A stretch of DNA of 39,046 nt from a virus (taxonomy: Duplodnaviria > Heunggongvirae > Uroviricota > Caudoviricetes), in the IMG/VR virus record IMGVR_UViG_2579778894_000027. One strand, given 5' to 3'. The notes under the pieces are model-generated. The model searched no databases. It saw nothing but the letters and a program-made list of their open reading frames with translations, and was not told where the DNA came from. Position numbers and translations under genes: made by a program. How positions within the stretch are numbered: position 1 is the first letter of the stretch; each line of letters starts with the position of its first letter. Below, one piece after another: positions 1 through 39,046 of this stretch.

Positions 1-348
1 TTATATGCGGATTCCAGCGCGTTCCGTTCGTTTCGGGTGCTTCCAGTTGATACCTTCAAGAAGCATGGATAACTGAGCCGGAGTAAGGTGCACCTTGCCG
101 TCACGGGTGACTGGCCAGACGAAGCGGCCCCGCTCCAGGCGTTTGGTGAAGAGGCACAGTCCGTCACTGTCAGCCCACAGCACTTTTATCTGGTCACCCC
201 GGCGTCCGCGGAAGATGAACAGATGCCCGGAGAACGGGTCATCCTTCAGGACGTTCTGAACTTTTGAGGCCAGGCCGTTAAAGCCATTTCGCATATCGGT
301 GATACCGGCAACCAGCCAGATACGCGAACCGGCAGGGAGAGATATCAT
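1..348 (-). CDS. IS66-family TnpB (Orf2) accessory protein
   Basis: 115-aa translation MISLPAGSRIWLVAGITDMRNGFNGLASKV...VLWADSDGLCLFTKRLERGRFVWP matches the conserved IS66 Orf2 family by recall. Confidence 0.8.
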   Translation of the reverse strand: MISLPAGSRIWLVAGITDMRNGFNGLASKVQNVLKDDPFSGHLFIFRGRRGDQIKVLWADSDGLCLFTKRLERGRFVWPVTRDGKVHLTPAQLSMLLEGINWKHPKRTERAGIRI

Positions 349-998
349 CAGTGGCTGCTCCCTTTCATTTCGCGGATAAGTGTCTGTAATAACGCCGGTG
401 TCAGTTCACCTTTCAGCCTGAGAGTTCCGGCCGGCAGAACCAGCTCGCAGCACAGACTGTCTGGCAGTGTATTTATCTGTTCAGGTATCTGCACTGGTGC
501 CGGGATTTTATTATCCGGCTCCGGCGTTAACGTCACGGGAAGTAGCGATGTTTCATGTTCGCCGGGCGGCTGCAGGCCGCCGTTACGCCAGAGATGCCGC
601 CAGTTAAAGAGCAGGTTATCGTTGATTCCGTTCTCGCGAGCTATTTGTGCGACACAGGCACCGGGTAAAAGAGTTTGCTGAACAAGCCTCCATTTAAACT
701 CCGGTGAAAATCGGTTCCGGCGGATTTTCTCTGTTTTCACAGGCTGAGTCACTGTCGGGGCTGAAGGATATCGCCCAGGGAAAAGAGCCCGGGCCAGTTG
801 CATGCAGGAATATTCACCGGAAAGAGGCCAGTCAGCGAATATCTGGTGAAATCGCCTCACCAGAGAAAAAATGGCGGTTTTGCTGACACCGGTCTGCGCA
901 GAAATGCGCGGGTACGACAGTGACTCGTCAAATCTCAGTTGTAGCACACGCAGGATCAATTCCGGATTATCTGCCAGTACCGCCTTTCGTGCATTCAT
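348..998 (-). CDS. IS66-family TnpA-like accessory protein (HTH)
   Basis: 216-aa ORF immediately upstream of and translationally coupled to the TnpB-like ORF; C-terminal half (RRNRFSPEFKWRLVQQTLLPGACVAQIARENGINDNLLFNWR) resembles IS66 Orf1 HTH proteins. Start codon uncertain. Confidence 0.6.
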   Translation of the reverse strand: MNARKAVLADNPELILRVLQLRFDESLSYPRISAQTGVSKTAIFSLVRRFHQIFADWPLSGEYSCMQLARALFPGRYPSAPTVTQPVKTEKIRRNRFSPEFKWRLVQQTLLPGACVAQIARENGINDNLLFNWRHLWRNGGLQPPGEHETSLLPVTLTPEPDNKIPAPVQIPEQINTLPDSLCCELVLPAGTLRLKGELTPALLQTLIREMKGSSH

Positions 999-1083
999 CT
1001 TAAATGTCCTTTTACTGCGAAAATGGACATTAGTATCGGAAACAGGGAAGGGAGGCGAAAGACGGTTTAAATGATGCGCTTAC

Positions 1084-1190
1084 AGGTGGTTTCACGACAC
1101 TGCTTATTGCTTTGATTTTATTCTTATCTTTCCCATGGTACCCGGAGCGGGACTTGAACCCGCACAGCGCGAACGCCGAGGGATTTTAAA
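1084..1190. repeat. attL: 107-bp direct repeat identical to 37992-38098, containing a copy of the 3' end of tRNA-Leu
   Basis: Sequence aggtggtttcacgacactgc...gaacgccgagggattttaaa read identically at both positions; contains the tRNA 3' end tggtacccggagcgggacttgaacccgc on the minus strand. Confidence 0.85.
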
Positions 1191-1296
1191 AACTATCAAC
1201 CACCATTTATAAATCATAACCTTATGATTTTATTAACTTTGAAAATGGCTCTATACAACGCCATTTGAATCTATTGTCACTTTTTATCGCCACTTT

Positions 1297-2298
1297 TTAC
1301 CCTCTATTGTCAAAAGGGTTCAATTCAACAGCAGCCTCTAAATGACCTGGAGCAAAATGCGCATAACGCATAGTCATTTTTATATCGCTATGCCCCAGTA
1401 TTTTTTGCAACACAAGAATATTTCCGCCCCGCATCATAAAATGACTGGCAAACGTGTGACGTAGCACATGAGTTAATTGCCCATCAGGAAGCTCGATCTT
1501 CGCTCTCTTAATTGCAGCGTCAAAAGCCTCATAACATGGTGAAAATAGCGCTCCTCGTTTTTTAGGAAGCATAGCTTGCAATTGAGGTGAAATCGGTACA
1601 GTGCGGTTCTTCTTTCCTTTAGTTTTAACAAATGTGATTCGACCGGGCAGTACTTGAGATTGCTTTAATCCTTCTGCTTCACTCCACCGAGCACCAGTCG
1701 CAAGCCCAATACGGACAACAACCCCCAAATCTTTATTCCGTGACTCATCACACGCAATCAGAAGGCGTTCAATCTCATCTACATACAGAAACGCCAGTTC
1801 CTTTTCTTCCTCACGAAACTTGCGAATACCAGTCAGGGGGTTTTCACCAGACCACTCTCCAAGGCGCTTCAGTTCGGCAAAAACAGCATGTAGATATGAC
1901 TGCTCGCGATTAACGGTTGCTTCACTAAGTTTTTTCTTCCCCTTGGGATTCCATTCTCCTGATAGCCTTCTTTCCCGATAAGTAGCAAACATATTTTTGT
2001 CAAACTGAGAAGCAAATGGATCTCCCAGCCTGGAACAAATCGCCTCAAGTTTGACTTTGCGCTCTGCACCAGAGGACAAGGTTTTACCGTACATCTCAAA
2101 CCAACGAGCAATCAACTCAGAAAGACGAGGACCAGAACCATCTTGAAACTCGTCTCCAACTCTACTATTCATTAAACGGCGCTCATAAGAGAGCGCCTCA
2201 CTTTTTGTCGCAAACTGTTTACGAATGCGTTTTCCCGATGCCCCGTAGGGATAACATTCGCAAAGCCATTTACCTGATGGAATCTTACGAACCGACAT
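1297..2298 (-). CDS. int: Tyrosine recombinase (phage integrase)
   Basis: 333 aa; C-terminal catalytic region HVLRHTFASHFMMRGGNILVLQKILGHSDIKMTMRYAHF (R..H..R..Y signature); adjacent to att repeat. Confidence 0.9.
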   Translation of the reverse strand: MSVRKIPSGKWLCECYPYGASGKRIRKQFATKSEALSYERRLMNSRVGDEFQDGSGPRLSELIARWFEMYGKTLSSGAERKVKLEAICSRLGDPFASQFDKNMFATYRERRLSGEWNPKGKKKLSEATVNREQSYLHAVFAELKRLGEWSGENPLTGIRKFREEEKELAFLYVDEIERLLIACDESRNKDLGVVVRIGLATGARWSEAEGLKQSQVLPGRITFVKTKGKKNRTVPISPQLQAMLPKKRGALFSPCYEAFDAAIKRAKIELPDGQLTHVLRHTFASHFMMRGGNILVLQKILGHSDIKMTMRYAHFAPGHLEAAVELNPFDNRG

Positions 2299-2303
2299 TT
2301 TAG

Positions 2304-2651
2304 TTACTTATCACATAAATCAAATGCAGCCTTAGTGACATCCCCCAGACTCTTTTTTAACCCTGGGGCGGCATCATTATCTAGCCAAAATGGATTATTG
2401 TTATCTAACGGTAACGCACCAAATGTTTTACCTTTTATTCGAGCCAAACCTGTAAGTGCATATAACTTATTATCGTCAAAATTCATCACATAAGGATTAC
2501 CATCAAGACACTGTAATTGAACCTCATCAGTATTAAATGGCCATACCCCATTGAAACTCTCACGTTCAATAGTTTTAAAAGGCATTGCGACGGCGGAAAA
2601 AGAAAACATAGATAAAAAAGTAACTAATAGTTGAACCTTTTTTACTTTCAT
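2304..2651 (-). CDS. Secreted/periplasmic small protein (signal peptide; possibly YebY/DUF2511-like), accessory
   Basis: 115 aa; N-terminal signal peptide MKVKKVQLLVTFLSMFSFSAVA; two Cys (one near C-terminus); SD gaggt upstream; 6-nt gap to int, so co-operonic. Confidence 0.6.
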   Translation of the reverse strand: MKVKKVQLLVTFLSMFSFSAVAMPFKTIERESFNGVWPFNTDEVQLQCLDGNPYVMNFDDNKLYALTGLARIKGKTFGALPLDNNNPFWLDNDAAPGLKKSLGDVTKAAFDLCDK

Positions 2652-2680
2652 ATCATTACCTCAATTTAGCTCAAGTAAGA

Positions 2681-3331
2681 TTACAAATTAAAAAACGCCC
2701 TAGAAATGACACCGCCTACCAAAACCCCTACGCAGATAAAGAATATTATTTCTTTTGGATAAAGTCGGATTAATTCTGAAGCACGAAGTCGGACTTCTGG
2801 TAAGGTCGAACTCTCTGTGTGGCTTGATGCCGATTGTTGCTCTAACCACGACAATGCAGACTGTAACTGAGAACGAGTAAGATCGTTTAAACGTCCTGTA
2901 CCGAAATTGATATGGCAATACCGCAGAAGTTTTTGTCGAAGTCCACAGTCTTCACTGTTACGTAGTAATAAACTTACAAGAGCCTTACAGGCATCATGAT
3001 CTTTACATCGCTCAAGCATTGCATGCAGAAAACTCTCCGCTGTTTTATATTGATTTACTGTCATATCATCAATACCAGCTACACCAATCTCCGCATGTAC
3101 TTTTTGCCAAATAATAAACGCTTCAGTATTGCTAGCTTCTGCAATAGCAGCAACCAAGCTATTTAGCTCCTTACGCTGAGCCTTAAGCAAAGGGCGATCG
3201 TCATCATCATTATTCGAAGGGATTGCGATATTGACGGTATGAGAACCATCATATCGCTCTATCTGAATATTCTTTTCGTGAAAATCACGCCCAGCAACGC
3301 GATTGTTTGAACCGTTTGAGTTGACGGCCAT
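2681..3331 (-). CDS. Tail-anchored membrane protein of unknown function (accessory gene in repressor-int operon)
   Basis: 216 aa, hydrophilic N-terminal domain and single C-terminal hydrophobic helix IIFFICVGVLVGGVISRAFF; strong SD gggaggtg 5 nt upstream of ATG; N-terminus shares a motif with the C-terminus of the upstream HTH protein. Confidence 0.6.
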   Translation of the reverse strand: MAVNSNGSNNRVAGRDFHEKNIQIERYDGSHTVNIAIPSNNDDDDRPLLKAQRKELNSLVAAIAEASNTEAFIIWQKVHAEIGVAGIDDMTVNQYKTAESFLHAMLERCKDHDACKALVSLLLRNSEDCGLRQKLLRYCHINFGTGRLNDLTRSQLQSALSWLEQQSASSHTESSTLPEVRLRASELIRLYPKEIIFFICVGVLVGGVISRAFFNL

Positions 3332-3346
3332 GTCACCTCCCTACTA

Positions 3347-3751
3347 TCACCTACCCTTAGTTTCGTTATAGTCACGACCAGCGATACGGTTATTACCACC
3401 AGAAATATTTAACTCACGTCCTGATGGCTGAGTTTCCTTTTCACTGATCGCACCTTTTAAAGCCCCAATCACCGCGTTTTTCACATCTAACGAAGCTGCT
3501 CGAAAGCGAGTAACCAATTCCTGCTCATCATCGTTATAAGTTTCAGGTGAGTGAATTCCCAACACAACATACTGAACATCAAGGCCAAAACGAGACAGCG
3601 CTGCCAAATACGCAGCATCAGGAAAGCTATCTCCTTTCTCATATCTAAGCTGAGTTAGCTTTTTGACTCCACCAATGTCGCTCATGGCAACTTGACTAAG
3701 TCCCAATCTTTCCCTTTCCTCACGCAACCGCTGACCAATATCATTTTTCAT
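3347..3751 (-). CDS. XRE-family HTH repressor (putative prophage immunity repressor, P2 C / 186 CI analogue)
   Basis: HTH segment IGQRLREERERLGLSQVAMSDIGGVKKLTQLRYEKG; divergent from RHH/Cox-like genes; start taken at internal ATG 3751 (MKNDIG...) because the upstream GTG at 3826 would overlap the divergent gene start. Confidence 0.65.
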   Translation of the reverse strand: MKNDIGQRLREERERLGLSQVAMSDIGGVKKLTQLRYEKGDSFPDAAYLAALSRFGLDVQYVVLGIHSPETYNDDEQELVTRFRAASLDVKNAVIGALKGAISEKETQPSGRELNISGGNNRIAGRDYNETKGR

Positions 3752-3827
3752 ACAAAAAACCTTGACGGGTATCTTTTTTGATACCAAAATGATTTCACGA
3801 GCTATTAGATGATCACAATATACCACT
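3752..3827. promoter_or_regulatory. Divergent early/lysogeny promoter-operator region
   Basis: 76-bp intergenic gap between divergent repressor and RHH genes; contains ttgacg -35-like hexamer and palindrome ggtatc-tttttt-gatacc (about 3769-3786). Confidence 0.45.
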
Positions 3828-4034
3828 ATGAAACAAGTTCTTCACGATACCAGATCACGCATTCCGCGTAACACCGCCACAGGTCCAAGACTGGCACTTC
3901 GGCTGTCCCTCGAGGAGCGAGCCGTCATTGATGAAATGGCAGCTAAAGAACAACGCTCATCCTCTAACATGGCGCGCATGATCTTCCTTCGCGGCCTAGA
4001 GCTAACCCAGAAAGAACAAAACAAATCTTCCTGA
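3828..4034 (+). CDS. Ribbon-helix-helix (Arc/CopG-like) small regulator, first gene of early operon (Cro analogue?)
   Basis: 68 aa; PRLALRLSLEERAVIDEMAAKEQRSSSNMARMIFLRGLE fits beta-strand plus two helices RHH pattern. Confidence 0.55.
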   Translation: MKQVLHDTRSRIPRNTATGPRLALRLSLEERAVIDEMAAKEQRSSSNMARMIFLRGLELTQKEQNKSS

Positions 4035-4050
4035 TCAGGAGGCTAGTGGG

Positions 4051-4254
4051 ATGTCAGGTATAACCATCAATATCAATGTGAATGCCCCCTATGTATCCCT
4101 GCAGAAATATGCAGAGATAACAGGTATCCCTCTTAATACATGCAAAAAGATGTTGGCTGACGGTCGAATTATTATCCGCCCCAAACGCGCCAAAATGGAA
4201 AAGCCTGAAGTAAACCTTGTGGCGATGTTAAAAGACGCTTTGGCTAACAGCTAA
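4051..4254 (+). CDS. Cox/Apl/AlpA-like excisionase-type HTH protein
   Basis: 67 aa; YVSLQKYAEITGIPLNTCKKMLADGRI HTH; AGGAGG SD upstream; position equals P2 cox / 186 apl. Confidence 0.5.
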   Translation: MSGITININVNAPYVSLQKYAEITGIPLNTCKKMLADGRIIIRPKRAKMEKPEVNLVAMLKDALANS

Positions 4255-4275
4255 AACAATGAACAGAGCACCATC

Positions 4276-4626
4276 ATGAAAAAAAACGCTAATAATCCAT
4301 ACTCCAAATTTCGTAATGGCGTAGAACGCCATGTACACCACGTCGCTACCAGTGCATCACATAGTAACAGTCGCTATAACCTGAACGAGACGCACGCAAC
4401 ACCGGATGGCCACGCTGTAAAACAAATCGGCGAACATGCCTGGCTGATTGAGAAAGCTGGAATCGTGGTCCACAAATGCCCACGCAATCCGTTTACCGGA
4501 AACCGCATTTTTGCATTGAACTGCGGCGACAATCACTTCGGGCAGGATTTCACATTATACGAAGCACTTCGCACGGTTGATCGTCTGCTTCGCGGGCAAA
4601 GTTTTATTAAACAGGCTGATTTTTAA
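4276..4626 (+). CDS. Hypothetical early protein
   Basis: 116-aa ORF in early-operon orientation; no recognisable motif. Confidence 0.4.
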   Translation: MKKNANNPYSKFRNGVERHVHHVATSASHSNSRYNLNETHATPDGHAVKQIGEHAWLIEKAGIVVHKCPRNPFTGNRIFALNCGDNHFGQDFTLYEALRTVDRLLRGQSFIKQADF

Positions 4627-4636
4627 TAGGTGCTTT

Positions 4637-4915
4637 ATGACCAAAGAGCATGCACAAGGTGTATTTATCCGTTTTATTGATTTTCGCGGTGAACTGTTAT
4701 TACGCGCATCAGCCATTGACGGAGTTGTTCCATCCGAAAAAAACGCAGCTACTTACGTTTATCTGAACGGTACGCGCCTGACTGTGGAGCTTCCGTACCA
4801 GACCGTACGAGAAATCATTAGCGAAGCTGAAAAGGCACGTCAGGTTAATGGCGATGAACCCTATATCGAAATTATTTGTATGGATTCAGAAGCTGAAATT
4901 CAGAAAGCAGATTAA
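4637..4915 (+). CDS. Hypothetical early protein
   Basis: Start moved to ATG 4637 (MTKEHAQGVF...) to avoid overlap with previous ORF; 92 aa. Confidence 0.45.
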   Translation: MTKEHAQGVFIRFIDFRGELLLRASAIDGVVPSEKNAATYVYLNGTRLTVELPYQTVREIISEAEKARQVNGDEPYIEIICMDSEAEIQKAD

Positions 4916-4926
4916 AGGGCGTTGCG

Positions 4927-5169
4927 ATGGGCAAAGAATATAAAACTCTCATTAACAAAGCACTTGAACGATTTTATTTTCGCTTAAGTGCATCAGGCGC
5001 TCATGCTGAACATGCAGCCCGTGACTCATTGACCAGGGCAATCCGGAGTTTGTATGACGTTGCTTTTTACGCTGATGATCTGGATGCACTTAACGAACTT
5101 TCCGAGCTGATCTGTGCCGCAGAATGCGGGGAACACATTGAACCATATAAGCTGGGGAATATCGCATGA
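4927..5169 (+). CDS. Hypothetical early protein
   Basis: 80-aa ORF, acidic helical composition. Confidence 0.45.
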   Translation: MGKEYKTLINKALERFYFRLSASGAHAEHAARDSLTRAIRSLYDVAFYADDLDALNELSELICAAECGEHIEPYKLGNIA

Positions 5170-5371
5170 GTATATTTATCTCATGGCTTGTTCTGATTAT
5201 TTCGGTGGCCTGCGCCATTGGGATTATGCGAATTATTCATTCAGTAAAAAAGATTGAACGCTTTTTCACTGACAAATAACAGCTTAAACAAAACACCAGA
5301 TTAAACCCGAAAACCTGAAAACTATCCGCATTCGCGGAGGTATTCGCACACGTAAATAACGGAGATATAAA

Positions 5372-5788
5372 ATGAACGCAAAAGAAAAAAACATTATCAA
5401 TACATTAAAAATAGTGTCAGCAGAGCAAGACAAGCTGTCCAGGGCAGCCCAGAAAGATAATCAACATATGGCAGCGCTTTACGCACTGACCATCGCAATA
5501 GCCACCTCTGAAGCAGCCAAAGTTATTGAGGAACAGAGCAAAGAAATCGACACTCTTAAAACACAGTCAACAGTTGCAGCCATGAATCCGTCCAGCATTG
5601 GACGCTGCATTTATATTCTTGGTTCAGCAATGATGCCGCAATACACCATTATTGCCGAACTGCACGGCAAATACCTGATAACGCCTTACCACACAAAAGA
5701 GTCAGAGCTTCTGACAAATCTCCGCCTGATAGAACGCTCTCAAGCTGTATTCATTGATGACGCGCAACGTGCCGTATTTAACGCATAG
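5372..5788 (+). CDS. Hypothetical early protein
   Basis: 138-aa ORF with SD acggag upstream. Confidence 0.5.
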   Translation: MNAKEKNIINTLKIVSAEQDKLSRAAQKDNQHMAALYALTIAIATSEAAKVIEEQSKEIDTLKTQSTVAAMNPSSIGRCIYILGSAMMPQYTIIAELHGKYLITPYHTKESELLTNLRLIERSQAVFIDDAQRAVFNA

Positions 5789-5811
5789 GGTTACTGGACA
5801 AAGGGGGCGCA

Positions 5812-6015
5812 ATGGCAATTAAGCATTTTCCCGTCGTTCGCTTTACCTCCAGAGGGCGCGAATACGAGGTCGACGAACGCCTGATTACCACTATCGACAA
5901 ACATCGCTCGGAAAAGGATGCACACCACATCTACCTCACTGACGGCACTTACTTCTGCGCCACCAACGTGGCGCGAGTAAATCTTATCCGACAGGTACAG
6001 GAGCCACGCAGATGA
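5812..6015 (+). CDS. Hypothetical early protein
   Basis: 67-aa ORF, translationally coupled to next ORF (overlap at 6012-6015). Confidence 0.45.
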   Translation: MAIKHFPVVRFTSRGREYEVDERLITTIDKHRSEKDAHHIYLTDGTYFCATNVARVNLIRQVQEPRR

Positions 6016-6278
6016 CCATTCTGGACTACATCGCTACTCATCCGGGGTGTAGCGGCGGAGAGATCGCCGCAGCACTGAATACCCCAACCACAGCCATTAA
6101 TGCTGAGTTACGCCGACTTTGGCGCGGCGGCTTAGTCATCAGAACAAACCGCAGCACAGGTGGTCGCGCTCGCAAAACAGGAGGCCAGGCTTCTTACCAC
6201 GTAAACCCGATGCCGTTCGGGTGTAGCAATCCACTTACTCACATGTTTAACCAGCTACTGAAGGAAGCCAGAGCATGA
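6012..6278 (+). CDS. Putative winged-helix DNA-binding protein
   Basis: 88 aa; MTILDYIATHPGCSGGEIAAALNTPTTAINAELRRLWRGGLVIR resembles wHTH regulators. Confidence 0.5.
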   Translation: MTILDYIATHPGCSGGEIAAALNTPTTAINAELRRLWRGGLVIRTNRSTGGRARKTGGQASYHVNPMPFGCSNPLTHMFNQLLKEARA

Positions 6279-7204
6279 GCACCATCAACCACCAGAAGCT
6301 ACGCGAACTGGCATTTGCCCTGCAACGAATGGCAACGCCTCAAAAATTACTGGCATTTCGCGCAATGCTCTCGCCGTCTGCTGTGCTGGCACTGCTGGAT
6401 GAGCTGGAGCACGCCAGAACCACGGCTCCTGCCATTCGCCTCACGCTCCATCATGAAATCGCTGATTTCTGCGCGACGTTGGAGGCGCCGGGCGAACCGG
6501 AAACGCCGGAAGCAATACAGCAAGAGCTGCTGCAACGCATTGACAAGGTTTTTGATTTTTTTTCTGAACCAGTAAGAAACCAGAACATGCACACACAAAA
6601 AAACCGCTTGCCATGCCTCAATCGGTCAGGTTACATTTCCGCTGCACCTCATAAAACGGGTGCCGGGATTCTCAACCCGATACAGAGCAAAGCGCATAAC
6701 CGCGCAAGCGGTTTTTTTGTGCGTACTGTATTGCCACGTCTTTTTCGCGTCAGAATTATGGCGGGGCGTACGGGGCCGACTTCGGTCGGGCCGGATTCTT
6801 TGCTCTCCGGTGTTGAGAACCCTGTACGTCTCGCCACCCCGAGATTCTCAACTCTGGATGGTGAGTTATTTCTATCACCGAGCAAAGAGGCCACACCATG
6901 GCAGACCGCAAACAGCACCGCGCTATCGCGGAGCGTCGTCACATCCAGACTGAAATCAACCGCAGACTTTCCCGCGCATCACGCGTCGCGCAAATCATGC
7001 ACATCAATATGCTGCATGAGCGCAGCCACGCACTATCAAACATTTATTCCGCCTCTGTTTTCAGCTATCTGGCGGATGATCTGCACGAGCTTCAACAGCT
7101 CATCCAGCAGCAAAACAAACTCCATTAATTCCTGTTCCGGGCCTTTCCTGCACCTTGCGGCGGGAGGCCTTCGCACATCTGTAACAAGAGGATTGCCGCA
7201 ATGA
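6275..7204 (+). CDS. Early-region ORF; only the N-terminal ~100 aa look protein-like, probable frameshifted/over-extended ORF
   Basis: Frame is open to 7204 but composition after about 6575 is Ser/Cys-rich junk and overlaps a better ORF (6898-7128); a T8 tract at 6556-6563 sits where +/-1 nt would give a stop within 1-5 codons. Confidence 0.3.
   Translation: MSTINHQKLRELAFALQRMATPQKLLAFRAMLSPSAVLALLDELEHARTTAPAIRLTLHHEIADFCATLEAPGEPETPEAIQQELLQRIDKVFDFFSEPVRNQNMHTQKNRLPCLNRSGYISAAPHKTGAGILNPIQSKAHNRASGFFVRTVLPRLFRVRIMAGRTGPTSVGPDSLLSGVENPVRLATPRFSTLDGELFLSPSKEATPWQTANSTALSRSVVTSRLKSTADFPAHHASRKSCTSICCMSAATHYQTFIPPLFSAIWRMICTSFNSSSSSKTNSINSCSGPFLHLAAGGLRTSVTRGLPQ
6898..7128 (+). CDS. Hypothetical small early protein
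   Basis: 76 aa, charged/helical composition, SD agagg upstream of ATG. Confidence 0.45.
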   Translation: MADRKQHRAIAERRHIQTEINRRLSRASRVAQIMHINMLHERSHALSNIYSASVFSYLADDLHELQQLIQQQNKLH

Positions 7205-7566
7205 TTCTCGCCAATGACTTTCTTGAATACCTGCTCAACACAGAGCGTGATCTTGCCGCTCGCGTGCGTGATCGTTATGACATGTACCTGAAATCCCTGC
7301 CTGTACCGCAGCTCGCTGACGGAAAGATTGTTATTGATGGTCGCTACATGATTGACAGCCACGAGGGAAATTACAGGCTTTACCGCATTGAAGGTGGCAC
7401 CCCGTCCGTTATTGGCATTTACCAGCGCCCATCCTCTGCAATCGTCGATGTGATTGCCGACAGCATCCGCATCACACATCGCCATGCCGACACAGAAGAC
7501 ACCGTGCTGGAAATTCAGCGGCTGGCTACAGTCTGCCGCGACACCCTGAATGGCATGACGAAGTAA
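7201..7566 (+). CDS. Hypothetical early protein preceding replication gene
   Basis: 121-aa ORF, ATGA-coupled to upstream frame. Confidence 0.5.
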   Translation: MILANDFLEYLLNTERDLAARVRDRYDMYLKSLPVPQLADGKIVIDGRYMIDSHEGNYRLYRIEGGTPSVIGIYQRPSSAIVDVIADSIRITHRHADTEDTVLEIQRLATVCRDTLNGMTK

Positions 7567-7572
7567 ATCACT

Positions 7573-10395
7573 ATGACGGCAGAGTATATCAGGGACTGGC
7601 AACAACCGCGCCACGCAGTGGGGCGTGAAGGAACGGAGATCCCCGCTCCTGAATCCGCGCTTTCCTCCTGGCTGGATGCCTACCGGGTAGAGAACGAACG
7701 CCGCCAGGAAATGGCTGATGCGGCGTTCTCCGCCACGCCGCTGGGCAACCTGATTAATAAAAGCCTGGACGCACAGGAAAAACAGGACAAAACCATCACA
7801 CTGGCAGGAGACGCCAGAAAACAGGCACGTGGCGCGGTGGATGAAGCCATGGCCTCACTGCGCCTGCTGCCGTCCTATCTGCGCGATCCGCTTATTCGCC
7901 ACCTCTCCTTCCTGCGCAAAAAACAGGAAGCCGATCGCCGGAAAGGCAAAAAGAGCTGGCAGGCTGAACGCTACGCGTGCGGAACCCTGCGCAAAATATT
8001 CGAACGTCTGGACCGCACCGACCACCGCTGGCTGACACCGGGTTATCGCTCCCTTGCCGGACGCGAACGCCTGGATGATTTGCTTTACCTGCCGCAGCTC
8101 AACAAACACCAGATACAGACGCTGGCCACCATGACGGCGGCGATGTTCAGCAGCACCTTCGAAAAACTCTGCGATGGCTTTGGCGCGACTGATGGCGAGC
8201 TGACCATGGATGTAACGCTGAAGGCTTATCAGATGCTGGCCCGCATGGCGTTACACCTGCACGCCATGCCTCCACATTATGACGCACTGACAACAGACAA
8301 AGACCGGAGGAACGAACCGGACACGGAGCTGCTGCCGGGCGCAATCCTTCGCCTGACCTGTGCGGAATGGTGGAAACGCAAACTGTGGCTGTTACGTTGT
8401 GAGTGGCGGGAAGAACAACTCCGCGCCGCCTGTCTGGTTTCCAGAAAAACATCCCCCTATCTGAGCCAGGACGCGTTAAGCGAGTTTCGCGCACAGCGCG
8501 AGAAAACGCGCGATTTCCTGAAAAGTTTCATGCTGGAAAATGAAGACGGGTTCACGATTGATCTCGAGACGGTGTATTACGCGGGAGTAAGTAACCCGGT
8601 TCACCGTAAGGCAGAAATGATGGCCACCATGAAGGGACTGGAACTTCTGGCCGAAGCCCGTGGCGACAGAGCGGTGTTTCTGACCGTCACCTGCCCGTCA
8701 AAATACCACGCAACAACGGAGAACGGTCATCCGAACCCCAAATGGAACGGGGCCACCATGCGCGACTCCAGCGATTACCTGGTTAACACGTTTTTTGCGG
8801 CGGTCCGCAAAAAACTGAACCGCGACGGCCTGCGCTGGTATGGCATCCGCACGGTGGAGCCTCACCATGACGGCACTGTGCACTGGCATATGATGGTCTT
8901 TGCACATCCGGACGAGATTGAAACCATCGTGTCCCACGTCTGCGATATTGCCATTCAGGAGGACCGCCACGAGCTGGGCGATGACATAACTCCGCGTTTT
9001 AAGGCGGAGTATGTCGACGGCTCAAAAGGCACACCAACCAGCTACATCGCCACCTACATCGGAAAGAACCTGGACAGCCGCGCCGTGGATGGCATCGACC
9101 CGAAAACGGGCAAGCCACGCGTTGACCACGAAACAGGTAAATCAATGGCCGAGAGCGTGGAGCGCGCCATCGGCTGGGCGCGCCTTCACCGGGTCCGTCA
9201 GTTCCAGTTCTTTGGCATCCCCTCCCGTCAGGTGTGGCGTGAACTGCGCCGCCTTGCCAGCCAGATGGCACGCAATCCGGAAGGCCCGCAACGGCTGAAA
9301 GATGATGCAATGGATGCGGTACTCGCTGCCGCCGATGCCGGGTGTTTTGCCACCTACATTGAAAAACAGGGTGGCGTGCTTGTTCCACGCAAGGACTACC
9401 TGATTCGCACCGCCTACGACCTCGCAGATGAGCTGAACGATTACGGCGAACAGAGCGTACAGATTTACGGGATCTGGTCACCACTCATCGGGGAATCCTC
9501 CCGTGTGTGCACGTATCCGGATAACTGGAAGCTGGTAAGACGTAAACCAGAACCGGAAGACAACGCCCACGAAAATGGTTTTGACCTTCAGGGCGGCCCT
9601 GCCGCCCCTTGGACTCGTGGCAATAACTGTCCCCGTGTACAGGAAACAGGCAACAACGGGACAGAACAGCCGGAAGAACGGCCAGCACCGTGGCCGCAGC
9701 TTCCTGACGGCGTTGAAGTAAATGAATGGATGCGCTCACTGAAACGGCACGAACGCCGGGCGCTGATGCGTTCGCTTCGTGACAAACAGGCAAAAAACAG
9801 CAGCGATGAAATGCAGAACTGGACACAGAGCCGCAAACAGCAGCGGCCTTTGCCTGATAACCACGAGTTACTCGCTAAAGAATGGCGGGAGTCTGCTGAA
9901 TCTCTCGGCCTGCATATCGGTGAACAACAGATGCAGCACCTGTTACGGGGCGGCAGTCTGTACGTTGACGGCAGCATCATTGCACCGCAGGGATTTGAAA
10001 TTGTACGCAAACCGGATACCCGCCCGGACAGCCGAATCACGCAGCTCTGGCAGCGTCTGAGCCGTAATCATGGCGTAAGCAGCACGGAGATCCGCCATAA
10101 CCCGGTCGCCAGCTATCTGGCACAGCTGGGGGCATCAGACCCTGAAGCCGCCGCACGCCTGGCATCCACACTTCAGCAGGACCAGAACACCATGAAAACA
10201 CCCGTTACCGTGCTTTCTGACATGCTGCGCGCCATCCGCGACGCAGAGCACGCACAGAGAATCAGTGAAACCACTGAACGCGCCAGCCGCAAAGCAGACC
10301 TGCTGCGGGGTGGCCTGACCAGTGGAAACAAAAAACAGACAGAAACGGGACTCACGAATCCCGTAAATGAGCAAAAAACGCGCAGCGATATATGA
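7573..10395 (+). CDS. Replication initiation endonuclease (P2 gpA-like rolling-circle Rep) with long C-terminal extension
   Basis: 940 aa; HUH-type motif GTVHWHMMVFAH and double-tyrosine motif TPTSYIATYIGKN; position between early genes and packaging genes as in P2. Confidence 0.85.
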   Translation: MTAEYIRDWQQPRHAVGREGTEIPAPESALSSWLDAYRVENERRQEMADAAFSATPLGNLINKSLDAQEKQDKTITLAGDARKQARGAVDEAMASLRLLPSYLRDPLIRHLSFLRKKQEADRRKGKKSWQAERYACGTLRKIFERLDRTDHRWLTPGYRSLAGRERLDDLLYLPQLNKHQIQTLATMTAAMFSSTFEKLCDGFGATDGELTMDVTLKAYQMLARMALHLHAMPPHYDALTTDKDRRNEPDTELLPGAILRLTCAEWWKRKLWLLRCEWREEQLRAACLVSRKTSPYLSQDALSEFRAQREKTRDFLKSFMLENEDGFTIDLETVYYAGVSNPVHRKAEMMATMKGLELLAEARGDRAVFLTVTCPSKYHATTENGHPNPKWNGATMRDSSDYLVNTFFAAVRKKLNRDGLRWYGIRTVEPHHDGTVHWHMMVFAHPDEIETIVSHVCDIAIQEDRHELGDDITPRFKAEYVDGSKGTPTSYIATYIGKNLDSRAVDGIDPKTGKPRVDHETGKSMAESVERAIGWARLHRVRQFQFFGIPSRQVWRELRRLASQMARNPEGPQRLKDDAMDAVLAAADAGCFATYIEKQGGVLVPRKDYLIRTAYDLADELNDYGEQSVQIYGIWSPLIGESSRVCTYPDNWKLVRRKPEPEDNAHENGFDLQGGPAAPWTRGNNCPRVQETGNNGTEQPEERPAPWPQLPDGVEVNEWMRSLKRHERRALMRSLRDKQAKNSSDEMQNWTQSRKQQRPLPDNHELLAKEWRESAESLGLHIGEQQMQHLLRGGSLYVDGSIIAPQGFEIVRKPDTRPDSRITQLWQRLSRNHGVSSTEIRHNPVASYLAQLGASDPEAAARLASTLQQDQNTMKTPVTVLSDMLRAIRDAEHAQRISETTERASRKADLLRGGLTSGNKKQTETGLTNPVNEQKTRSDI

Positions 10396-10471
10396 AGCGC
10401 GCACAAAACAGGCAAAAACGGGATTTCAGAATCCCGTAAACGATTAATTAATCAACATAAGGAAAACCGAC

Positions 10472-11431
10472 ATGAAAATTTACATCGACGACGGCTCCAC
10501 CAACATCAAGCTGGCATGGACTGAGAACGGCGAACGCCGCAACGCCATCAGCCCGAACAGCTTCAAGTCGGAATGGTCTGCGCCGTTCGGTGGCTCGCAG
10601 CCTGCTAACTACATGCTTGATGGCGTGCGCTATGGTTTTGATCCGGTCAGCGATCGCTTTGTCCAGACGACCGACACGCAATACCAGTACAGCGATGTGA
10701 ATGTCATTGCCATTCATCACGCGCTGGTCAAATCAGACATCACGCCACAGGAAGTGGATGTGGTTGTTACCCTGCCACTGAGCGAATATTTCGACACAAA
10801 CGCACAGCCGGACATGGCCAACATCAACCGCAAAAAAGCGAACGTCATGCGCCCGGTGGAGTACCAGAACGGCGAAGCATTCACTATCCGTAACGTACGG
10901 GTTATGCCTGAATCCATTCCGGCTGGCTTTAAAGCACTGGCTGACATGAGTCCGTTTGAATCCCTGCTGATTGTGGATTTGGGCGGAACCACGCTGGATG
11001 TGGCAAAGGTTCAGGGGCAACTGGCAGGTATCAGCCAGGTGTTTTGCGATCCACACGTAGGCGTTTCTCTTATGGCCGATGCCGTACTGTCGGTGATGGC
11101 CACTAACGGTATGCGCACCAGTCACCACATCGCCAATACCATTATCGAACATCGCCATAATGAAGCCTGGCTGCGCCAGCACATCCACAATGACGCGCAT
11201 TACGCCAGCCTGATGGCGGTTATTCGTGAAAAGGAAGAAACACTGAAACAACGCGTGATCCGCGCGCTGGCGGTTTTTTCGGGTTACGGGCGGGTGATGG
11301 TTGTCGGTGGCGGGGCGGAGATTGTGGCACCCGCTATCCGCGAAGCCTGCGGAGTTAATGCGACTTTCATCGCGGACGGGGTGCCACAGTTTGCTCTGGT
11401 TAATGGGCTGTACGCAATGGACAAGGAGTAA
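10472..11431 (+). CDS. parM: ParM/StbA-like actin-type segregation ATPase
   Basis: N-terminus MKIYIDDGSTNIKLAW...ISPNSFK...YQYSDVNVIAIHHAL...IVDLGGTTLD closely parallels plasmid R1 ParM (VFIDDGSTNIKLQW...SPNSF...WQYSDVNVVAVHHAL) as recalled. Confidence 0.85.
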   Translation: MKIYIDDGSTNIKLAWTENGERRNAISPNSFKSEWSAPFGGSQPANYMLDGVRYGFDPVSDRFVQTTDTQYQYSDVNVIAIHHALVKSDITPQEVDVVVTLPLSEYFDTNAQPDMANINRKKANVMRPVEYQNGEAFTIRNVRVMPESIPAGFKALADMSPFESLLIVDLGGTTLDVAKVQGQLAGISQVFCDPHVGVSLMADAVLSVMATNGMRTSHHIANTIIEHRHNEAWLRQHIHNDAHYASLMAVIREKEETLKQRVIRALAVFSGYGRVMVVGGGAEIVAPAIREACGVNATFIADGVPQFALVNGLYAMDKE

Positions 11432-11435
11432 ACCA

Positions 11436-11747
11436 ATGACGACACCAACCAGACGGATAAGTTTCTATCTGAAGCCCGCCGCCGTCAAGAACGAAGGAGA
11501 AGCATGCGCCTGGCTGGACAGCCTTACACCAGAAGCCCGCAAAAGCGGCCAACGCGTGGCTTTTCTGGCCGGGCTGGCACTTCTGAAGACGAATCCGGCA
11601 GAGGCTTACCGACTGGCCGCATGGGCTGATGATGAGATGTTACCTGTGACACAAATCAGCTCAAAAAAGTTTGAAGCACAGTCTGCACCAGTGGCTAAGA
11701 TAACCAGCCAGATGGCTGGGAATATCCGGGCGTTATTTCCTGAGTAA
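11436..11747 (+). CDS. parR: ParR/StbB-like centromere-binding adaptor
   Basis: 103 aa; RRISFYLKPAAVKNEGEACAWLDSLTPEARKSGQRVAFLAGLALLKTNP...RALFPE parallels R1 ParR; AAGGAG SD 7 nt upstream; immediately downstream of parM. Confidence 0.75.
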   Translation: MTTPTRRISFYLKPAAVKNEGEACAWLDSLTPEARKSGQRVAFLAGLALLKTNPAEAYRLAAWADDEMLPVTQISSKKFEAQSAPVAKITSQMAGNIRALFPE

Positions 11748-11875
11748 AAGCATCTGCGCGAAAAATGCTCACGTTTATAGAGACAGTATCATTCCATTTG
11801 GCACACTTACTTCAATAATCGATCTGTTAAACAAATAGATTGTCTATTATCTATCGATTAAAACGATCAATTATC

Positions 11876-11903
11876 TTGACAGTAATGTGCCTTTTTGTAA
11901 GAT
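11876..11903 (+). promoter_or_regulatory. Sigma70-like promoter (ttgaca-N16-taagat)
   Basis: Perfect -35 ttgaca at 11876-11881 and -10-like taagat at 11898-11903; flanked by imperfect inverted repeats caattatcttgac / gacaagataattg. Confidence 0.45.
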
Positions 11904-11909
11904 CGTTCG

Positions 11910-12096
11910 CATTGTGAGCGACAAGATAATTGCGCGGCATTGTCCATGCAAAACGCCCCAATAGCAGCAACTATTGGGGCGTAAAACTCGGTCGGACTCA
12001 CTTAACCTGATATGCGTGCCTTCCGAAGTAAATCAAAATGTGCGTCGTATATTTTATTGCTTACACGCACCTCTGTAAAGGCACGCATATTTTTCC
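11910..12096 (+). ncRNA. Candidate structured leader or small RNA ending in an intrinsic terminator
   Basis: Downstream of promoter: GC-rich hairpin cgccccaatag-cagcaa-ctattggggcg (11954-11981), then 13-bp perfect inverted repeat atatgcgtgcctt (12010-12022) / aaggcacgcatat (12078-12090) followed by TTTTT; 3' end abuts SD of the 89-aa ORF. Confidence 0.3.
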
Positions 12097-12111
12097 TATG
12101 AGGTAAATAAA

Positions 12112-12381
12112 GTGCGGGCTAAAACAGGTATTTGCAAGAACCCTCATCGTTATAATCCAACATTTCTGTCTCTCCCTGAATATCAAGGACAAGAAGGTCG
12201 GCACAAATGCGCTGCCTGTGCTTTTGAGCTAGGCATAAAAGATGCGCTTGAAGGACGCGCTATGGCTCAGAATGATTTAGTTTTAGCTAACATTCCGTTT
12301 AGCCAGGCTGGAACTGTAAGGCACAGAGATGCCTATGAAGCATATGTTCGTGGTTGGCGATTAATAAACAGCAACAATTGA
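12112..12381 (+). CDS. Hypothetical 89-aa protein (GTG start), accessory
   Basis: ORF with SD gagg 8 nt upstream of GTG; followed by terminator; contains CKNPH...HKCAACAFE Cys/His cluster. Confidence 0.45.
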   Translation: MRAKTGICKNPHRYNPTFLSLPEYQGQEGRHKCAACAFELGIKDALEGRAMAQNDLVLANIPFSQAGTVRHRDAYEAYVRGWRLINSNN

Positions 12382-12391
12382 TACTTTTGAA

Positions 12392-12417
12392 GCGCCGATA
12401 AGGCGCTTTTTTTGTTT
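12392..12417 (+). terminator. Rho-independent terminator
   Basis: gcgcc-gataa-ggcgc hairpin followed by TTTTTTT. Confidence 0.6.
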
Positions 12418-12867
12418 GCACGATAGTGCACAAGTTTGCACAATTTTTTTGAACGACTTTTTGTACTTCCGGCCCGCGTGGTGGCTGGATCCGTCAAGGA
12501 TCCGTACGTGCACAAAAAAACGCGTTTTTTCTGCGCGCAGGTGACGGGGGAACAGCCCGCGTTTCAGGGGGTAAATAGCATTCCCTGAACGATGTCGCAG
12601 AGATAGAACAGAATGGCTGTATTTCTCACGCTGAGCGTGAAAAAGACGTGAGGGCTTTTGATTTGATGGGGTGAAAGGTAAGGCCGTCAAAATCGCACTG
12701 AGACGGCGAGAACATGCAGTCAACGCGGTGGGATTGCGTAAGAGTCTGACTGTCGATGATGGCAATCAGCAGGAAAGCATCGTGAAATTATCTGACTGAT
12801 ACAGGAGCTGGAGAGTCGGGGCATAAATTTTTTATGCCCCGGCGAAGCAGCAGACAAGCGAAGCGCG

Positions 12868-13914
12868 TCAGGATGTGGGCTGGGTGTCTAACAGTGCGTA
12901 AGGGTTAAAGCGGATCACCTCTTCGCCAAGCCAGTCATTGATGTGCTTCATGGCCTCCATGACGGGCATCAGCTCGTTAATTGCGTAAACCCGCGCGGCC
13001 TTCTCCACATCACCAAACGCACTTTTTTCGCCCGGCATCGCCCCCATCAGTTGCGGCGGAACGCGGTGCGCAGCCAGCACATCATCACGGGATGCCGCCT
13101 TAACATTCATGAACTCATCCTTTGCGGTGATCTGCTGGAACGGCAAAATTTGCACCCCTTCTTTGCCCCCGTTGGGCGCATGAATGAGCACGTTTTTAAA
13201 TGCACCACCACCACGCGCACCCTGTAACGTTTCTTTCAGGGAGTCCATGCTTTCGCGGTTTACCTGCGCTGCACCGATGTAGATGATGCACCCGGCGTGG
13301 GATCCGTTGTCGTAATACAGTTTTCTGAACATGTCCGCCGAATGAGAAAGGCTGGCCGAGAGTAATGCGCCAAGATATTCCGGCATGCCGTAGATTTCCT
13401 GGTTAATATCCGGATTCATCAGGTGGCACACTTTGCCAGGGCGAAACTGGAACGCGTCCTTGCCATCCTGCACATACCACCATGATTCAAGATCGCTTCC
13501 GCGTCGCATGTATTTCGCCAGGGCGTGCCGTAATTTAAGCGGTTCGCCGAGCATATTGCTCCGAAGCTCAAGGAATGCGTTACCGAACACAAACCAGTCC
13601 AGCGCCAGCGCCGAGAAATCCTGCCGGGAAAGCAGCGGGTGCGGGATGTAGCACCCGAGCAATACATTACGCTTAAAGTAAAGCGCAGACTGATGCCAGG
13701 ACGTTTGCCGGGCGGCTCTTGCCAGACCGTACCAGTCCACCGGGGTTTCATACCACCGCCCGTTATCAGCACAGTACATATTGTCCAGCAGGTCATGCCC
13801 GGTCAGGCGATAAGGACCATCAAATGTGAATGCACTGAGCGATGATTCTTTCCTGAGCGCATCAGCGAGATCAATGCGTGAACTCATGCGCACTTTTTTA
13901 TTTTTTCTGCTCAT
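12868..13914 (-). CDS. Portal protein (P2 gpQ-like)
   Basis: 348 aa, size and position match P2 Q; ATGA-coupled to terminase large subunit. Confidence 0.8.
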   Translation of the reverse strand: MSRKNKKVRMSSRIDLADALRKESSLSAFTFDGPYRLTGHDLLDNMYCADNGRWYETPVDWYGLARAARQTSWHQSALYFKRNVLLGCYIPHPLLSRQDFSALALDWFVFGNAFLELRSNMLGEPLKLRHALAKYMRRGSDLESWWYVQDGKDAFQFRPGKVCHLMNPDINQEIYGMPEYLGALLSASLSHSADMFRKLYYDNGSHAGCIIYIGAAQVNRESMDSLKETLQGARGGGAFKNVLIHAPNGGKEGVQILPFQQITAKDEFMNVKAASRDDVLAAHRVPPQLMGAMPGEKSAFGDVEKAARVYAINELMPVMEAMKHINDWLGEEVIRFNPYALLDTQPTS

Positions 13915-15665
13915 CAGAACTCCATAACCGTAAAACGCTCGTTTTCCCCTTCGCCGCCAATCGGTTCGTTAATGACAGCAAGCATGGTTGCCCACGCAAG
14001 GTCGCCGTGGCTGATCCCCCTCGCACGGTCCGTTTCGTAAGTGATAAAGCCGCCCGGTGTTTTCACCTTACGCACGGCGTTAAAGGCTGCGACCAGCTCG
14101 CGTTCGGCGCGATCATATTCCCACCGCCCGGCACGCATTATTTGCAGCATTTTCAGTACCAGCGACCGTTTTGATGACAGCGTGAAGGTGTACGGAATAG
14201 CAGCAGGGAAAAACCGTTTCACTATCTGATAAACAGCCTCCCCGTTCCCGCCCGTCACATCAATGCCGATGTGTTCCACGTTGTAGCGACACGTGAACTC
14301 TTCAATGACTCTGGCCTGTTCTTCAAACTCCAGCCCCTGAACGCGTCGCGTCTCCACCGTTCGAAAACGGCCTCCAGGAACAGCCGGAGGAACCACCACG
14401 GACACAGCGCCGCTGTCGCCGTTTCCACTGCTGCCGTTTGCGTCATACCCAATCCATACCGGACGATTTCCCATCGGGCGGGGAGCAAAAGGTTTCCAGT
14501 CTTTCCAGTCGTCGTATCCGTCAACACCGCAGCCAATCAGGATATTCAGGTTAAATGCCGATTCCCCTTCGCGGACAAACTCACACATATAGAGATTGCG
14601 GAACTCGTCTTCGGTGTTTTCATCACGAATTTCGTCAATATCGGTGTGTTTCCAGCCGTGATTAACCACATCTTCCAGCGTGACAATTTGCCGCCACGTC
14701 CGGTCAGGGCAGATAAGCCCGTTATGCAGCGTTTTCCAGTCCACAGAAAAACGCTGGCGTTTATGCGTGGCCTTTTTCTCGTTCCAGCGGTCGCCATTCC
14801 AGTAGGCGTATGCCTCGTGCGTTTCGGTGGATGGCGTGGAGAAGTAGGTGCGCCGCAGTCCGCTGAGGGTTGCCATAGCGCCAGCCACCTTGCGCAGTTC
14901 AGCAAAGCGACTGACCCAGAAAAATTCATCAAAATAAAAATTGCCCGTGTAGGACTGTGCCGTCGCAGCAGAAGTACCAAGAAAATGCAGCTCTGCGCCG
15001 TTGGAGAGGATGATTTTATCGCCCCCTTTCAGCTCCACATCAACTTCAGCCGCAGCCTTCTGAATAATGCTTTTAAACTGGAACGCCTGACGACGCGACG
15101 CAGACAAAAAAATCTGGTTACGCTGGTAAGGTTGTGCCACATCGTCACGCAGCGCCATCAGCAGTGCTTCCTGTGCAAAATACCAGGTCGCCCCAATCTG
15201 TCGGGATTTCAGGATCATCCTGTTACGTATCCCGGCTTCCCTGCAAAGGGTCAGGGAGTCAAACCAGCCCCGCTGATGCCACTCCAGCCTGCTGATGATT
15301 TTTTCCCGCAGTGCGGCAATCTGTTCCGGCGTGAAATGATTTTTGAGTTTTTTCGCCCGGCCTTTCTTTCCTGCGGCCATCACATCCGGCTGGCCATCAT
15401 GCAGCTTTTTAAGCTGCCGGGTCAGCAGGTCTATTTCCTTGAAGTCACCACCTGTTTTATTCTGTTTTTCAGTAAGCTGGATGAGGCGCGCATCGATGGA
15501 CTGCGTGACACGCTGCACGGGTGGCGTTTCATCCCACTGGTCGCGTTTTTTCCACGCATAAATCGTGTTCGGGTTTATTCCCATCAGACGTGATATTTCT
15601 GCGGGCGGATAACCCTGCCAGTAAAGTTGCCGCGCACGCTGGCGCACAAAAGCGTCCTGAATCAT
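13914..15665 (-). CDS. Terminase large (ATPase) subunit (P2 gpP-like)
   Basis: 583 aa; divergent from scaffold/capsid operon as in P2. Confidence 0.8.
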   Translation of the reverse strand: MIQDAFVRQRARQLYWQGYPPAEISRLMGINPNTIYAWKKRDQWDETPPVQRVTQSIDARLIQLTEKQNKTGGDFKEIDLLTRQLKKLHDGQPDVMAAGKKGRAKKLKNHFTPEQIAALREKIISRLEWHQRGWFDSLTLCREAGIRNRMILKSRQIGATWYFAQEALLMALRDDVAQPYQRNQIFLSASRRQAFQFKSIIQKAAAEVDVELKGGDKIILSNGAELHFLGTSAATAQSYTGNFYFDEFFWVSRFAELRKVAGAMATLSGLRRTYFSTPSTETHEAYAYWNGDRWNEKKATHKRQRFSVDWKTLHNGLICPDRTWRQIVTLEDVVNHGWKHTDIDEIRDENTEDEFRNLYMCEFVREGESAFNLNILIGCGVDGYDDWKDWKPFAPRPMGNRPVWIGYDANGSSGNGDSGAVSVVVPPAVPGGRFRTVETRRVQGLEFEEQARVIEEFTCRYNVEHIGIDVTGGNGEAVYQIVKRFFPAAIPYTFTLSSKRSLVLKMLQIMRAGRWEYDRAERELVAAFNAVRKVKTPGGFITYETDRARGISHGDLAWATMLAVINEPIGGEGENERFTVMEF

Positions 15666-15819
15666 TGCTCCCCCTGAGTAATTACAGGAAGATTACCCGC
15701 GCGCGAAACCGTTCTCCTTAACCCCCTGTTCTGACTGTTTTCTTACAACAAAAGCCCTTTGTATCAGCCTGTTACGCTTTGCCATCATGACTGAAGAACC
15801 AGTCAGAGGGGCAAAAACT

Positions 15820-16656
15820 ATGACTAATGAAAAAAAGACATCCCGCAAAAAGTTTCGCGTGGCTGTCTCCGGTGTGACGGCAGACGGGCGCGAAATCAAC
15901 GGCGACATGCTGAAAGCTGCCGCCACCAGTTATAACCCGTCCGTTTATGGTGCACGTGTGAATATTGAGCACATCCTGTCACCACTCCCCGGTAGCGAGT
16001 TTTCCGCTATGGGCGATGTTGTGGGGTTGAGCACCGAAGACATAACCGATGGCCCGCTGGCAGGCCGCACGGCACTGTATGCCGAAATTGAGCCGACCGC
16101 TCGCATGATGTCCCTGCTTAACGATGGTAAAAAAATTTACTCCAGTATTGAGCTGGAACCACAGTCAACCATCACGGGAGGCCCTTACCTGCGCGGGCTG
16201 GCAATGACCGACACCCCCGCCAGCCTGGGCACGGAACGTCTGGCCTTTGCGGCACAACAACGTATGCAACTGATGACATTCAACTGTCAGCAGGGAGACG
16301 TGGCGATGTTCACCGCCGCTATGGAGTCAGAACTTATCGAACTCACCGAACAACGTCAGGAAGAAGGCACCCAGTGGTTTAACCGCGTTATGGGGATTAT
16401 TGGCCGTGGCCGCAAAGCGGATGACGCCAGTTTCTCCCGTATTCAGGAAGCGGTGGAAGGTGTCGCAACGTCACAGGCCGATATTATCGACCGTTTTAAT
16501 GCACTGGAAACCCGCCATCAGCAGGACAGCCAGAAAATCACTTCGCTGACCACAGAGCTGACAGCACTGAAGGAAAAGCTGCGCACGCAGGACGGCGATC
16601 CGCAGAACCGGTTCACCGCAACGGGCGCAGCCTCCGACCAGCTGGCTGACTTCTGA
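15820..16656 (+). CDS. Capsid scaffolding protein (P2 gpO-like)
   Basis: Start placed at ATG 15820 with SD agagggg; FRVAVSGVTADGREINGDM...NIEHI parallels gpO N-terminus. Confidence 0.8.
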   Translation: MTNEKKTSRKKFRVAVSGVTADGREINGDMLKAAATSYNPSVYGARVNIEHILSPLPGSEFSAMGDVVGLSTEDITDGPLAGRTALYAEIEPTARMMSLLNDGKKIYSSIELEPQSTITGGPYLRGLAMTDTPASLGTERLAFAAQQRMQLMTFNCQQGDVAMFTAAMESELIELTEQRQEEGTQWFNRVMGIIGRGRKADDASFSRIQEAVEGVATSQADIIDRFNALETRHQQDSQKITSLTTELTALKEKLRTQDGDPQNRFTATGAASDQLADF

Positions 16657-16679
16657 TAAGACAAAGGAGCAAATTTTTT

Positions 16680-17732
16680 ATGAATCTGGTGATGTCAGAT
16701 AATGCCCGTAACAAGCTGGGCTGCTACATGACGCGACAGGCGTCGATTAACAATATCCCGGTTTCTGGGCTGGTATCGCGATTTACCGTGGAACCCTCGG
16801 TGCAGCAGCGTTTTGAAAACGCCTCAAAGGATAGCACCGAACTTACAAAAAAAATTAACGTGATCGGTGTGACCGACCAGAAAGGCGAAAAAGTCCTCAT
16901 GGACACCACCGGGCCGATTGCGCGCACAAATACCAGTTATGACGGCACAGATCGCCGCAACCCGATTAACGCTGTCGACCTGAAGTCCCGTCAGTACCAG
17001 TGTGAGCAGGTGAACTACGACACGTTTATTTCGTATCCGCAGCTTGATGCCTGGGCGGCGCACAATGACTTCCAGACCCGCATCAGCGCACAGATTGCCC
17101 GACAGGTGGCGCTTGACCGCATCATGATCGGCTTTAACGGCACGTCACACGCGGAAAAATCCAACTTCAGCACCAACAAGCTGCTTCAGGACGTTAACGT
17201 GGGGTGGCTGGAGCACATCAGAACCAATGCCAGCGCGCGCGTAATGAATGACGTGACGCTGACCTCCCGCAACATGGACAACACCGTGGCGCACGCGGGT
17301 AAGTATGCGAACGCTGATGCACTGGTTCAGGACGCACGCTCATCCCTGCTGGATGAATGGCACAAGGAAGCTGACGACCTCGTGGTGATTATGGGGCGCA
17401 ACCTGTTTAACTCGCTGCGTCTGCCCGTGCTGAACAGCATCAGCGGCCAGAATCCCAATGCGGAATTACTTGCCGGGCAGCTCATCCTGTCATCGCGCAC
17501 CATTGGCGGGCTGGGCGTGTTCCTTGCGCCGTTCTTCCCGGATGCAACGATGCTGATCACCTCGTTCAACAACCTGTCGATTTACTGGCAGAAAGGTTCA
17601 ATGCGTCGTCTGATGAAAGACGAACCGGAATACAACCGCATCGCCACCTACCAGTCCATCAATGACGCTTATGTCGTTGAAGACTATGGCAAGTGCGCGA
17701 TGGTCACAGGCCTGAAGTTCGCCGACAGCTAA
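16680..17732 (+). CDS. Major capsid protein (P2 gpN-like)
   Basis: 350 aa; FTVEPSVQQ...GFNG...VGWL...ARVM...IYWQ motifs parallel P2 gpN; AAGGAG SD. Confidence 0.85.
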   Translation: MNLVMSDNARNKLGCYMTRQASINNIPVSGLVSRFTVEPSVQQRFENASKDSTELTKKINVIGVTDQKGEKVLMDTTGPIARTNTSYDGTDRRNPINAVDLKSRQYQCEQVNYDTFISYPQLDAWAAHNDFQTRISAQIARQVALDRIMIGFNGTSHAEKSNFSTNKLLQDVNVGWLEHIRTNASARVMNDVTLTSRNMDNTVAHAGKYANADALVQDARSSLLDEWHKEADDLVVIMGRNLFNSLRLPVLNSISGQNPNAELLAGQLILSSRTIGGLGVFLAPFFPDATMLITSFNNLSIYWQKGSMRRLMKDEPEYNRIATYQSINDAYVVEDYGKCAMVTGLKFADS

Positions 17733-17777
17733 TCAACTCACGGCGGGCATCATGCCCGCCAGTAACGGAGAGAACAA

Positions 17778-18578
17778 ATGATTACTCCTGCACAGCAACA
17801 CTGGCAGAACGTGATGGCACAGCGCGCAGGCCGGGCGAATGAAGGCGTGGACCACGCCGCGCGTACCGCGCATGAAGAGGTGCTGTATCGTCTGCGTCTG
17901 GCACAGGCCCGGCTTAAGGGCGTACAGGCCAGAAGCGCGAAAGCCGCCATCAAAAAAGAGTTGTTGCCGGATTTTTCCGGCTGGATTGAGGGAACGCTGG
18001 AGGCTGACGGCGGGCAGCAGGATGAAGTGATTGCCACGCTGATGGTGTGGGCGATTGACTGCGGCGATCTTCCGCTGGCGTTGCGTATTGGTGCGTATGT
18101 GGTCCGTCATAACCTCATTATGCCGGATAACTTTGGCCGTACTGCTGCCACAGTGCTGACCGAAGAAATCTGCAACCCGGTACTGACGCAGGCCGGGGCG
18201 GATGCCGACGCGGATTTGTCCGCCTTTATCGAACCACTGGACACCCTCCGGAAGATTGTCACCGACCAGGACATGCCGGACGAAGTACGCGCCAAATTAT
18301 GCAAGGCGTGCGCCTTTGCCCGTCGTGGTCTGACCGATGCAGACAACATGGCCTTATCACTGAAGCTGCTGCGCGAAGCGATGCACCTGAACCCGAACGC
18401 AGGTGTGAAACGCGAGATTGCAACCCTTTCCCGCGCCATGAAAAAAGCCGATTCCGCAGCCGAACCAGAAGACGCCAGCGCACCGCAGGCGCAGGACGAA
18501 AGCAGCAAAAGTAAAAAGACAACGCGGAAGCCTGCAACACGAAAAACCACCGCGACGCAGAAGGCGAAGCGCGGTTAA
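17778..18578 (+). CDS. Terminase small/endonuclease subunit (P2 gpM-like)
   Basis: 266 aa, position after capsid gene; basic C-terminal tail. Confidence 0.75.
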   Translation: MITPAQQHWQNVMAQRAGRANEGVDHAARTAHEEVLYRLRLAQARLKGVQARSAKAAIKKELLPDFSGWIEGTLEADGGQQDEVIATLMVWAIDCGDLPLALRIGAYVVRHNLIMPDNFGRTAATVLTEEICNPVLTQAGADADADLSAFIEPLDTLRKIVTDQDMPDEVRAKLCKACAFARRGLTDADNMALSLKLLREAMHLNPNAGVKREIATLSRAMKKADSAAEPEDASAPQAQDESSKSKKTTRKPATRKTTATQKAKRG

Positions 18579-18670
18579 CGACTGACCCCGTCAGCGGGCG
18601 GCGTGCGCGGTGTTCCGGTTTGACTCCGTGACCGTTTACACCGCGCACCCACCGCCCGATTTTTTCAGGA

Positions 18671-19174
18671 GTGAACCCCATGAGTATGGTTGCCAGAACT
18701 GAACCAAGACCCGCAGAGGACGACATCACCGATACCGATGATGGCGACACTCGCATTTCAGCAGGTGCATTCTGGCCGGATATTGTGCTGCGCGAGCTGC
18801 GTCTGGCGGTACGACTGCCGGGCCGCGTGACCACCTCCCGCCTGCTGCATACTGCCACCGGGGCTGTGGCACACGTTACCCGCGAGCTGGAAGCATGGCA
18901 GCAGGAACAGCAGGCGGCTGGCCATCAGACGCTGGCCGATGTTCCGGCACCCGTAATTAACGGAGAAAGCGTCAATCTCTGGCACTGGCGCAATGCGGTT
19001 TATACCGCCACGCGCGCCCTGATTCTGGAGCGTTACCGCGATGCGGACACAACGGACAAGGGCGACCGCCGGGCGGACGCACTGGATATACAGACATCGG
19101 ATTTGTGGCGCGATGTGAGCTGGGCCATCTCTGACATTCTGTGCCGCCCGCGAATCTTTGCGGAGTTGTGCTGA
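18671..19174 (+). CDS. Head completion/stabilisation protein (P2 gpL-like)
   Basis: 167 aa, position and size. Confidence 0.7.
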   Translation: MNPMSMVARTEPRPAEDDITDTDDGDTRISAGAFWPDIVLRELRLAVRLPGRVTTSRLLHTATGAVAHVTRELEAWQQEQQAAGHQTLADVPAPVINGESVNLWHWRNAVYTATRALILERYRDADTTDKGDRRADALDIQTSDLWRDVSWAISDILCRPRIFAELC

Positions 19175-19428
19175 TGAAAGTGAAGGCACTGGAAGGCGAC
19201 ACCGTGGATTCACTCTGTTTCCGGTACTACGGCACGACGCAGGGCGTCACCGAAAAGGTGCTGGATGCCAACCCCGGACTCTGTCAGCAGGTATTTCTGG
19301 ACGCCGGGCAGGAAGTGGAGATGCCGGAGCCGGAGAAGAAGAAACGAGAAATGATTCAGTTGTGGGGGAGTAGCAGTGAGCACCATTCAAACAGGGATTA
19401 CAGAGCAGGTTATTGCGTGGCTCTTTGA
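19174..19428 (+). CDS. Tail protein X (LysM-like, P2 gpX-like)
   Basis: MKVKALEGDTVDSLCFRYYGTTQGVTEKVLDANPGL parallels P2 gpX; ATGA-coupled to L. Confidence 0.75.
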   Translation: MKVKALEGDTVDSLCFRYYGTTQGVTEKVLDANPGLCQQVFLDAGQEVEMPEPEKKKREMIQLWGSSSEHHSNRDYRAGYCVAL

Positions 19429-19699
19429 CCACCTGCCAACAGTGTATGCAGCAGGCGCGGCGGTCAGCATTTCCGCGCTGATGAGTCTTTATGACGGACG
19501 AACGCTGGTTCAGACCGTAACGGGATCGCTGGCGTGCGGCGTTCTTGCCATGGCCGTGGCCGGGTCGTTGCGCTTCTTCGGAGTTCCTGAAGATGCCGTG
19601 ACGTTTTTCGGCGCATCTATCGGTTTTATGGGCGCAGAAAAAGCACGCGACAAGATCATTGCCGCCTTTAACCGCATAACCCAAAAGGGAGATGAATAA
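19376..19699 (+). CDS. Putative holin
   Basis: 107 aa with two to three hydrophobic helices and charged C-terminus; GTG start with SD gggggag; immediately upstream of endolysin. Confidence 0.55.
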   Translation: MSTIQTGITEQVIAWLFDHLPTVYAAGAAVSISALMSLYDGRTLVQTVTGSLACGVLAMAVAGSLRFFGVPEDAVTFFGASIGFMGAEKARDKIIAAFNRITQKGDE

Positions 19700-19753
19700 G
19701 TCGCAGGCTTAAAGCCGGTAATCACCATAAAAATCATTCACAGAGGTGACGAA

Positions 19754-20299
19754 ATGAAATCGAAAGACGAAATTTTTGATGCCGTTCTTGGCAAAGAAGG
19801 CGGCTACGTCAATCACCCGGATGACAGAGGCGGTCCGACAAAATGGGGCATCACTGAAAAGGTGGCACGGGCGCACGGATACCGTGGCGATATGCGTGAT
19901 TTAACGCGCGGACAGGCACTGGAAATCCTTGAAGCTGATTACTGGTACGGACCGCGTTTTGATCAGATAGCGAAGCTGTCCCCGGATATTGCCGCAGAAC
20001 TGTGTGACACCGGAGTAAATATGGGACCGTCTGTGGCAACCAGAATGCTTCAGCGCTGGCTGAACGTATTCAATCAGGGCGGGAAACTGTATCCCGATAT
20101 GGACACGGACGGACGCACTGGCCCACGCACGATTAACGCATTGCATGCATATCTGGAAAAACGCGGTCGGGACGGCGAGATGGTGATGTTAACAGCACTG
20201 AACTGTACACAGGGTGAACGCTATCTGGAGCTGGCGGAAAAACGCGAAGCCAACGAGTCGTTTGTCTACGGCTGGATAAAGGAACGCGTGGCAGCATGA
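19754..20299 (+). CDS. Endolysin, GH108-type N-acetylmuramidase with peptidoglycan-binding domain
   Basis: GKEGGYVNHPDDRGGPTKWGIT signature of glycoside hydrolase family 108. Confidence 0.8.
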   Translation: MKSKDEIFDAVLGKEGGYVNHPDDRGGPTKWGITEKVARAHGYRGDMRDLTRGQALEILEADYWYGPRFDQIAKLSPDIAAELCDTGVNMGPSVATRMLQRWLNVFNQGGKLYPDMDTDGRTGPRTINALHAYLEKRGRDGEMVMLTALNCTQGERYLELAEKREANESFVYGWIKERVAA

Positions 20300-20703
20300 G
20301 GTTATGGACTTCTCTGGGCGTCGCTTTTCTTCTGATTGCCGCATGGGGAACATCCATGCGTCTGTCGTGGTCGCTGGGCCGGGAGAACGCCAGAAACAAA
20401 GCGCAGGCCAGCACCCTGAAAAGTACCGTCGACACACTGAATATCATCAGCGCCGGAGTACAGGATATGCAGCAGGTGCTGGCACAACTCAGCGCGGAAA
20501 ATCAGCAACGCAATCAGGACGGAGAGGTAAGACGTGAACAGCTACGCAACGATATTGCAAAAGATGAATGCGCCCACGCTTTGCCTGACGCTCGTTTTAC
20601 TGACAGGTTGCGCAGGCACGCAGAACGCGCCACGGCCAGCGCCGTCAGTCCGGCTTATACCGCAGACGCTGACCATACCGGTAACGCCGCCCCCCTTCCC
20701 TGA
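20296..20703 (+). CDS. i-spanin (Rz/LysB-like)
   Basis: N-terminal TM helix then coiled-coil-like charged region. Confidence 0.65.
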   Translation: MRLWTSLGVAFLLIAAWGTSMRLSWSLGRENARNKAQASTLKSTVDTLNIISAGVQDMQQVLAQLSAENQQRNQDGEVRREQLRNDIAKDECAHALPDARFTDRLRRHAERATASAVSPAYTADADHTGNAAPLP

Positions 20704-20854
20704 TACTCCCACATGGGGAAATCTCGGTATATGGGGCGACCGCCTTCTGGATGCACTGGAAACCTGTAACGCGGATAAACGAGCCATTGAATTACTGGAA
20801 CAGCGCAGGCTGCAACGACTGAACCACGAGGACAACAACCATGCTGAAAACTGA
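20564..20854 (+). CDS. o-spanin lipoprotein (Rz1/LysC-like), nested/overlapping in the i-spanin gene
   Basis: Lipobox LLTGCAG after short signal; Pro-rich; embedded in alternate frame of i-spanin. Confidence 0.6.
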   Translation: MNAPTLCLTLVLLTGCAGTQNAPRPAPSVRLIPQTLTIPVTPPPFPDTPTWGNLGIWGDRLLDALETCNADKRAIELLEQRRLQRLNHEDNNHAEN

Positions 20855-21308
20855 TTCCCTGCGTGAAGCCATGACCCGTTCATGCCGATGGTGTCAGGCT
20901 AACCCGGAAAAATTCACCATTTTCGTGGAGAGCGGCAACATTGAAACGACCGGAGAAACGCCCTCGTTTGTTTACCGCTATCAGATGGTGATGTTTGTCA
21001 TGGATTACGCCGGAGAGCTGGACGACCTCACGCTGCCGCTGCTGGCGTGGTTATCCGAAAATCAGCCACAGTTGTTGCTCAATCCGGAGCGTAATCAGGA
21101 CATCAAATTTTCCGCCGTTATCAATGACGATGACAGCGCCGATCTCCTGTTTACGCTCCCCCTGCGGGAACGCATTCGCATTACGCGCAACAGTCAGGGG
21201 ACACCGCAGGCAGAACACCTGCCGGAGCCAAAACCCCGCCTGCCCTCTTCCGAAGGCGACTGGTCGCATGTATTCCAGGATGTGACGTGGGGTGAAAGCG
21301 ATGGATAA
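20841..21308 (+). CDS. Tail completion protein R (P2 gpR-like)
   Basis: 155 aa, position and size. Confidence 0.7.
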   Translation: MLKTDSLREAMTRSCRWCQANPEKFTIFVESGNIETTGETPSFVYRYQMVMFVMDYAGELDDLTLPLLAWLSENQPQLLLNPERNQDIKFSAVINDDDSADLLFTLPLRERIRITRNSQGTPQAEHLPEPKPRLPSSEGDWSHVFQDVTWGESDG

Positions 21309-21936
21309 GGCATTCACCCGCGTGGATGAAACCTTTGAGGCCATCCGCGACAGCCTGAATCAGCAGGCCATCAATAACATCGCCAGAACGCTGGCACAGG
21401 ATTTACGCCGCGCCCAGCAGGCACGTATCCGGTCACAGAAAGCGCCGGACGGGACCGCATGGACACCACGCAGACGCCGCGTAACCCGGATACAGGAGCG
21501 CATTCGCTTTATCTGGAATAACGAAGCACGCACGCTGAAAAACTGGCATCACGACACGGGGAAATACGGGCGAACCATCACCGGGTGGGATGAGGATAAA
21601 AACAGCATCCGCACGTTTTACCGGGATGACATCGACCGCTTTCTGGAAATACGCACCCGGCGCATCAACCAGGACAGCACCAGGCGCGTCCCCATGTTCG
21701 TAAAACTGCGCACCGCCCGCTACCTGAAAGCCCGTGCAGATGCTTCCGGTGTGACGGTGGGTTACAGCGGCGTGGCCGCACGTATTGCACGCGTTCATCA
21801 GTTCGGTGAGCGCGATCAGGTTGCACCGGGCATTTTCACCGATTACCCGGTACGTGAGCTGCTGGGTATCAGCCAGGCAGATGAGCGCCTGATTTATAAC
21901 ACGGTGCTGGGCCGGATTGCGGAGGCTGTACGGTGA
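21301..21936 (+). CDS. Virion morphogenesis / tail completion protein S (P2 gpS-like)
   Basis: Position after R; start at ATG 21301 overlapping R stop. Confidence 0.6.
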   Translation: MDKAFTRVDETFEAIRDSLNQQAINNIARTLAQDLRRAQQARIRSQKAPDGTAWTPRRRRVTRIQERIRFIWNNEARTLKNWHHDTGKYGRTITGWDEDKNSIRTFYRDDIDRFLEIRTRRINQDSTRRVPMFVKLRTARYLKARADASGVTVGYSGVAARIARVHQFGERDQVAPGIFTDYPVRELLGISQADERLIYNTVLGRIAEAVR

Positions 21937-22514
21937 GCGCAGAACTCATGCGGCTACTGAGCAATATCATCCGCACCGGGATCATCTCTGAAGTTGATGA
22001 GAAGTCCTGGCGCGTGCGCGTTCGCAGCAGCGAACTGGAAACAGGCTGGTTGCGCTGGAACACCACGCGCGCGGGAGCCTTCAATGTGTGGCTGCCGCCA
22101 TCACCAGGCGAACAGGTGGCAATTGCCTGCATTGGCGGCAACCCGGAAACCGCCATGATAATTGGCAGCCTGTGGAGTGATGCCATTCCGGCCCCCGGCA
22201 AAAGCCTGAAAGAAATCGTGGTCAGCGCGCCGGATGGCGCGGTGTTCCGCTACGACGCGGACGCAGGCGCACTGAGCGCCAGCGGCATGAAAACAGCCAC
22301 CCTGCAGGCATCCGTCAGTGTGACACTGGACACGCCTGTCGTGGAATGCACAAACCTTCTGAAAACAGCCGAGATTGACGTCACAAAAGGGGGAAAGATG
22401 AGCGGCAATATCACGCACAGCGGCGGCGACTTCACCTCAAACGGCATCACTGTGCATACGCATAAACACGGTGGCGTTAAAGGTGGCAGCGATTCGACAG
22501 GAGGCCCGCAGTGA
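21933..22514 (+). CDS. Baseplate spike/assembly protein V
   Basis: 193 aa; position; C-terminal Gly/His-rich apex HKHGGVKGGSDSTGG. Confidence 0.75.
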   Translation: MSAELMRLLSNIIRTGIISEVDEKSWRVRVRSSELETGWLRWNTTRAGAFNVWLPPSPGEQVAIACIGGNPETAMIIGSLWSDAIPAPGKSLKEIVVSAPDGAVFRYDADAGALSASGMKTATLQASVSVTLDTPVVECTNLLKTAEIDVTKGGKMSGNITHSGGDFTSNGITVHTHKHGGVKGGSDSTGGPQ

Positions 22515-22861
22515 CAACCCGCTACACAGGAATGAACCCGGACGGAACGGGAAACCTGAACGATACGGAGCACCTGAAACAGTCAGTCAGGGACATCCTG
22601 ACCACCCCGCTGGCAAGCCGGGTTATGCGACGGGAATATGGCAGCCTTGTGCCTGATTTGATTGACGAACCCATGAATAACACCACGCGTCTGCAATGCA
22701 TGAGTGCTGCCGTGATTGCGCTGACACGATGGGAACCCCGCATTGCCCTGGATGCCATCGACGTTGTCTGGAAAGCGGGAGGACGCGCCGGGGTGACGCT
22801 GTCGGGCACTGTCATGCAGACCATGCAGAATGTTGAATTAACCATCACGCTGAGGGAGTAA
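22511..22861 (+). CDS. Baseplate protein W (gp25-like)
   Basis: 116 aa, position and size. Confidence 0.75.
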   Translation: MTTRYTGMNPDGTGNLNDTEHLKQSVRDILTTPLASRVMRREYGSLVPDLIDEPMNNTTRLQCMSAAVIALTRWEPRIALDAIDVVWKAGGRAGVTLSGTVMQTMQNVELTITLRE

Positions 22862-22864
22862 ATC

Positions 22865-23761
22865 ATGCCTGCCGTTGACCTTTCCCAGTTACCGGACCCC
22901 GCCATCATCGCGGAGCCTGACTTTGAGGCAATTCTGGCTGACACAAAGGCCATGATGATTGCGGCTTATCCCGCCGAACAGCGTGAAGCCGTCTCCGCCG
23001 CGCTGGAGCTGGAATCGGAACCCCTGAACGTTATCGCCCAGACAACAGCGTTTCGCGAAATGCTGTTACGCCAGCGGATCAATGAGGGGGCACGCGCCTG
23101 CATGTTAAGCCACAGCGCCGGGACAGACCTGGACAACCTCGCGGGCAATATGAACACAAAACGCCTGACCATCACTCCGGCAACGGATACCACCGACGCG
23201 GTGATGGAGAGCGACACCTCGCTGAGACTGCGGGCGCAGCGGGCGTATGACGGTCTGAGTGTTGCTGGCCCGTCAGGCGCATACGAGTATTTTGCACGCA
23301 GCGCCAGCGGTCTGGTACGTGATGCGCGGGCCATCAGCCCGTCTCCGGCCAACGTGACGGTTTCCATCCTGTCCACTGAAGGCGACGGCACAGCAACGGA
23401 GGCGTTGCTTAATACCGTTCGCGCCGTTCTGAATGCAGAGGATACCCGCCCGGTGGCCGACCGCCTGACCGTACAGAGCGCCAGAATCGTGACATGGCGG
23501 CTGAATGCAAAACTGTACTTTTACCCCGGTCCGGAATCCGAACCTATTCTGGCCGCGGCGGAATCGTCGTTCATGAAGTGGCTGGCTGAGCAGGGGCTTA
23601 TCGGTCAGGACGTGGCGTTGTCCGCCATTGCTGCCGCACTGCATGTGCACGGTGTGCAACGCGTGGAGATAATCGAACCCACACAGAATATGGCCATCAG
23701 CGACATACAGGCGGCGCGCTGTGAGTCGTTCACCATCAGCGAAGGTGGGCGCAATGAGTAA
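22865..23761 (+). CDS. Baseplate protein J
   Basis: 298 aa, position and size. Confidence 0.75.
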   Translation: MPAVDLSQLPDPAIIAEPDFEAILADTKAMMIAAYPAEQREAVSAALELESEPLNVIAQTTAFREMLLRQRINEGARACMLSHSAGTDLDNLAGNMNTKRLTITPATDTTDAVMESDTSLRLRAQRAYDGLSVAGPSGAYEYFARSASGLVRDARAISPSPANVTVSILSTEGDGTATEALLNTVRAVLNAEDTRPVADRLTVQSARIVTWRLNAKLYFYPGPESEPILAAAESSFMKWLAEQGLIGQDVALSAIAAALHVHGVQRVEIIEPTQNMAISDIQAARCESFTISEGGRNE

Positions 23762-24284
23762 TTCGCTGTTACCACCATCAGCCAGCAATTTCATGCGTTG
23801 TGCCGAAGCCGTCGGAACGCACATTACAGACATTCCGGTAGACCTCAACACGCTGTGGTCGCCGGACACCTGCCCGGTGCATCTGCTGCCTTATCTCGCA
23901 TGGGCATTTTCCGTTGACCGCTGGGATCGCAACTGGCCGGAAGAGACAAAGCGACAGGTGATTCGTGATGCATGGCTGATACACCGACACAAGGGAACCA
24001 TCAGCGCACTGCGCCGGGCCATTGAGCCGCTGGGATACCTCATTCGTGTGTCTGAGTGGTGGGAGTTCGGCGGAGAACCGGGAACATTTACCGTTGAAGT
24101 CGGCACGCTGGACAGTGGCGTGACGGAGGAAATGTATCTGGAAATGGAGCGGTTGATTGCTGATGCCCGCCCGGTCAGCCGCCACATGACAGGGCTGAAT
24201 ATCATTCAGGAGATTCAGGGAGATATTTTCGCGGCGGCAGCAACTTACGACGGCGAAGTCATTACCATTTATCCGGACGATTAA
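23754..24284 (+). CDS. Baseplate/tail protein I
   Basis: 176 aa from ATG 23754 overlapping J stop. Confidence 0.7.
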
Positions 24285-24286
24285 GC

Positions 24287-26419
24287 ATGAGTACCACAAC
24301 ACGTAAATTTAAAACCGTTATCACCGATACGGGTGCCAAAAAATTAGCTCAGGCAGCAGCGCCAGATGGTAAGCCTGTCCGCCTGACTCATATGGCCGTG
24401 GGCGACGGTGGCGGTACATTGCCCACACCAGACAGTAAGCAGACCCGTCTGGTGCATGAGGTGTGGCGACATACTGTTAATCGCGTCATCCTGGACGCAA
24501 CACATCAGAACCGCATTATTGCAGAGCTGGTTATTCCTCCAGAAACGGGCGGATTCTGGATCCGGGAAATTGGTGTGTTTGATGAGCACGGCGATTTAAT
24601 CGCGGTGGGCAATACTGCCGAAAGTTACAAGCCAGCCGTTGCCGAAGGGTCCGGTCGTGCACAAACATTTCGCACCATTCTGACCGTATCCAGCACTGCC
24701 ACTGTGGCGCTTACCGTGGATAACACCATGGTGATGGCCACAGTGGATTACGTGGATAACAAACTGAAAGAGCATGAACAGTCACGACGTCACCCGGATG
24801 CCTCGCTGACCGCAAAAGGCTTTGTTCAACTCAGTAGCGCCACTAACAACGATTCTGAAACGCAGGCTGCAACGCCGAAAGCAGTAAAGGCCGCGTATGA
24901 CCTTGCTAACGCAAAATATACCGCTCAGGACGCCACGACAACGCGAAAAGGCCTTGTCCAGCTTAGTAGTGCAACCAACAGTACATCTGAAACGCTGGCG
25001 GCAACATCAAATGCAGTAAAAGCTGCCTATGACAATGCTGAAAAACGTCTGCAGAAAGCTAAGAATGGTGAGGATATCTCTGACAAAGACACCTTTACGA
25101 AAAATATCGGTGCCTGCCGTGCATATAGTGCAGAGCTGAATATTGGTGGAGATAGTGAAGCATGGACAACTGCGCAGTTGATTTTTTGGCTAGAGAGTCA
25201 GGGGGCATTTAACCATCCTTACTGGATGTGCAAAGGCTCATGGGCTTATGCAAGTAATAAGGTCATTACAGATACAGGTTGCGGAAATATTTGTCTTGCA
25301 GGTGCTGTTGTGGAAGTTATTGGCACCCGCGGCGCAATGACCATACGCATTACCACACCGAGTACATCCAGCGGTGAAGGCATACCTAATGCTCAATTTA
25401 CTTATATTAATCATGGTGATGCTTATGCTCCTGGCTGGCGAAGGGACTATAACTCCAGGAATAAGCCAACAGCATCAGAGATCGGGGCGTTACCGTCAGA
25501 TGGGACAGCAGTATCGTCAGTTAATCTGGCTTCAAAAGGTCGGCTGACCGCCCTGACAGATAATATGCAGGGGGCCACAGGTCTGGAGTTATACGAGGCG
25601 TATAACAACGGATATCCAACAGCGTATGGAAATATCATTCACCTGAAAGGGATGACAGCCGTTGGCGAAGGTGAGTTACTCATCGGCTGGAGTGGTACAA
25701 GCGGTGCTCATGCTCCGGCATTTATTCGTTCACGACGGGATACGACCGACGCAAACTGGTCGCCGTGGGCGCAGCTTTACACCTCGGCTCATCCTCCTGA
25801 AGAGTTTTATCCAGTCGGTGCACCGATTCCGTGGCCATCAGATACCGTTCCGTCTGGTTATGCCCTGATGCAGGGGCAGACTTTTGACAAATCTGCATAC
25901 CCGAAACTTGCAGTCGCTTATCCGTCAGGCGTGATCCCTGATATGCGTGGCTGGACTATCAAGGGCAAACCTGCCAGTGGTCGTGCCGTATTGTCTCAGG
26001 AACAGGACGGCATTAAATCGCACACCCACAGCGCCAGCGCATCCAGTACTGATTTGGGGACGAAAACCACATCGTCGTTTGATTACGGTACTAAAACGAC
26101 CAGTTCATTTGATTACGGCACAAAAACCACAAATAGCGCAGGAGCTCATTCACACAATATACCTGTTGGTCACACTGGCGCGGGGAATGGTGTATCAGCC
26201 GGTTATAACGCTGCGTTAGGTACTGGTACCACGTCGAGCGCAGGAGGGCATGCTCACAATGTATATATCGGTGCCCATAACCACACTATCGGCATTGGTG
26301 CTCATGCCCATTCTGTCATTATTGGTCCCCACGGACACACCATCACCGTTAATGCTACGGGGAACGCAGAAAACACCGTAAAAAACATCGCATTTAACTA
26401 TATTGTGAGGCTTGCATAA
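24287..26419 (+). CDS. Tail fibre protein H with His-x-His repeat tip
   Basis: 710 aa; conserved N-terminal fibre attachment region; internal ~36-aa repeats ([21 protein letters not shown]); C-terminal HxH repeats. Confidence 0.85.
26057..26130 (+). repeat. Imperfect 30-bp tandem repeat inside tail-fibre gene (encodes [10 protein letters not shown] x about 2.5)
   Basis: Units at 26057-26086, 26087-26116 and partial third. Confidence 0.7.
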
Positions 26420-26997
26420 TGACATTCAGAATGAGTGAACAATCACGGACCATAAAAATTTATAATCTACTGACCGGAACCAATGAGTTTATTGGTGAAG
26501 GTGATGCATACATTCCACCTCATACAGGTCTGCCTGCAAACAGTACCGATATTGCCCCGCCAGATATTCCGGCTGGCTTCGTGGCCGTTTTCAACAGTGA
26601 TGAGGCATCGTGGCATCTCGTTGAAGACCATCGGGGTAAAACGGTTTATGACGTGGCATCAGGGGACTCGTTATTTATTTCTGAACTCGGTCCATTACCG
26701 GAAAATGTTACCTGGTTGTCGCCGTATGGAGAGTATCAGAAGTGGAACGGCACATCCTGGGTGAAAGATGCAGAAGCAGAAAAACTGTTTCGGATAAGGG
26801 AGGCGGAAGAAACAAAAAACAGCCTGATGCAGGTAGCCAGCGAGCATATTGCGCCACTTCAGGATGCCGTAGATTTGGATATTGCAACGGAGGAAGAGGC
26901 ATCGTTACTGGCTGCATGGAAGACATACCGGGTATTGTTGAATCGTGTTAATACAGCGGTAGCAGCGGATGTTGAGTGGCCAGTCGCCCCACAATAA
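26419..26997 (+). CDS. Tail fibre assembly chaperone G
   Basis: 192 aa; ATGA-coupled to H. Confidence 0.75.
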
Positions 26998-27000
26998 AGA

Positions 27001-27036
27001 GAAAAAGCCATCGATTGAAATATAGATGGCTTTATG
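27001..27036. terminator. Bidirectional intrinsic terminator between convergent G and acetyltransferase genes
   Basis: aaagccatc-gattgaaatata-gatggcttt hairpin; T-run on minus strand side (ttttt ctcttt). Confidence 0.6.
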
Positions 27037-27040
27037 TACT

Positions 27041-27613
27041 CTATTTATACAATACAACACCGCTCTTTTTAGTTATATATGTGCAGTTCGATGGTATATC
27101 TTTATTTATAAAAGACATTGCACCTATTTTTACATTATCCCCAATTTTACGTGATAATCCAATGATGCAACAATTAGCTCCGATATCAACGTTACTACCA
27201 ATTTTTACTCTTGAACCAGGCATGTCACCATCTATCTGTCCAATGGTAGTATTCTGTCGTAACACCAGATTTTCACCAGCATCAACAGCAAAATGAACAA
27301 CAATTCCAGCATGATGGGGAATTGTTAACCCTTTTCCAATATTTGCGCCCAATCCAATTTCACAACCAAATTTGTTAATTATTTTACTGTTTAACTTTTT
27401 GGCTGCTTTCTTATGTAATTTATTACCATTAATATACATTTCGTTAGCCAACCGCCACCAGAAAAGGAAATTCCGGTTACGCTGTTTTTTCTCTCTTAAA
27501 AGCCTCCAGATATCCATACGTTTCCGCCGAATTACTTCATATTTCCAGAAGTTTTTTAAATTAGTAGAGTTCCCAAATAAAACAAAGTGAATTGCCATTA
27601 AGTAAGACAGCAC
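27041..27613 (-). CDS. Hexapeptide-repeat (left-handed beta-helix) O-acetyltransferase, CysE/WcaB-like; accessory
   Basis: GANIGKGLTIPHHAGIVVHFAVDAGENLVL...RVKIGSNVDIGANCCIIG...IGDNVKIGAMSFI hexapeptide repeats; AT-rich; GTG start at 27613 preceded by AAGGAG (an upstream in-frame GTG/ATG to 27646 is possible). Confidence 0.75.
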   Translation of the reverse strand: MLSYLMAIHFVLFGNSTNLKNFWKYEVIRRKRMDIWRLLREKKQRNRNFLFWWRLANEMYINGNKLHKKAAKKLNSKIINKFGCEIGLGANIGKGLTIPHHAGIVVHFAVDAGENLVLRQNTTIGQIDGDMPGSRVKIGSNVDIGANCCIIGLSRKIGDNVKIGAMSFINKDIPSNCTYITKKSGVVLYK

Positions 27614-27769
27614 GATAATCTCCTTAATTATTATTTCAGACCACACATGTTATAAGGTTAAGAGATTATAAAATCCTGTTGTTTGTTATTCAAAAACAAT
27701 TTTCTGAGAAGGACATACAACAGCAAGTCGCCAGTCACCTTCATCAGGAAATTGGCGACATACGTTAAA

Positions 27770-28264
27770 TCAGAGCAGCCCCTTAACTGAGCTGGTCGCG
27801 CTATTAAGGGATGATGTCACCTTATCTTTGAAGCCGGACAACATATCGCTGAACGATGAGGATTGCAGGCGCTCCCGCAAATCCTCATCACAGCGTTCAA
27901 GGTTCAGTGAAAATTCTATCTTTTTCGCCTTACCGTAGCGATCAAACTCGGAGCGGGTCGTATTCGTTCCGGTCAGGACATACATGCCGTAAATCTGCCC
28001 GACGCCATCAATCAGAGGCCAGGGGCGTCCTGTATACGCCTGCGTGGTCAGCAGCGACAGCGACACTTCGCCACCTGTAATTTCAGGATAAAGCACACCA
28101 GAAAGAACGATGCGATCATCACCTGCACCGATATACTGCCAGCTTGCTGAACGGTTAACGCGTTCATTTTTCACATGCCGCCAGCTTTTGTTTTGCTGTA
28201 ACTGCTGATGCGGCAGCGTGCGCAGCTCAAAAACAAACATGCCATAGATCATCATCATGGCCAT
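27770..28264 (-). CDS. Tail protein U
   Basis: 164 aa; MAMMMIYGMFVFELRTLPHQQ...VLYPEITGG...WPLIDG pattern of P2 gpU family. Confidence 0.75.
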   Translation of the reverse strand: MAMMMIYGMFVFELRTLPHQQLQQNKSWRHVKNERVNRSASWQYIGAGDDRIVLSGVLYPEITGGEVSLSLLTTQAYTGRPWPLIDGVGQIYGMYVLTGTNTTRSEFDRYGKAKKIEFSLNLERCDEDLRERLQSSSFSDMLSGFKDKVTSSLNSATSSVKGLL

Positions 28265-28270
28265 GACTCC

Positions 28271-31114
28271 TCAATCTTTATCGTAAAAACTGCCACGCCC
28301 GGCACGGGCGCGCCGTTCCATTTCTGCCCTGACCATTTCACCGACCAGTTTCGCCAGTTCGCGGGGATTCTGTGTAACAACGTTATGCAGATGAACATGA
28401 ATTTCACCACCAAATCCGGAGGCAACAGGCTCCCGGTTACGGGAAGTTACAGGAACTGATGCCACTGGAGATCGTATGGCCTCCGCCACCGGGCGGGAGC
28501 TGGCCGCAACAACAGGGACCAGCGCCGGAGGCAGCGGAGCCGGGACCACGGGTGTGATATTAATTGCGGGGGCAGGCTTACTGACCTGCGCAATCTTCCG
28601 CTCCTGCCACTCCCCACGAACAGCAAGTGCGCGGGGCAGGTTCTTAAAGACAATATCGCCGGGGCCAATGCGTTTTTTCGTCTCCTCAACCAGCTTACCT
28701 GTGTTATCAGCAATTTTGCTGAGTCTGCGCAGCGTACCGGTATTGCTGTCTGTGAGCGGTTTATTGTCTTTGGGGTTATCACCTCCGGTGCCATTGCCAT
28801 TTTCCACAGGCTTCGGCGGATTGATTTTCGCCAGGTCCCCCTGAAGCAAGGCAACCTTGTCCTGAAGAATGGCCGCACGCTGTGCGTCTTCGATTTTCTT
28901 TCTCGCCCTTTCCGCTTCATCCGGAAGAACACCGAGTTTTTCAAGTATCCACGCCAGCGTATCCAGCAACATTTTTGCAGGCGTCAGAACAAGCTGTAAC
29001 GCGCCACCAAGAACGTTACCGAATATCTCGCCAGCACTGGTACATTTATCCAGCGTTTCCTTGCTGGACTCCATCGGTGACAGCAGCGATTTAAACCAGT
29101 TAAACACCTGGCTGATCCCGCTTCCGATTGCGTCAAAAACAGGGCCAAACCGTTCAAAGGTTTCGCGCAACGGGGCCAGTCGCTCCATAATCCCACTGAA
29201 CACCCCGGCATAAAACGCCTTGATGGGTTCCCAGTATTTCCAGATGAGAACCGCCGCAGCGACAAACGCTGCAGCAATCAACCCGACCGGACTGAACAGC
29301 GCCCCGATAGCGCCTCCCAGTAACGAAACGGAACCCATCACCATTCCCCATAGTGCTGGCAGGACCCTGACAGCATTCATTGATCCGGTCAGGAGAGAAA
29401 AACCAAGACGCAGTTTTGCCAGCGGGCCAGCAAGCACACCAATAGCCAGCGACAACGAGCCAACCGTTGCAGTCATTGCCAGCAACGCACCGCCTGCTAT
29501 CAGTAGCTGGCGCGTCAGTGCCGGATGGGCCTGCGCCAGCGCCGTCACCCTTGATACCACCCGCGTGAGCCACTGCGTGACAGAACGCAGCGGACCGTCA
29601 ATCAGATCTGCAATGCGGATGCGCAACCCTTCCCATGCACTGCCGAGTGATTTCAGATCGCCGTCAAGGTTGTTGGCCATAACCTTTGCTGTGCGTTCAG
29701 CCTCACCGCGCGCGCCTTCAAGTTCTTTTCTCAGTTTGGGTAAGGAACCATCACCCGCTGCATCAACGAGCGCCATAAACGATGTGAAAGCCTCTTCTCC
29801 GGCAATGTCCTTAAAGAACGATACCCGGTCAACTTCCCCGTATTTGCGGGTGGCTTTATAAAGGTCAGCCAGCACATCCTCCATCGGGCGCATTTTGCCG
29901 TTCGCGTCGGAGACTGCCACACCAAGCTCTTTCAGCGCCTCTGCTGCTGCCTTTGGCGGTGATGCCAGACGAGCCAGGCTGGCACGCATTGCCGTCCCGG
30001 CATCACTCCCTCTGATACCCATATTCGCCAGCACGCCCGCCATCGCTGCGGCCTGCTCCAGCGATATTCCCAGCTTACCCGCCACTGGACCTGCATATTT
30101 CATGGTTTCGCCCAGTGCGCGAAGGTCAGTGTTGGTACGGGTAAATGCTGCGGTGAGCGTGTCGCCAACCCGGTCCATCTGGTCAGCAGAAAGGTCGAAC
30201 TGCGTCAGGATATTTGAGCCAATATCCGCCGTCTCGCCGAGATCCATGCCGCCAGCCGTTGCCATGCTCAGCACGCCCGGAAGCGCAGCCTGAATGGCCT
30301 GCGGAGTGAAGCCAGCCATTGCAAGAAATGCCTGCCCACTGGCGGCATCGCCTGCGGTGAACTGCGTTTCAGAGCCAAGTTTTAACGCCTGCTCACGCAG
30401 CGCCTTAAACTGCGGGCTGTTTTTGTCGATTCGCGTCAGTGCCTGAACGCGGGACATCTCTTTGCCGAACCCGATCGCAGGCTGCAAAAAACGCCCGGCA
30501 GCATAGCCGCCCGCCGCTGCCGCACCAATTGCCAGCGCACCACCTGTTTTCAGTTTTCCCGCGGTTTCCTGCACGCGCGAATACCGCTCACGCGCCCGCG
30601 TTACACGCGCAAGCGCCTGCCGTTCGCGTTCAAGCTGGTTGTTGTACTGTTCGGTGCGTCTGATGGCCTGCTGGATGGTGTTATCGCTGCCTGTCAGGGA
30701 AATGCCGTGGCGTTTCAGCTCTCCGCCAAGCTCCCGCATTTTCTGAATTTCCCGTGTGCGCGATTCATTCAGGCGTTCAAGCCGGGTGCTTAACTGCTGC
30801 ATCAGCTTTTGTTGTTTTTCGCTGAGCACTGTACCCGTGCGTTGTAACTGATTAAGGGCGTTAAGCTGGCGTCGTGCTTTCACGATACCCGCATCCGCTT
30901 TACTGACAGCGTCGCGGGCGCGCTCAAATGAACGCGCCTGACGCTCGAGATTTTTGATCGCCCCCTGCGTTCGCTGGATGGAGTCACCAAACTGCCCCAT
31001 CAGGCGGCGGGCGTTTTCGGCAGGCCGGGTCAGCCTGTCAACGGCGCTGAAAGCGACCCGGATATCAAGAGTCTTCATTGTCTGCATTCCCGCTGCGAAG
31101 TGCCGCCCGCTCAC
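28271..31114 (-). CDS. Tail tape measure protein T
   Basis: 947 aa, coiled-coil N-terminal part, Gly/Ala-rich hydrophobic middle, downstream of E/E'. Confidence 0.85.
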   Translation of the reverse strand: MSGRHFAAGMQTMKTLDIRVAFSAVDRLTRPAENARRLMGQFGDSIQRTQGAIKNLERQARSFERARDAVSKADAGIVKARRQLNALNQLQRTGTVLSEKQQKLMQQLSTRLERLNESRTREIQKMRELGGELKRHGISLTGSDNTIQQAIRRTEQYNNQLERERQALARVTRARERYSRVQETAGKLKTGGALAIGAAAAGGYAAGRFLQPAIGFGKEMSRVQALTRIDKNSPQFKALREQALKLGSETQFTAGDAASGQAFLAMAGFTPQAIQAALPGVLSMATAGGMDLGETADIGSNILTQFDLSADQMDRVGDTLTAAFTRTNTDLRALGETMKYAGPVAGKLGISLEQAAAMAGVLANMGIRGSDAGTAMRASLARLASPPKAAAEALKELGVAVSDANGKMRPMEDVLADLYKATRKYGEVDRVSFFKDIAGEEAFTSFMALVDAAGDGSLPKLRKELEGARGEAERTAKVMANNLDGDLKSLGSAWEGLRIRIADLIDGPLRSVTQWLTRVVSRVTALAQAHPALTRQLLIAGGALLAMTATVGSLSLAIGVLAGPLAKLRLGFSLLTGSMNAVRVLPALWGMVMGSVSLLGGAIGALFSPVGLIAAAFVAAAVLIWKYWEPIKAFYAGVFSGIMERLAPLRETFERFGPVFDAIGSGISQVFNWFKSLLSPMESSKETLDKCTSAGEIFGNVLGGALQLVLTPAKMLLDTLAWILEKLGVLPDEAERARKKIEDAQRAAILQDKVALLQGDLAKINPPKPVENGNGTGGDNPKDNKPLTDSNTGTLRRLSKIADNTGKLVEETKKRIGPGDIVFKNLPRALAVRGEWQERKIAQVSKPAPAINITPVVPAPLPPALVPVVAASSRPVAEAIRSPVASVPVTSRNREPVASGFGGEIHVHLHNVVTQNPRELAKLVGEMVRAEMERRARAGRGSFYDKD

Positions 31115-31301
31115 GCCAGCTAACCACTTCGCCGGGCGTCATCATGAAGATTTCGGCGGGCGACCAGTTAAAAATGGCGGCAATATCCGCCACAAAGTCT
31201 TCTATGTGCTCAAAGCACACAACCGTGATCAGGCTTCCGTCGCCTGTTCGTTCTTCCCGCCAGAGTCCGCACCGCTCAAAAAATTTACGGCAACCACACA
31301 T
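31065..31301 (-). CDS. E' -1 frame extension (tail assembly chaperone frameshift product E+E')
   Basis: ORF in -1 frame overlapping 3' end of E; slippery heptamer TTTTTTG at 31277-31283 (minus strand). Confidence 0.55.
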   Translation of the reverse strand: MCGCRKFFERCGLWREERTGDGSLITVVCFEHIEDFVADIAAIFNWSPAEIFMMTPGEVVSWRERAALRSGNADNEDS

Positions 31302-31594
31302 AACTGAATAAAGTCACGGGATGCCATTTTTTTGATCGTCACTTCATCCAGTCGCGGTGATGTCACGCGTGACAGCAGCGTAAACATGGATTCCGCTTTC
31401 AGATTCAGCACATCAGACAGCGACAAATCTCGCAGAGATCCAGCCTGCTCAATAGCCCCGGTGATCTCCACATACGTGATTTTTTCGCCGCCTCGCTCAA
31501 TGGGTTGGGTAAGTTTTACGCCACGCTCACTGGTTTCTTTCACAGTGTCAGTAACTACCGTGTTTTCGGTATCGATGTTTTTCGTCTCTTTCAT
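31229..31594 (-). CDS. Tail assembly chaperone E
   Basis: 121 aa, between tube gene and tape measure. Confidence 0.7.
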   Translation of the reverse strand: MKETKNIDTENTVVTDTVKETSERGVKLTQPIERGGEKITYVEITGAIEQAGSLRDLSLSDVLNLKAESMFTLLSRVTSPRLDEVTIKKMASRDFIQLCVVAVNFLSGADSGGKNEQATEA

Positions 31595-31648
31595 CAGGAA
31601 ACTCCTTTCAGTCAGAGGCGACGCACTGCGCCGCCTGCATATTACTTA

Positions 31649-32161
31649 TCAGCCAAGCCCGAGCGCGGAACGGATGCGATCGGGCACAATGTCCTTGCCG
31701 TCCTTCCGGTAAATGAAGTTCAGCAGGTCAATTTCCCACAACGGGCGATCGTTAACGCTCAGCTTGTAGTAGGTGTTTTTAATGGCGTAAGTGTGTGATG
31801 TGGCTTCGCCCTGTTTGGCTTCCCCCATATCAATTTCCGTCACACGTCCGCGCATTTCGACTTCATACAGGTCGCTTTCTGCATCGGTGTAGTATTCACC
31901 CGCAAAACGCAGCAGCGTGCCGTCAATCGTGCCGCCATACTTAAGGAACAGCTCACGAACTGCGCCCCCCATGACAAAGTTCGCATCAAGGGCGGAGTCG
32001 TCCAGACCGAGATCAATACTTACCGCACCCATCATGCCACCACCCCGGTAGCTGTCGGTTTTGCGCGTCAGTTTGGGCAGAGTGACGGACGTCACCTTAC
32101 CCACTTCGTTTTCACCATCCACAAACAGCGTAAAAAAGCGAAGATGTTTTGGCACAGCCAT
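31649..32161 (-). CDS. Tail tube protein FII
   Basis: 170 aa, position and size. Confidence 0.8.
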   Translation of the reverse strand: MAVPKHLRFFTLFVDGENEVGKVTSVTLPKLTRKTDSYRGGGMMGAVSIDLGLDDSALDANFVMGGAVRELFLKYGGTIDGTLLRFAGEYYTDAESDLYEVEMRGRVTEIDMGEAKQGEATSHTYAIKNTYYKLSVNDRPLWEIDLLNFIYRKDGKDIVPDRIRSALGLG

Positions 32162-33345
32162 CAGGCACCTCCCAGCACCGCAAATGCGGGACCAAAGAAT
32201 TCATCAGTAAACGTCTGGTAAAGCTCCATGTCTTCCAGCGGGGGAACAGGCGTATATTTGTAGCGAATACGCACGCGCCCCTGACGTAAATACGTGGTGC
32301 TGTTATCCACCACGTCATACCAGCACTCCGCGCCAATCAGTTTCCCGGCAGTAACCAGTGAATCCAGTTTTGCCCTGATGGCACTGATAACATCCTTCAC
32401 GTTCGCAGGCGTCAGTGGACTGTCGATGGTTTCAAACTGCGCTTCCGCAATTGAATCAGCCAGCACCTGTGCGGTTCGGGTATACACCTCAAAGATGTAG
32501 GCGTTCGTTTCCGGTGTGCGGTTGCCCCAGAAGCGGAACCCGTTGCGACGAATAATGGTCGTGATTTCTTTGTTGTTGAGGCTGTTGGCATCGCTGTCTT
32601 CGGCCTGCAACGACCAGAACACATGCCTCGACATCCCCAGCACATTTTTAACCGGAACGTTGGACAGTGATTTGTGCCATCCCTGCTCATGGTCGATGTA
32701 CGCACGAAGGCCGCACGCATAGGCAGGCGCGGGGAACGTTTCGTTTTTGCCACTTTTCGGGTTGTAGGCGATGAAGTCTGGCCATAAGAGCATCACCTCA
32801 CGTTCGTTGAATTTCTGGCGGTAGGTAATCGCCTCAGCCATCGTGTTACAGCCGTGACATGAGGCATACACAAACGCGCGCAGTTTACCTGCAATCACGC
32901 ACAGGGATTTCGTTACCGCCTCCGTGTCCAGCTCCGGCGCGGCCAGAATACGCGGACGGTATCCAATGCTTTCATCCTGCTCTGCAACAAGCAGCGCATA
33001 CATCCCCGTATAGCTGCCGTCATCCTCAGAACCACCGATAACCAGTTGATCCTGCGTCTTTCCGTCTTCTTCTTTGTGTTCAGCCACGCGAACGACGATC
33101 ACCTTTGTGCTCACCTGGTCTGCGATGGCCTTAAGCGCACGATAAAGCGTCCCCGTTGTTCCGCATTTTCCCAGCACGTCATTGACGCGGGTCAGCAGTG
33201 TGGGCTTGTTCAGCGGGAACAGCTTCGCGTCCGCATCATCCGCCGTTGCCACGATACCGATAACGCTGGAATCAACATCGTTAATCGCTGTTACCAGGTC
33301 GGTATTTTCCGTAACACGGGCACCATGAAAACGAGTTTCACTCAT
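32161..33345 (-). CDS. Contractile tail sheath protein FI
   Basis: 394 aa, position and size; ATGA-coupled to FII. Confidence 0.85.
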   Translation of the reverse strand: MSETRFHGARVTENTDLVTAINDVDSSVIGIVATADDADAKLFPLNKPTLLTRVNDVLGKCGTTGTLYRALKAIADQVSTKVIVVRVAEHKEEDGKTQDQLVIGGSEDDGSYTGMYALLVAEQDESIGYRPRILAAPELDTEAVTKSLCVIAGKLRAFVYASCHGCNTMAEAITYRQKFNEREVMLLWPDFIAYNPKSGKNETFPAPAYACGLRAYIDHEQGWHKSLSNVPVKNVLGMSRHVFWSLQAEDSDANSLNNKEITTIIRRNGFRFWGNRTPETNAYIFEVYTRTAQVLADSIAEAQFETIDSPLTPANVKDVISAIRAKLDSLVTAGKLIGAECWYDVVDNSTTYLRQGRVRIRYKYTPVPPLEDMELYQTFTDEFFGPAFAVLGGA

Positions 33346-33502
33346 AGCTTCAGCCCCTTGTATCCGTTAAATGATTCGGCAACAATCATCACCCACCACG
33401 CGCGTAATCTCACCCCTGCGCCGTTCTCCCGATTCGGCGACAACAAAAAGCAGTAACCCCTTCCGCACGCACATGCGACCATGCCGCACAGGGAGGGAAC
33501 AG

Positions 33503-34612
33503 ATGACCGATACCACCATGCAATTGCTCAGTCAGGGCACAGACCCCGTGAAAATGCCGGATTTGGATATTCTCGCGGAGGGTAAAACGCTGTCCGGCGT
33601 GGCAGAGCGCCTGATGAACCTGTCACTGACCGACAACCGGGGATTTGAAGCGGACCAGCTCACCATCACGCTGGATGATGCGGATGGTCAGTTGCAGCTA
33701 CCGCCACGGGGCGCGCGCCTGACGGTTCTCATTGGCTGGAAAGGAGAACCGCTGACAGAAAAAGGCACTTACATTGTTGATGAAATCGCTCACGAAGGAC
33801 CGCCGGACAGGCTGACTGTTTCAGCCAGAAGCGCAGATTTTCGGGATGAATTTAACGTTAAACGTGAAGTATCCTGGCATGATGTGACCGTTGAGCGCGT
33901 GGTATCCGCCATCGCTCATCGGTACGGCCTGAAACCGCAAATCAGCGAAATGCTGATGGATATCGAAATCGACCACGCCGACCAGACCGAAGAAAGCGAC
34001 ATGTCCTTCCTTACGCGCATGGCGGAAATGCTGGGCGCAATCACTACGGTAAAAAGCGGTAATCTGTTATTCATCATGCCAGGCGGTGGCGTGAACGCAC
34101 AGGGCCAGCCGTTGCCCTCGTTCGCCATCACGCGCAGCAGTGGCGATCGCCATCAGTTCCGCATTGCTGACCGCGAAGCGTATACGGGGGTACGCGCTTA
34201 CTGGCTTGATCTTAATTACGGGAAAAAGAAAAAAGTCAGCGTGAAACGCCGCAAACCGCCAAAACCCAAAAAGGAGAAAAGCAGCAGCCGTGAAGGTGAT
34301 TATATGGAAGGCGCAGAAGGCAATGTGTTTGTGTTACGCAAGACTTATCAGAACGAGCAGGCAGCAAGACGCGCAGCGGCGGCAAAGTGGCAGCAGCTAC
34401 AACGCGGAGCCGCATCATTTTCCATCACGCTGGCGCGTGGACGTGCAGAACTCTACCCCGAAATGCATGGCACGGTAACAGGATTTAAAAGCGAGATTGA
34501 TAATCAGGACTGGATTATTGCAAAAGCCGAGCACACTATTGATGACAGTGGCTTTACCACACAGCTTGAGCTTGAAGCAAAAATCCCGGAATGGATAGCG
34601 GAAACAGAATGA
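33503..34612 (+). CDS. Late control gene D protein (tail/baseplate hub, GPD family)
   Basis: Start at ATG 33503 with SD gggaggg; 369 aa. Confidence 0.75.
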   Translation: MTDTTMQLLSQGTDPVKMPDLDILAEGKTLSGVAERLMNLSLTDNRGFEADQLTITLDDADGQLQLPPRGARLTVLIGWKGEPLTEKGTYIVDEIAHEGPPDRLTVSARSADFRDEFNVKREVSWHDVTVERVVSAIAHRYGLKPQISEMLMDIEIDHADQTEESDMSFLTRMAEMLGAITTVKSGNLLFIMPGGGVNAQGQPLPSFAITRSSGDRHQFRIADREAYTGVRAYWLDLNYGKKKKVSVKRRKPPKPKKEKSSSREGDYMEGAEGNVFVLRKTYQNEQAARRAAAAKWQQLQRGAASFSITLARGRAELYPEMHGTVTGFKSEIDNQDWIIAKAEHTIDDSGFTTQLELEAKIPEWIAETE

Positions 34613-35026
34613 GCAAATTAGATGTATTGACTCAAACCAGAACTGACACACTCACAGCACAGTGCCAGACCCAATCTGGCAGCCCGCTTTGTGCCTAGAG
34701 CAGGTGTTGCTTATGTAACAGTTAATCCACGGATAGTGGTCATGAATGCTGGTTGAAGTTGTATTGCCATGAATGGTCAATTAGGGACTCACTTATTATC
34801 GCGTGCTCACCATTGATGGGTAAGATCATGCATTTCGGCTACTGTACTTCGCGAATCCTCCACACACAGGCAACACCTGATTTAAGAACAGAGGGAGATG
34901 ATGACGCAAGGAAGATTTATTATCGTGCATGTGGCAGATGATCTTTTAGCTGCCGGAGTGATAAATTACACCTATTTTCGATAAGTGTTTTTGTTATAGA
35001 ACATTAATTTCGTGGGAAACAATAAA

Positions 35027-36151
35027 GTGAAATTAGGAAGAAATGATAAGTGCTGGTGTAATTCAGGACTTAAGTATAAAAAGTGCCATCTTGGTCGAGA
35101 CCGTGAAACTCCGGTATCCAAAGCCGAGGCACTGAAATTTTCAAAGTCTCTCTCGCAGAGAAAGGCATGTTATGCGCCAGCATCCATGCACGAAGATTGT
35201 GATAAACGCATCGTTCAGGCGCATACGATATCTAAGAGCAGTAGCCTTAAGGCGATCGCCGACTCCAGCAATCACGTCATGGGGGTGATAATGAACTTAG
35301 CAAGCCTGATGAGAAACAACGGAAAATGGCTTCCCGAGAAGATCGGTATCAATCAGGCATCCACTTTTACAGGATTTTGTGCAGTTCATGACAGAATCTT
35401 GTTTTCATGCCTAGAGAACGAAAAATTTACAGGCACGGACGAGCAGTGCTTTGCCTTAATGTTTCGTTCATTGTCTAAAGAAATTTACGCCAAAGAAGGG
35501 GGAGTGCTATCTTCCGATTTTGCTAAAAATGCCGATAAAGGAAAGCTACAAGTTGAACAGTATTATATTCAGAAATTAATCGACCAGCACCAAAGTGGCT
35601 TAAATGCAGCAATAATTGAATTAAATCATCTTAAAACTAGCCTCGACCGCATCCTACTTAGCAGGCAATTTTCAGAAATTGAAAGTGTTATCTTCACTTT
35701 TGCAGAGCCTTTACCAATTGTAGTTTCGTCAATTCTTTCACCGGAGAGGGATTTCGATGGGACCAAAATTCAGGATTTGAGCGATCTTACAGTGTCGGCG
35801 GAACAAGTATGTTTCAATGCTTTTTCCTGCGGAGGTAAGGGATATGTAGTGTTCAGTTGGCTGAGAACTTCAACAATTATCAGACGTTTTATACGGACAC
35901 TAATTAAGATCCCGGCTAACAGGATGTTCAATACCCTTCTGTATTTTTTCTTCACAAAGGCCGAAAATACATATTCATCCCCTGAGTGGTGGGACAGGCT
36001 CAGTGATAAACAGCGAGAGAATATCGGCAACATGATTATGTCAGGGGTTGAATTTTTTGGCAGACCTACATCACAGGTTGATCATTCCGTTGATTATAAC
36101 GCCGCTGCACTTGAAGAGATAACATGCAGCAACAACGAAATTTGCAGCTGA
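35027..36151 (+). CDS. SEC-C-motif (zinc-binding) protein of unknown function; AT-rich accessory gene
   Basis: N-terminal GRNDKCWCNSGLKYKKCH matches SEC-C metal-binding motif (C-x-C-x8-C-H); remainder unrecognised; strongly AT-rich; start could be GTG 35012 or 35027. Confidence 0.6.
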   Translation: MKLGRNDKCWCNSGLKYKKCHLGRDRETPVSKAEALKFSKSLSQRKACYAPASMHEDCDKRIVQAHTISKSSSLKAIADSSNHVMGVIMNLASLMRNNGKWLPEKIGINQASTFTGFCAVHDRILFSCLENEKFTGTDEQCFALMFRSLSKEIYAKEGGVLSSDFAKNADKGKLQVEQYYIQKLIDQHQSGLNAAIIELNHLKTSLDRILLSRQFSEIESVIFTFAEPLPIVVSSILSPERDFDGTKIQDLSDLTVSAEQVCFNAFSCGGKGYVVFSWLRTSTIIRRFIRTLIKIPANRMFNTLLYFFFTKAENTYSSPEWWDRLSDKQRENIGNMIMSGVEFFGRPTSQVDHSVDYNAAALEEITCSNNEICS

Positions 36152-36440
36152 ATGTTTACATGCTGTTAGAAAAAGCGGGCTGAACAATCATTTCGGGATT
36201 GTAACAGATAAGATGGCACTGCCCGCTTGCTTCCCGATATGTACCTCAGCCAATAAACTTATGTAAGCAACCGATTTCCATTTATGCGGAGGTTATCAAA
36301 GTTGTTGGAGTTGCGAACTTCCGCTCTTCGCACAAAGCGTACCGCTAGGTTTGATTGTATTCTGGCTGCGCAAACTGTCAGTTGGAGTCTGAGCTATTAC
36401 AACTTAGAATAGCGGCAGCACCACGTTAAGGGAGGTCGCT

Positions 36441-36701
36441 ATGTTCCGTTGTCCGCTTTGTGGCGCATCTGCCCGAATCCGCACCAGTCGTCCGGAAAAC
36501 GATTCAAACACTGTGCGGCAAAAGTATTACCAGTGTAACAACCTGGAATGCGGCGTATGCTTCTCAACACTGGAAGCTTTCCATAAATTCACATCAAAAC
36601 ACGCCTCCGGCGTTCACTCTTCGGAAGGTATCCCGTGGCATGAGCTACCAGCTTCACACAGGGGAAACAATCAGATGAGTTTGCCTTTACCTCAGAATTA
36701 A
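36441..36701 (+). CDS. ogr: Ogr/Delta-family zinc-finger late-gene transcriptional activator
   Basis: MFRCPLCGASARIRTSR...YYQCNNLECGVCFSTLEAF parallels P2 Ogr (MFHCPLCQHAAHARTSR...YHQCQNVNCSATF). Confidence 0.9.
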   Translation: MFRCPLCGASARIRTSRPENDSNTVRQKYYQCNNLECGVCFSTLEAFHKFTSKHASGVHSSEGIPWHELPASHRGNNQMSLPLPQN

Positions 36702-36892
36702 CAGGCAGAATTGCCGGAGTAACAAAAAAACGATAGATTACCCGCGGGTGCCTTTCGGCTGATGGTCGGAGGGAATACCCGAAGGCCGGATGTGGAAAGG
36801 CCCCGGAAAACATTTCTGTTTAACCGAGGCCCTAACATATCTACCTTAAGCAAGTGATAGGTTAGCGCCTCTCCAACAAAGGAGCAAGCGCT

Positions 36893-37033
36893 ATGTCGCA
36901 AAAATCGCTTACGGCCATCACGTTCTGCGTGACGGTAATCCTCATCATCTGGATGCTACACGGTTCGCTGTGTGAAATACGGATGAGCTTCTGGGGAGCG
37001 GAGTTTGCGGCGTTCTTACAGTGTAAGCAGTAA
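36893..37033 (+). CDS. Hok/Gef-family type I toxin (46 aa)
   Basis: MSQKSLTAITFCVTVILIIWMLHGSLCEIRMSFWGAEFAAFLQCKQ: single TM helix plus hallmark SLCEIR and AAFL.CK motifs of Hok proteins; AAGGAG SD; below ORF-track size cut-off. Confidence 0.75.
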   Translation: MSQKSLTAITFCVTVILIIWMLHGSLCEIRMSFWGAEFAAFLQCKQ

Positions 37034-37121
37034 GGAAACCGCGACGGGGGAGCAATCCCCCGTCAATCGGTTGCTAAGGTTGGCTGAAGTGGCACCCTAT
37101 CTCACAGACATGAACAACAAA

Positions 37122-37153
37122 CCCGCAGCGTAAGAACTGCGGGTTTTCTTTTT
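37122..37153 (+). terminator. Rho-independent terminator downstream of hok-like gene
   Basis: cccgcag-cgtaagaa-ctgcggg followed by ttttcttttt. Confidence 0.7.
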
Positions 37154-37221
37154 GGAACTATCACTAGCTAGTGTACCGTTAACGGCACATAATGCTCGCA
37201 CAACAAACCTGTTAAAAGAGA

Positions 37222-37503
37222 TTACTCAGCATTCTCCTGCTTCCATTGCCGGATCATTTCATCGGTAACATCACCCTCATAACATACCACGTCATACCCT
37301 CCATTACGGCTATATGCACTGCGTCCACCACATCTACTACCATTCCTTGCATGATTATAAGGACACGCACAATTGCCTGGATAAGATTCAATGGATTCTT
37401 TAATTATTTCTTTTTTGATCTGAGCATCAGACTTTCCTGTTGCTGCATATCCACTAAAAGATACTAAACAAAGGCAGATTGCCATTAATAAACCACATCG
37501 CAT
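37222..37503 (-). CDS. Small secreted Cys-rich protein of unknown function
   Basis: Predicted signal peptide MRCGLLMAICLCLVSFSGYAATG; 5 Cys in mature part (NCACPYN...RCGG...VVCYEG); start uncertain (37503 or 37485). Confidence 0.5.
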   Translation of the reverse strand: MRCGLLMAICLCLVSFSGYAATGKSDAQIKKEIIKESIESYPGNCACPYNHARNGSRCGGRSAYSRNGGYDVVCYEGDVTDEMIRQWKQENAE

Positions 37504-37786
37504 ACCGATACACTCTATTACTAACCAATCATAGCCCACATCATAAAATCGAGATGAGGAGCACAATACCTTTAACAAGAAGGTGTCATAACGATAATAT
37601 GTCGTGCAATTCATCAAAAAAAAGATCTATATCAAAGAGATAGAACTCTTATCAGTGCTTCAGACATCGGCATTCGAGGCAGCAGAAAAACAGTAAATCT
37701 GACGAATTTGCCTTTTCCCAAGATGTTGTCAGATTAAAAAGATAGATTAGCGCAGGTACCTCTGTTGGGGGATTGCAGGAGGAAAA

Positions 37787-37891
37787 ATGAAGTCGAGTGG
37801 AAAAATCCCAGAAAAATTTTTGTTTAACAGAGGTCCTGGTTCACTATACGAAATACGGAGGAGCTGCAGAAGAATTCTGCTTCATCCTTAG
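37787..37891 (+). pseudogene. Deletion-derived hok-like remnant
   Basis: DNA ggttcactatacgaaatacggaggagc is homologous to hok ggttcgctgtgtgaaatacggatgagc (SLYEIRRS vs SLCEIRMS); upstream tttgtttaacagaggtcct matches hok leader ttctgtttaaccgaggccct; TM-coding part missing. Confidence 0.5.
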
Positions 37892-37974
37892 AGTTTAAAC
37901 AGCACGTGCACTACCACTGTTTCTGCATATCGCCACACCATCGCCACTCTACCGCCATTGCACAAAATACAAAT

Positions 37975-38000
37975 ACGAAAAAACCACCCGAAGGTGGTTT
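37975..38000 (-). terminator. Rho-independent terminator of the tRNA operon
   Basis: Minus-strand hairpin aaaccacc-uucg-ggugguuu followed by U-run (plus strand tacgaaaaaaccacccgaaggtggttt). Confidence 0.7.
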
Positions 38001-38098
38001 CACGACACTGCTTATTGCTTTGATTTTATTCTTATCTTTCCCATGGTACCCGGAGCGGGACTTGAACCCGCACAGCGCGAACGCCGAGGGATTTTAAA
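37992..38098. repeat. attR: 107-bp direct repeat identical to 1084-1190, overlapping the intact tRNA-Leu 3' end
   Basis: Identical sequence by eye to left copy; spans part of terminator hairpin and the 3' 55 nt of the tRNA. Confidence 0.85.
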
Positions 38099-38130
38099 TC
38101 CCTTGTGTCTACCGATTCCACCATCCGGGC
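38044..38130 (-). tRNA. leuZ: tRNA-Leu (anticodon UAA)
   Basis: Minus-strand sequence GCCCGGATGGTGGAATCGGTAGACACAAGGGATTTAAAATCCC...GGGTTCAAGTCCCGCTCCGGGTACCA, 87 nt with long variable arm and encoded CCA. Confidence 0.9.
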
Positions 38131-38142
38131 TCGGGAAGAAAG

Positions 38143-38216
38143 TGGAGGCGCGTTCCGGAGTCGAACCGGACTAGACGGATTTGCAATCCGCTACATAACC
38201 GCTTTGTTAACGCGCC
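38143..38216 (-). tRNA. cysT: tRNA-Cys (anticodon GCA)
   Basis: Minus-strand GGCGCGTTAACAAAGCGGTTATGTAGCGGATTGCAAATCCGTCTAGTCCGGTTCGACTCCGGAACGCGCCTCCA. Confidence 0.9.
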
Positions 38217-38270
38217 AAATTCTTCAGGCCTTTCAGCCAGACATCCGCTTGACGCCGATGTCTTTTAAAC

Positions 38271-38346
<76 letters not shown>

Positions 38347-38497
38347 ATTCATCAAGCAATCAGTTAATCACTTGATTTTATTATCGTCTGGCAATCAGTG
38401 CCGCCGTTCGATGCGTTGCATTCTACTTACCTGGCGCGATGAGTCAACGATATTTTTCACCACTTTTGATCGTTTGCTGAAAATTACGCCGAAACGA

Positions 38498-39046
38498 TCA
38501 CTGATCAAGCAAATCTGCACGCGCAGCGCTCAAATATTGCAACATTGACCACAGAGTCAGTACCGCAGCCACAAAGAAAAGTGCAATACCGGCGTACTCA
38601 ACCCAAATGTTCGGACGCCACAGCAGCCAGGCCAACGCCACCATCTGGGCAGTGGTTTTCACTTTCCCAATCCAGGAGACAGCCACGCTACTGCGTTTAC
38701 CCAACTCCGCCATCCATTCGCGTAGCGCAGAAATAATAATTTCACGGGCGATCATCGTTGCCGCCGGTAGGGTCACCCACCAGCTGTGATAATGCTCGGT
38801 TACCAGCACCATGGCGATAGCCACGAGAACTTTATCTGCTACAGGGTCAAGGAAAGCACCAAACCGGGTACTCTGGTTCCAGCGGCGTGCCAGAAAACCA
38901 TCGAACCAGTCAGTCACCGCCGCGACGCAGAAAATGAGCGCGGCGGCAAACGGCGACCAGGTGACAGGCAGATAAAAGACCAATACAAAGAATGGGATAA
39001 GGATGACACGGAACAGTGTAAGCAACGTAGGGATATTAAATTGCAT
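38498..39046 (-). CDS. pgsA: CDP-diacylglycerol--glycerol-3-phosphate 3-phosphatidyltransferase
   Basis: 182-aa translation [30 protein letters not shown]...[27 protein letters not shown] with CDP-alcohol phosphatidyltransferase motif; matches E. coli PgsA by recall; complete in window. Confidence 0.9.

Follow-up and report, generated by a model that had tools for sequence, protein, structure and literature searches.

A conserved repressor-companion gene pair and a variable cargo slot within the lysogenic operon of a temperate phage

The window, a stretch of 39,046 nucleotides of tailed-phage DNA from a P2-like prophage of E. coli (IMG/VR record IMGVR_UViG_2579778894_000027), encodes on its minus strand an immunity repressor followed by a 216-amino acid (aa) protein, referred to here as the companion, a 115-aa protein and an integrase, with an early operon diverging from the repressor on the plus strand. 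The features of this locus are the following.

1297–2298, minus strand: int, encoding a tyrosine integrase of 333 aa (Pfam Int_N and Phage_integrase), the last gene of the lysogenic operon
2304–2651, minus strand: 115-aa ORF, a DUF2511/YebY-family protein predicted to be secreted; variable cargo gene
2586–2651, minus strand: predicted signal peptide of the 115-aa protein (residues 1–22, cleavage after A-V-A)
2681–3331, minus strand: 216-aa ORF, the companion, with an N-terminal motif head, a helical Flk_N domain, a variable linker and a C-terminal tail anchor
2687–2758, minus strand: C-terminal transmembrane (TM) tail anchor of the companion (residues 192–215, from hydropathy and an AlphaFold2 helix)
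2816–3196, minus strand: helical Flk_N domain of the companion, predicted to be cytoplasmic, six helices (residues about 46–172)
3275–3325, minus strand: companion head motif VNSNGSNNRVAGRDFHE (residues 3–19)
3347–3751, minus strand: immunity repressor, 134 aa (Pfam HTH_31/HTH_3; PHROG repressor families)
3347–3826, minus strand: longest form of the same HTH ORF
3362–3412, minus strand: repressor tail motif LNISGGNNRIAGRDYNE (residues 114–130)
3752–3827, strand undefined: switch region, separating the repressor from the early operon that diverges from it
3828–4254, plus strand: first two genes of the early operon
3828–4034, plus strand: Arc-like RHH protein (phrog_3431, E 1e-28)
4051–4254, plus strand: Cox-like excisionase/repressor (phrog_575, E 1e-27)

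In P2/186-type phages, as a first-pass annotation of this DNA had pointed out, the repressor and int genes are neighbours (P2 C and int lie 115 nt apart, and 186 cI and int abut); here, the ORFs bear out its observation that two tightly packed genes on the same strand are placed between them. The stop-to-start gaps along the series repressor, 216-aa gene, 115-aa gene and int measure 15, 29 and 5 nt, each one nucleotide less than had been given (16, 30 and 6 nt), and int starts immediately after the last of these. The 216-aa start has a GGAGG 6 nt before it, and that of the 115-aa gene is preceded by a GAGG. A search of the minus strand from position 1000 to 4300 returned no terminator-like site. 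The earlier placement of both genes inside a repressor-to-int lysogenic operon holds. G+C content dips to 0.33–0.37 across the 115-aa gene, compared to 0.44–0.47 in int and the repressor. Of 5426 complete E. coli genomes, 521 contain a 1.6-kb block of this locus, 480 with an identity of at least 99%, and because of this recurrence we consider the genes to be real and maintained.

The repressor start at the ATG at 3751 is biologically supported, with RefSeq annotating 405 nt, and homologues begin with M-x-N-x-IG-x-RLREER, in line with this choice. The protein consists of an XRE-type HTH (residues 5–55), a conserved helix, FRAASLDVKNAVIGALKGA, and a disordered C-terminal tail with a basic end, and the arrangement of helix plus tail is common to 233 repressor homologues. 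The switch region upstream holds a promoter-like plus-strand site at 3762–3790, identified by consensus match only, together with the direct repeats ATACCAAAATGA and ATACCACTATGA at 3781–3792 and 3820–3831, which, as a repeat match only, may be candidate operators. An Rfam search of positions 1–6000 gave no RNA family match.

The companion carries the Flk_N domain PF27202, by precomputed assignment on the cluster of this protein and on nearly all of its homologues; it matches the NCBIfam Flk model NF007987 over residues 37–166 (E 8.6e-16), spanning only positions 20–149 of the 339 in that profile, and phrog_5825 with an E-value of 4e-103. Its AlphaFold2 model (pLDDT 73.7) shows a C-terminal helix at residues 192–215, and the only strongly hydrophobic stretch of the protein falls within it (residues 195–213, Kyte-Doolittle 19-residue mean 2.36), confirming the single C-terminal TM anchor that had been noted earlier. 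In our alignment of homologues, the position of the TM segment is conserved and its sequence variable. By analogy with Flk, from which we infer the topology, the companion would be a tail-anchored inner-membrane protein with its bulk in the cytoplasm, and because the TM segment ends 1–3 residues from the C-terminus, almost nothing of it would be exposed to the periplasm. The head is predicted to be disordered (residues 1–27, pLDDT <50) and yet is almost invariant across homologues, with S5, G7, N10, R11, G14, D16 and E19 unchanged throughout the alignment; in the monomer model, it was not confidently docked onto the domain. Searching solved structures by sequence returned none for this Flk_N protein. 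In its fold, the helical domain is similar to small bundles that bind peptides or proteins, such as the Red-beta C-terminal domain, solved with the SSB C-terminal peptide (8tfu), a comparison to be read in the light of small helical bundles being easily matched and of viral Foldseek E-values that were all above 1e-3.

The C-terminal tail of the repressor and the N-terminal head of the companion each carry a copy of the same motif of about 15 residues. In the window, 10 of 17 residues are identical between the two copies, the motif is the best local alignment of the two full proteins, with none of 5000 shuffles reaching its score, and a six-frame scan of the window detected it in these two proteins only. 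The motif varies by lineage while matching inside each locus: in five divergent lineages, each motif scores highest with its own partner, and among the 5040 permutations in which seven lineage representatives can be paired, the cognate one alone scores highest. A mirror-tree comparison over 29 unique loci, all of one HTH type, does not discriminate here, as the identities of the HTH, the tail region and the companion were all correlated.

Such a pair of sequences might carry no meaning at the protein level and derive instead from a repeat in the DNA or from a scar left by recombination where the two genes join, and in the window the two copies are indeed separated by only about 85 nt, and the repressor and companion ORFs share one frame across the spacer TGA TAG TAG GGA GGT GAC. 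This frame relationship, however, is not kept at other loci, and the two copies differ too much as DNA: codons differ at 6 of the 10 identical residues in the window and at 45 of 84 across nine loci compared, in eight of which the nucleotide identity of the motifs is only 53–67%. Furthermore, both copies are nearly invariant inside lineages, and in a Ralstonia P2-like phage, in which the repressor and companion genes are convergent and the companion has no TM helix, the motifs match regardless. The motif is conserved as protein, not as DNA, and a repeat origin, rejected on the codon comparison and the convergent Ralstonia genes, is largely refuted and hardly tenable.

At every locus examined, the companion gene was found to accompany one family of XRE repressors. 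A repressor ORF with the motif at its end lies directly before it at all 80 IMG/VR loci, and the same adjacency was seen in eight of nine loci from species-representative genomes (the ninth, L011, is a 1.5-kb contig and was left out), as well as in loci from Klebsiella, E. coli, Citrobacter and Salmonella. In Mu-like prophages of Pectobacterium, Gilliamella, Burkholderia and Pseudomonas, the pair likewise occupies the end that carries the repressor, and it is retained there without an adjacent int. As a negative control, the repressor homologue P0360, which lacks the tail motif, has no Flk_N partner. These observations show that repressor and companion form a portable two-gene immunity module of P2-like and Mu-like temperate phages. 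The first-pass annotation had set its proposal against the possibility that the inserted genes are conserved core genes with known roles, and the 216-aa gene is indeed a conserved core gene of the immunity-module lineage, but one with no known role. The module is present in about one in ten complete E. coli genomes, O157:H7 among them, with related versions abundant in Klebsiella, Salmonella, Enterobacter and others. Isolated and sequenced phages, by contrast, hardly ever carry it: among the named phages of INPHARED, the search retrieved only distant Ralstonia matches and Escherichia phage 520873, a prophage-derived E. coli record whose copies are frameshifted, and queries with the Pseudomonas and Pectobacterium variants added nothing new. 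In literature searches on prophage Flk-like proteins, DUF2511 in phages and membrane partners of P2-like or Mu-like repressors, we found the module undescribed. A paper on Salmonella prophage transcriptomes deals with a 186-like prophage having a different immunity region.

What follows the companion gene is far from constant. The slot between it and int is occupied by at least seven unrelated gene families or is empty, and the alternatives to the 115-aa gene alone comprise at least six unrelated families, or none. Three alternative cargo proteins that we tested resemble the PADLOC defence candidate PDC-S48. The position before int is an accessory-gene slot inside the lysogenic operon, and the suggestion of an accessory or defence location stands for this slot; the 216-aa gene belongs to the repressor. 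Variable accessory and defence hotspots of P2-like prophages have reportedly been described by Rousset and colleagues in 2022. The slot likewise has a fixed position, flanking core genes and many unrelated, often low-G+C cargo genes, some of them resembling defence candidates. Unlike the described P2 hotspots, which so far as known lie elsewhere in the genome, it is located within the lysogenic operon, directly upstream of int. It is a compact place in which to seek new lysogen-expressed accessory or defence genes, with the YebY-like protein a frequent occupant that has a solved homologue.

This occupant matches PF10709 with 28.4 bits (cut-off 21) over profile positions 2–87 of 87, and phrog_2950 with an E-value of 9e-40. 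Its N-terminus, read from the sequence, has MKVKK, a hydrophobic core and A-V-A, in agreement with the signal peptide proposed before; it is of the signal-peptidase-I type and has no lipobox Cys. W37, C48 and C113 lie at the positions of the corresponding YebY residues and are invariant in 12 homologues; YebY has a C48–C113 disulfide and a conserved Trp37, is periplasmic, and has its first secondary-structure element at residue 25 (PMC8689200). The AlphaFold2 model (pLDDT 73) matches YebY (7n0j, TM 0.63/0.74–0.76) and MlbQ (6qfp/2mvo), and a PDB fold search with it returned nothing besides these three entries below E = 0.1. The model confirms the YebY/MlbQ fold, and from its signal we predict that the 115-aa protein is exported to the periplasm. 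It shares the DUF2511 fold and export signal of YebY, encoded in E. coli by yobA-yebZ-yebY, at about 30% identity; unlike yebY, its gene is not beside copC/copD-type genes but between the Flk_N gene and int, and other genetic contexts of the family besides yobA-yebZ-yebY are on record (PMC8689200). The phage-type DUF2511 subfamily is small, with 18 clusters, and occurs only in the slot between the Flk_N gene and int in every context checked. Whereas MlbQ is a lantibiotic self-resistance lipoprotein, the 115-aa protein is not a lipoprotein. The gene would be lysogen-expressed cargo (a moron), and its product would most likely act in the periplasm as a binding protein and so shield the lysogen, for instance by barring the entry of another phage or by neutralising an envelope-targeting peptide.

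The first-pass annotation had read the two inserted genes as a membrane-associated pair for superinfection exclusion or abortive infection, analogous to lambda rexAB. Their common orientation and tight packing downstream of the repressor, the membrane anchor of one protein and the secretion of the other, and the PDC-S48-like candidates found elsewhere in the slot are in keeping with this idea. Its remark that neither protein has an obvious catalytic motif also holds in profile and PADLOC searches. The two do not co-vary, however: the 216-aa family stays with the repressor whatever comes after it, be it at least six other downstream families, no gene at all or the different neighbours in Mu-like phages, and the soluble parts of the two proteins would lie on opposite sides of the membrane. 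PADLOC gave no match for either protein at E up to 0.1, nor did either match a Rex family in Pfam, NCBIfam or PHROG. RexB is polytopic, we know of no motif common to Rex proteins and CI, and there is no sequence or fold relationship of rexA-rexB with the present proteins. The likeness that does hold is one of expression, rexA-rexB being co-transcribed with cI as the present genes would be with their repressor in the lysogen; the difference is that just one gene of the present two goes with the repressor. A two-component rex-like system is thus decidedly improbable, and the 216-aa and 115-aa genes are not a functional pair but a constant repressor companion and one of several interchangeable cargo genes, two separate things carried by one lysogenic operon. 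RexA binds CI and biases the switch, with the membrane protein RexB modulating this effect (bioRxiv 10.1101/2021.04.19.439022), which provides a precedent for immunity-operon genes touching the repressor itself.

For the companion alone, its relatives suggest a phage-borne Flk directed at the switch of the host flagellar type III export, where Flk prevents premature FlgM secretion; it would alter motility or block flagellum-dependent phages; besides the Flk_N homology (PF27202 and NF007987) and the tail-anchored topology, some databases label relatives 'flagella biosynthesis regulator'. Experiments have established Flk as a tail-anchored protein (PMC6794478); cytoplasmic and anchored in the membrane, it has been proposed to keep a partner, FlhA-C, in one state (PMC13344023). 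Like the companion, it is mostly cytoplasmic with a single TM helix at its extreme C-terminus, and so far as known it works without catalysis, by holding another protein in one state. Flk is, on the other hand, a chromosomally encoded protein of about 330 aa with a long linker, whereas the companion, of about 210 aa and encoded next to a phage repressor, has no such linker, possesses a head motif that Flk does not have, and scores 58.1 bits against an Flk equivalog cut-off of 353 bits. The family is moreover very common in prophages of Klebsiella (one cluster is found on 754 contigs), a generally non-flagellated genus, and a flagellar role leaves the co-variation with the repressor tail unexplained, which makes it improbable. 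Somewhat better placed, though still unlikely, is an arrangement of the toxin-antitoxin type, in which the companion would attack the membrane as a toxin or abortive-infection effector and be held in check by the repressor via the motif, with loss or titration of the repressor leading to membrane damage. The gene order fits a common toxin-antitoxin layout, in which the gene of a small membrane protein comes after that of an XRE-HTH protein; the matching motifs could mediate neutralisation, and the two proteins are predicted to be co-expressed. The conservation, however, resides in the cytoplasmic domain and the head rather than in the poorly conserved TM segment, which the Ralstonia homologue lacks altogether; the companion has a single TM helix and no pore-like features, and Flk, its chromosomal relative, has a regulatory and not a toxic function.

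We give about an even chance to a different reading, in which the companion is a membrane-tethered, repressor-interacting component of the switch and, separately, the 115-aa protein is an exported cargo protein of YebY/MlbQ fold. A role in the switch, rather than or besides exclusion, is suggested because the co-varying motif ties the companion to the repressor. The two proteins would communicate physically through the shared motif, either by direct pairing of its two copies or by competition of both for one site on the Flk_N domain, with the companion's own head as a pseudo-ligand; matching motifs could also reflect a single third factor that recognises both proteins. In this way, the level of free DNA-binding repressor might be coupled to a membrane-tethered regulator, and the companion could act in the lysis-lysogeny decision by sequestering the repressor, as an antirepressor would, or by stabilising it, as either direction fits. 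Taken further, and only tentatively, this may represent an undescribed type of switch, in which the repressor combines an exchangeable HTH head with a constant tail, the companion's copy of the motif is a built-in competitor, and a change in the membrane or the companion frees the site, captures the tail and triggers or prevents SOS-independent induction, with the portable cassette passed between temperate phages, P2-like and Mu-like, of Gamma- and Betaproteobacteria. Should the companion bind the repressor, this would offer a concrete route for non-SOS signals to control the induction of P2-like and Mu-like prophages and would show what the Flk_N domain does outside flagella; the rule of matching motifs is simple and testable by swapping about 15 residues.

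A parallel in gene order is the ImmR-ImmA-Int arrangement of ICEBs1 and phi105-type phages, where an XRE repressor, a dedicated repressor regulator and an integrase are encoded in one operon, matching that of the present locus. ImmA is a soluble metalloprotease with HEXXH; unlike it, the companion has no HEXXH in its sequence and no peptidase match in Pfam or NCBIfam. Links to antirepressors are weak, all matches of the companion to Ant, Rha and ORF6C proteins being below normal significance: phrog_245 Ant aligned with residues 49–108, the first half of the Flk_N domain, at E 0.004, an ORF6C-domain protein matched the companion model in Foldseek at E 4.4e-3 (TM 0.25–0.29), and the protein P0227, with weak similarity, is a natural fusion of Rha-N and an Flk_N-like part. 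Known antirepressors are soluble and in the lysogen are normally repressed rather than co-transcribed with the repressor. A second antirepressor is not required in this phage, since it already possesses an antirepressor-type circuit in an isrK/C4-like RNA, and in a related prophage a gene annotated 'derepression protein' comes after such an RNA.

Comparison with P2 and 186, in which the repressor is adjacent to int, upholds the premise of the first-pass annotation that these genes are neighbours in such phages, and the ORF calls and gaps (15, 29 and 5 nt from repressor to int) likewise uphold its observation of two packed genes between them in the window:

1297..2298, (-), int, 333 aa (Pfam Int_N and Phage_integrase)
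2304..2651, (-), 115-aa ORF (ORF call)
2681..3331, (-), 216-aa ORF (ORF call)
ATG start at 3751, (-), XRE-type HTH repressor, 134 aa (RefSeq annotation and homologue starts)

Both middle genes are preceded by good ribosome-binding sites, and a consensus scan of the minus strand at the repressor–int genes found no terminator-like site. The window is a P2-like prophage; the early operon diverges from the repressor, and its first genes are Arc-like (RHH) and Cox-like. Over the repressor–int block, the window shares 97.6% identity with Escherichia phage 520873 (genus Xuanwuvirus), and this block was found in 521 of 5426 complete E. coli genomes; in O157:H7 it adjoins yecA. The repressor and 216-aa ORFs share a reading frame in the window, their junction at 3332-3349 (-) consisting of three stop codons in a row (TGA TAG TAG) followed by GGA GGT GAC, an arrangement not kept in other loci.

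Related prophages share a conserved two-gene module of the repressor and the gene for the 216-aa Flk_N protein (the companion), together with a variable cargo slot between the Flk_N gene and int. The order was always repressor, Flk_N gene, variable gene and int; the slot carries a YebY-like gene, a BRCT-containing protein (288-440 aa), an acidic DUF8087 protein (85-108 aa), a membrane protein (242-244 aa), a signal-peptide protein (137 aa), a 73-aa protein or a ~300-aa protein, and is empty in some related prophages. Similarity to the PADLOC candidate PDC-S48 (E from 1e-3 to 2.6e-8) was seen for the BRCT and ~300-aa families; such occupants (BRCT plus WYL-like, or ~300-aa) lie in comparison loci L003 (6647-7513), L091 (4156-5037) and L040 (2871-4193). 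The repressor and Flk_N pair is also present in Mu-like prophages of Pectobacterium, Gilliamella, Burkholderia and Pseudomonas hosts, recognised by a nearby rve transposase, MuB-like ATPase, DUF3102 and holin with transglycosylase, where int is not adjacent.

The window's repressor ends in ...LNISGGNNRIAGRDYNETKGR, and the companion begins with MAVNSNGSNNRVAGRDFHEKN; this ~15-residue motif is the best local alignment of the two full-length proteins, with a score reached by none of 5000 shuffles, and a search of the six-frame translation of the window found no copy besides these two. Repressor homologues of the enterobacterial P2-like group have a conserved tail, those of other lineages a different one, and the companion head changes in step with the tail, as in Pectobacterium (tail QIFNGDISGQFAGNQIIN, head QEFNGTAQGQFSSRDIIN) and Ralstonia (tail QVINGGSNNVQIGSV, head QSITDGNGNVQIGKV), with the same kind of match in Gilliamella, Burkholderia and Pseudomonas. 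The matching motif thus co-varies between lineages: each of these five scores best with its own partner, and of the 5040 ways to pair repressors with companions among seven lineage representatives, the cognate one scores highest. Different codons encode 45 of the 84 identical motif residues, nucleotide identity is just 53-67% in eight of the nine loci compared, and the repressor and Flk_N-like genes of Ralstonia phage YO077_2 (L023, 2899-4435) are convergent, so that the similarity is kept at the protein level; the same three features exclude a DNA-repeat artefact. In YO077_2 the motifs still match (GNGNVQIGKV / GSNNVQIGSV), and its Flk_N-like protein is without a C-terminal TM segment, so that membrane anchoring is not universal in the family.

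Tail and companion also travel together. The companion lies directly downstream of a motif-ending repressor in all 80 IMG/VR loci, and a related P2-like prophage with a tail-less repressor has no Flk_N gene either. Two E. coli prophages (L024 and L028) combine a clearly different HTH domain with the same repressor tail, and a Salmonella enterica contig (L040, 767-4193) carries three tandem XRE repressors (141, 124 and 121 aa), two with the tail motif and the third with a degraded tail, followed by a single Flk_N gene (227 aa) and a cargo gene for a 440-aa protein with TM and BRCT.

In an alignment of 20 homologues of the 216-aa protein, conservation is strong over residues 1-165, a variable linker spans 166-185, and the hydrophobic segment ends 1-3 residues before the C-terminus. 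In the AlphaFold2 model the head (residues 1-45) is disordered, residues 50-172 form six helices and a TM helix (192-215) ends the chain; the helical part is an Flk_N domain (PF27202, precomputed on the protein), which establishes its fold family. NCBIfam Flk matched with E 8.6e-16, yet the score of 58 bits lies far below the cut-off (353). Among 1.8 billion representatives searched, just 134 clusters were recovered; these fall into two size classes, true Flk (320-430 aa, N-terminus MQP-x-SG) and short proteins (~185-225 aa) that have a terminal TM and a characteristic N-terminal head. The best viral Foldseek match was an ORF6C-domain (antirepressor-type) protein (E 4e-3); the fold matches are no more than suggestive. 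In a 303-aa companion variant from a Burkholderia Mu-like prophage (L020, 4429-5340), the head motif and the first half of Flk_N are followed by a coiled coil, an internal TM and, at the C-terminus, ~60 residues that include cysteine and presumably lie outside the cytoplasm; such a companion would be bitopic and could sense the periplasm.

From these sequences we infer that the repressor tail and the companion communicate physically, and such contact would make the companion a membrane-tethered regulator of the repressor, acting by sequestration or stabilisation. The two motif copies may pair with each other, or both may bind the same Flk_N site, the companion head then being an internal competitor. 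The ICEBs1 gene order ImmR-ImmA-int offers a precedent for an immunity-operon gene acting on the repressor, as does lambda RexA, which binds CI (bioRxiv 10.1101/2021.04.19.439022).

The first-pass proposal that the 216-aa and 115-aa genes form a functional, rex-like exclusion or defence pair is contradicted by gene content, since the Flk_N gene stays with the repressor while the following gene varies; PADLOC searches with both proteins gave no match to known defence systems. That the 216-aa protein is a toxin held in check by the repressor is possible, but a TM that is weakly conserved and sometimes absent makes this a poor fit. Flk itself is an established tail-anchored protein (PMC6794478) that inhibits the flagellar export switch, possibly via FlhA-C (PMC13344023); a phage-borne mimic of it fits poorly with a family that is abundant in Klebsiella and linked to a repressor. 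Literature searches found no description of the repressor and Flk_N module, and sequenced phage isolates almost entirely lack it. A regulator associated with a repressor, next to a moron slot, is a known kind of arrangement, but there is a substantial chance that the mechanism here is new.

The cargo in the window, the 115-aa protein, is a member of the YebY/MlbQ fold family, with an above-threshold match to Pfam DUF2511. Its N-terminus (MKVKK, a hydrophobic core and A-V-A) reads as a signal-peptidase-I-type signal, and Trp37, Cys48 and Cys113 occupy positions described for E. coli YebY, a periplasmic protein whose two corresponding cysteines form a disulfide (PMC8689200). The phage-type DUF2511 subfamily is small (18 clusters) and lies between the Flk_N gene and int in every context checked (E. 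coli, Rosenbergiella, Klebsiella, Citrobacter); a G+C dip over the 115-aa gene is consistent with a cargo gene. By analogy with MlbQ, a precedent for an immunity role within this fold (PMC8689200), the most economical reading would be that the lysogen expresses it as a protective periplasmic binding protein.

Two Rfam matches in the early region fall across the second half of a 309-aa ORF (6275..7204), making it unlikely that this ORF is a real gene there:

6644-6718, (+), isrK (63 bits)
6754-6841, (+), C4 antisense RNA (78.5 bits)

In a related O157 prophage, a gene downstream of the corresponding interval is annotated 'derepression protein'. Together with the RNA pair, this indicates that the lysogeny switch probably has several layers, and suggests that a P1/P7-like RNA-controlled antirepressor circuit may operate in a P2-like phage. 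Direct repeats in the switch region (ATACCAAAATGA / ATACCACTATGA, 3781-3792 and 3820-3831, 39 nt apart) lie around a plus-strand promoter-like site; as candidate half-sites of an operator, they recall the direct-repeat operators of P2 C. The Arc-like RHH gene (3828-4034, (+); phrog_3431, E 1e-28) is left out of the RefSeq annotation of an O157:H7 prophage (L002, 6592-6729), where an opposite-strand 45-aa ORF, probably a mis-annotation, is called instead.

The window begins inside an IS66-family element (1-1087), with 99% matches to IS66 copies on plasmids and chromosomes; the element sits just beyond int, a position taken by yecA in O157:H7 strains. Features at the two ends are:

1..348, (-), tnpB-like ORF (IS66 family)
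348..998, (-), tnpA-like ORF (IS66 family)
38044-38346, (-), tRNA-Leu(taa), tRNA-Cys and tRNA-Gly
38498-39046, (-), partial 182-aa ORF, putative pgsA, following the tRNAs

We take the tRNA cluster and putative pgsA to be the leuZ-cysT-glyW-pgsA region of the E. coli map; if so, the right end of the prophage would lie at about 38.0 kb, and the 3' end of tRNA-Leu would probably be the site of attB. A full-length match to the Rfam IS009 RNA (192 bits; 26762-26960, (+)) falls inside an ORF (26419..26997) that is the next gene after a large 710-aa ORF (24287..26419).

Follow-up and report, generated by a model that had tools for sequence, protein, structure and literature searches.

An intact R1-family ParM/ParR cassette with a candidate two-dyad centromere in P88-like P2-family prophages of Escherichia coli

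The partition systems most similar to the locus analysed here are ParMRC of plasmid R1 and par2 (StbAB) of plasmid pB171, in which repeats are followed by parM and then by parR. The parC site of R1 is composed of ~11-bp direct iterons, ten in number, which are arranged in arrays flanking the par promoter. A phage-borne ParM homologue is present in the phage-plasmid D6, a 91-kb P1-like phage in which it is annotated as a StbA-type plasmid stability protein. As prophages, the P1-like phages exist in the form of plasmids. Actin-type partition has also been described on elements that are normally integrated. The srpMRC system of the SXT/R391 ICEs, together with a toxin-antitoxin stabiliser, cuts the loss of the excised ICE R391, and its srpC site comprises just four 13-bp repeats (Carraro et al. 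2015, PMC4489591). Similarly, the AlpAC/alpS system of the Corynebacterium glutamicum prophage CGP3 consists of the actin-like AlpC and the adaptor AlpA, whose binding sites lie upstream of its own operon and which connects the circular phage DNA to filaments; the system supports efficient replication after prophage induction (Donovan et al. 2015, PMC4446434). These two examples contradict the premise of a sequence-only reading made earlier of the DNA studied here, namely that an integrated temperate phage does not need active partitioning.

The window (the whole stretch of DNA analysed, 39,046 nucleotides) contains a prophage of ~37 kb with a P2-type gene set including Cox, the replication gene A and the portal, terminase, capsid and tail genes (Table 1). 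The host element is an integrated P88-like (Xuanwuvirus) temperate prophage of the P2 family of E. coli. The att repeats, the integrase and the P2-type gene set are in agreement with the sequence-only reading, which had assigned the locus to an integrating P2-like prophage. The genes parM and parR are located between the replication gene A and the portal gene. A gap of 76 bp separates gene A from parM, which is on the same strand, and the portal and terminase genes lie downstream of parMR on the opposite strand. A gene of the Hok/Gef family, representing another plasmid-type stability function, is located near attR in the same phage.

Table 1 Features of the parMR region and of the surrounding prophage (positions in the window)
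Feature	Position	Strand	Remarks
attL copy, 107-bp att repeat	1084-1190		Exact direct repeat; integrase adjoining
Integrase, tyrosine type	1297-2298	-	Adjoins attL copy
Gene A, replication endonuclease	7573-10395	+	Pfam Phage_GPA, E 1.7e-129; upstream neighbour of parM
Candidate centromere (parC-like)	10329-10443		Two 42-nt direct repeat copies in an A-rich stretch; spans 3' end of gene A and the A-parM gap
Dyad 1 (AACGGGACTCACGAATCCCGTAAA)	10344-10367		Centre 117 bp upstream of parM ATG; within final codons of gene A
Dyad 2 (AACGGGATTTCAGAATCCCGTAAA)	10417-10440		Centre 44 bp upstream of parM ATG; followed by conserved TTAATCAA box
parM, actin-fold ATPase of R1 ParM/StbA family, 319 aa	10472-11431	+	Pfam and R1 ParM structure matches
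parR, ParR/StbB adaptor (predicted ribbon-helix-helix), 103 aa	11436-11747	+	PF10784 and 2JD3 profile match; ATG start
Variable hotspot, parR to portal gene	11748-12867		Homology break at 11747; 34 variant sequences
89-aa ORF in hotspot	12112-12381		Match to phrog_3941 (function unknown); own promoter-like site and terminator
attR copy, 107-bp att repeat	37992-38098		Exact direct repeat; overlaps tRNA-Leu(taa)
tRNA-Leu(taa)	38044-38130	-	Overlapped by attR copy

An actin-type ParM/ParR module had been recognised in the two ORFs following the replication gene, and profile searches confirmed both families at these positions. The ParM protein matched the full length of two Pfam families, StbA_N (E 9.7e-81) and the ParM C-terminal domain (E 3e-68), and its residues 1-316 matched the R1 ParM structures (1mwk; E 7.7e-92). 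The phage protein and R1 ParM are 46% identical over their full length. The segments IDDGSTNIKL, SPNSF, YQYSDVNV..HHAL and DLGGTTLD, on which the assignment had been based, each align to identical R1 ParM residues, and the nucleotide-binding and hydrolysis motifs DDGST, PES, DLGGTT and GGGAE were found to be the same in R1 ParM by pairwise alignment. The longer forms IDDGSTN, MPESIPAG and DLGGTTLD, which together with GGGAE represent the phosphate-binding and catalytic motifs, are likewise unchanged. All four ATPase motifs are invariant in 10/10 phage-borne homologues.

The parR gene starts directly downstream, 4 nt after the parM stop. Its product matched PF10784 Plasmid_stab_B (ParR/StbB; E 2.4e-23), so that the Pfam profiles proposed as a check of the earlier reading (ParM/StbA and ParR) all gave matches. 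The structure of pB171 ParR/StbB (2JD3) was reached only with a profile built from ten ParR homologues (E 4.2e-17), while the single ParR sequence produced no match in the PDB. The NCBIfam search with ParM and ParR provided no significant equivalog. A longer ORF (11301-11747), which starts with TTG and overlaps parM, had been listed at this place; the true parR is the 103-aa ORF initiated by ATG, as called in RefSeq. The phage ParR and the plasmid ParRs have in common an N-terminal strand RRISFYLKP and a C-terminal N-x3-LF tail. This tail, a putative ParM contact, shows no variation among the ParRs of phages and plasmids and can be aligned to the C-terminus of the pB171 protein. Since the family assignments of both ORFs hold, the observation made from the sequence was correct in every particular.

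The dyad repeats noticed at 10327-10443 also proved to be real. Two 42-nt direct repeats each contain a 20-bp palindrome, and the two palindromes are 73 bp apart; the palindromic element reads AACGGGAyTnnnGAATCCCGTAAA, and the dyads measure 18-20 bp. Pairs of the form YGGG-N10-CCCR were found at -117/-44 relative to the parM ATG in E. coli, at -120/-47 in Hafnia and at -123/-51 in Plesiomonas, with spacings of 73, 73 and 72 bp, respectively. A repeated cis site upstream of parM is thus present with its position and spacing kept in three lineages, and 20000 shuffles of the upstream region per lineage generated no such dyad pair (0 in each of the three). One further YGGG-N10-CCCR occurs in the window, at 37045. 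As ~2 chance matches are expected per 39 kb, lone matches are meaningless and only the spaced, conserved pair counts. Among 50 distinct E. coli-type upstream sequences, whose column variability was counted after MAFFT alignment, GGGA/TCCC is almost invariant and the central bases vary. Between the E. coli, Hafnia and Plesiomonas lineages, dyad conservation is confined to the outer GGG/CCC, which points to a probable protein-binding site and not to an RNA or terminator hairpin. An extra 167-aa ORF is inserted between gene A and parM in Hafnia and the dyads remain with parM; they therefore belong to the par module and not to gene A or its origin. The two YGGG-N10-CCCR dyads, 72-73 bp apart, are likely to constitute the centromere, a candidate site to which ParR would bind.

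The TTAATCAA box is found behind dyad 2 in each of the three lineages and may be part of a promoter, although no confident prediction was obtained there. A promoter and terminator scan upstream of parM detected neither a + strand terminator nor a strong sigma-70 site, and manual readings of -35 and -10 elements were weak. The dyads were also considered as minus-strand terminators, since they gave hairpin-like scores in E. coli, but this was rejected because only the outer GGG/CCC is conserved in Hafnia and Plesiomonas and there is no converging minus-strand gene. The AAAC motifs located between the dyads showed no regular phasing. Iteron arrays of the R1 parC type were not found upstream of the phage parM, whereas the plasmid relatives L009 and L013 have TTCTC-type iteron arrays flanking a TTGACA/TATAAT promoter. 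The Serratia/Enterobacter group of phage cassettes (see below) exhibits yet another upstream repeat layout, which is in line with the ParM tree.

The sequence-only reading placed parMR in the tin/old hotspot of P2-family phages. This is correct as to the position, the gpA-gpQ (A-to-Q) interval being the hotspot in which many anti-phage systems of P2-like phages were found (Rousset 2022, PMC9122126), but the cassette is unlike the hotspot cargo. The window is homologous to P88, PhiR44_2, P884B11, PhiSM and Chuche across gene A, parM and parR, and this homology ends precisely with the stop codon of parR. In 84 related loci (IMG/VR best matches and phage records), 34 versions of the 60 nt following parR were counted. 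These two findings define the segment between parR and the portal gene as the true variable locus. ParM is full-length (319 aa) in 84/84 of these loci; the best 80 loci of the IMG/VR scan are all 98-100% relatives, which adds population depth and no new lineages. Hotspot cargo is expected to turn over rapidly, and parMR was kept in all 84 loci. The dN/dS of parM, calculated against five to seven relatives, is 0.05-0.15 and that of gene A is 0.09-0.14; parM is under purifying selection. PADLOC gave no match for ParM, ParR or the 89-aa ORF. The homology break after parR, this negative PADLOC result and the same position of the cassette in very divergent P2-like phages do not agree with the proposal that parMR is an accessory of the hotspot. 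According to these comparisons, parMR is a stably retained component at the conserved edge and not hotspot cargo.

The 1.6-kb region was found at >=90% identity, i.e. at least 90%, in 1304/5426 complete E. coli genomes. Many of the genomes carry two or three copies, three being the maximum, and 1450 of the 1452 copies lie on chromosomes, the other 2 on plasmids. In PLSDB, 7/72,556 plasmids matched, mostly large replicons. The region is also carried by 14 deposited phage records, e.g. P88, PhiSM, PhiR44_2 and Chuche. One record, NZ_CP148288.1, is a complete circular 'plasmid' of 34,461 bp which represents a whole P88-like genome with an annotated hok gene, closed at the int/ogr-side junction, i.e. 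in the attP form. Its origin could lie in an induced culture whose excised or replicating phage DNA was assembled.

More distant relatives were obtained by protein search and contig look-ups; a contig scan with a single ParM provided near-identical copies and plasmid-type relatives (~50% identity) only. ParMs 53-62% identical to that of the window, each accompanied by a ParR gene and located between Phage_GPA and portal, were found in P2-like prophages of Hafnia, Plesiomonas, Serratia and Enterobacter. The core proteins of these phages are 29-48% (portal), 39-46% (large terminase) and 33-57% (gpA) identical to those of the window, so that ParM is conserved at least as well as the phage core. 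Those ParM relatives looked up whose identity was about 52% or lower occur in plasmid contexts, alongside Rep3, ParA and plasmid leading-region genes. In a bootstrapped NJ tree, the ParMs of the E. coli, Hafnia and Plesiomonas phages grouped together in 100/100 replicates and so did those of Serratia and Enterobacter, whereas the union of the two groups appeared in 40/100. A single clade of phage ParMs, seen in a midpoint-rooted NJ tree, was thus lost on bootstrapping and only the two subgroups are robust. Owing to the weak union, the ancient acquisition of the cassette may have occurred either once or twice.

The cassette shares with the R1 and pB171 systems the ParM family and its motifs, the N-terminal strand and the C-terminal LF tail of ParR, and the order of repeats, parM and parR. 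It differs from them in being carried by an integrating P2-family phage instead of a plasmid, in having two dyads 73 bp apart instead of TTCTC iteron arrays with a TTGACA/TATAAT promoter, and in ParMs which form robust subclades of their own. The likeness to srpMRC consists in actin-type partition on a normally integrated element. However, SrpM and SrpR are only distant relatives of ParM and ParR, and for SrpR no homology to ParR is recognisable; the phage proteins, by contrast, clearly belong to the R1 family. Moreover, the ICE is conjugative and not a virus, and the function demonstrated for srpMRC is putative for the phage cassette; srpMRC serves here as a functional analogue only. The same applies to AlpAC, which also combines an actin-like filament former with a DNA-binding adaptor in an integrated prophage but differs in actin-like family, host phylum and phage type. 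The ParM homologue of D6 is 47% identical to that of the window; the phage analysed here, unlike D6, is integrated at a tRNA gene.

The interpretation in which we place about half of our confidence is that parMR is an intact type II (ParMRC, R1-family) DNA-segregation cassette, a component of the P88-like phages which most likely serves the inheritance of an extrachromosomal circle. Since all ParMRC components are present and constrained, the molecular mechanism is taken as canonical on the strength of family membership. ParR dimers would bind the two dyads upstream of parM, which would function as a phage-type parC, and the conserved C-terminal tail of ParR would capture the ends of ATP-ParM filaments. 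A growing ParM filament would then push two copies of the phage genome apart. Only a phage that exists as a free circle can be moved as a unit by ParR and parC, and it is therefore most likely the extrachromosomal form for which the cassette is used. The cassette would act between infection and integration or after excision, so that both daughter cells receive a copy and lysogeny is established or kept and not diluted out. A role in inheritance is favoured because most P2-like phages replicate without the cassette, because its layout looks autoregulated and because a Hok/Gef-family gene is present in the same phage. Several facts count against it. No convincing promoter was predicted upstream of parM, and P2-type gpA replication is of the rolling-circle type and tied to lytic development. 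Two dyads are far below the ten iterons of R1 parC, which makes a filament-capping ParR-DNA complex only putative. In addition, the Serratia/Enterobacter group has the different repeat layout and its ParMs join those of the E. coli type in the 40/100 bootstraps mentioned above.

A serious rival explanation, although one that we regard as rather doubtful, is that parMR is an organiser of the lytic phase comparable to AlpAC, which after induction or infection is co-transcribed with gene A from the early operon and positions or spreads the replicating monomeric circles, thereby aiding replication or packaging and not inheritance. It has to be taken seriously because there is no terminator between gene A and parM; parM follows gene A closely on the same strand and has no strong promoter of its own. 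In CGP3, AlpC and its adaptor AlpA are induced early and needed for efficient replication of the phage DNA (PMC4446434), and the carriers P88, PhiSM, PhiR44_2 and Chuche were isolated or induced as particles, P88 being obtained by chemical induction and PhiSM being spontaneously active. On the other hand, about three quarters of the E. coli P2-like phages, P2 included, replicate without the cassette (PMC9122126), which is therefore not required for P2-type replication. The TTAATCAA box and the dyad at a promoter-like place also suggest autoregulation as in plasmid par operons, and autoregulated expression would be unnecessary for a purely lytic function. A second rival explanation assumes long-term persistence: P88-like phages would be facultative phage-plasmids which are maintained as low-copy plasmids as well, with parMRC as their partition system. 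We consider this unlikely. Such a state, suggested in the sequence-only reading as a phage-plasmid hybrid lifestyle, had already been proposed for P88 in one study (PMC7969092) and for about a quarter of the E. coli P2-like phages in another (PMC9122126), and both the circular record in attP form and the hok-family gene are consistent with it. However, nearly all copies in complete E. coli genomes are chromosomal, the few PLSDB matches are mostly on large replicons, and the lone circular record has the alternative origin given above. Phage-plasmids are maintained extrachromosomally, whereas the window contains an integrated copy whose att repeats are intact and which has an integrase; no plasmid-type replication initiator was seen in it, the rolling-circle gpA being the sole replication protein recognised. 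A stable plasmid lifestyle of P88-like phages is possible but poorly supported.

Two further explanations seem to us very improbable. According to one of them, parMR is defence or exclusion cargo of the tin/old hotspot, a repurposed cytoskeletal module that blocks superinfecting phages or destabilises ParMR plasmids through incompatibility. Its location in the gpA-gpQ interval, the home of many anti-phage systems (PMC9122126), speaks in favour of this, but neither protein has a PADLOC match, the cassette is under purifying selection and the variable cargo starts only after parR. The incompatibility-based exclusion of competing plasmids, which had been suggested in the sequence-only reading, is unlikely for plasmids of the R1 type because the upstream repeats do not resemble plasmid iterons (TTCTC arrays) and two or three copies coexist in many genomes. 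Defence and incompatibility roles are thus unsupported. The other explanation assumes that the cassette acts on the host chromosome while the prophage is integrated, for example by moving the prophage locus or altering local chromosome segregation, or that it is a neutral hitch-hiker. We hardly expect this to be the case. Nearly all copies are indeed chromosomal, and expression in the lysogen is possible, but no known ParMRC precedent for a chromosomal role was found, and a dN/dS near 0.1, intact genes in all 84 loci and retention in very divergent phages are not expected of a neutral relic. The inheritance of the extrachromosomal circle is retained here as the preferred role.

The presence of the cassette and the idea of an episome are already in databases and in the literature. 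RefSeq annotates the two products as 'plasmid segregation protein ParM' and 'plasmid partitioning/stability family protein', and PHROGs has families for both. P88 was listed among the putative phage-plasmids, with a possible episomal state, and was credited with 'plasmid-like replication genes' that are not named in the available part of the text (Pfeifer 2021, PMC7969092). The analysis of the gpA-gpQ hotspot also considered an episomal state possible for about a quarter of the E. coli P2-like phages (Rousset 2022, PMC9122126), and the paper on PhiSM merely lists the gene as a 'fitness' factor. No functional study of the phage parMR or experiment with it was found in the literature searched. 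The position at the conserved edge, the retention of the cassette by divergent P2-family phages, the phage-specific ParM subclades and the two-dyad candidate centromere were found in no paper searched. The locus is an ordinary-looking, intact R1-family cassette in an unusual but documented place, and the remaining question is experimental rather than one of new discovery.

An active cassette would mean that a very common group of E. coli prophages passes through an actively partitioned extrachromosomal stage, which would affect the efficiency of lysogenisation, the rarity of prophage loss and the sharpness of the divide between 'integrated prophage' and 'phage-plasmid'. A more far-reaching proposal is that the P88-like phages and their relatives in the P2 family, which occur in about a quarter of E. 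coli genomes, are a large unrecognised class, either facultative phage-plasmids or phages whose pre-integration or excised stage is actively partitioned, and that this class is equipped with a phage-specific ParMRC lineage, a minimal two-dyad centromere and a hok-type killer. We consider this proposal improbable; if it were true, a regulated plasmid-like phase would be part of the lysogeny of an integrating phage. The two-dyad site would be an unusually small centromere for a ParR of the R1 family and useful for studying the capping of ParM filaments by the ParR-DNA complex.

The parR gene is under looser constraint than parM, with a dN/dS of about 0.4, and its dS is threefold higher, which indicates mosaic alleles. 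A divergent parR allele that differs in its middle part still keeps the N-terminal, predicted DNA-reading strand TRRISFYLKP and the C-terminal NIxxLFPE.

A circular P88-like relative of the prophage is found in NZ_CP148288.1 (related loci L004 and L024), which is deposited as a 34,461-bp 'plasmid' from E. coli Z1323PEC0009. The sequence comprises a complete P88-like phage genome which includes parMR, hok and a methyltransferase gene with Com, and is closed at the int/ogr-side junction, as in the attP form. It may represent either a true episome or excised phage DNA as assembled. Its annotated hok gene occupies a position equivalent to that of the Hok/Gef-family ORF in the window, which lies between ogr (36441-36701) and attR. 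No Sok RNA was detected at the Rfam gathering score.

The parR genes of the window (11436-11747) and of the related loci L002 and L005 are mosaic alleles, which share the first ~18 and the last ~8 residues and are strongly divergent in the middle; dS of parR is ~3 times that of parM. The true variable cargo slot is located 3' of parR. In the window it carries an 89-aa ORF with a promoter-like site and a terminator of its own; the genes that occupy the slot in related phages include HicAB and a KAP NTPase. On the other side of the cassette, the final codons of the gpA gene contain dyad 1, the first of the two palindromes of the candidate centromere. The Phage_GPA domain of gpA is confined to residues 179-503, and the C-terminal extension of ~440 residues is without a family match.

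Features of the window outside the parMR genes
Feature	Position	Strand	Remarks
IS66-family ORFs	1-998	-	TnpB_IS66 and HTH transposase ORF
isrK Hfq-binding RNA	6644-6718	+	Rfam, above gathering score
C4 antisense RNA	6754-6841	+	Rfam, above gathering score
gpA replication protein	7573-10395	+	940 aa
Variable cargo slot	11748-12867		
Promoter-like site of 89-aa ORF	11876-11903		TTGACA-16-TAAGAT
89-aa ORF	12112-12381		phrog_3941, function unknown
Terminator of 89-aa ORF	12389-12409		
IS009 RNA family	26762-26960	+	Rfam, 192 bits
Low-GC island	34700-37990		GC 0.41-0.49
379-aa protein	35012-36151		
Hok/Gef-family ORF	36893-37033	+	46 aa; Pfam PF01848, E 3.7e-07, exceeds curated cut-off
131-aa ORF	37222-37617		

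The low-GC island, located between gene D and attR, may be a second cargo locus. The only recognised part of its 379-aa protein is an N-terminal SEC-C motif, and the PADLOC matches did not extend beyond this motif.

The isrK and C4 RNA matches lie 5' of gene A, among the early genes, and the IS009 match within the tail-fibre/tail-fibre-assembly region. A gap of ~85 bp separates the end of the IS66-family ORFs from the left att repeat, and an IS element therefore adjoins the prophage.

Follow-up and report, generated by a model that had tools for sequence, protein, structure and literature searches.

Positions 11748-12415 of the window (the whole stretch of viral DNA that was analysed, 39,046 nucleotides) read as a self-contained cargo (moron) cassette in an E. 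coli P2-like prophage. The cassette runs from the stop codon of parR to the conserved cos-proximal region. It comprises a sense promoter (P_X), a structured leader, the gene of a small protein, here called X, and a terminator; a second, antisense promoter (P_as) is predicted within the leader on the minus strand.

A cassette with its own promoter, leader, gene and terminator

The host element is a Xuanwuvirus-type prophage, in which the cassette lies between parR and the cos/portal region. Citrobacter phage Shae_phiSM has the parR end in common with it, carries memP instead of the cassette, and becomes homologous again at about window position 12416. Of 5426 complete E. coli genomes, 167 (~3%) carry the identical cassette, O157:H7 strains among them. 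Variation within E. coli is too scarce for a pairing test, and our interpretation rests on the comparison of about 45 related phage loci. The same module was found in the P2 A-Q hotspot (the window, L049, L050) and beside umuDC-like genes (L075); in L004 and L054 it fills the Q-holin gap, and in L093, a P22-like phage, it follows cI. L100, which is more distantly homologous and lacks the antisense motif, likewise sits in a P2 A-Q hotspot.

A previous sequence-only reading of this DNA had proposed a stand-alone unit here. All the elements that it listed are present, to within 1-3 nt of the coordinates given, and the promoter, the long structured leader, the small protein gene as a real gene and the terminator are each supported as the unit's own. 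Promoter, GC-rich hairpin and ORF recur in equivalent positions in other phages, upstream of homologues with 46-63% identity.

P_X is the near-consensus promoter TTGACA-16-TAAGAT at 11876-11903 on the plus strand (10/12 matches). A promoter with 8-10/12 matches occurs at its alignment position in every lineage; promoter-like matches by themselves are not enriched (2 found versus 2.6 expected in 2 kb), and terminator-like sites are (8 found versus 2.4 expected). Judged from the promoter, transcription would start near 11910. A perfect 11-bp inverted repeat (CAATTATCTTG / CAAGATAATTG, 11868-11932) brackets P_X, with arm 1 overlapping the -35 box and arm 2 at about +12 to +22; it is not conserved in L046-L050. 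Upstream of P_X lies an 8-bp inverted repeat (TAATCGAT / ATCGATTA, 11816-11860), and this stretch is ~90% conserved relative to L046-L050, while the proteins share only 63% identity. The AT-rich repeats at 11800-11875 were also considered as a parC centromere, which is unlikely because Shae_phiSM has parMR without such repeats.

The gene of X has a Shine-Dalgarno sequence (SD) GAGG at 12100-12103 and a GTG start at 12112, and extends over 89 codons to 12381 on the plus strand. The protein is hydrophilic, as had been noted (GRAVY -0.57), and basic (pI 9.2). The gene is followed by an intrinsic terminator (12389-12419) consisting of an 8-bp stem with 5 GC pairs and a 5-nt loop (12389-12409), then the T-run TTTTGTTT.

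The structured leader and a predicted RNA on its opposite strand

The mRNA of X would begin with a 5' UTR of about 201 nt (11910-12111, plus strand), which is conserved across lineages. Its fold (-68.9 kcal/mol, z = -3.85) is far more stable than that of shuffled sequences, none of 200 being equally good, in line with the heavy structure that had been claimed for it. No conserved small ORF, such as would encode a leader peptide or a hidden small hydrophobic toxin, was found in the leader on either strand.

The GC-rich hairpin in the leader (11953-11982) has perfect 12-bp arms (11953-11964 and 11971-11982) and a 6-nt loop. On the plus strand no T-run follows it. Its minus-strand tail is UUUUGCAUGG, and across lineages the tails are pyrimidine-rich or T6-T7 only on this strand (T6-T7 in the distant L084, L088 and L092); the window lineage has a short U-tract (UUUU followed by G). 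We read the hairpin as the intrinsic terminator of a predicted minus-strand antisense RNA.

A covariance search across homologous loci, which had been suggested as a check, showed that the stems covary, with compensatory double changes in 16 of 22 pairs. The alignment used (A8), which was fitted to the model's structure and so favours pairing, had 94.8% of its cells paired, compared with 70.9% after shuffling and 37-60% with the partners slid, and its covariation score was matched by none of 500 shuffles. This covariance-model-guided alignment was used in place of a MAFFT alignment; with the latter, RNAalifold worked on mis-aligned antisense RNAs and recovered the terminator only partly. There are 38 G·U pairs on the minus strand; the plus strand would form 3 (A·C 3). 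This asymmetry favours the minus strand and, together with the compensatory double changes in two helices, points to selection on RNA structure. The complementary hairpins in the sense leader could matter too, and covariation by itself is compatible with that. A covariance model built from one lineage matched four others, always in the same place and strand, and a second model, built from other lineages, identified the minus strand of the window at 11946-12002 (E = 3.7e-5, 29.9 bits).

In Rfam 15, nothing in 11700-12450 reached the gathering threshold, and among 17 homologous loci no match at gathering or permissive thresholds overlapped the leader. The best matches in the window (sar, ctRNA_pGA1 and Spot 42, weak and on the minus strand over the terminator hairpin) scored 19-22 bits, far under the gathering scores of 43-80 bits, and represent generic terminator hairpins.

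P_as (12051-12079, minus strand) consists of a -35 box TTTACA (12079-12074), a 17-bp spacer and a -10 box TAAAAT (12056-12051). About 30 nt before the start codon the homologues share a conserved TGTAAA(G), which is the reverse complement of this -35 box, and exactly 17 bp on, a minus-strand TAnnnT box follows in nearly all lineages, the exceptions being CAcaaT in one lineage and an 18-bp spacing in another. TTTACA-17-TAnnnT is found in this way on the minus strand of about 40 homologous leaders with divergent spacers. The information content is 1.94 bits per position in the -35 box, 0.55 in the spacer and 0.4-0.6 in the flanks; in the -10 box, T1 reaches 1.7 and A2 and T6 each 2.0 bits. This is the conservation profile of a sigma-70 promoter.

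The predicted product is a cis-antisense sRNA of about 95 nt (11948-12044, minus strand), both of whose ends are placed from the promoter and the terminator. It would comprise a 5' tail, stem-loop 1 and the terminator, and would be fully complementary to leader nt +38 to +135. The window RNA has a fold energy of -35.6 kcal/mol (z = -3.3), and the two-stem-loop architecture is common to the lineages, with fold z-scores from -1.1 to -6.2. This putative sRNA is previously undescribed, constitutes a predicted family new to Rfam, and apparently holds the gene of X in check. The antisense motif is absent from homologues of ~40% identity (plasmids, L100, L012 and restriction-modification operons); therefore antisense control appears to be specific to one clade. 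The sequence-only reading, which had suggested an antitoxin-like RNA controlling a small effector, pointed in the right direction, but the regulatory RNA would be encoded on the opposite strand and not be the sense leader.

That reading had instead envisaged a plus-strand sRNA or attenuator of about 190 nt, ending at 12010-12094, with X expressed by conditional read-through. The repeat on which it was built exists: the 13-nt arms (12010-12022 and 12078-12090) are perfect, 55 nt apart, and run into TTTTT at 12090-12094, directly before the SD. Both the MFE and the centroid fold retain the 13-bp helix, and antisense pairing with its 5' arm could in principle serve as an anti-terminator. However, the helix with its U-run is not conserved. 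It is missing from every other lineage, even the closest (L046-L050); there the UGUAAAG region pairs differently with an upstream segment, and what recurs is a small hairpin including the SD, not a terminator. A 55-nt loop is also far outside the range of normal intrinsic terminators, the terminator scan made no call at 12010-12094, and the GC-rich hairpin offers no plus-strand T-run as a substitute. Since only the E. coli lineage has the 13-bp repeat, the 190-nt sRNA with a terminator is unsupported, and we consider an attenuator of this kind quite improbable.

With regard to the antisense RNA, the 5' arm of the helix lies inside the predicted antisense target and the 3' arm overlaps the -35 box of P_as. 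The mean unpaired probability of the SD region is 0.29-0.56. Blocking the antisense target in silico altered SD accessibility only modestly (in the window, for instance, from 0.56 to 0.46) and left it unchanged in three lineages.

The proposed antisense control and its counterparts in known systems

The interpretation that we favour, and hold to be likely, is that of a type I toxin-antitoxin-like moron with two convergent promoters and X under antisense control. The cassette bounds, both promoters, the terminator, the RNA covariation with its strand and the conservation of X as a real protein are shown in silico; the transcript ends, the existence of the antisense RNA, repression by it, the activity of X and any toxicity are inferences. 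P_X would transcribe an mRNA of about 510 nt, made up of the 201-nt folded leader, X and its own terminator, and P_as, on the minus strand inside the leader, a non-coding antisense RNA of about 95 nt ending at the hairpin 11982-11953. The antisense RNA would pair perfectly with the central part of the leader, in which the 5' arm of the 13-bp helix lies, and would keep X synthesis low in the lysogen. Repression could take place by duplex-triggered cleavage or decay, by refolding next to the ribosome-binding site, or by transcriptional interference, the promoters being ~170 bp apart. X would then appear only once sense transcription outruns the antisense RNA. A layout of this kind is found in type I toxin-antitoxin loci or antisense-controlled exclusion genes.

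SymE/SymR and RalR/RalA are type I toxin-antitoxin loci with soluble toxins, and hok/sok is the paradigm of the type. The cassette resembles these loci in its predicted cis-antisense sRNA (~70-100 nt; a terminator preceded by a 5' tail and a single recognition stem-loop), in the long, highly folded mRNA leader with an SD that may be partly sequestered, and in its location in a prophage or mobile element. The cis-encoded antisense RNA by which type I systems are defined is indicated here by promoter, terminator, covariation, G·U pairs and model match. Yet there is no sequence or Rfam relationship to any of the three, and the antisense target lies ~55-165 nt upstream of the start codon, off the ribosome-binding site. 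Moreover, canonical type I toxins are small (usually under 60 aa), hydrophobic and membrane-active, which the 89-aa X is not; X is a Cys/His-rich protein of a new family, and neither a membrane peptide nor an AbrB-fold protein or DNase.

This bears on the possibility that X is a toxin and the antisense RNA its antitoxin in the strict sense, forming a true type I toxin-antitoxin or abortive infection system that stabilises the prophage or kills infected cells. The convergent antisense RNA and the folded leader with its perhaps partly sequestered SD would suit such a system, as would the placement of the cassette in moron/defence slots (P2 A-Q hotspot, after cI, Q-holin gap) and the plasmid homologues of X, which lie beside YoeB/YefM, TIR-domain and macro-domain genes. 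Nevertheless, it seems rather unlikely. X is hydrophilic and has no transmembrane segment (the maximum 19-aa Kyte-Doolittle window is 0.58), unlike canonical type I toxins, and it has no PADLOC match. The restriction-modification and plasmid relatives have no antisense partner, which would be odd for a toxin. There is also no sign of counter-selection: pseudogenisation in phage 503458 was considered as a hint of toxicity, but the 'frameshifts' are scattered homopolymer deletions that occur outside the ORF too, i. e. sequencing errors. If the antisense RNA of the favoured interpretation does gate a toxic or defensive effector, the cassette would be a soluble, nucleic-acid-directed addition to the few non-membrane type I-like systems.

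A further parallel is the sieB/esc gene of P22 with its sas antisense RNA, reportedly described by Ranade and Poteete in 1993. Common to both are an accessory (exclusion) gene expressed from the prophage, an immunity-region neighbourhood and a small cis-antisense RNA controlling translation. SieB is unrelated to X, however, and sas is located within the coding region, where it switches between two starts of translation, whereas the antisense RNA of the cassette would lie wholly in the 5' UTR. IS10 has the promoters pIN and pOUT, the antisense RNA-OUT and a Dam site in a -10 box. The cassette is similar in its close convergent sense and antisense promoters, the stable stem-loop antisense RNA and the GATC over the sense -10 box; it differs in that X is no transposase, that its antisense RNA is off the ribosome-binding site and that Dam sensitivity is hypothetical. 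Type II restriction-modification systems possess accessory or controller parts such as C proteins, as well as antisense RNAs in EcoRI-type systems. Relatives of X occur inside DpnII/Dam-type operons, but X lacks a helix-turn-helix domain and matches none of the C-protein families, and the copies in restriction-modification systems lack the antisense leader.

Protein X, its relatives and the GATC sites

By its conservation X is a real protein. It belongs to PHROG 3941 (E = 9e-49), a family of unknown function, and has a conserved CHCC motif and two Q-x4-RH motifs; C8, H12, R30, G41, Q65, R70 and H71 are invariant in the family, and X is probably zinc-binding. One search of the family gave 173 representatives at 50% clustering, another 1323 clusters. 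The AlphaFold2 model (mean pLDDT 92) shows a fold of four helices and a short strand with no PDB neighbour. Pfam, PADLOC and structural searches with X gave no match: none of the PADLOC-DB 2.0 defence HMMs matched at E <= 1, the family profile found nothing in the PDB sequences, and no Pfam helix-turn-helix family was detected in X or 50 relatives. No papers were found under the protein accession, the PHROG number or DUF6996. The top PDB match in Foldseek was ribosome modulation factor (RMF; E = 1.5). An identity with RMF (Pfam PF04957) was rejected, as 15 of 50 family members gave sub-threshold matches (best E = 0.0074) and hhalign of RMF against the X family a probability of 6.6% over 15 columns; the likeness is a lead, no more. 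Hence X represents a small Cys/His-rich domain new to Pfam, with more than 1300 clusters and a confidently predicted fold that has no structural neighbour.

The bacterial relatives lie inside DpnII/Dam-type restriction-modification operons, as small stand-alone genes in operons of Bacteroidota, or are fused to nucleases; the fusion partners of the domain are HNH, PD-(D/E)xK-like, HEPN and DndB. The C-terminal extension of a 279-aa Bacteroidales fusion and the extra 178-aa ORF of another DpnII operon are not homologous. The plasmid copies are found in accessory regions; a leading-region (anti-restriction) context was looked for and not seen. Linking the phage copies to DpnII/Dam-type operons and nuclease fusions provides a concrete, testable handle on the function of the domain. 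X may read or bind nucleic acid, perhaps at GATC sites.

Such sites occur around P_X. Three GATC lie near the 8-bp inverted repeat (11821-11824, 11865-11868 and 11901-11904), the last of which overlaps the -10 box of P_X (TAAGATC). Possibly the conserved motifs act chiefly at the DNA level, as a switch sensitive to Dam (GATC) methylation or as operators of a regulatory protein (conceivably X), with the antisense RNA being incidental. GATC is 3- to 5-fold enriched in most lineages (P = 0.0015-0.07 each) and conserved in position. In all lineages with the conserved leader one lies about 6-7 bp ahead of the sense -35 box (L084, L088 and L092 lack it); in about six lineages one adjoins the antisense -35 box. 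The inverted repeats flanking P_X and the occurrence of bacterial relatives in operons of DpnII, which acts on GATC, fit as well. In the window, however, GATC is not significantly enriched in the leader (2 in 260 nt, P = 0.25) and P_as has none, and the double changes in two helices together with the G·U asymmetry point to RNA structure. We therefore regard this explanation as unlikely, though it is compatible with antisense control rather than exclusive of it.

More speculatively, X could be a zinc-dependent reader of DNA state, e. g. of GATC methylation, and its domain could, unrecognised so far, sense or control DpnII/Dam-type restriction-modification and provide DNA recognition in the HNH, PD-(D/E)xK-like, HEPN and DndB fusions. 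Temperate phages of Enterobacterales would have captured this reader as a stand-alone effector with Dam-sensitive promoters and an antisense RNA, and the resulting epigenetically gated type I toxin-antitoxin-like switch would act in superinfection exclusion or anti-restriction. Taken jointly, these suppositions are decidedly doubtful.

Under the favoured antisense interpretation, two uncatalogued families, one of RNA and one of protein, would travel together through the moron/defence positions of P2-like, lambdoid and P22-like prophages. The comparison also corrects annotations: the ORF of X is missing from the annotation of some RefSeq genomes, being intact in the genome without annotation, and the ORF annotated over the leader in Salmonella phage BIS08P22 is probably spurious.

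Setting of the cassette in the prophage

The window prophage, from E. coli, is P2-like and belongs to the Xuanwuvirus (P88) type. In it the cassette follows replication gene A (7573-10395, +), parM (10472-11431, +) and, directly 5', parR/stbB (11436-11747, +), and lies 5' of the portal gene (12868-13914, -) with the cos region and the terminase gene. A related phage, Shae_phiSM of Citrobacter, has retained parMR and the sequence near cos, but between them stands a different gene in the opposite orientation. Homology of the window to this phage stops at the parR stop codon and returns at about 12416. Thus the cassette (11748-12415) is one exchangeable cargo unit. An 801-nt stretch around it was present in 167 of 5426 complete E. 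coli genomes, always on the chromosome, and its identity was at least 95% in 166 of these carriers.

The neighboring genes have features of their own. The parM/parR (StbA/StbB) genes form a complete type II partition pair (10472-11747, +) within an integrated P2-like prophage, and only 77 nt separate gene A from parM. No obvious centromere was identified for this pair; the AT-rich repeats 3' of parR are missing from Shae_phiSM and were therefore assigned to the cargo cassette rather than to par. The gene A protein (7573-10395, +) has 940 aa, of which the Phage_GPA domain covers only residues 179-503; the long C-terminal half beyond it is uncharacterised. The 89-aa ORF of the cassette is intact but unannotated in some PGAP RefSeq E. 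coli genomes, e. g. NZ_CP027447.1 (L094, single change N86H), while identical DNA is annotated elsewhere. Escherichia phage 503458 (NC_049341.1, L095) carries scattered single-base homopolymer deletions in coding and non-coding sequence, which look like sequencing error that produces false frameshifts in parR and the ORF.

The conserved leader and its predicted antisense RNA

The elements described by a sequence-only reading of the cassette were all located: a near-consensus sense promoter (TTGACA-16-TAAGAT, 11876-11903), a GC-rich hairpin with a perfect 12-bp stem (11953-11982), a perfect 13-nt inverted repeat (12010-12022 / 12078-12090) running into T5, the GAGG motif 8 nt from the GTG at 12112 that opens the 89-codon ORF (12112-12381, +), and a canonical terminator of the ORF (12389-12419). 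In silico the leader folds at -68.9 kcal/mol (z = -3.85). Promoter-like matches alone were not more common in the real sequence than in shuffled sequence; therefore the significance of the promoters rests on conservation. A perfect 11-bp inverted repeat (11868-11878 / 11922-11932; CAATTATCTTG / CAAGATAATTG) flanks the sense promoter on both sides. The chance expectation for repeats of this kind in the region is about 0.02, the nearest lineage lacks it, and on the minus strand it would make a second hairpin followed by TTTT.

For the comparison, 80 viral loci encoding relatives of the ORF product, here called X, were recovered (L numbers denote such homologous loci). Upstream of homologues with 46-63% identity, four elements recur at fixed relative positions: the sense promoter, the GC-rich hairpin, whose stem sequence varies by lineage, an A-rich linker, and an invariant TGTAAA(G) about 30 nt 5' of the start codon. 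Reverse-complemented, TGTAAA is the -35 box TTTACA, and in nearly all leaders that contain it a minus-strand TAnnnT lies exactly 17 bp downstream despite diverged spacers; the exceptions are L084 and L088 (CAcaaT) and L092 (18 bp spacing). Over 16 non-redundant representatives, the information content per position was 1.94 bits in the -35 box, and in the -10 box T1 had 1.7, A2 2.0 and T6 2.0 bits, as compared to 0.55 bits in the spacer and 0.4-0.6 bits in the flanks. This profile is the signature of a predicted sigma-70 promoter under selection. In the window, a promoter scan placed this antisense promoter on the minus strand (-35 TTTACA at 12079-12074, 17 bp, -10 TAAAAT at 12056-12051) as one of only two promoter-like sites in 2 kb.

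Transcription from the antisense promoter would reach the GC-rich hairpin, behind which the minus strand has a tail rich in pyrimidines or U (UUUUGC in the window, U6-U7 in L084, L088 and L092, UUUCCCUUAU in others); no such tail follows it on the plus strand. The GC-rich hairpin is read as the terminator of the predicted antisense RNA. The predicted antisense RNAs have 70-110 nt and a common plan of 5' tail, one stem-loop and terminator, with fold z-scores of -1.1 to -6.2. A covariance model derived from a single lineage (L067-L083) recovered L047-L050, L059-L066 and the Providencia and Salmonella lineages, and its full-length matches were all on the minus strand and all at the expected place. 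In the model-guided alignment 94.8% of the cells were paired, versus 70.9% after shuffling and 37-60% when the partners were slid. In this alignment, which is fitted to the covariance model, 16 of 22 pairs showed compensatory changes on both sides, and the covariation score was 0.523 versus 0.172, with none of 500 shuffles as high. The minus strand had 38 G·U pairs; the A·C cells, which would become G·U on the plus strand, numbered just 3. This argues that the folded molecule would be the minus-strand transcript. A second covariance model, derived from that alignment, matched the window at 11946-12002 (-) with 29.9 bits (E = 3.7e-5); the antisense RNA falls under no Rfam family, either in the window or at 17 homologous loci. 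We consider the key RNA of the conserved leader to be a predicted minus-strand antisense RNA.

The interpretation given by the sequence-only reading is supported in part. It had taken the 13-bp repeat with its T5 for a terminator before the ORF, and the leader for something resembling a plus-strand sRNA gene of about 190 nt or an attenuator. The repeat is perfect in the E. coli lineage. However, it is private to this lineage and absent from L046-L050, and a terminator at this place is neither conserved nor called by the terminator scan in the window; therefore the plus-strand reading is weak, with a low probability for the E. coli lineage. The two arms of the 13-bp repeat form a long-range helix in the sense leader; the 5' arm falls within the antisense target (about 11948-12044), and the 3' arm overlaps the antisense -35 box. 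Other lineages have instead a small hairpin including the SD, a 5'-terminal hairpin, and varied pairings of the UGUAAAG segment.

The sense and antisense promoters are convergent and about 170 bp apart, and the predicted antisense RNA is, in silico, the full complement of nt +38 to +135 in the X leader. The antisense RNA would lower X synthesis, possibly through duplex-dependent cleavage or decay, through refolding of the leader beside the ribosome-binding site, or through transcriptional interference. When the antisense target was blocked in silico, accessibility of the SD was slightly lower in seven lineages and unchanged in three, and therefore we do not commit to a single route. Neither a leader peptide nor a hidden hydrophobic ORF was found in the leader.

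Protein X and a possible link to GATC sites

PHROG 3941, a family of unknown function, matches X with E = 9e-49; Pfam and PADLOC gave no match. An exhaustive HMMER search gave 173 representatives at the 50% clustering level and a profile search 1323 clusters, all labeled 'hypothetical'. In the alignments C8, H12, R30, G41, Q65, R70 and H71 are invariant and H31, C33 and C36 nearly so; the CHCC set is a probable zinc site, and two Q-x4-RH motifs lie in a two-repeat unit. The AlphaFold2 model is confident (pLDDT 92, pTM 0.85). X is a real protein from a large unnamed family.

Relatives in Bacteroidota occur stand-alone or N-terminally within DpnII-type (GATC) restriction-modification operons, or in operons of a D12 methyltransferase and a DUF6996/6997/7226 protein. 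Further relatives are fused to HNH_2, NOV_C, DndB, HEPN or WYL domains, and a few plasmid-borne ones adjoin toxin-antitoxin, TIR-domain and macro-domain genes. These contexts point to a nucleic-acid-directed role in genetic-conflict systems; they do not define this role.

GATC is enriched 3- to 5-fold in the leaders of most lineages. Its placement is conserved: every lineage with the conserved leader has it about 6-7 bp 5' of the sense -35 box (it is missing in L084, L088 and L092), and in many it adjoins the antisense -35 box and occurs at the antisense start. The window has three GATC within 84 bp around the sense promoter, one overlapping the -10 box (TAAGATC); taken overall, its leader shows no significant enrichment. 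Considered alongside the DpnII/Dam surroundings in which the bacterial relatives occur, these features suggest that the cassette may have methylation-sensitive expression or a GATC-related activity.

The layout resembles that of type I toxin-antitoxin loci or of exclusion genes under antisense control (P22 sieB/sas), and the promoter geometry recalls pIN/pOUT of IS10. As in type I systems an antisense RNA is predicted; X is basic and hydrophilic without a transmembrane segment, i. e. not a small hydrophobic toxin. On these features type I membership is not established, and the cassette belongs to no Rfam, Pfam or PADLOC family. It is a predicted antisense-regulated prophage moron made of two uncatalogued families.

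Positions in other phages and further observations

The cassette with leader and antisense promoter occupies the P2 A-Q hotspot in the window, L049 and L050. In lambdoid prophages of the Providencia type (L004, L054) it lies on the opposite strand in the gap that separates Q from the holin gene; in L075 it adjoins umuDC-like genes, and in the Salmonella P22-like phage BIS08P22 (L093) it directly follows cI. The gene st313-td of phage BTP1, later named bstA, is a defence gene. In BTP1 it holds the slot after cI (PMC5322425). The cassette positions are classical moron or defence slots expressed in lysogens. Homologues at a greater distance (about 40% identity), which occur on plasmids, in Vibrio, in restriction-modification operons and in L100, lack the antisense motif; L100 likewise sits in a P2 A-Q hotspot. 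Thus the predicted RNA control is limited to one gammaproteobacterial phage clade. The architecture has good support and is widespread, and X has intriguing associations.

An annotated 'hypothetical protein' of BIS08P22 (L093 2165-2401) overlaps the promoter, leader and antisense-terminator region and is probably a spurious gene. L049 (2833-3120, +) and L050 (2839-3126, +), the closest non-E. coli lineage, have a conserved 95-aa ORF (MTDIKRSDLFYDDY...) 3' of the X gene in the same hotspot, which the window lacks. In the Providencia-type phages L053, L056 and L057 a hairpin with A-run and T-run flanks (about 2220-2291, -) lies directly 5' of the sense promoter; it resembles a bidirectional terminator, gave a weak extra match of the RNA model, and probably insulates the cassette. 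One viral contig (L068 2804-2893, -) has a gathering-level Rfam match to sRNA-Xcc1 some 1 kb 3' of its X homologue.

Elsewhere in the window, isrK (6644-6718) and the C4 antisense RNA (6754-6841) stand side by side (6644-6841, +) with gathering-level Rfam matches; the pair is a P1/P7-type c4-like immunity RNA module within a P2-like prophage. A full-length, strong match to the Rfam IS009 RNA (26762-26960, +; 192 bits) lies where the late or tail region of the prophage is expected. Three consecutive tRNA genes (38047-38346, -) probably mark where the prophage borders the chromosome, or its attachment site.

Follow-up and report, generated by a model that had tools for sequence, protein, structure and literature searches.

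NeuO of prophage CUS-3, a cytoplasmic hexapeptide-family enzyme of the LacA/NodL branch, O-acetylates the K1 capsule of its host, is encoded beside the tail-spike region and is phase-variable via 5′ heptanucleotide repeats. Oac of Shigella phage Sf6 and the O157 O-acetyltransferase of phiV10 are serotype-converting, integral-membrane acyltransferase-3 enzymes. P2 itself carries, directly after its tail-fibre chaperone gene G, the non-essential gene fun(Z), the product of which blocks T5 growth according to its database entry. The structures that P2-like phages recognise are associated with LPS, and phage progeny that leave a lysogen attack its sister lysogens unless the receptor is masked (PMC13622650). 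The gene described here is the cargo gene next to the G-like gene of a P2-like prophage that is often found in Shiga-toxin E. coli, and lies in a stretch of 39,046 nucleotides (the window; IMG/VR record IMGVR_UViG_2579778894_000027). It has been called a serine acetyltransferase of unknown purpose (PMC9603915) and appears in a list of "fitness" cargo (PMC6456863), and no functional study of it was found in our literature searches.

The open reading frame that the initial annotation placed at 27041–27646 exists on the minus strand, with GTG 27646 as the start of its longest form. GTG 27613 is the better start, because a Shine-Dalgarno sequence AAGGAG (27620–27625, minus strand, read from the sequence) lies 6 nt upstream of it, PGAP selected the same codon in a near-identical genome (WP_000954196.1), and homologues from other genera share the same first residue in the family alignment. 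The gene thus delimited (27041–27613, minus strand; 573 nt) encodes 190 amino acids arranged as a helical N-terminal domain of about 80 residues followed by a left-handed β-helix. It is AT-rich, as had been stated, with a GC content of 0.335–0.365 (around 0.34) against 0.46–0.49 for the tail-fibre chaperone gene on one flank and 0.50–0.57 for the tail genes on the other, and its dN/dS is 0.14–0.22. This is a real and intact gene of foreign composition on which purifying selection acts.

NCBIfam, PDB and Foldseek searches agree with the earlier assignment as a β-helix acetyltransferase. The NCBIfam matches include EpsC (4.9e-21), cysE (9.3e-17) and WcaB (1e-14), PDB serine acetyltransferases match at 1.4e-12, and at E ≤ 0.01 the protein matches 21 β-helix families in NCBIfam and 37 sequences in the PDB. 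Serine acetyltransferases make up all of the Foldseek matches listed, the 31 best with a probability of 1.00. Pfam Hexapep scores 23.6 bits, under its gathering score of 27, and is passed by a second allele of the same slot at 47.5 bits. Its matches and its acetyl-CoA-type catalytic His place the window protein in the hexapeptide, or left-handed β-helix, acyltransferase superfamily. An AF2 monomer model built on a 40-sequence alignment has an overall pLDDT of 78, with a confident helical N-domain and a weak β-helix (pLDDT 56–74), so that the acceptor pocket is not readable from it. Neither the sequence nor the AF2 model contains a segment long enough to span a membrane. The catalytic residues His100 and Glu85 align with His158 and Asp143 of CysE; in the family alignment, His100 is nearly invariant and the Glu85 column holds Asp or Glu. 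The helical N-domain carries an invariant FWWRLA motif.

At the level of family, the window protein is assigned by profile comparison to phrog_2154, a family of its own listed with function unknown, which it matches at E = 1.3e-87 (residues 13–190 against profile positions 3–181 of 185). A family HMM scores members at 150–302 bits and WcaB at only 94. EpsC-type NF041874, the best NCBIfam match, gives 75.2 bits, yet its cut-off is 150, and WcaB TIGR04016 gives 53.3 bits against a cut-off of 194.65. The alignment with WcaB is confined to the β-helix (35% identity over 109 residues), where both proteins have the motifs "HH" and "IR-x-x-T-IG". The best explanation of these data is a soluble, acetyl-CoA-dependent, trimeric β-helix O-acetyltransferase of a distinct family near WcaB.

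The gene lies directly after the gene for a P2 G-like tail-fibre assembly chaperone (Caudo_TAP; 26419–26997, plus strand; Pfam 1.2e-39) and is convergent with it. Its far neighbour is the 3′ end of the gene for tail protein gpU (27770–28264, minus strand; Pfam Phage_P2_GpU 4e-38 and annotation of a near-identical genome), the last gene of an FI-FII-E-T-U operon that is inverted relative to P2. The Z/fun position given in the initial annotation is supported by the near flank, which has the order and orientation of P2 fun(Z). The far flank differs from P2 by the inversion of the tail block, which the initial annotation did not mention. A σ70-like promoter, TTGAAT-17-TATAAT (27665–27693, minus strand; 10/12 consensus matches), is predicted about 50 nt upstream of the acetyltransferase start codon, by a consensus scan that returned 5 sites in the region versus 3.6 expected by chance. 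The stop codons of the convergent chaperone and acetyltransferase genes are 43 nt apart, and between them stands a 9-bp stem with a 12-nt loop (27004–27033; arms 27004–27012 and 27025–27033). It folds with −14.3 kcal/mol (z = −4.2) on the plus strand and −16.6 kcal/mol (z = −4.6) on the minus strand, and a simple terminator scanner limited to loops of 8 nt had overlooked it. A UUUUUCUCUUU run lies 3′ of the stem on the minus strand, and the U-run of the plus strand is poor. The hairpin is therefore a good intrinsic terminator for the acetyltransferase gene but only weak for the chaperone gene. In most loci with a close relative of the window allele, the spacing to the chaperone gene is 44 nt. 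Directly 3′ of the gpU stop codon is another hairpin (27727–27759, minus strand; fold of 27700–27775 on that strand −24.1 kcal/mol, z = −4.6), followed by no clear U-run; as a putative terminator, it would probably close the tail operon and shield the acetyltransferase gene from late transcription. The latter gene is accordingly equipped with its own Shine-Dalgarno and promoter-like sites and with hairpins on both sides.

A survey of 72 loci with near-identical gpU revealed what else can occupy this slot: the window allele (30 loci), a 37%-identical allele (5), a GT9 glycosyltransferase gene with a GC content of 0.33 (6), a cassette of invertase and alternate fibre (23), or nothing or something else (8). 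In the sister prophages with the cassette, an invertible tail-fibre segment has its distal half in the slot, together with its invertase. The window allele itself is found behind two different chaperone/fibre-tip variants. Fibre tip, chaperone and acetyltransferase form a mobile block (25808–27605; blastn) with 94% identity to the P1-like phage Ro157c2YLVW, the homology ending at the acetyltransferase start codon. Simple hitch-hiking, with co-divergence of acetyltransferase and chaperone, was considered and rejected: chaperone and enzyme are 78% and 37% identical, respectively, in one pair and 68% and 86% in another. Foreign GC, own expression signals, dispensability and a variable slot among near-identical prophages are the hallmarks of lysogenic-conversion cargo, and they support the view that the gene is accessory and horizontally acquired. 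The region after tail-fibre chaperone genes is also a general recombination joint, and the adjacency could reflect a landing site rather than function.

A scan of genome contigs for relatives of the gene returned mostly distant β-helix proteins and at least about 13 usable true family members. Of 33 distinct neighbour clusters, 10 have the family gene convergent behind a Caudo_TAP gene; they include P2-like and P1-like (Punavirus) phages and three further myoviruses, Citrobacter phiNP, Hafnia yong2 and E. coli 613R2, at 35–92% protein identity. Other members are found among LPS genes. In Leminorella grimontii, a 48%-identical member lies within the waa core cluster, in the order GT4, WaaP kinase, GT4, GT8, WaaY, MptE-like protein, acetyltransferase and a convergent Wzy_C/WaaL-type ligase. 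A Pseudomonas member has a GT2 glycosyltransferase on one side and a UDP-sugar dehydrogenase with an oxidoreductase on the other, and a Halomonas member follows an MptE-like partner (37% identical to that of Leminorella) and precedes a UDP-sugar dehydrogenase. In a Xenorhabdus prophage, the acetyltransferase gene is followed by one for a GT25 LPS glycosyltransferase and adjoins the tail fibre, in a Morganella prophage the order is HicAB, acetyltransferase, GT9, beside a homologous tail fibre, and on one viral contig a family member is paired with an HtrL/YibB protein. The family is thus repeatedly linked to tail-fibre modules, LPS glycosyltransferases and LPS gene clusters. Many members are orphans among unrelated housekeeping genes and others reside on an EPEC bfp-type plasmid or in small islets, so that contextual support for a role in LPS comes from a minority of the loci.

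From this combination of enzyme class, slot and context we infer, at a probability of roughly one half, that the enzyme serves lysogenic conversion, adding O-acetyl groups to LPS or to some other surface glycan and in this way masking a phage receptor. Surface-polysaccharide modification had been suggested before, and it gains new contextual backing from the LPS-core and O-antigen/EPS-type clusters, from the pairing with GT9 and GT25 genes and from the presence of GT9 in the very same slot, which together make the function plausible. The acetyltransferase would be transcribed in the lysogen from its own promoter and would acetylate a sugar at the cytoplasmic face of the inner membrane, while the surface glycan is still under construction. 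The likeliest acceptor would be the LPS core or an undecaprenyl-linked O-unit, with colanic acid and ECA as less likely candidates. We know of no O-acetyl groups listed in the published O-unit structures of O157, O26 and O111, which argues against stoichiometric O-antigen acetylation. LPS-directed phage fibres would bind the modified surface less well, which may shield lysogens against superinfection and keep newly released virions from adsorbing to sister cells and debris.

An enzyme acting away from the cell surface, as an intracellular anti-phage or inter-element weapon that acetylates a phage protein, a nucleotide or a metabolite, or as a toxin-like effector, is unlikely. The slot is the positional equivalent of that of P2 fun(Z), a T5 blocker, and defence systems are plentiful in P2 hotspots (PMC9122126, PMC13586616). 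Many family members are solitary, and toxin-antitoxin or Abi genes often adjoin: the phiNP and Morganella members lie beside HicAB and the ESSI2_ev040 member beside an Abi gene. None of the defence-system families of PADLOC-DB 2.0, however, matches the window protein even at E ≤ 1, and the word "acetyltransferase" is absent from the main text of both P2-hotspot papers (PMC9122126, PMC13586616). The recurrent partners, moreover, are LPS glycosyltransferases and LPS clusters rather than nucleases, ATPases or sensors, and the nearest relatives of the enzyme are sugar and serine O-acetyltransferases.

Acetylation of a small xenobiotic or sugar, as carried out by LacA, Maa, CatB or Vat enzymes, for detoxification or antibiotic tolerance and unrelated to phages, is less probable again. 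Such enzymes do exist within the hexapeptide superfamily, and the gene stands as a single unit in many unrelated contexts. The window protein also has weak NCBIfam and PDB matches to galactoside and maltose O-acetyltransferases (1e-6 to 2e-4), but the matches to the EpsC/CysE/WcaB clade are stronger by many orders of magnitude. An XAT/CatB/Vat-type enzyme was rejected on the finding that no CatB or Vat model in NCBIfam matches at E ≤ 0.01; the N-domain with FWWRLA is SAT/WcaB-like, not LacA-like, and the linkage to LPS and tail-fibre genes would be left unexplained.

That the gene encodes a genuine serine O-acetyltransferase, a CysE paralogue carried for auxiliary metabolism, supplying O-acetylserine and raising cysteine synthesis, or inducing the cys regulon, be it in the lysogen or in the course of infection, we regard as very improbable. 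RefSeq and phage records do use the name "serine (O-)acetyltransferase", and the window protein shares with CysE the helical N-domain and left-handed β-helix, the His/acid dyad and the best PDB sequence and fold matches, but it scores far under the CysE cut-offs (TIGR01172, 61.5 bits against 210.65; PRK11132, 36.7 against 397). The serine/cysteine pocket of E. coli CysE, which we take from SAT structures to consist of Asp92, Asp157, Arg192 and His193, is missing: Asp157 is replaced by Pro99, Asp92-Pro93 is without a counterpart, and the Arg192 and His193 columns vary across 40 family members. The C-terminal CysK-binding tail, which ends in Ile, is absent, the window protein finishing with ...GVVLYK after the β-helix, and the N-domain counts about 80 residues versus about 140 in CysE. 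The contexts in which the family is found are LPS or phage tail-fibre loci, never sulfur metabolism. Judged from its sequence, then, the window protein is not a serine acetyltransferase, the database name is very probably wrong, and a cell-surface sugar, probably of LPS, would be a more likely acceptor than serine. The label "CysE/WcaB-like" survives in part, with only the catalytic dyad on the CysE side and a resemblance to WcaB (35% over the β-helix) that does not extend to membership.

It is scarcely credible that the enzyme serves the phage particle, for instance by modifying the tail fibre or its chaperone in assembly, since, for all its strict adjacency to tail-fibre chaperone genes in several phage lineages and its exchange between P2-like and P1-like phages along with the fibre tip and the chaperone, its gene is convergent with the fibre genes, has a promoter-like site of its own, is separated from both late operons by hairpins, is replaced in near-identical prophages by a glycosyltransferase, an invertase cassette or nothing, occurs as the same allele behind two chaperone/fibre-tip variants, and has family members in chromosomal LPS clusters without a phage.

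Receptor masking by surface acetylation, our preferred reading, would have a broad reach. A 901-nt region around the gene finds matches in 531 of 5426 complete E. coli genomes, or about one in ten, 510 of which hold most of it, and the carriers listed include the major Shiga-toxin serogroups O26, O103, O111 and O157. The gene is also present on P1-like phage-plasmids, one of which spreads blaCTX-M-55. If LPS is acetylated, the gene would be a widespread, unrecognised determinant of phage host range with a bearing on phage therapy and STEC biocontrol, surface antigenicity could change too, and the site after the chaperone gene would be a dedicated receptor-editing slot for acetyltransferases, heptosyltransferase-family glycosyltransferases and fibre-switching cassettes. 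If LPS is not acetylated, the annotation is still corrected, in that the protein is not CysE. A more far-reaching proposal, which we consider doubtful, is that the phrog_2154 acetyltransferases and the slot-sharing GT9 and GT25 enzymes make up an unrecognised LPS-core editing toolkit of temperate myoviruses with P2-, P1- and Mu-type tails. Carried in place of the alternate-fibre/invertase half of the invertible tail-fibre segment, such a toolkit would rewrite the core receptor of the lysogen instead of switching the phage's own fibre. There might then be a prophage-dependent core O-acetyl group in about 10% of complete E. coli genomes, O157, O26, O103 and O111 STEC included, that standard de-O-acylating structural work would have missed and that would shape phage susceptibility and possibly immune recognition.

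Set against the described systems, the acetyltransferase gene resembles P2 fun(Z) as non-essential cargo located directly after the G chaperone gene and convergent with it. The genes themselves are unrelated (1587 nt in P2, 573 nt here), and the far flank in P2 consists of the F promoter and FI, in contrast to the end of the inverted tail operon in the window. WcaB (TIGR04016/PRK10191), likewise a short cytoplasmic enzyme, is the closest characterised relative by direct comparison. Product names in the K-12 record give acetylated Und-PP-linked colanic-acid intermediates as the substrates of neighbouring transferases, which we read as WcaB and WcaF making these acetylated intermediates. The window protein differs from WcaB in its longer N-terminal helical domain with the invariant FWWRLA, and its gene in being phage-borne and outside any colanic-acid cluster. 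With Oac and the phiV10 enzyme, the likeness lies in the proposed outcome, LPS acetylation by a prophage that thereby keeps phages of its own kind from adsorbing; unlike these membrane proteins, the window protein is predicted to be a soluble β-helix enzyme and would have to act before export. NeuO differs in that polysialic-acid acetyltransferases are not among the PDB sequence matches of the window protein (E ≤ 0.01), and in its heptanucleotide repeats, whereas the window gene has no tandem repeats (none in 26900–27900 at a minimum score of 30). It nonetheless provides the precedent for a prophage-borne hexapeptide O-acetyltransferase that alters a surface polysaccharide.

The longest form of the minus-strand reading frame, 27041–27646, opens with a GTG that lacks a ribosome-binding site; the GTG at 27613, 33 bases downstream, is preceded in the sequence by AAGGAG at 6-nt spacing. 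The NCBI pipeline chose this same codon for the 190-aa product WP_000954196.1 of a genome that is 99.8% identical, and in other genera homologues align with this product from the first residue. Because these three lines agree, we take the acetyltransferase gene as 27041–27613. The AT-rich frame of the initial annotation is thus real and has its terminator hairpin, but its start lies at 27613, not 27646. With a GC content of 0.34, the gene stands below both flanks, where the tail-fibre chaperone gene has 0.48 and the tail genes on the other side have 0.51–0.57. A putative minus-strand promoter (TTGAAT-17-TATAAT, 27693–27665), a consensus match only, lies upstream and, beyond it, directly past the gpU stop codon, comes a strong hairpin (27727–27759, z = −4.6). 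Downstream, the 43 nt that separate the gene from the convergent chaperone gene hold a 9-bp hairpin (27004–27033) that can form on either strand (z = −4.2 and −4.6). A U-run comes after it only on the acetyltransferase strand, so that the bidirectional terminator proposed earlier is convincing for the acetyltransferase only.

The protein is a hexapeptide (left-handed β-helix) acyltransferase. Its best model matches, EpsC, CysE and WcaB (5e-21 to 1e-14), all fall far short of their curated cut-offs (75 bits vs 150, 61.5 vs 210.65 and 53 vs 195, respectively), and sequence matches in the PDB (best 1.4e-12) and Foldseek matches are serine acetyltransferases throughout. Alignment with CysE and WcaB from E. 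coli K-12 shows the catalytic dyad retained, with CysE His158 as His100 and Asp143 as Glu85. Against serine acetyltransferase activity, the serine-holding Asp157 of CysE is Pro99 in this alignment and Asp92–Pro93 are without counterpart, the positions of Arg192–His193 vary among 40 family members, no CysK-docking C-terminal tail is present, and the N-terminal domain spans some 80 residues, compared to some 140 in CysE. The β-helix has 35% identity to that of WcaB along 109 residues, with both the HH and the IR..T.IG motif in common. On a family HMM made from 40 homologues, members reach 150–302 bits, compared with 94 for WcaB, and the PHROGs match is phrog_2154 (1.3e-87), annotated "unknown function". 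The dN/dS ratio is 0.14–0.22 against three other alleles. Since the scores are sub-cut-off, the serine residues and CysK tail are missing and the HMM separates WcaB, we regard the protein as an active-looking O-acetyltransferase of a separate family near WcaB, and the database name "serine acetyltransferase" should not be trusted. The label "CysE/WcaB-like" accordingly keeps its dyad and WcaB-type helix and loses its CysE half.

The window is a P2-like prophage inserted beside the tRNA-Leu/Cys/Gly–pgsA locus. Of 5426 complete E. coli genomes, 531 match a 901-nt region around the acetyltransferase gene, with O26, O103 and O111 strains among the listed carriers and 66 of the matches plasmid-borne; a 1846-nt query across the same slot, between the chaperone and gpU genes, also matched O157:H7 strains. 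The P2 entry gives the order G(+), terminator, fun(Z)(−), F promoter, FI-FII-E-T-U-D(+). Here too the acetyltransferase gene follows a G-like chaperone and is convergent with it, and gene order and orientation bear out the proposed equivalence to the Z/fun position. In contrast to P2, the FI-FII-E-E′-T-U block is inverted, and therefore the far neighbour of the acetyltransferase is the 3′ end of U. This tail operon occupies 27770–33345 (−), while gpD (33371–34612, +) is by itself on the other strand and points away from FI. Since all sister prophages examined (L001, L002–L005 and L188–L190) have the same layout, the inversion is a lineage feature, not a local rearrangement.

The gene downstream of each family member was taken in all fetched loci and redundancy removed, leaving 33 distinct neighbour clusters, 10 of which hold a Caudo_TAP tail-fibre assembly gene, always convergent. 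Relatives so linked occur in another P2-like lineage (71%), Citrobacter phage phiNP (44%), E. coli phage 613R2 (36%) and Hafnia phage yong2 (35%). P1-like phages Ro157c2YLVW and JL22 carry the acetyltransferase at 92% protein identity between the tail-fibre assembly gene tfa and a U′ remnant, with no recombinase gene annotated in the stretch shown around it; the block common to window and P1-like phage (25808–27605, 94% identity) covers fibre tip and chaperone up to the acetyltransferase start codon exactly. Because enzyme and chaperone identities are uncoupled across loci, their adjacency goes beyond a single recent co-transfer. Beside the 71%-identical allele in sister prophages L002–L004 (6617–7605), an 87-aa chaperone fragment and a 222-aa class-I methyltransferase precede the intact chaperone gene, a further stacking of cargo at the same joint.

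Slot content was surveyed with near-identical gpU as anchor in 72 viral-contig loci having enough downstream sequence, drawn from the top 80 matches, a non-random and redundant sample that makes the counts indicative only. Among these 72, the slot holds this allele in 30, a serine-recombinase invertase with alternate fibre tip and chaperone in 23 (also in an ST131 genome), a 392–412-aa GT9 (heptosyltransferase-family) gene of 33% GC in 6 (also in E. coli VG35A2, L188 4695–5873), a 37%-identical allele in 5 (also in an O166:H15 genome), and nothing or something else in 8. The invertase cassette (for example L190 1275–3978 and L229 731–3153, in the slot that is 26998–27769 in the window) comprises an inverted second chaperone gene, the alternate fibre tip and the invertase, in the host-range-switch style of the Mu G-segment and P1 C-segment, and the distal half of such an invertible segment seems to have been replaced by the acetyltransferase or the GT9 allele. 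The same acetyltransferase allele is found behind two different chaperone/fibre-tip variants, and the slot GT9 gene follows a fibre with a collar region that reads as in the window.

Relatives also neighbour glycosyltransferases. In a Xenorhabdus bovienii prophage the acetyltransferase lies between integrase and tail fibre, with a GT25 gene 59 nt further on the same strand; a homologous Morganella prophage (fibres ~50% identical) has the order HicAB, acetyltransferase, GT9, the last being 28% identical to the slot GT9; and on one viral contig a relative is paired with an HtrL/YibB protein. The Leminorella grimontii copy sits within the waa core cluster, with WaaY and an MptE-like gene on one side and, convergent with it, a WaaL-type ligase gene on the other; in a Halomonas the relative is accompanied by the same kind of MptE-like gene and by a UDP-sugar dehydrogenase; and in a Pseudomonas it is flanked by a GT2 glycosyltransferase and a UDP-sugar dehydrogenase with an oxidoreductase. 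The MptE-like gene (258–261 aa, weak MptE-like/DUF115 match; L011 7132–7908 and L019 7013–7798) stands directly upstream in both Leminorella and Halomonas, the copies being 37% identical, which suggests a conserved two-gene module in chromosomal loci. Other relatives occupy prophage ends, a Salmonella islet and an orphan position among housekeeping genes. A 50%-identical relative is plasmid-borne (L090–L093 5001–5594; the L090 plasmid is 113 kb). It comes immediately after a type IV pilus cluster with prepilin peptidase and SLT, apparently the EPEC bfp operon, and has IS66 copies and fragments of effector genes in its vicinity.

The window has other cargo and variable sites. A ParM actin-like segregation gene (10472–11431, +), followed by a short gene, lies between replication gene A and the portal gene; this site is the P2 old/tin hotspot, which in roughly one in four P2-like phages is occupied by a putative plasmid partitioning system (PMC9122126). 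Another cargo gene, inserted between gpD and ogr (35012–36151, +; GC 0.42), encodes a 379-aa protein that bears a SEC-C zinc motif at its N-terminus and is named "YecA family" in RefSeq. Two AT-rich genes beside the integrase (2304–3331, −) are possibly further lysogenic-conversion cargo: one (GC 0.35) encodes a 115-aa DUF2511 protein whose N-terminus resembles a signal peptide, the other (GC 0.41) a 216-aa protein without Pfam match. IS66-family genes (TnpB_IS66 Orf2 and an HTH_Tnp_1 protein; 1–998, −) abut the integrase end. The closely related prophage of strain E2865 has, after the lysis genes and before tail gene R, a 1.9-kb DUF6645 gene (L001 11988–13984) that is absent from the window (~20789–20883), making this a third variable site in the lineage.

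Enzyme class, GT9/GT25 partners, residence in waa/O-antigen clusters and the heptosyltransferase-family gene in the same slot point to O-acetylation of a surface glycan, and we put at about 0.5 the probability that the gene is receptor-editing cargo of the lysogen, with LPS (core or O-unit) the leading candidate acceptor. The enzyme, predicted to be soluble, acetyl-CoA-dependent and close to WcaB, would act on a glycan that is assembled on the cytoplasmic side of the inner membrane. P2-like phages recognise LPS-associated structures, and the progeny of one P2-like prophage attack sister lysogens unless the receptor is masked (recent preprint, PMC13622650), which would supply a selective reason for such a gene. 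A non-surface defence function or another cellular target is unlikely, and acetylation of a small molecule more so; true serine acetyltransferase activity, as the PDB and Foldseek matches would have it, is highly improbable with the serine-holding residues gone, and a role in virion assembly is the least probable of all. Receptor editing on the LPS core specifically, as a prophage-dependent O-acetyl group in major STEC lineages, is a stronger reading that we hold doubtful.

On this acetyltransferase the searchable literature offers only the words "reason unknown" (PMC9603915) and an entry in a list (PMC6456863). Hundreds of genomes already carry an annotation of the gene, but a wrong one; new here are its removal from CysE, the association of the family at large with tail-fibre modules and LPS glycosyltransferases, and the view of a putative receptor-editing slot alternating with a fibre-switching cassette. 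Surface acetylation by prophage-encoded systems is itself already known, with NeuO as the β-helix precedent.

Follow-up and report, generated by a model that had tools for sequence, protein, structure and literature searches.

Rugutis is a single-gene anti-phage system of 359 aa that is encoded on the Lactococcus plasmid pUCCL633A (Grafakou et al., 2024, PMC11381338). The protein carries an N-terminal SEC-C motif, and its high-confidence fold is absent from the PDB (PMC11381338). It acts after DNA injection and behaves abortive-infection-like in lysis-in-broth assays, with protection at low multiplicity of infection and collapse or stall of the culture at high multiplicity (PMC11381338). Phage c2 escapes from Rugutis when the ATPase domain of its large terminase is mutated, and the toxicity of c2 terminase expression is higher in cells that have Rugutis (Mosterd et al., 2025, PMC12184496). 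The terminase escape alleles are still toxic if over-expressed, and Rugutis was assayed from a high-copy vector (PMC12184496). Hence, direct terminase sensing is not proven even for Rugutis itself. Published proteobacterial members with experimental data were not found in our literature search, nor did it return anything relevant on the source accession or on SEC-C proteins in connection with P2. We describe here a gene of a P2-like E. coli prophage whose product is, judged by sequence comparison, a distant and nearly full-length member of the Rugutis family.

The window, by which we mean the whole stretch of 39,046 nucleotides that was analysed, is a P2-like prophage whose integration site adjoins tRNA-Leu/Cys/Gly and pgsA. 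An earlier note, made from the sequence alone, had pointed out an ORF of about 375 aa with an N-terminal SEC-C knuckle, more AT-rich than the phage backbone and flanked by roughly 400 and 290 bp of noncoding DNA. All of this stood up to measurement. The ORF (Table 1) encodes 379 aa and matches Pfam SEC-C at residues 10-27 (PF02810, E 2e-08, 34 bits against a cutoff of 20), and the noncoding flanks are 399 and 289 bp long. GC content is 0.418 in the ORF and 0.425 in the insert, compared to 0.539 in D and 0.541 in the late region (0.42 vs 0.54), and GC3 is 0.42 in the ORF compared to 0.57. The first residues of the 379-aa protein are MGNNKVKLGRNDKCWCNSGLKYKKCH and its N-terminus contains GRNDKCWCNSGLKYKKCH. 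The start codon is uncertain, because an alternative GTG at 35027, giving 374 aa with the N-terminus MKLGRND..., is preceded by GGGA about 9 nt upstream and suits most homologues, which begin with MK(L/I)GRN. On the plus strand upstream of the ORF there is no consensus sigma-70 site, and a scan for promoters and terminators returned nothing convincing. Comparison with an 87%-identical copy yields a dN/dS of 0.13; thus, 35012-36151 is a real gene under purifying selection. Of 5426 complete E. coli genomes, 92 have an intact gene (80 copies at >=99% identity, 12 at 87%), in each case within accessory DNA, and carriers include O157:H7, O26 and O111 strains.

Table 1. Features at the D-ogr junction of the window, 5' to 3'.
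Feature	Position	Strand	Basis
P2 gene D homologue (late control/tail protein), left flank	33371-34612	+	Pfam Phage_GPD E 7e-17
Left target-site duplication AATTAGA	34616-34622	.	empty site in L018
Left terminal inverted repeat TGTATTGACTCAAACCAGAACTGACA	34623-34648	+	pattern search
Upstream noncoding DNA, presumed promoter region	34649-35011	+	blastn vs L002, L016
Gene of the predicted Rugutis-family SEC-C protein	35012-36151	+	379 aa, GTG start
SEC-C zinc-knuckle motif, residues 10-27, RNDKCWCNSGLKYKKCHL	35039-35092	+	Pfam PF02810
Most conserved part of the body, residues 50-136	35159-35419	+	homologue alignments
Downstream noncoding DNA in cassette	36152-36375	+	
Right terminal inverted repeat, reverse complement TGTAATAGCTCAGACTCCAACTGACA	36376-36401	-	pattern search
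Right target-site duplication ACTTAGA	36402-36408	.	empty site in L018
ogr (late-gene activator), right flank	36441-36701	+	Pfam Ogr_Delta E 5e-14

The relationship to Rugutis was first suggested by the literature on SEC-C proteins and phage defence, and a tblastn search of the window protein against plasmids then hit the 359-aa SEC-C CDS of pUCCL633A (WP_137016746.1, 5e-27). BLASTP aligns residues 5-347 with residues 3-336 of Rugutis (pUCCL633_059) at 2e-37 and 26% identity, and hhalign reports a probability of 100% and an E value of 7.5e-40 over 321 aligned columns. Both matches point to a distant, full-length family member, and the protein appears to be an additional member of a named and experimentally supported family. 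At 90% clustering we recover 296 homologues of about 372 aa, mostly from Gammaproteobacteria and nearly all with the N-terminal motif, and an exhaustive profile search puts the family at no fewer than 7771 cluster representatives (E<=1e-3). The body of the protein had been called unrecognisable. This is correct for Pfam, NCBIfam, PHROGs and PADLOC, in which neither the protein nor 34 homologues match anything beyond the SEC-C motif; aligned directly with the published sequence of Rugutis, however, the body is recognisable. PADLOC-DB v2.0.0 is older than the Rugutis paper, and its E2, E1-E2 and PDC-S12 models match residues 4-50 only. A SEC-C motif also forms the end, at model positions of about 165-217, of several CBASS E2-type models and of one model for a candidate single-gene defence; thus, the motif recurs at the termini of unrelated defence proteins.

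All 34 aligned homologues (34/34) contain the SEC-C motif, and a sequence-profile search of the PDB with the family profile returns only the zinc peptides of SecA (1ozb, 1sx0, 1tm6) and YchJ. The AlphaFold model is confident (pLDDT 88) and has no counterpart fold in the PDB. Conservation is highest in the zinc knuckle and in residues 50-136, a region with 20 invariant columns in the per-region analysis and with C53, C63, H71, G112, C123, H126, D127 and E135 among its invariant residues. In an alignment of 14 sequences from Gamma- and Alphaproteobacteria and Firmicutes, which includes members without SEC-C, the residues G112, F122, C123, H126, D127, F131, E135, R152 and E157 are invariant, and C53, C63, H71, D247, E318 and N319 are invariant except in a truncated sequence. 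Variability is highest in helix B (180-217), in helices 288-316 and in the C-terminal tail. This distribution is consistent with residues 50-136 being a metal-binding, probably catalytic core, accompanied by variable recognition surfaces and an accessory SEC-C module. Plasmid-borne members in Bradyrhizobium (L014 2908-3903) and Priestia (L015 3019-4044) have no SEC-C motif and keep the C..C..AH/GFCxxHD core; therefore, the zinc knuckle is an optional module. Several assignments for the conserved residues were rejected. An HNH/His-Me finger nuclease was considered for the C..C..AH/GFCxxHD core, but neither profile nor fold comparison reveals a beta-beta-alpha-metal motif, and readings as HD-phosphohydrolase, deaminase or papain-like Cys-His enzyme find no profile or fold support. 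Kinship with DUF4238, a single-gene defence of P2 hotspots, likewise found no support, with no Pfam or PADLOC match even at E<=10.

Across about 15 genomic contexts no conserved partner gene recurs beside the homologues, which are stand-alone genes located almost always in prophages, islands and plasmids. The Salmonella copy, 86% identical, lies in an integrase/AlpA/DUF927 island (L002) next to an AAA_15 and DUF4435 pair (L002 13548-15694); this AAA_15/AAA_21 ATPase followed by DUF4435 is the domain pair of PARIS. A Klebsiella homologue is found at a prophage edge, one from Pseudomonas in an island with a zeta toxin and an integrase, and one from Salinicola in a toxin-antitoxin-rich island with RES-Xre and HigBA. 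Plasmid homologues occur in Shinella, Sphingobium, Enterococcus (near AbiH), Priestia and Bradyrhizobium, and their neighbours include VapBC, AbiH or a restriction enzyme. Mobile DNA thus prevails over housekeeping operons, the exception being a Psychrobacter homologue between parC and a hydrolase that lacks mobile-element marks. Only 2 of 50,697 phage records contain a homologue.

We consider it probable that the gene encodes an anti-phage protein of the Rugutis family that works alone, in the manner of abortive infection, and that the prophage carries it as cargo by which the lysogen is guarded against other phages. The lack of a conserved partner, the residence in mobile elements and the presence of other defence-type genes at the same site in sister prophages all speak for this function, and it is homology to Rugutis together with this context that suggests defence by the E. 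coli member. Against it count the missing consensus promoter, the GTG start and the weak ribosome-binding site, the possibility that such AT-rich DNA may be silenced, the parC-hydrolase homologue and the scarcity in phage records. The earlier note had proposed a candidate for an uncharacterised defence or host-manipulation function. The single-gene defence candidate survives through the Rugutis homology, and "uncharacterised" still fits the effector mechanism, but it no longer fits the family, which has a name, a phenotype and a trigger.

How such a protein might act can be outlined as follows. In the lysogen it would be made from its own promoter and would stay inactive until, at a late stage of infection by a foreign phage, the large terminase of that phage or its packaging activity switched it on. 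The likeliest recognition surfaces would be the variable helical hairpin (143-217) and the C-terminal tail. The residues C53, C63, H71, C123, H126, D127 and E135, together with R152, E157, D247 and E318-N319, may constitute a metal-dependent toxic centre whose reaction would bring the cell to a stop before progeny are released. The SEC-C knuckle would be an accessory zinc/iron module for tethering or regulation, accessory because some distant homologues do without it. Such a scheme would demand that the terminase of P2 itself does not trigger the protein.

The frequent occurrence among toxin-antitoxin genes allows another reading, in which the gene is a selfish stabilising or toxin-like passenger that aids the cassette or prophage by post-segregational killing or growth control and affects phages only as a by-product. 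The hok/sok module just downstream and the RES-Xre, HigBA, VapBC, Fst toxin and zeta toxin genes seen next to homologues elsewhere would fit this. We regard it as unlikely, since no conserved antitoxin-like partner adjoins the gene, a single 375-aa protein is under strong purifying selection, and the protection by Rugutis is phage-specific with escape mutations in a phage gene (PMC12184496). Markedly less probable is a counter-defence or host-takeover factor that serves the lytic growth of P2 and not the lysogen. The gene is co-oriented with the late-phase genes D and ogr between which it lies, and mobile-element hotspots also bear anti-defence genes (PMC13586616), but near-identical or homologous copies reside in plasmids and non-phage islands, where a role in P2 lytic growth makes no sense, the homologue Rugutis is a defence protein, and sister prophages have GmrSD or PIN genes at the same spot. 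Anti-phage defence of the lysogen remains our preferred reading.

RefSeq names the protein "YecA family protein". The CxCxSGxKYKxCH zinc/iron knuckle is indeed common to this protein, the SecA C-terminal metal-binding domain, YecA and YchJ, but the likeness ends with these 20 residues: the motif is placed differently, and the remainder of the protein is dissimilar. Membership in the YecA family was rejected: instead of a full-length match, NCBIfam PRK10396 gives 17.9 bits against a cutoff of 149, confined to residues 4-27, and by this profile comparison the label rests solely on the motif. A housekeeping SEC-C protein of the YecA/YchJ/SecA-tail kind, working in protein export or at the ribosome, is accordingly a reading that we give hardly any credence, for although the motif is genuine, resembles the SecA zinc peptides and earned the protein its RefSeq label, it is N-terminal here and not C-terminal, nothing in the body resembles YecA, YchJ or SecA, and the gene is restricted to accessory DNA of few E. 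coli genomes.

Mobile insertion cassettes (MICs), for example MIC231 and the qnrS2 cassette, carry passenger genes between IS-type inverted repeats, have no transposase and are mobilised in trans. A qnrS2 example is found in PMC5444012. At the D-ogr junction we find a cassette of 1,779 bp (34623-36401) with 26-nt terminal inverted repeats and a 7-bp target duplication. In the related prophage L018, D is followed by ogr with a gap of 40 bp; therefore, the gene is a true insertion, placed, as had been proposed, where P2 has D directly followed by ogr. The empty site reads TGA-GCAACTTAGAATAG...ATG with a single ACTTAGA, and the AATTAGA/ACTTAGA copies flanking the cassette are 6/7 identical. Directly inside these duplications the inverted repeats begin with TGT...ACA. 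The pattern ATTAGCTCAGACN5CTGACA has exactly two matches in the window, 34626-34648 (+) and 36376-36398 (-), with 0.00 expected by chance. A 36-nt inverted repeat (I2) was less informative than these true terminal repeats and was dropped. The cassette contains no transposase, and the SEC-C ORF is its sole content.

The same ends recur elsewhere. Pairs were counted as cassettes only if they had <=3 mismatches, positional homology or an exact duplication; a pair with 4 mismatches in one repeat is expected by chance about 0.09 times per 7 kb. The repeat pair is also present at 5 of 6 other occupied D-ogr loci, the exception being the more degenerate PIN locus, and the empty D-ogr site has no terminal repeats. 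Window positions 34619-36401 recur at 83% identity in the RepL/H-NS island of ECOR29 (L016 6731-8362), where the cassette copy has near-perfect repeats and flanks unrelated to the window; the segment from 34706 onward accompanies the gene in the Salmonella island (L002, blastn). An empty site was not found at the ECOR29 locus, only an internal deletion derivative in E. coli M8 (L027). Of the cassette, M8 retains the left repeat and about 290 bp, but neither the gene nor the right repeat; the missing segment equals L016 7024-8507, and outside it the flanks of the two strains agree at 99.8-99.9% identity. In a scan of species-representative genomes the repeat occurs in at least 120 loci, many of them at contig ends. 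Seven of these loci hold an autonomous 1.2-kb element with exact 7-bp duplications and a 346-aa transposase that scores 288 bits in NCBIfam IS481 (cutoff 224). Further repeat pairs with exact 7-bp duplications enclose non-transposase cargo, including ThsB-like TIR genes (PADLOC 1e-122) and a PDC-M09A candidate. The Collimonas and Pantoea cassettes (L036 2943-3888, L071 5766-7033), with IS481-type ends and exact 7-bp duplications, each encode a ThsB-like TIR protein of 230 aa and contain no ThsA partner. With its matching IS481 ends and 7-bp duplication, the insert is thus best described as a MIC-like derivative of the IS481 family, and on the evidence of these ends a cassette that lacks a transposase and descends from an IS481-family insertion sequence appears to have brought the gene into the P2-like prophage. 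This gives the supposed horizontal acquisition of the cargo a physical vehicle, which is the least expected result of our analysis. A literature search found no paper that links IS481-type cassettes to anti-phage genes, and the vehicle may be new to the literature.

The D homologue, labelled late control D protein in related genomes, probably starts downstream of 33371. Its 3' end is common to 1139 E. coli genomes, with the homology breaking off about 10 nt past the stop codon; of the 1129 genomes with a common ogr junction, at least 265 keep the right cassette end. Among six sampled sister prophages the junction is empty or contains GmrSD, PIN_12, DUF3800, a 229-aa protein of unknown function or a 221-aa one, the gene of which adjoins an IS1 element. 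Thus, the D-ogr junction is a variable cargo site that holds defence-type genes in sister prophages. All occupants have the same duplication, which may stem either from a single ancestral insertion with later cargo swapping or from repeated insertion at a preferred target.

Other parts of the prophage also deserve mention. The A-Q (old/tin) slot (10472-11747) contains ParM/StbA (Pfam E 1e-80, 3e-68) and Plasmid_stab_B; for a P2-like phage that is integrated, such a plasmid-type partition module is an unusual cargo. In the Z/fun slot, between G and U, a gene at 27041-27646 (-) encodes a 201-aa hexapeptide-repeat acetyltransferase-like protein, annotated as serine O-acetyltransferase in related genomes; its GC content of 0.34 is the lowest in the window. 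Neither of these two slots gave a PADLOC match. The FI-FII-E-T-U tail block (27770-33345, -) is on the strand opposite to D (+) and thereby inverted with respect to canonical P2, an arrangement found in all sampled E. coli relatives. Directly after ogr lies hok/sok (36746-37033), which is present in all sister prophages sampled, with a Hok/Gef ORF at 36893-37033 (Pfam 3.7e-07) and a match to sok RNA at 36746-36903 (44.8 bits, E 3.8e-08) that stays under the Rfam gathering score of 59; this match downstream of ogr was the only result of the Rfam scan. Between hok and tRNA-Leu, an AT-rich ORF at 37222-37617 (-) matches phrog_27544 (E 1.5e-57), and its product has a signal-peptide-like N-terminus and a Cys-rich C-terminal part.

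These results connect a gene that is mislabelled as "YecA family" and occurs in 92 of the 5426 complete E. coli genomes with a defence family that has been validated experimentally. In E. coli, whose phages are well studied, terminase sensing by Rugutis proteins and the role of the Cys/His core would be tractable. The D-ogr junction is documented as a slot for defence cargo, and transposase-less cassettes of the IS481 type suggest themselves as a vehicle by which single-gene defences could hop among phages, islands and plasmids. Should this be general, the cassette ends would be usable as a search handle for new defence genes.

Compared with MICs, the window cassette likewise has IS-type terminal inverted repeats without an internal transposase. 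The passengers, however, are of the defence type (Rugutis-like, ThsB-like TIR, PDC-M09A, GmrSD, PIN_12 and DUF3800), and while MICs are mobilised in trans, trans mobility of the window cassette is putative. Tentatively, and with somewhat less than even confidence, we would go further and propose an undescribed family of IS481-derived, transposase-less cassettes, with ends TGTATTAGCTCAGAC..CTGACA and a 7-bp duplication, that ferry the single defence genes just named between prophage slots, islands and plasmids across Proteobacteria; the D-ogr "hotspot" would then be a transposon landing site whose cargo was subsequently swapped. A separate part of the same proposal would be that phage terminase activates the Rugutis body, which would represent a novel enzyme fold containing a Cys/His metal centre.

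Rugutis and the window protein are both encoded by single genes, measure about 360-380 aa and have SEC-C at the N-terminus, and in both the invariant C..C..AH, GFCxxHD..F..E, R152, E157 and E318-N319 are found. For neither predicted fold is there a match in the PDB, and both genes reside on mobile DNA with IS elements and toxins nearby. There are also differences. Identity is just 26%, and therefore the trigger and even the output may differ. The host is Gram-negative and the carrier a P2-like prophage instead of a dairy plasmid, the zinc knuckle reads CWC...CH in the window protein and CFC...CC in Rugutis, and Rugutis lacks H88 and N114, two residues that do not vary within the gammaproteobacterial branch. 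With regard to location, the hotspots old/tin and Z/fun of P2-like phages are likewise variable slots occupied by alternative defence systems of one or few genes (Rousset et al., 2022, PMC9122126), and further sources on P2-like hotspots exist (Moura de Sousa et al., 2026, PMC13586616; iLund4u preprint, 10.1101/2024.10.15.618418). The D-ogr slot is not named among these hotspots, with 0 occurrences of "ogr" in the main texts of those papers, and it differs from them in that its occupants lie between inverted repeats of the transposon type and have a target duplication.
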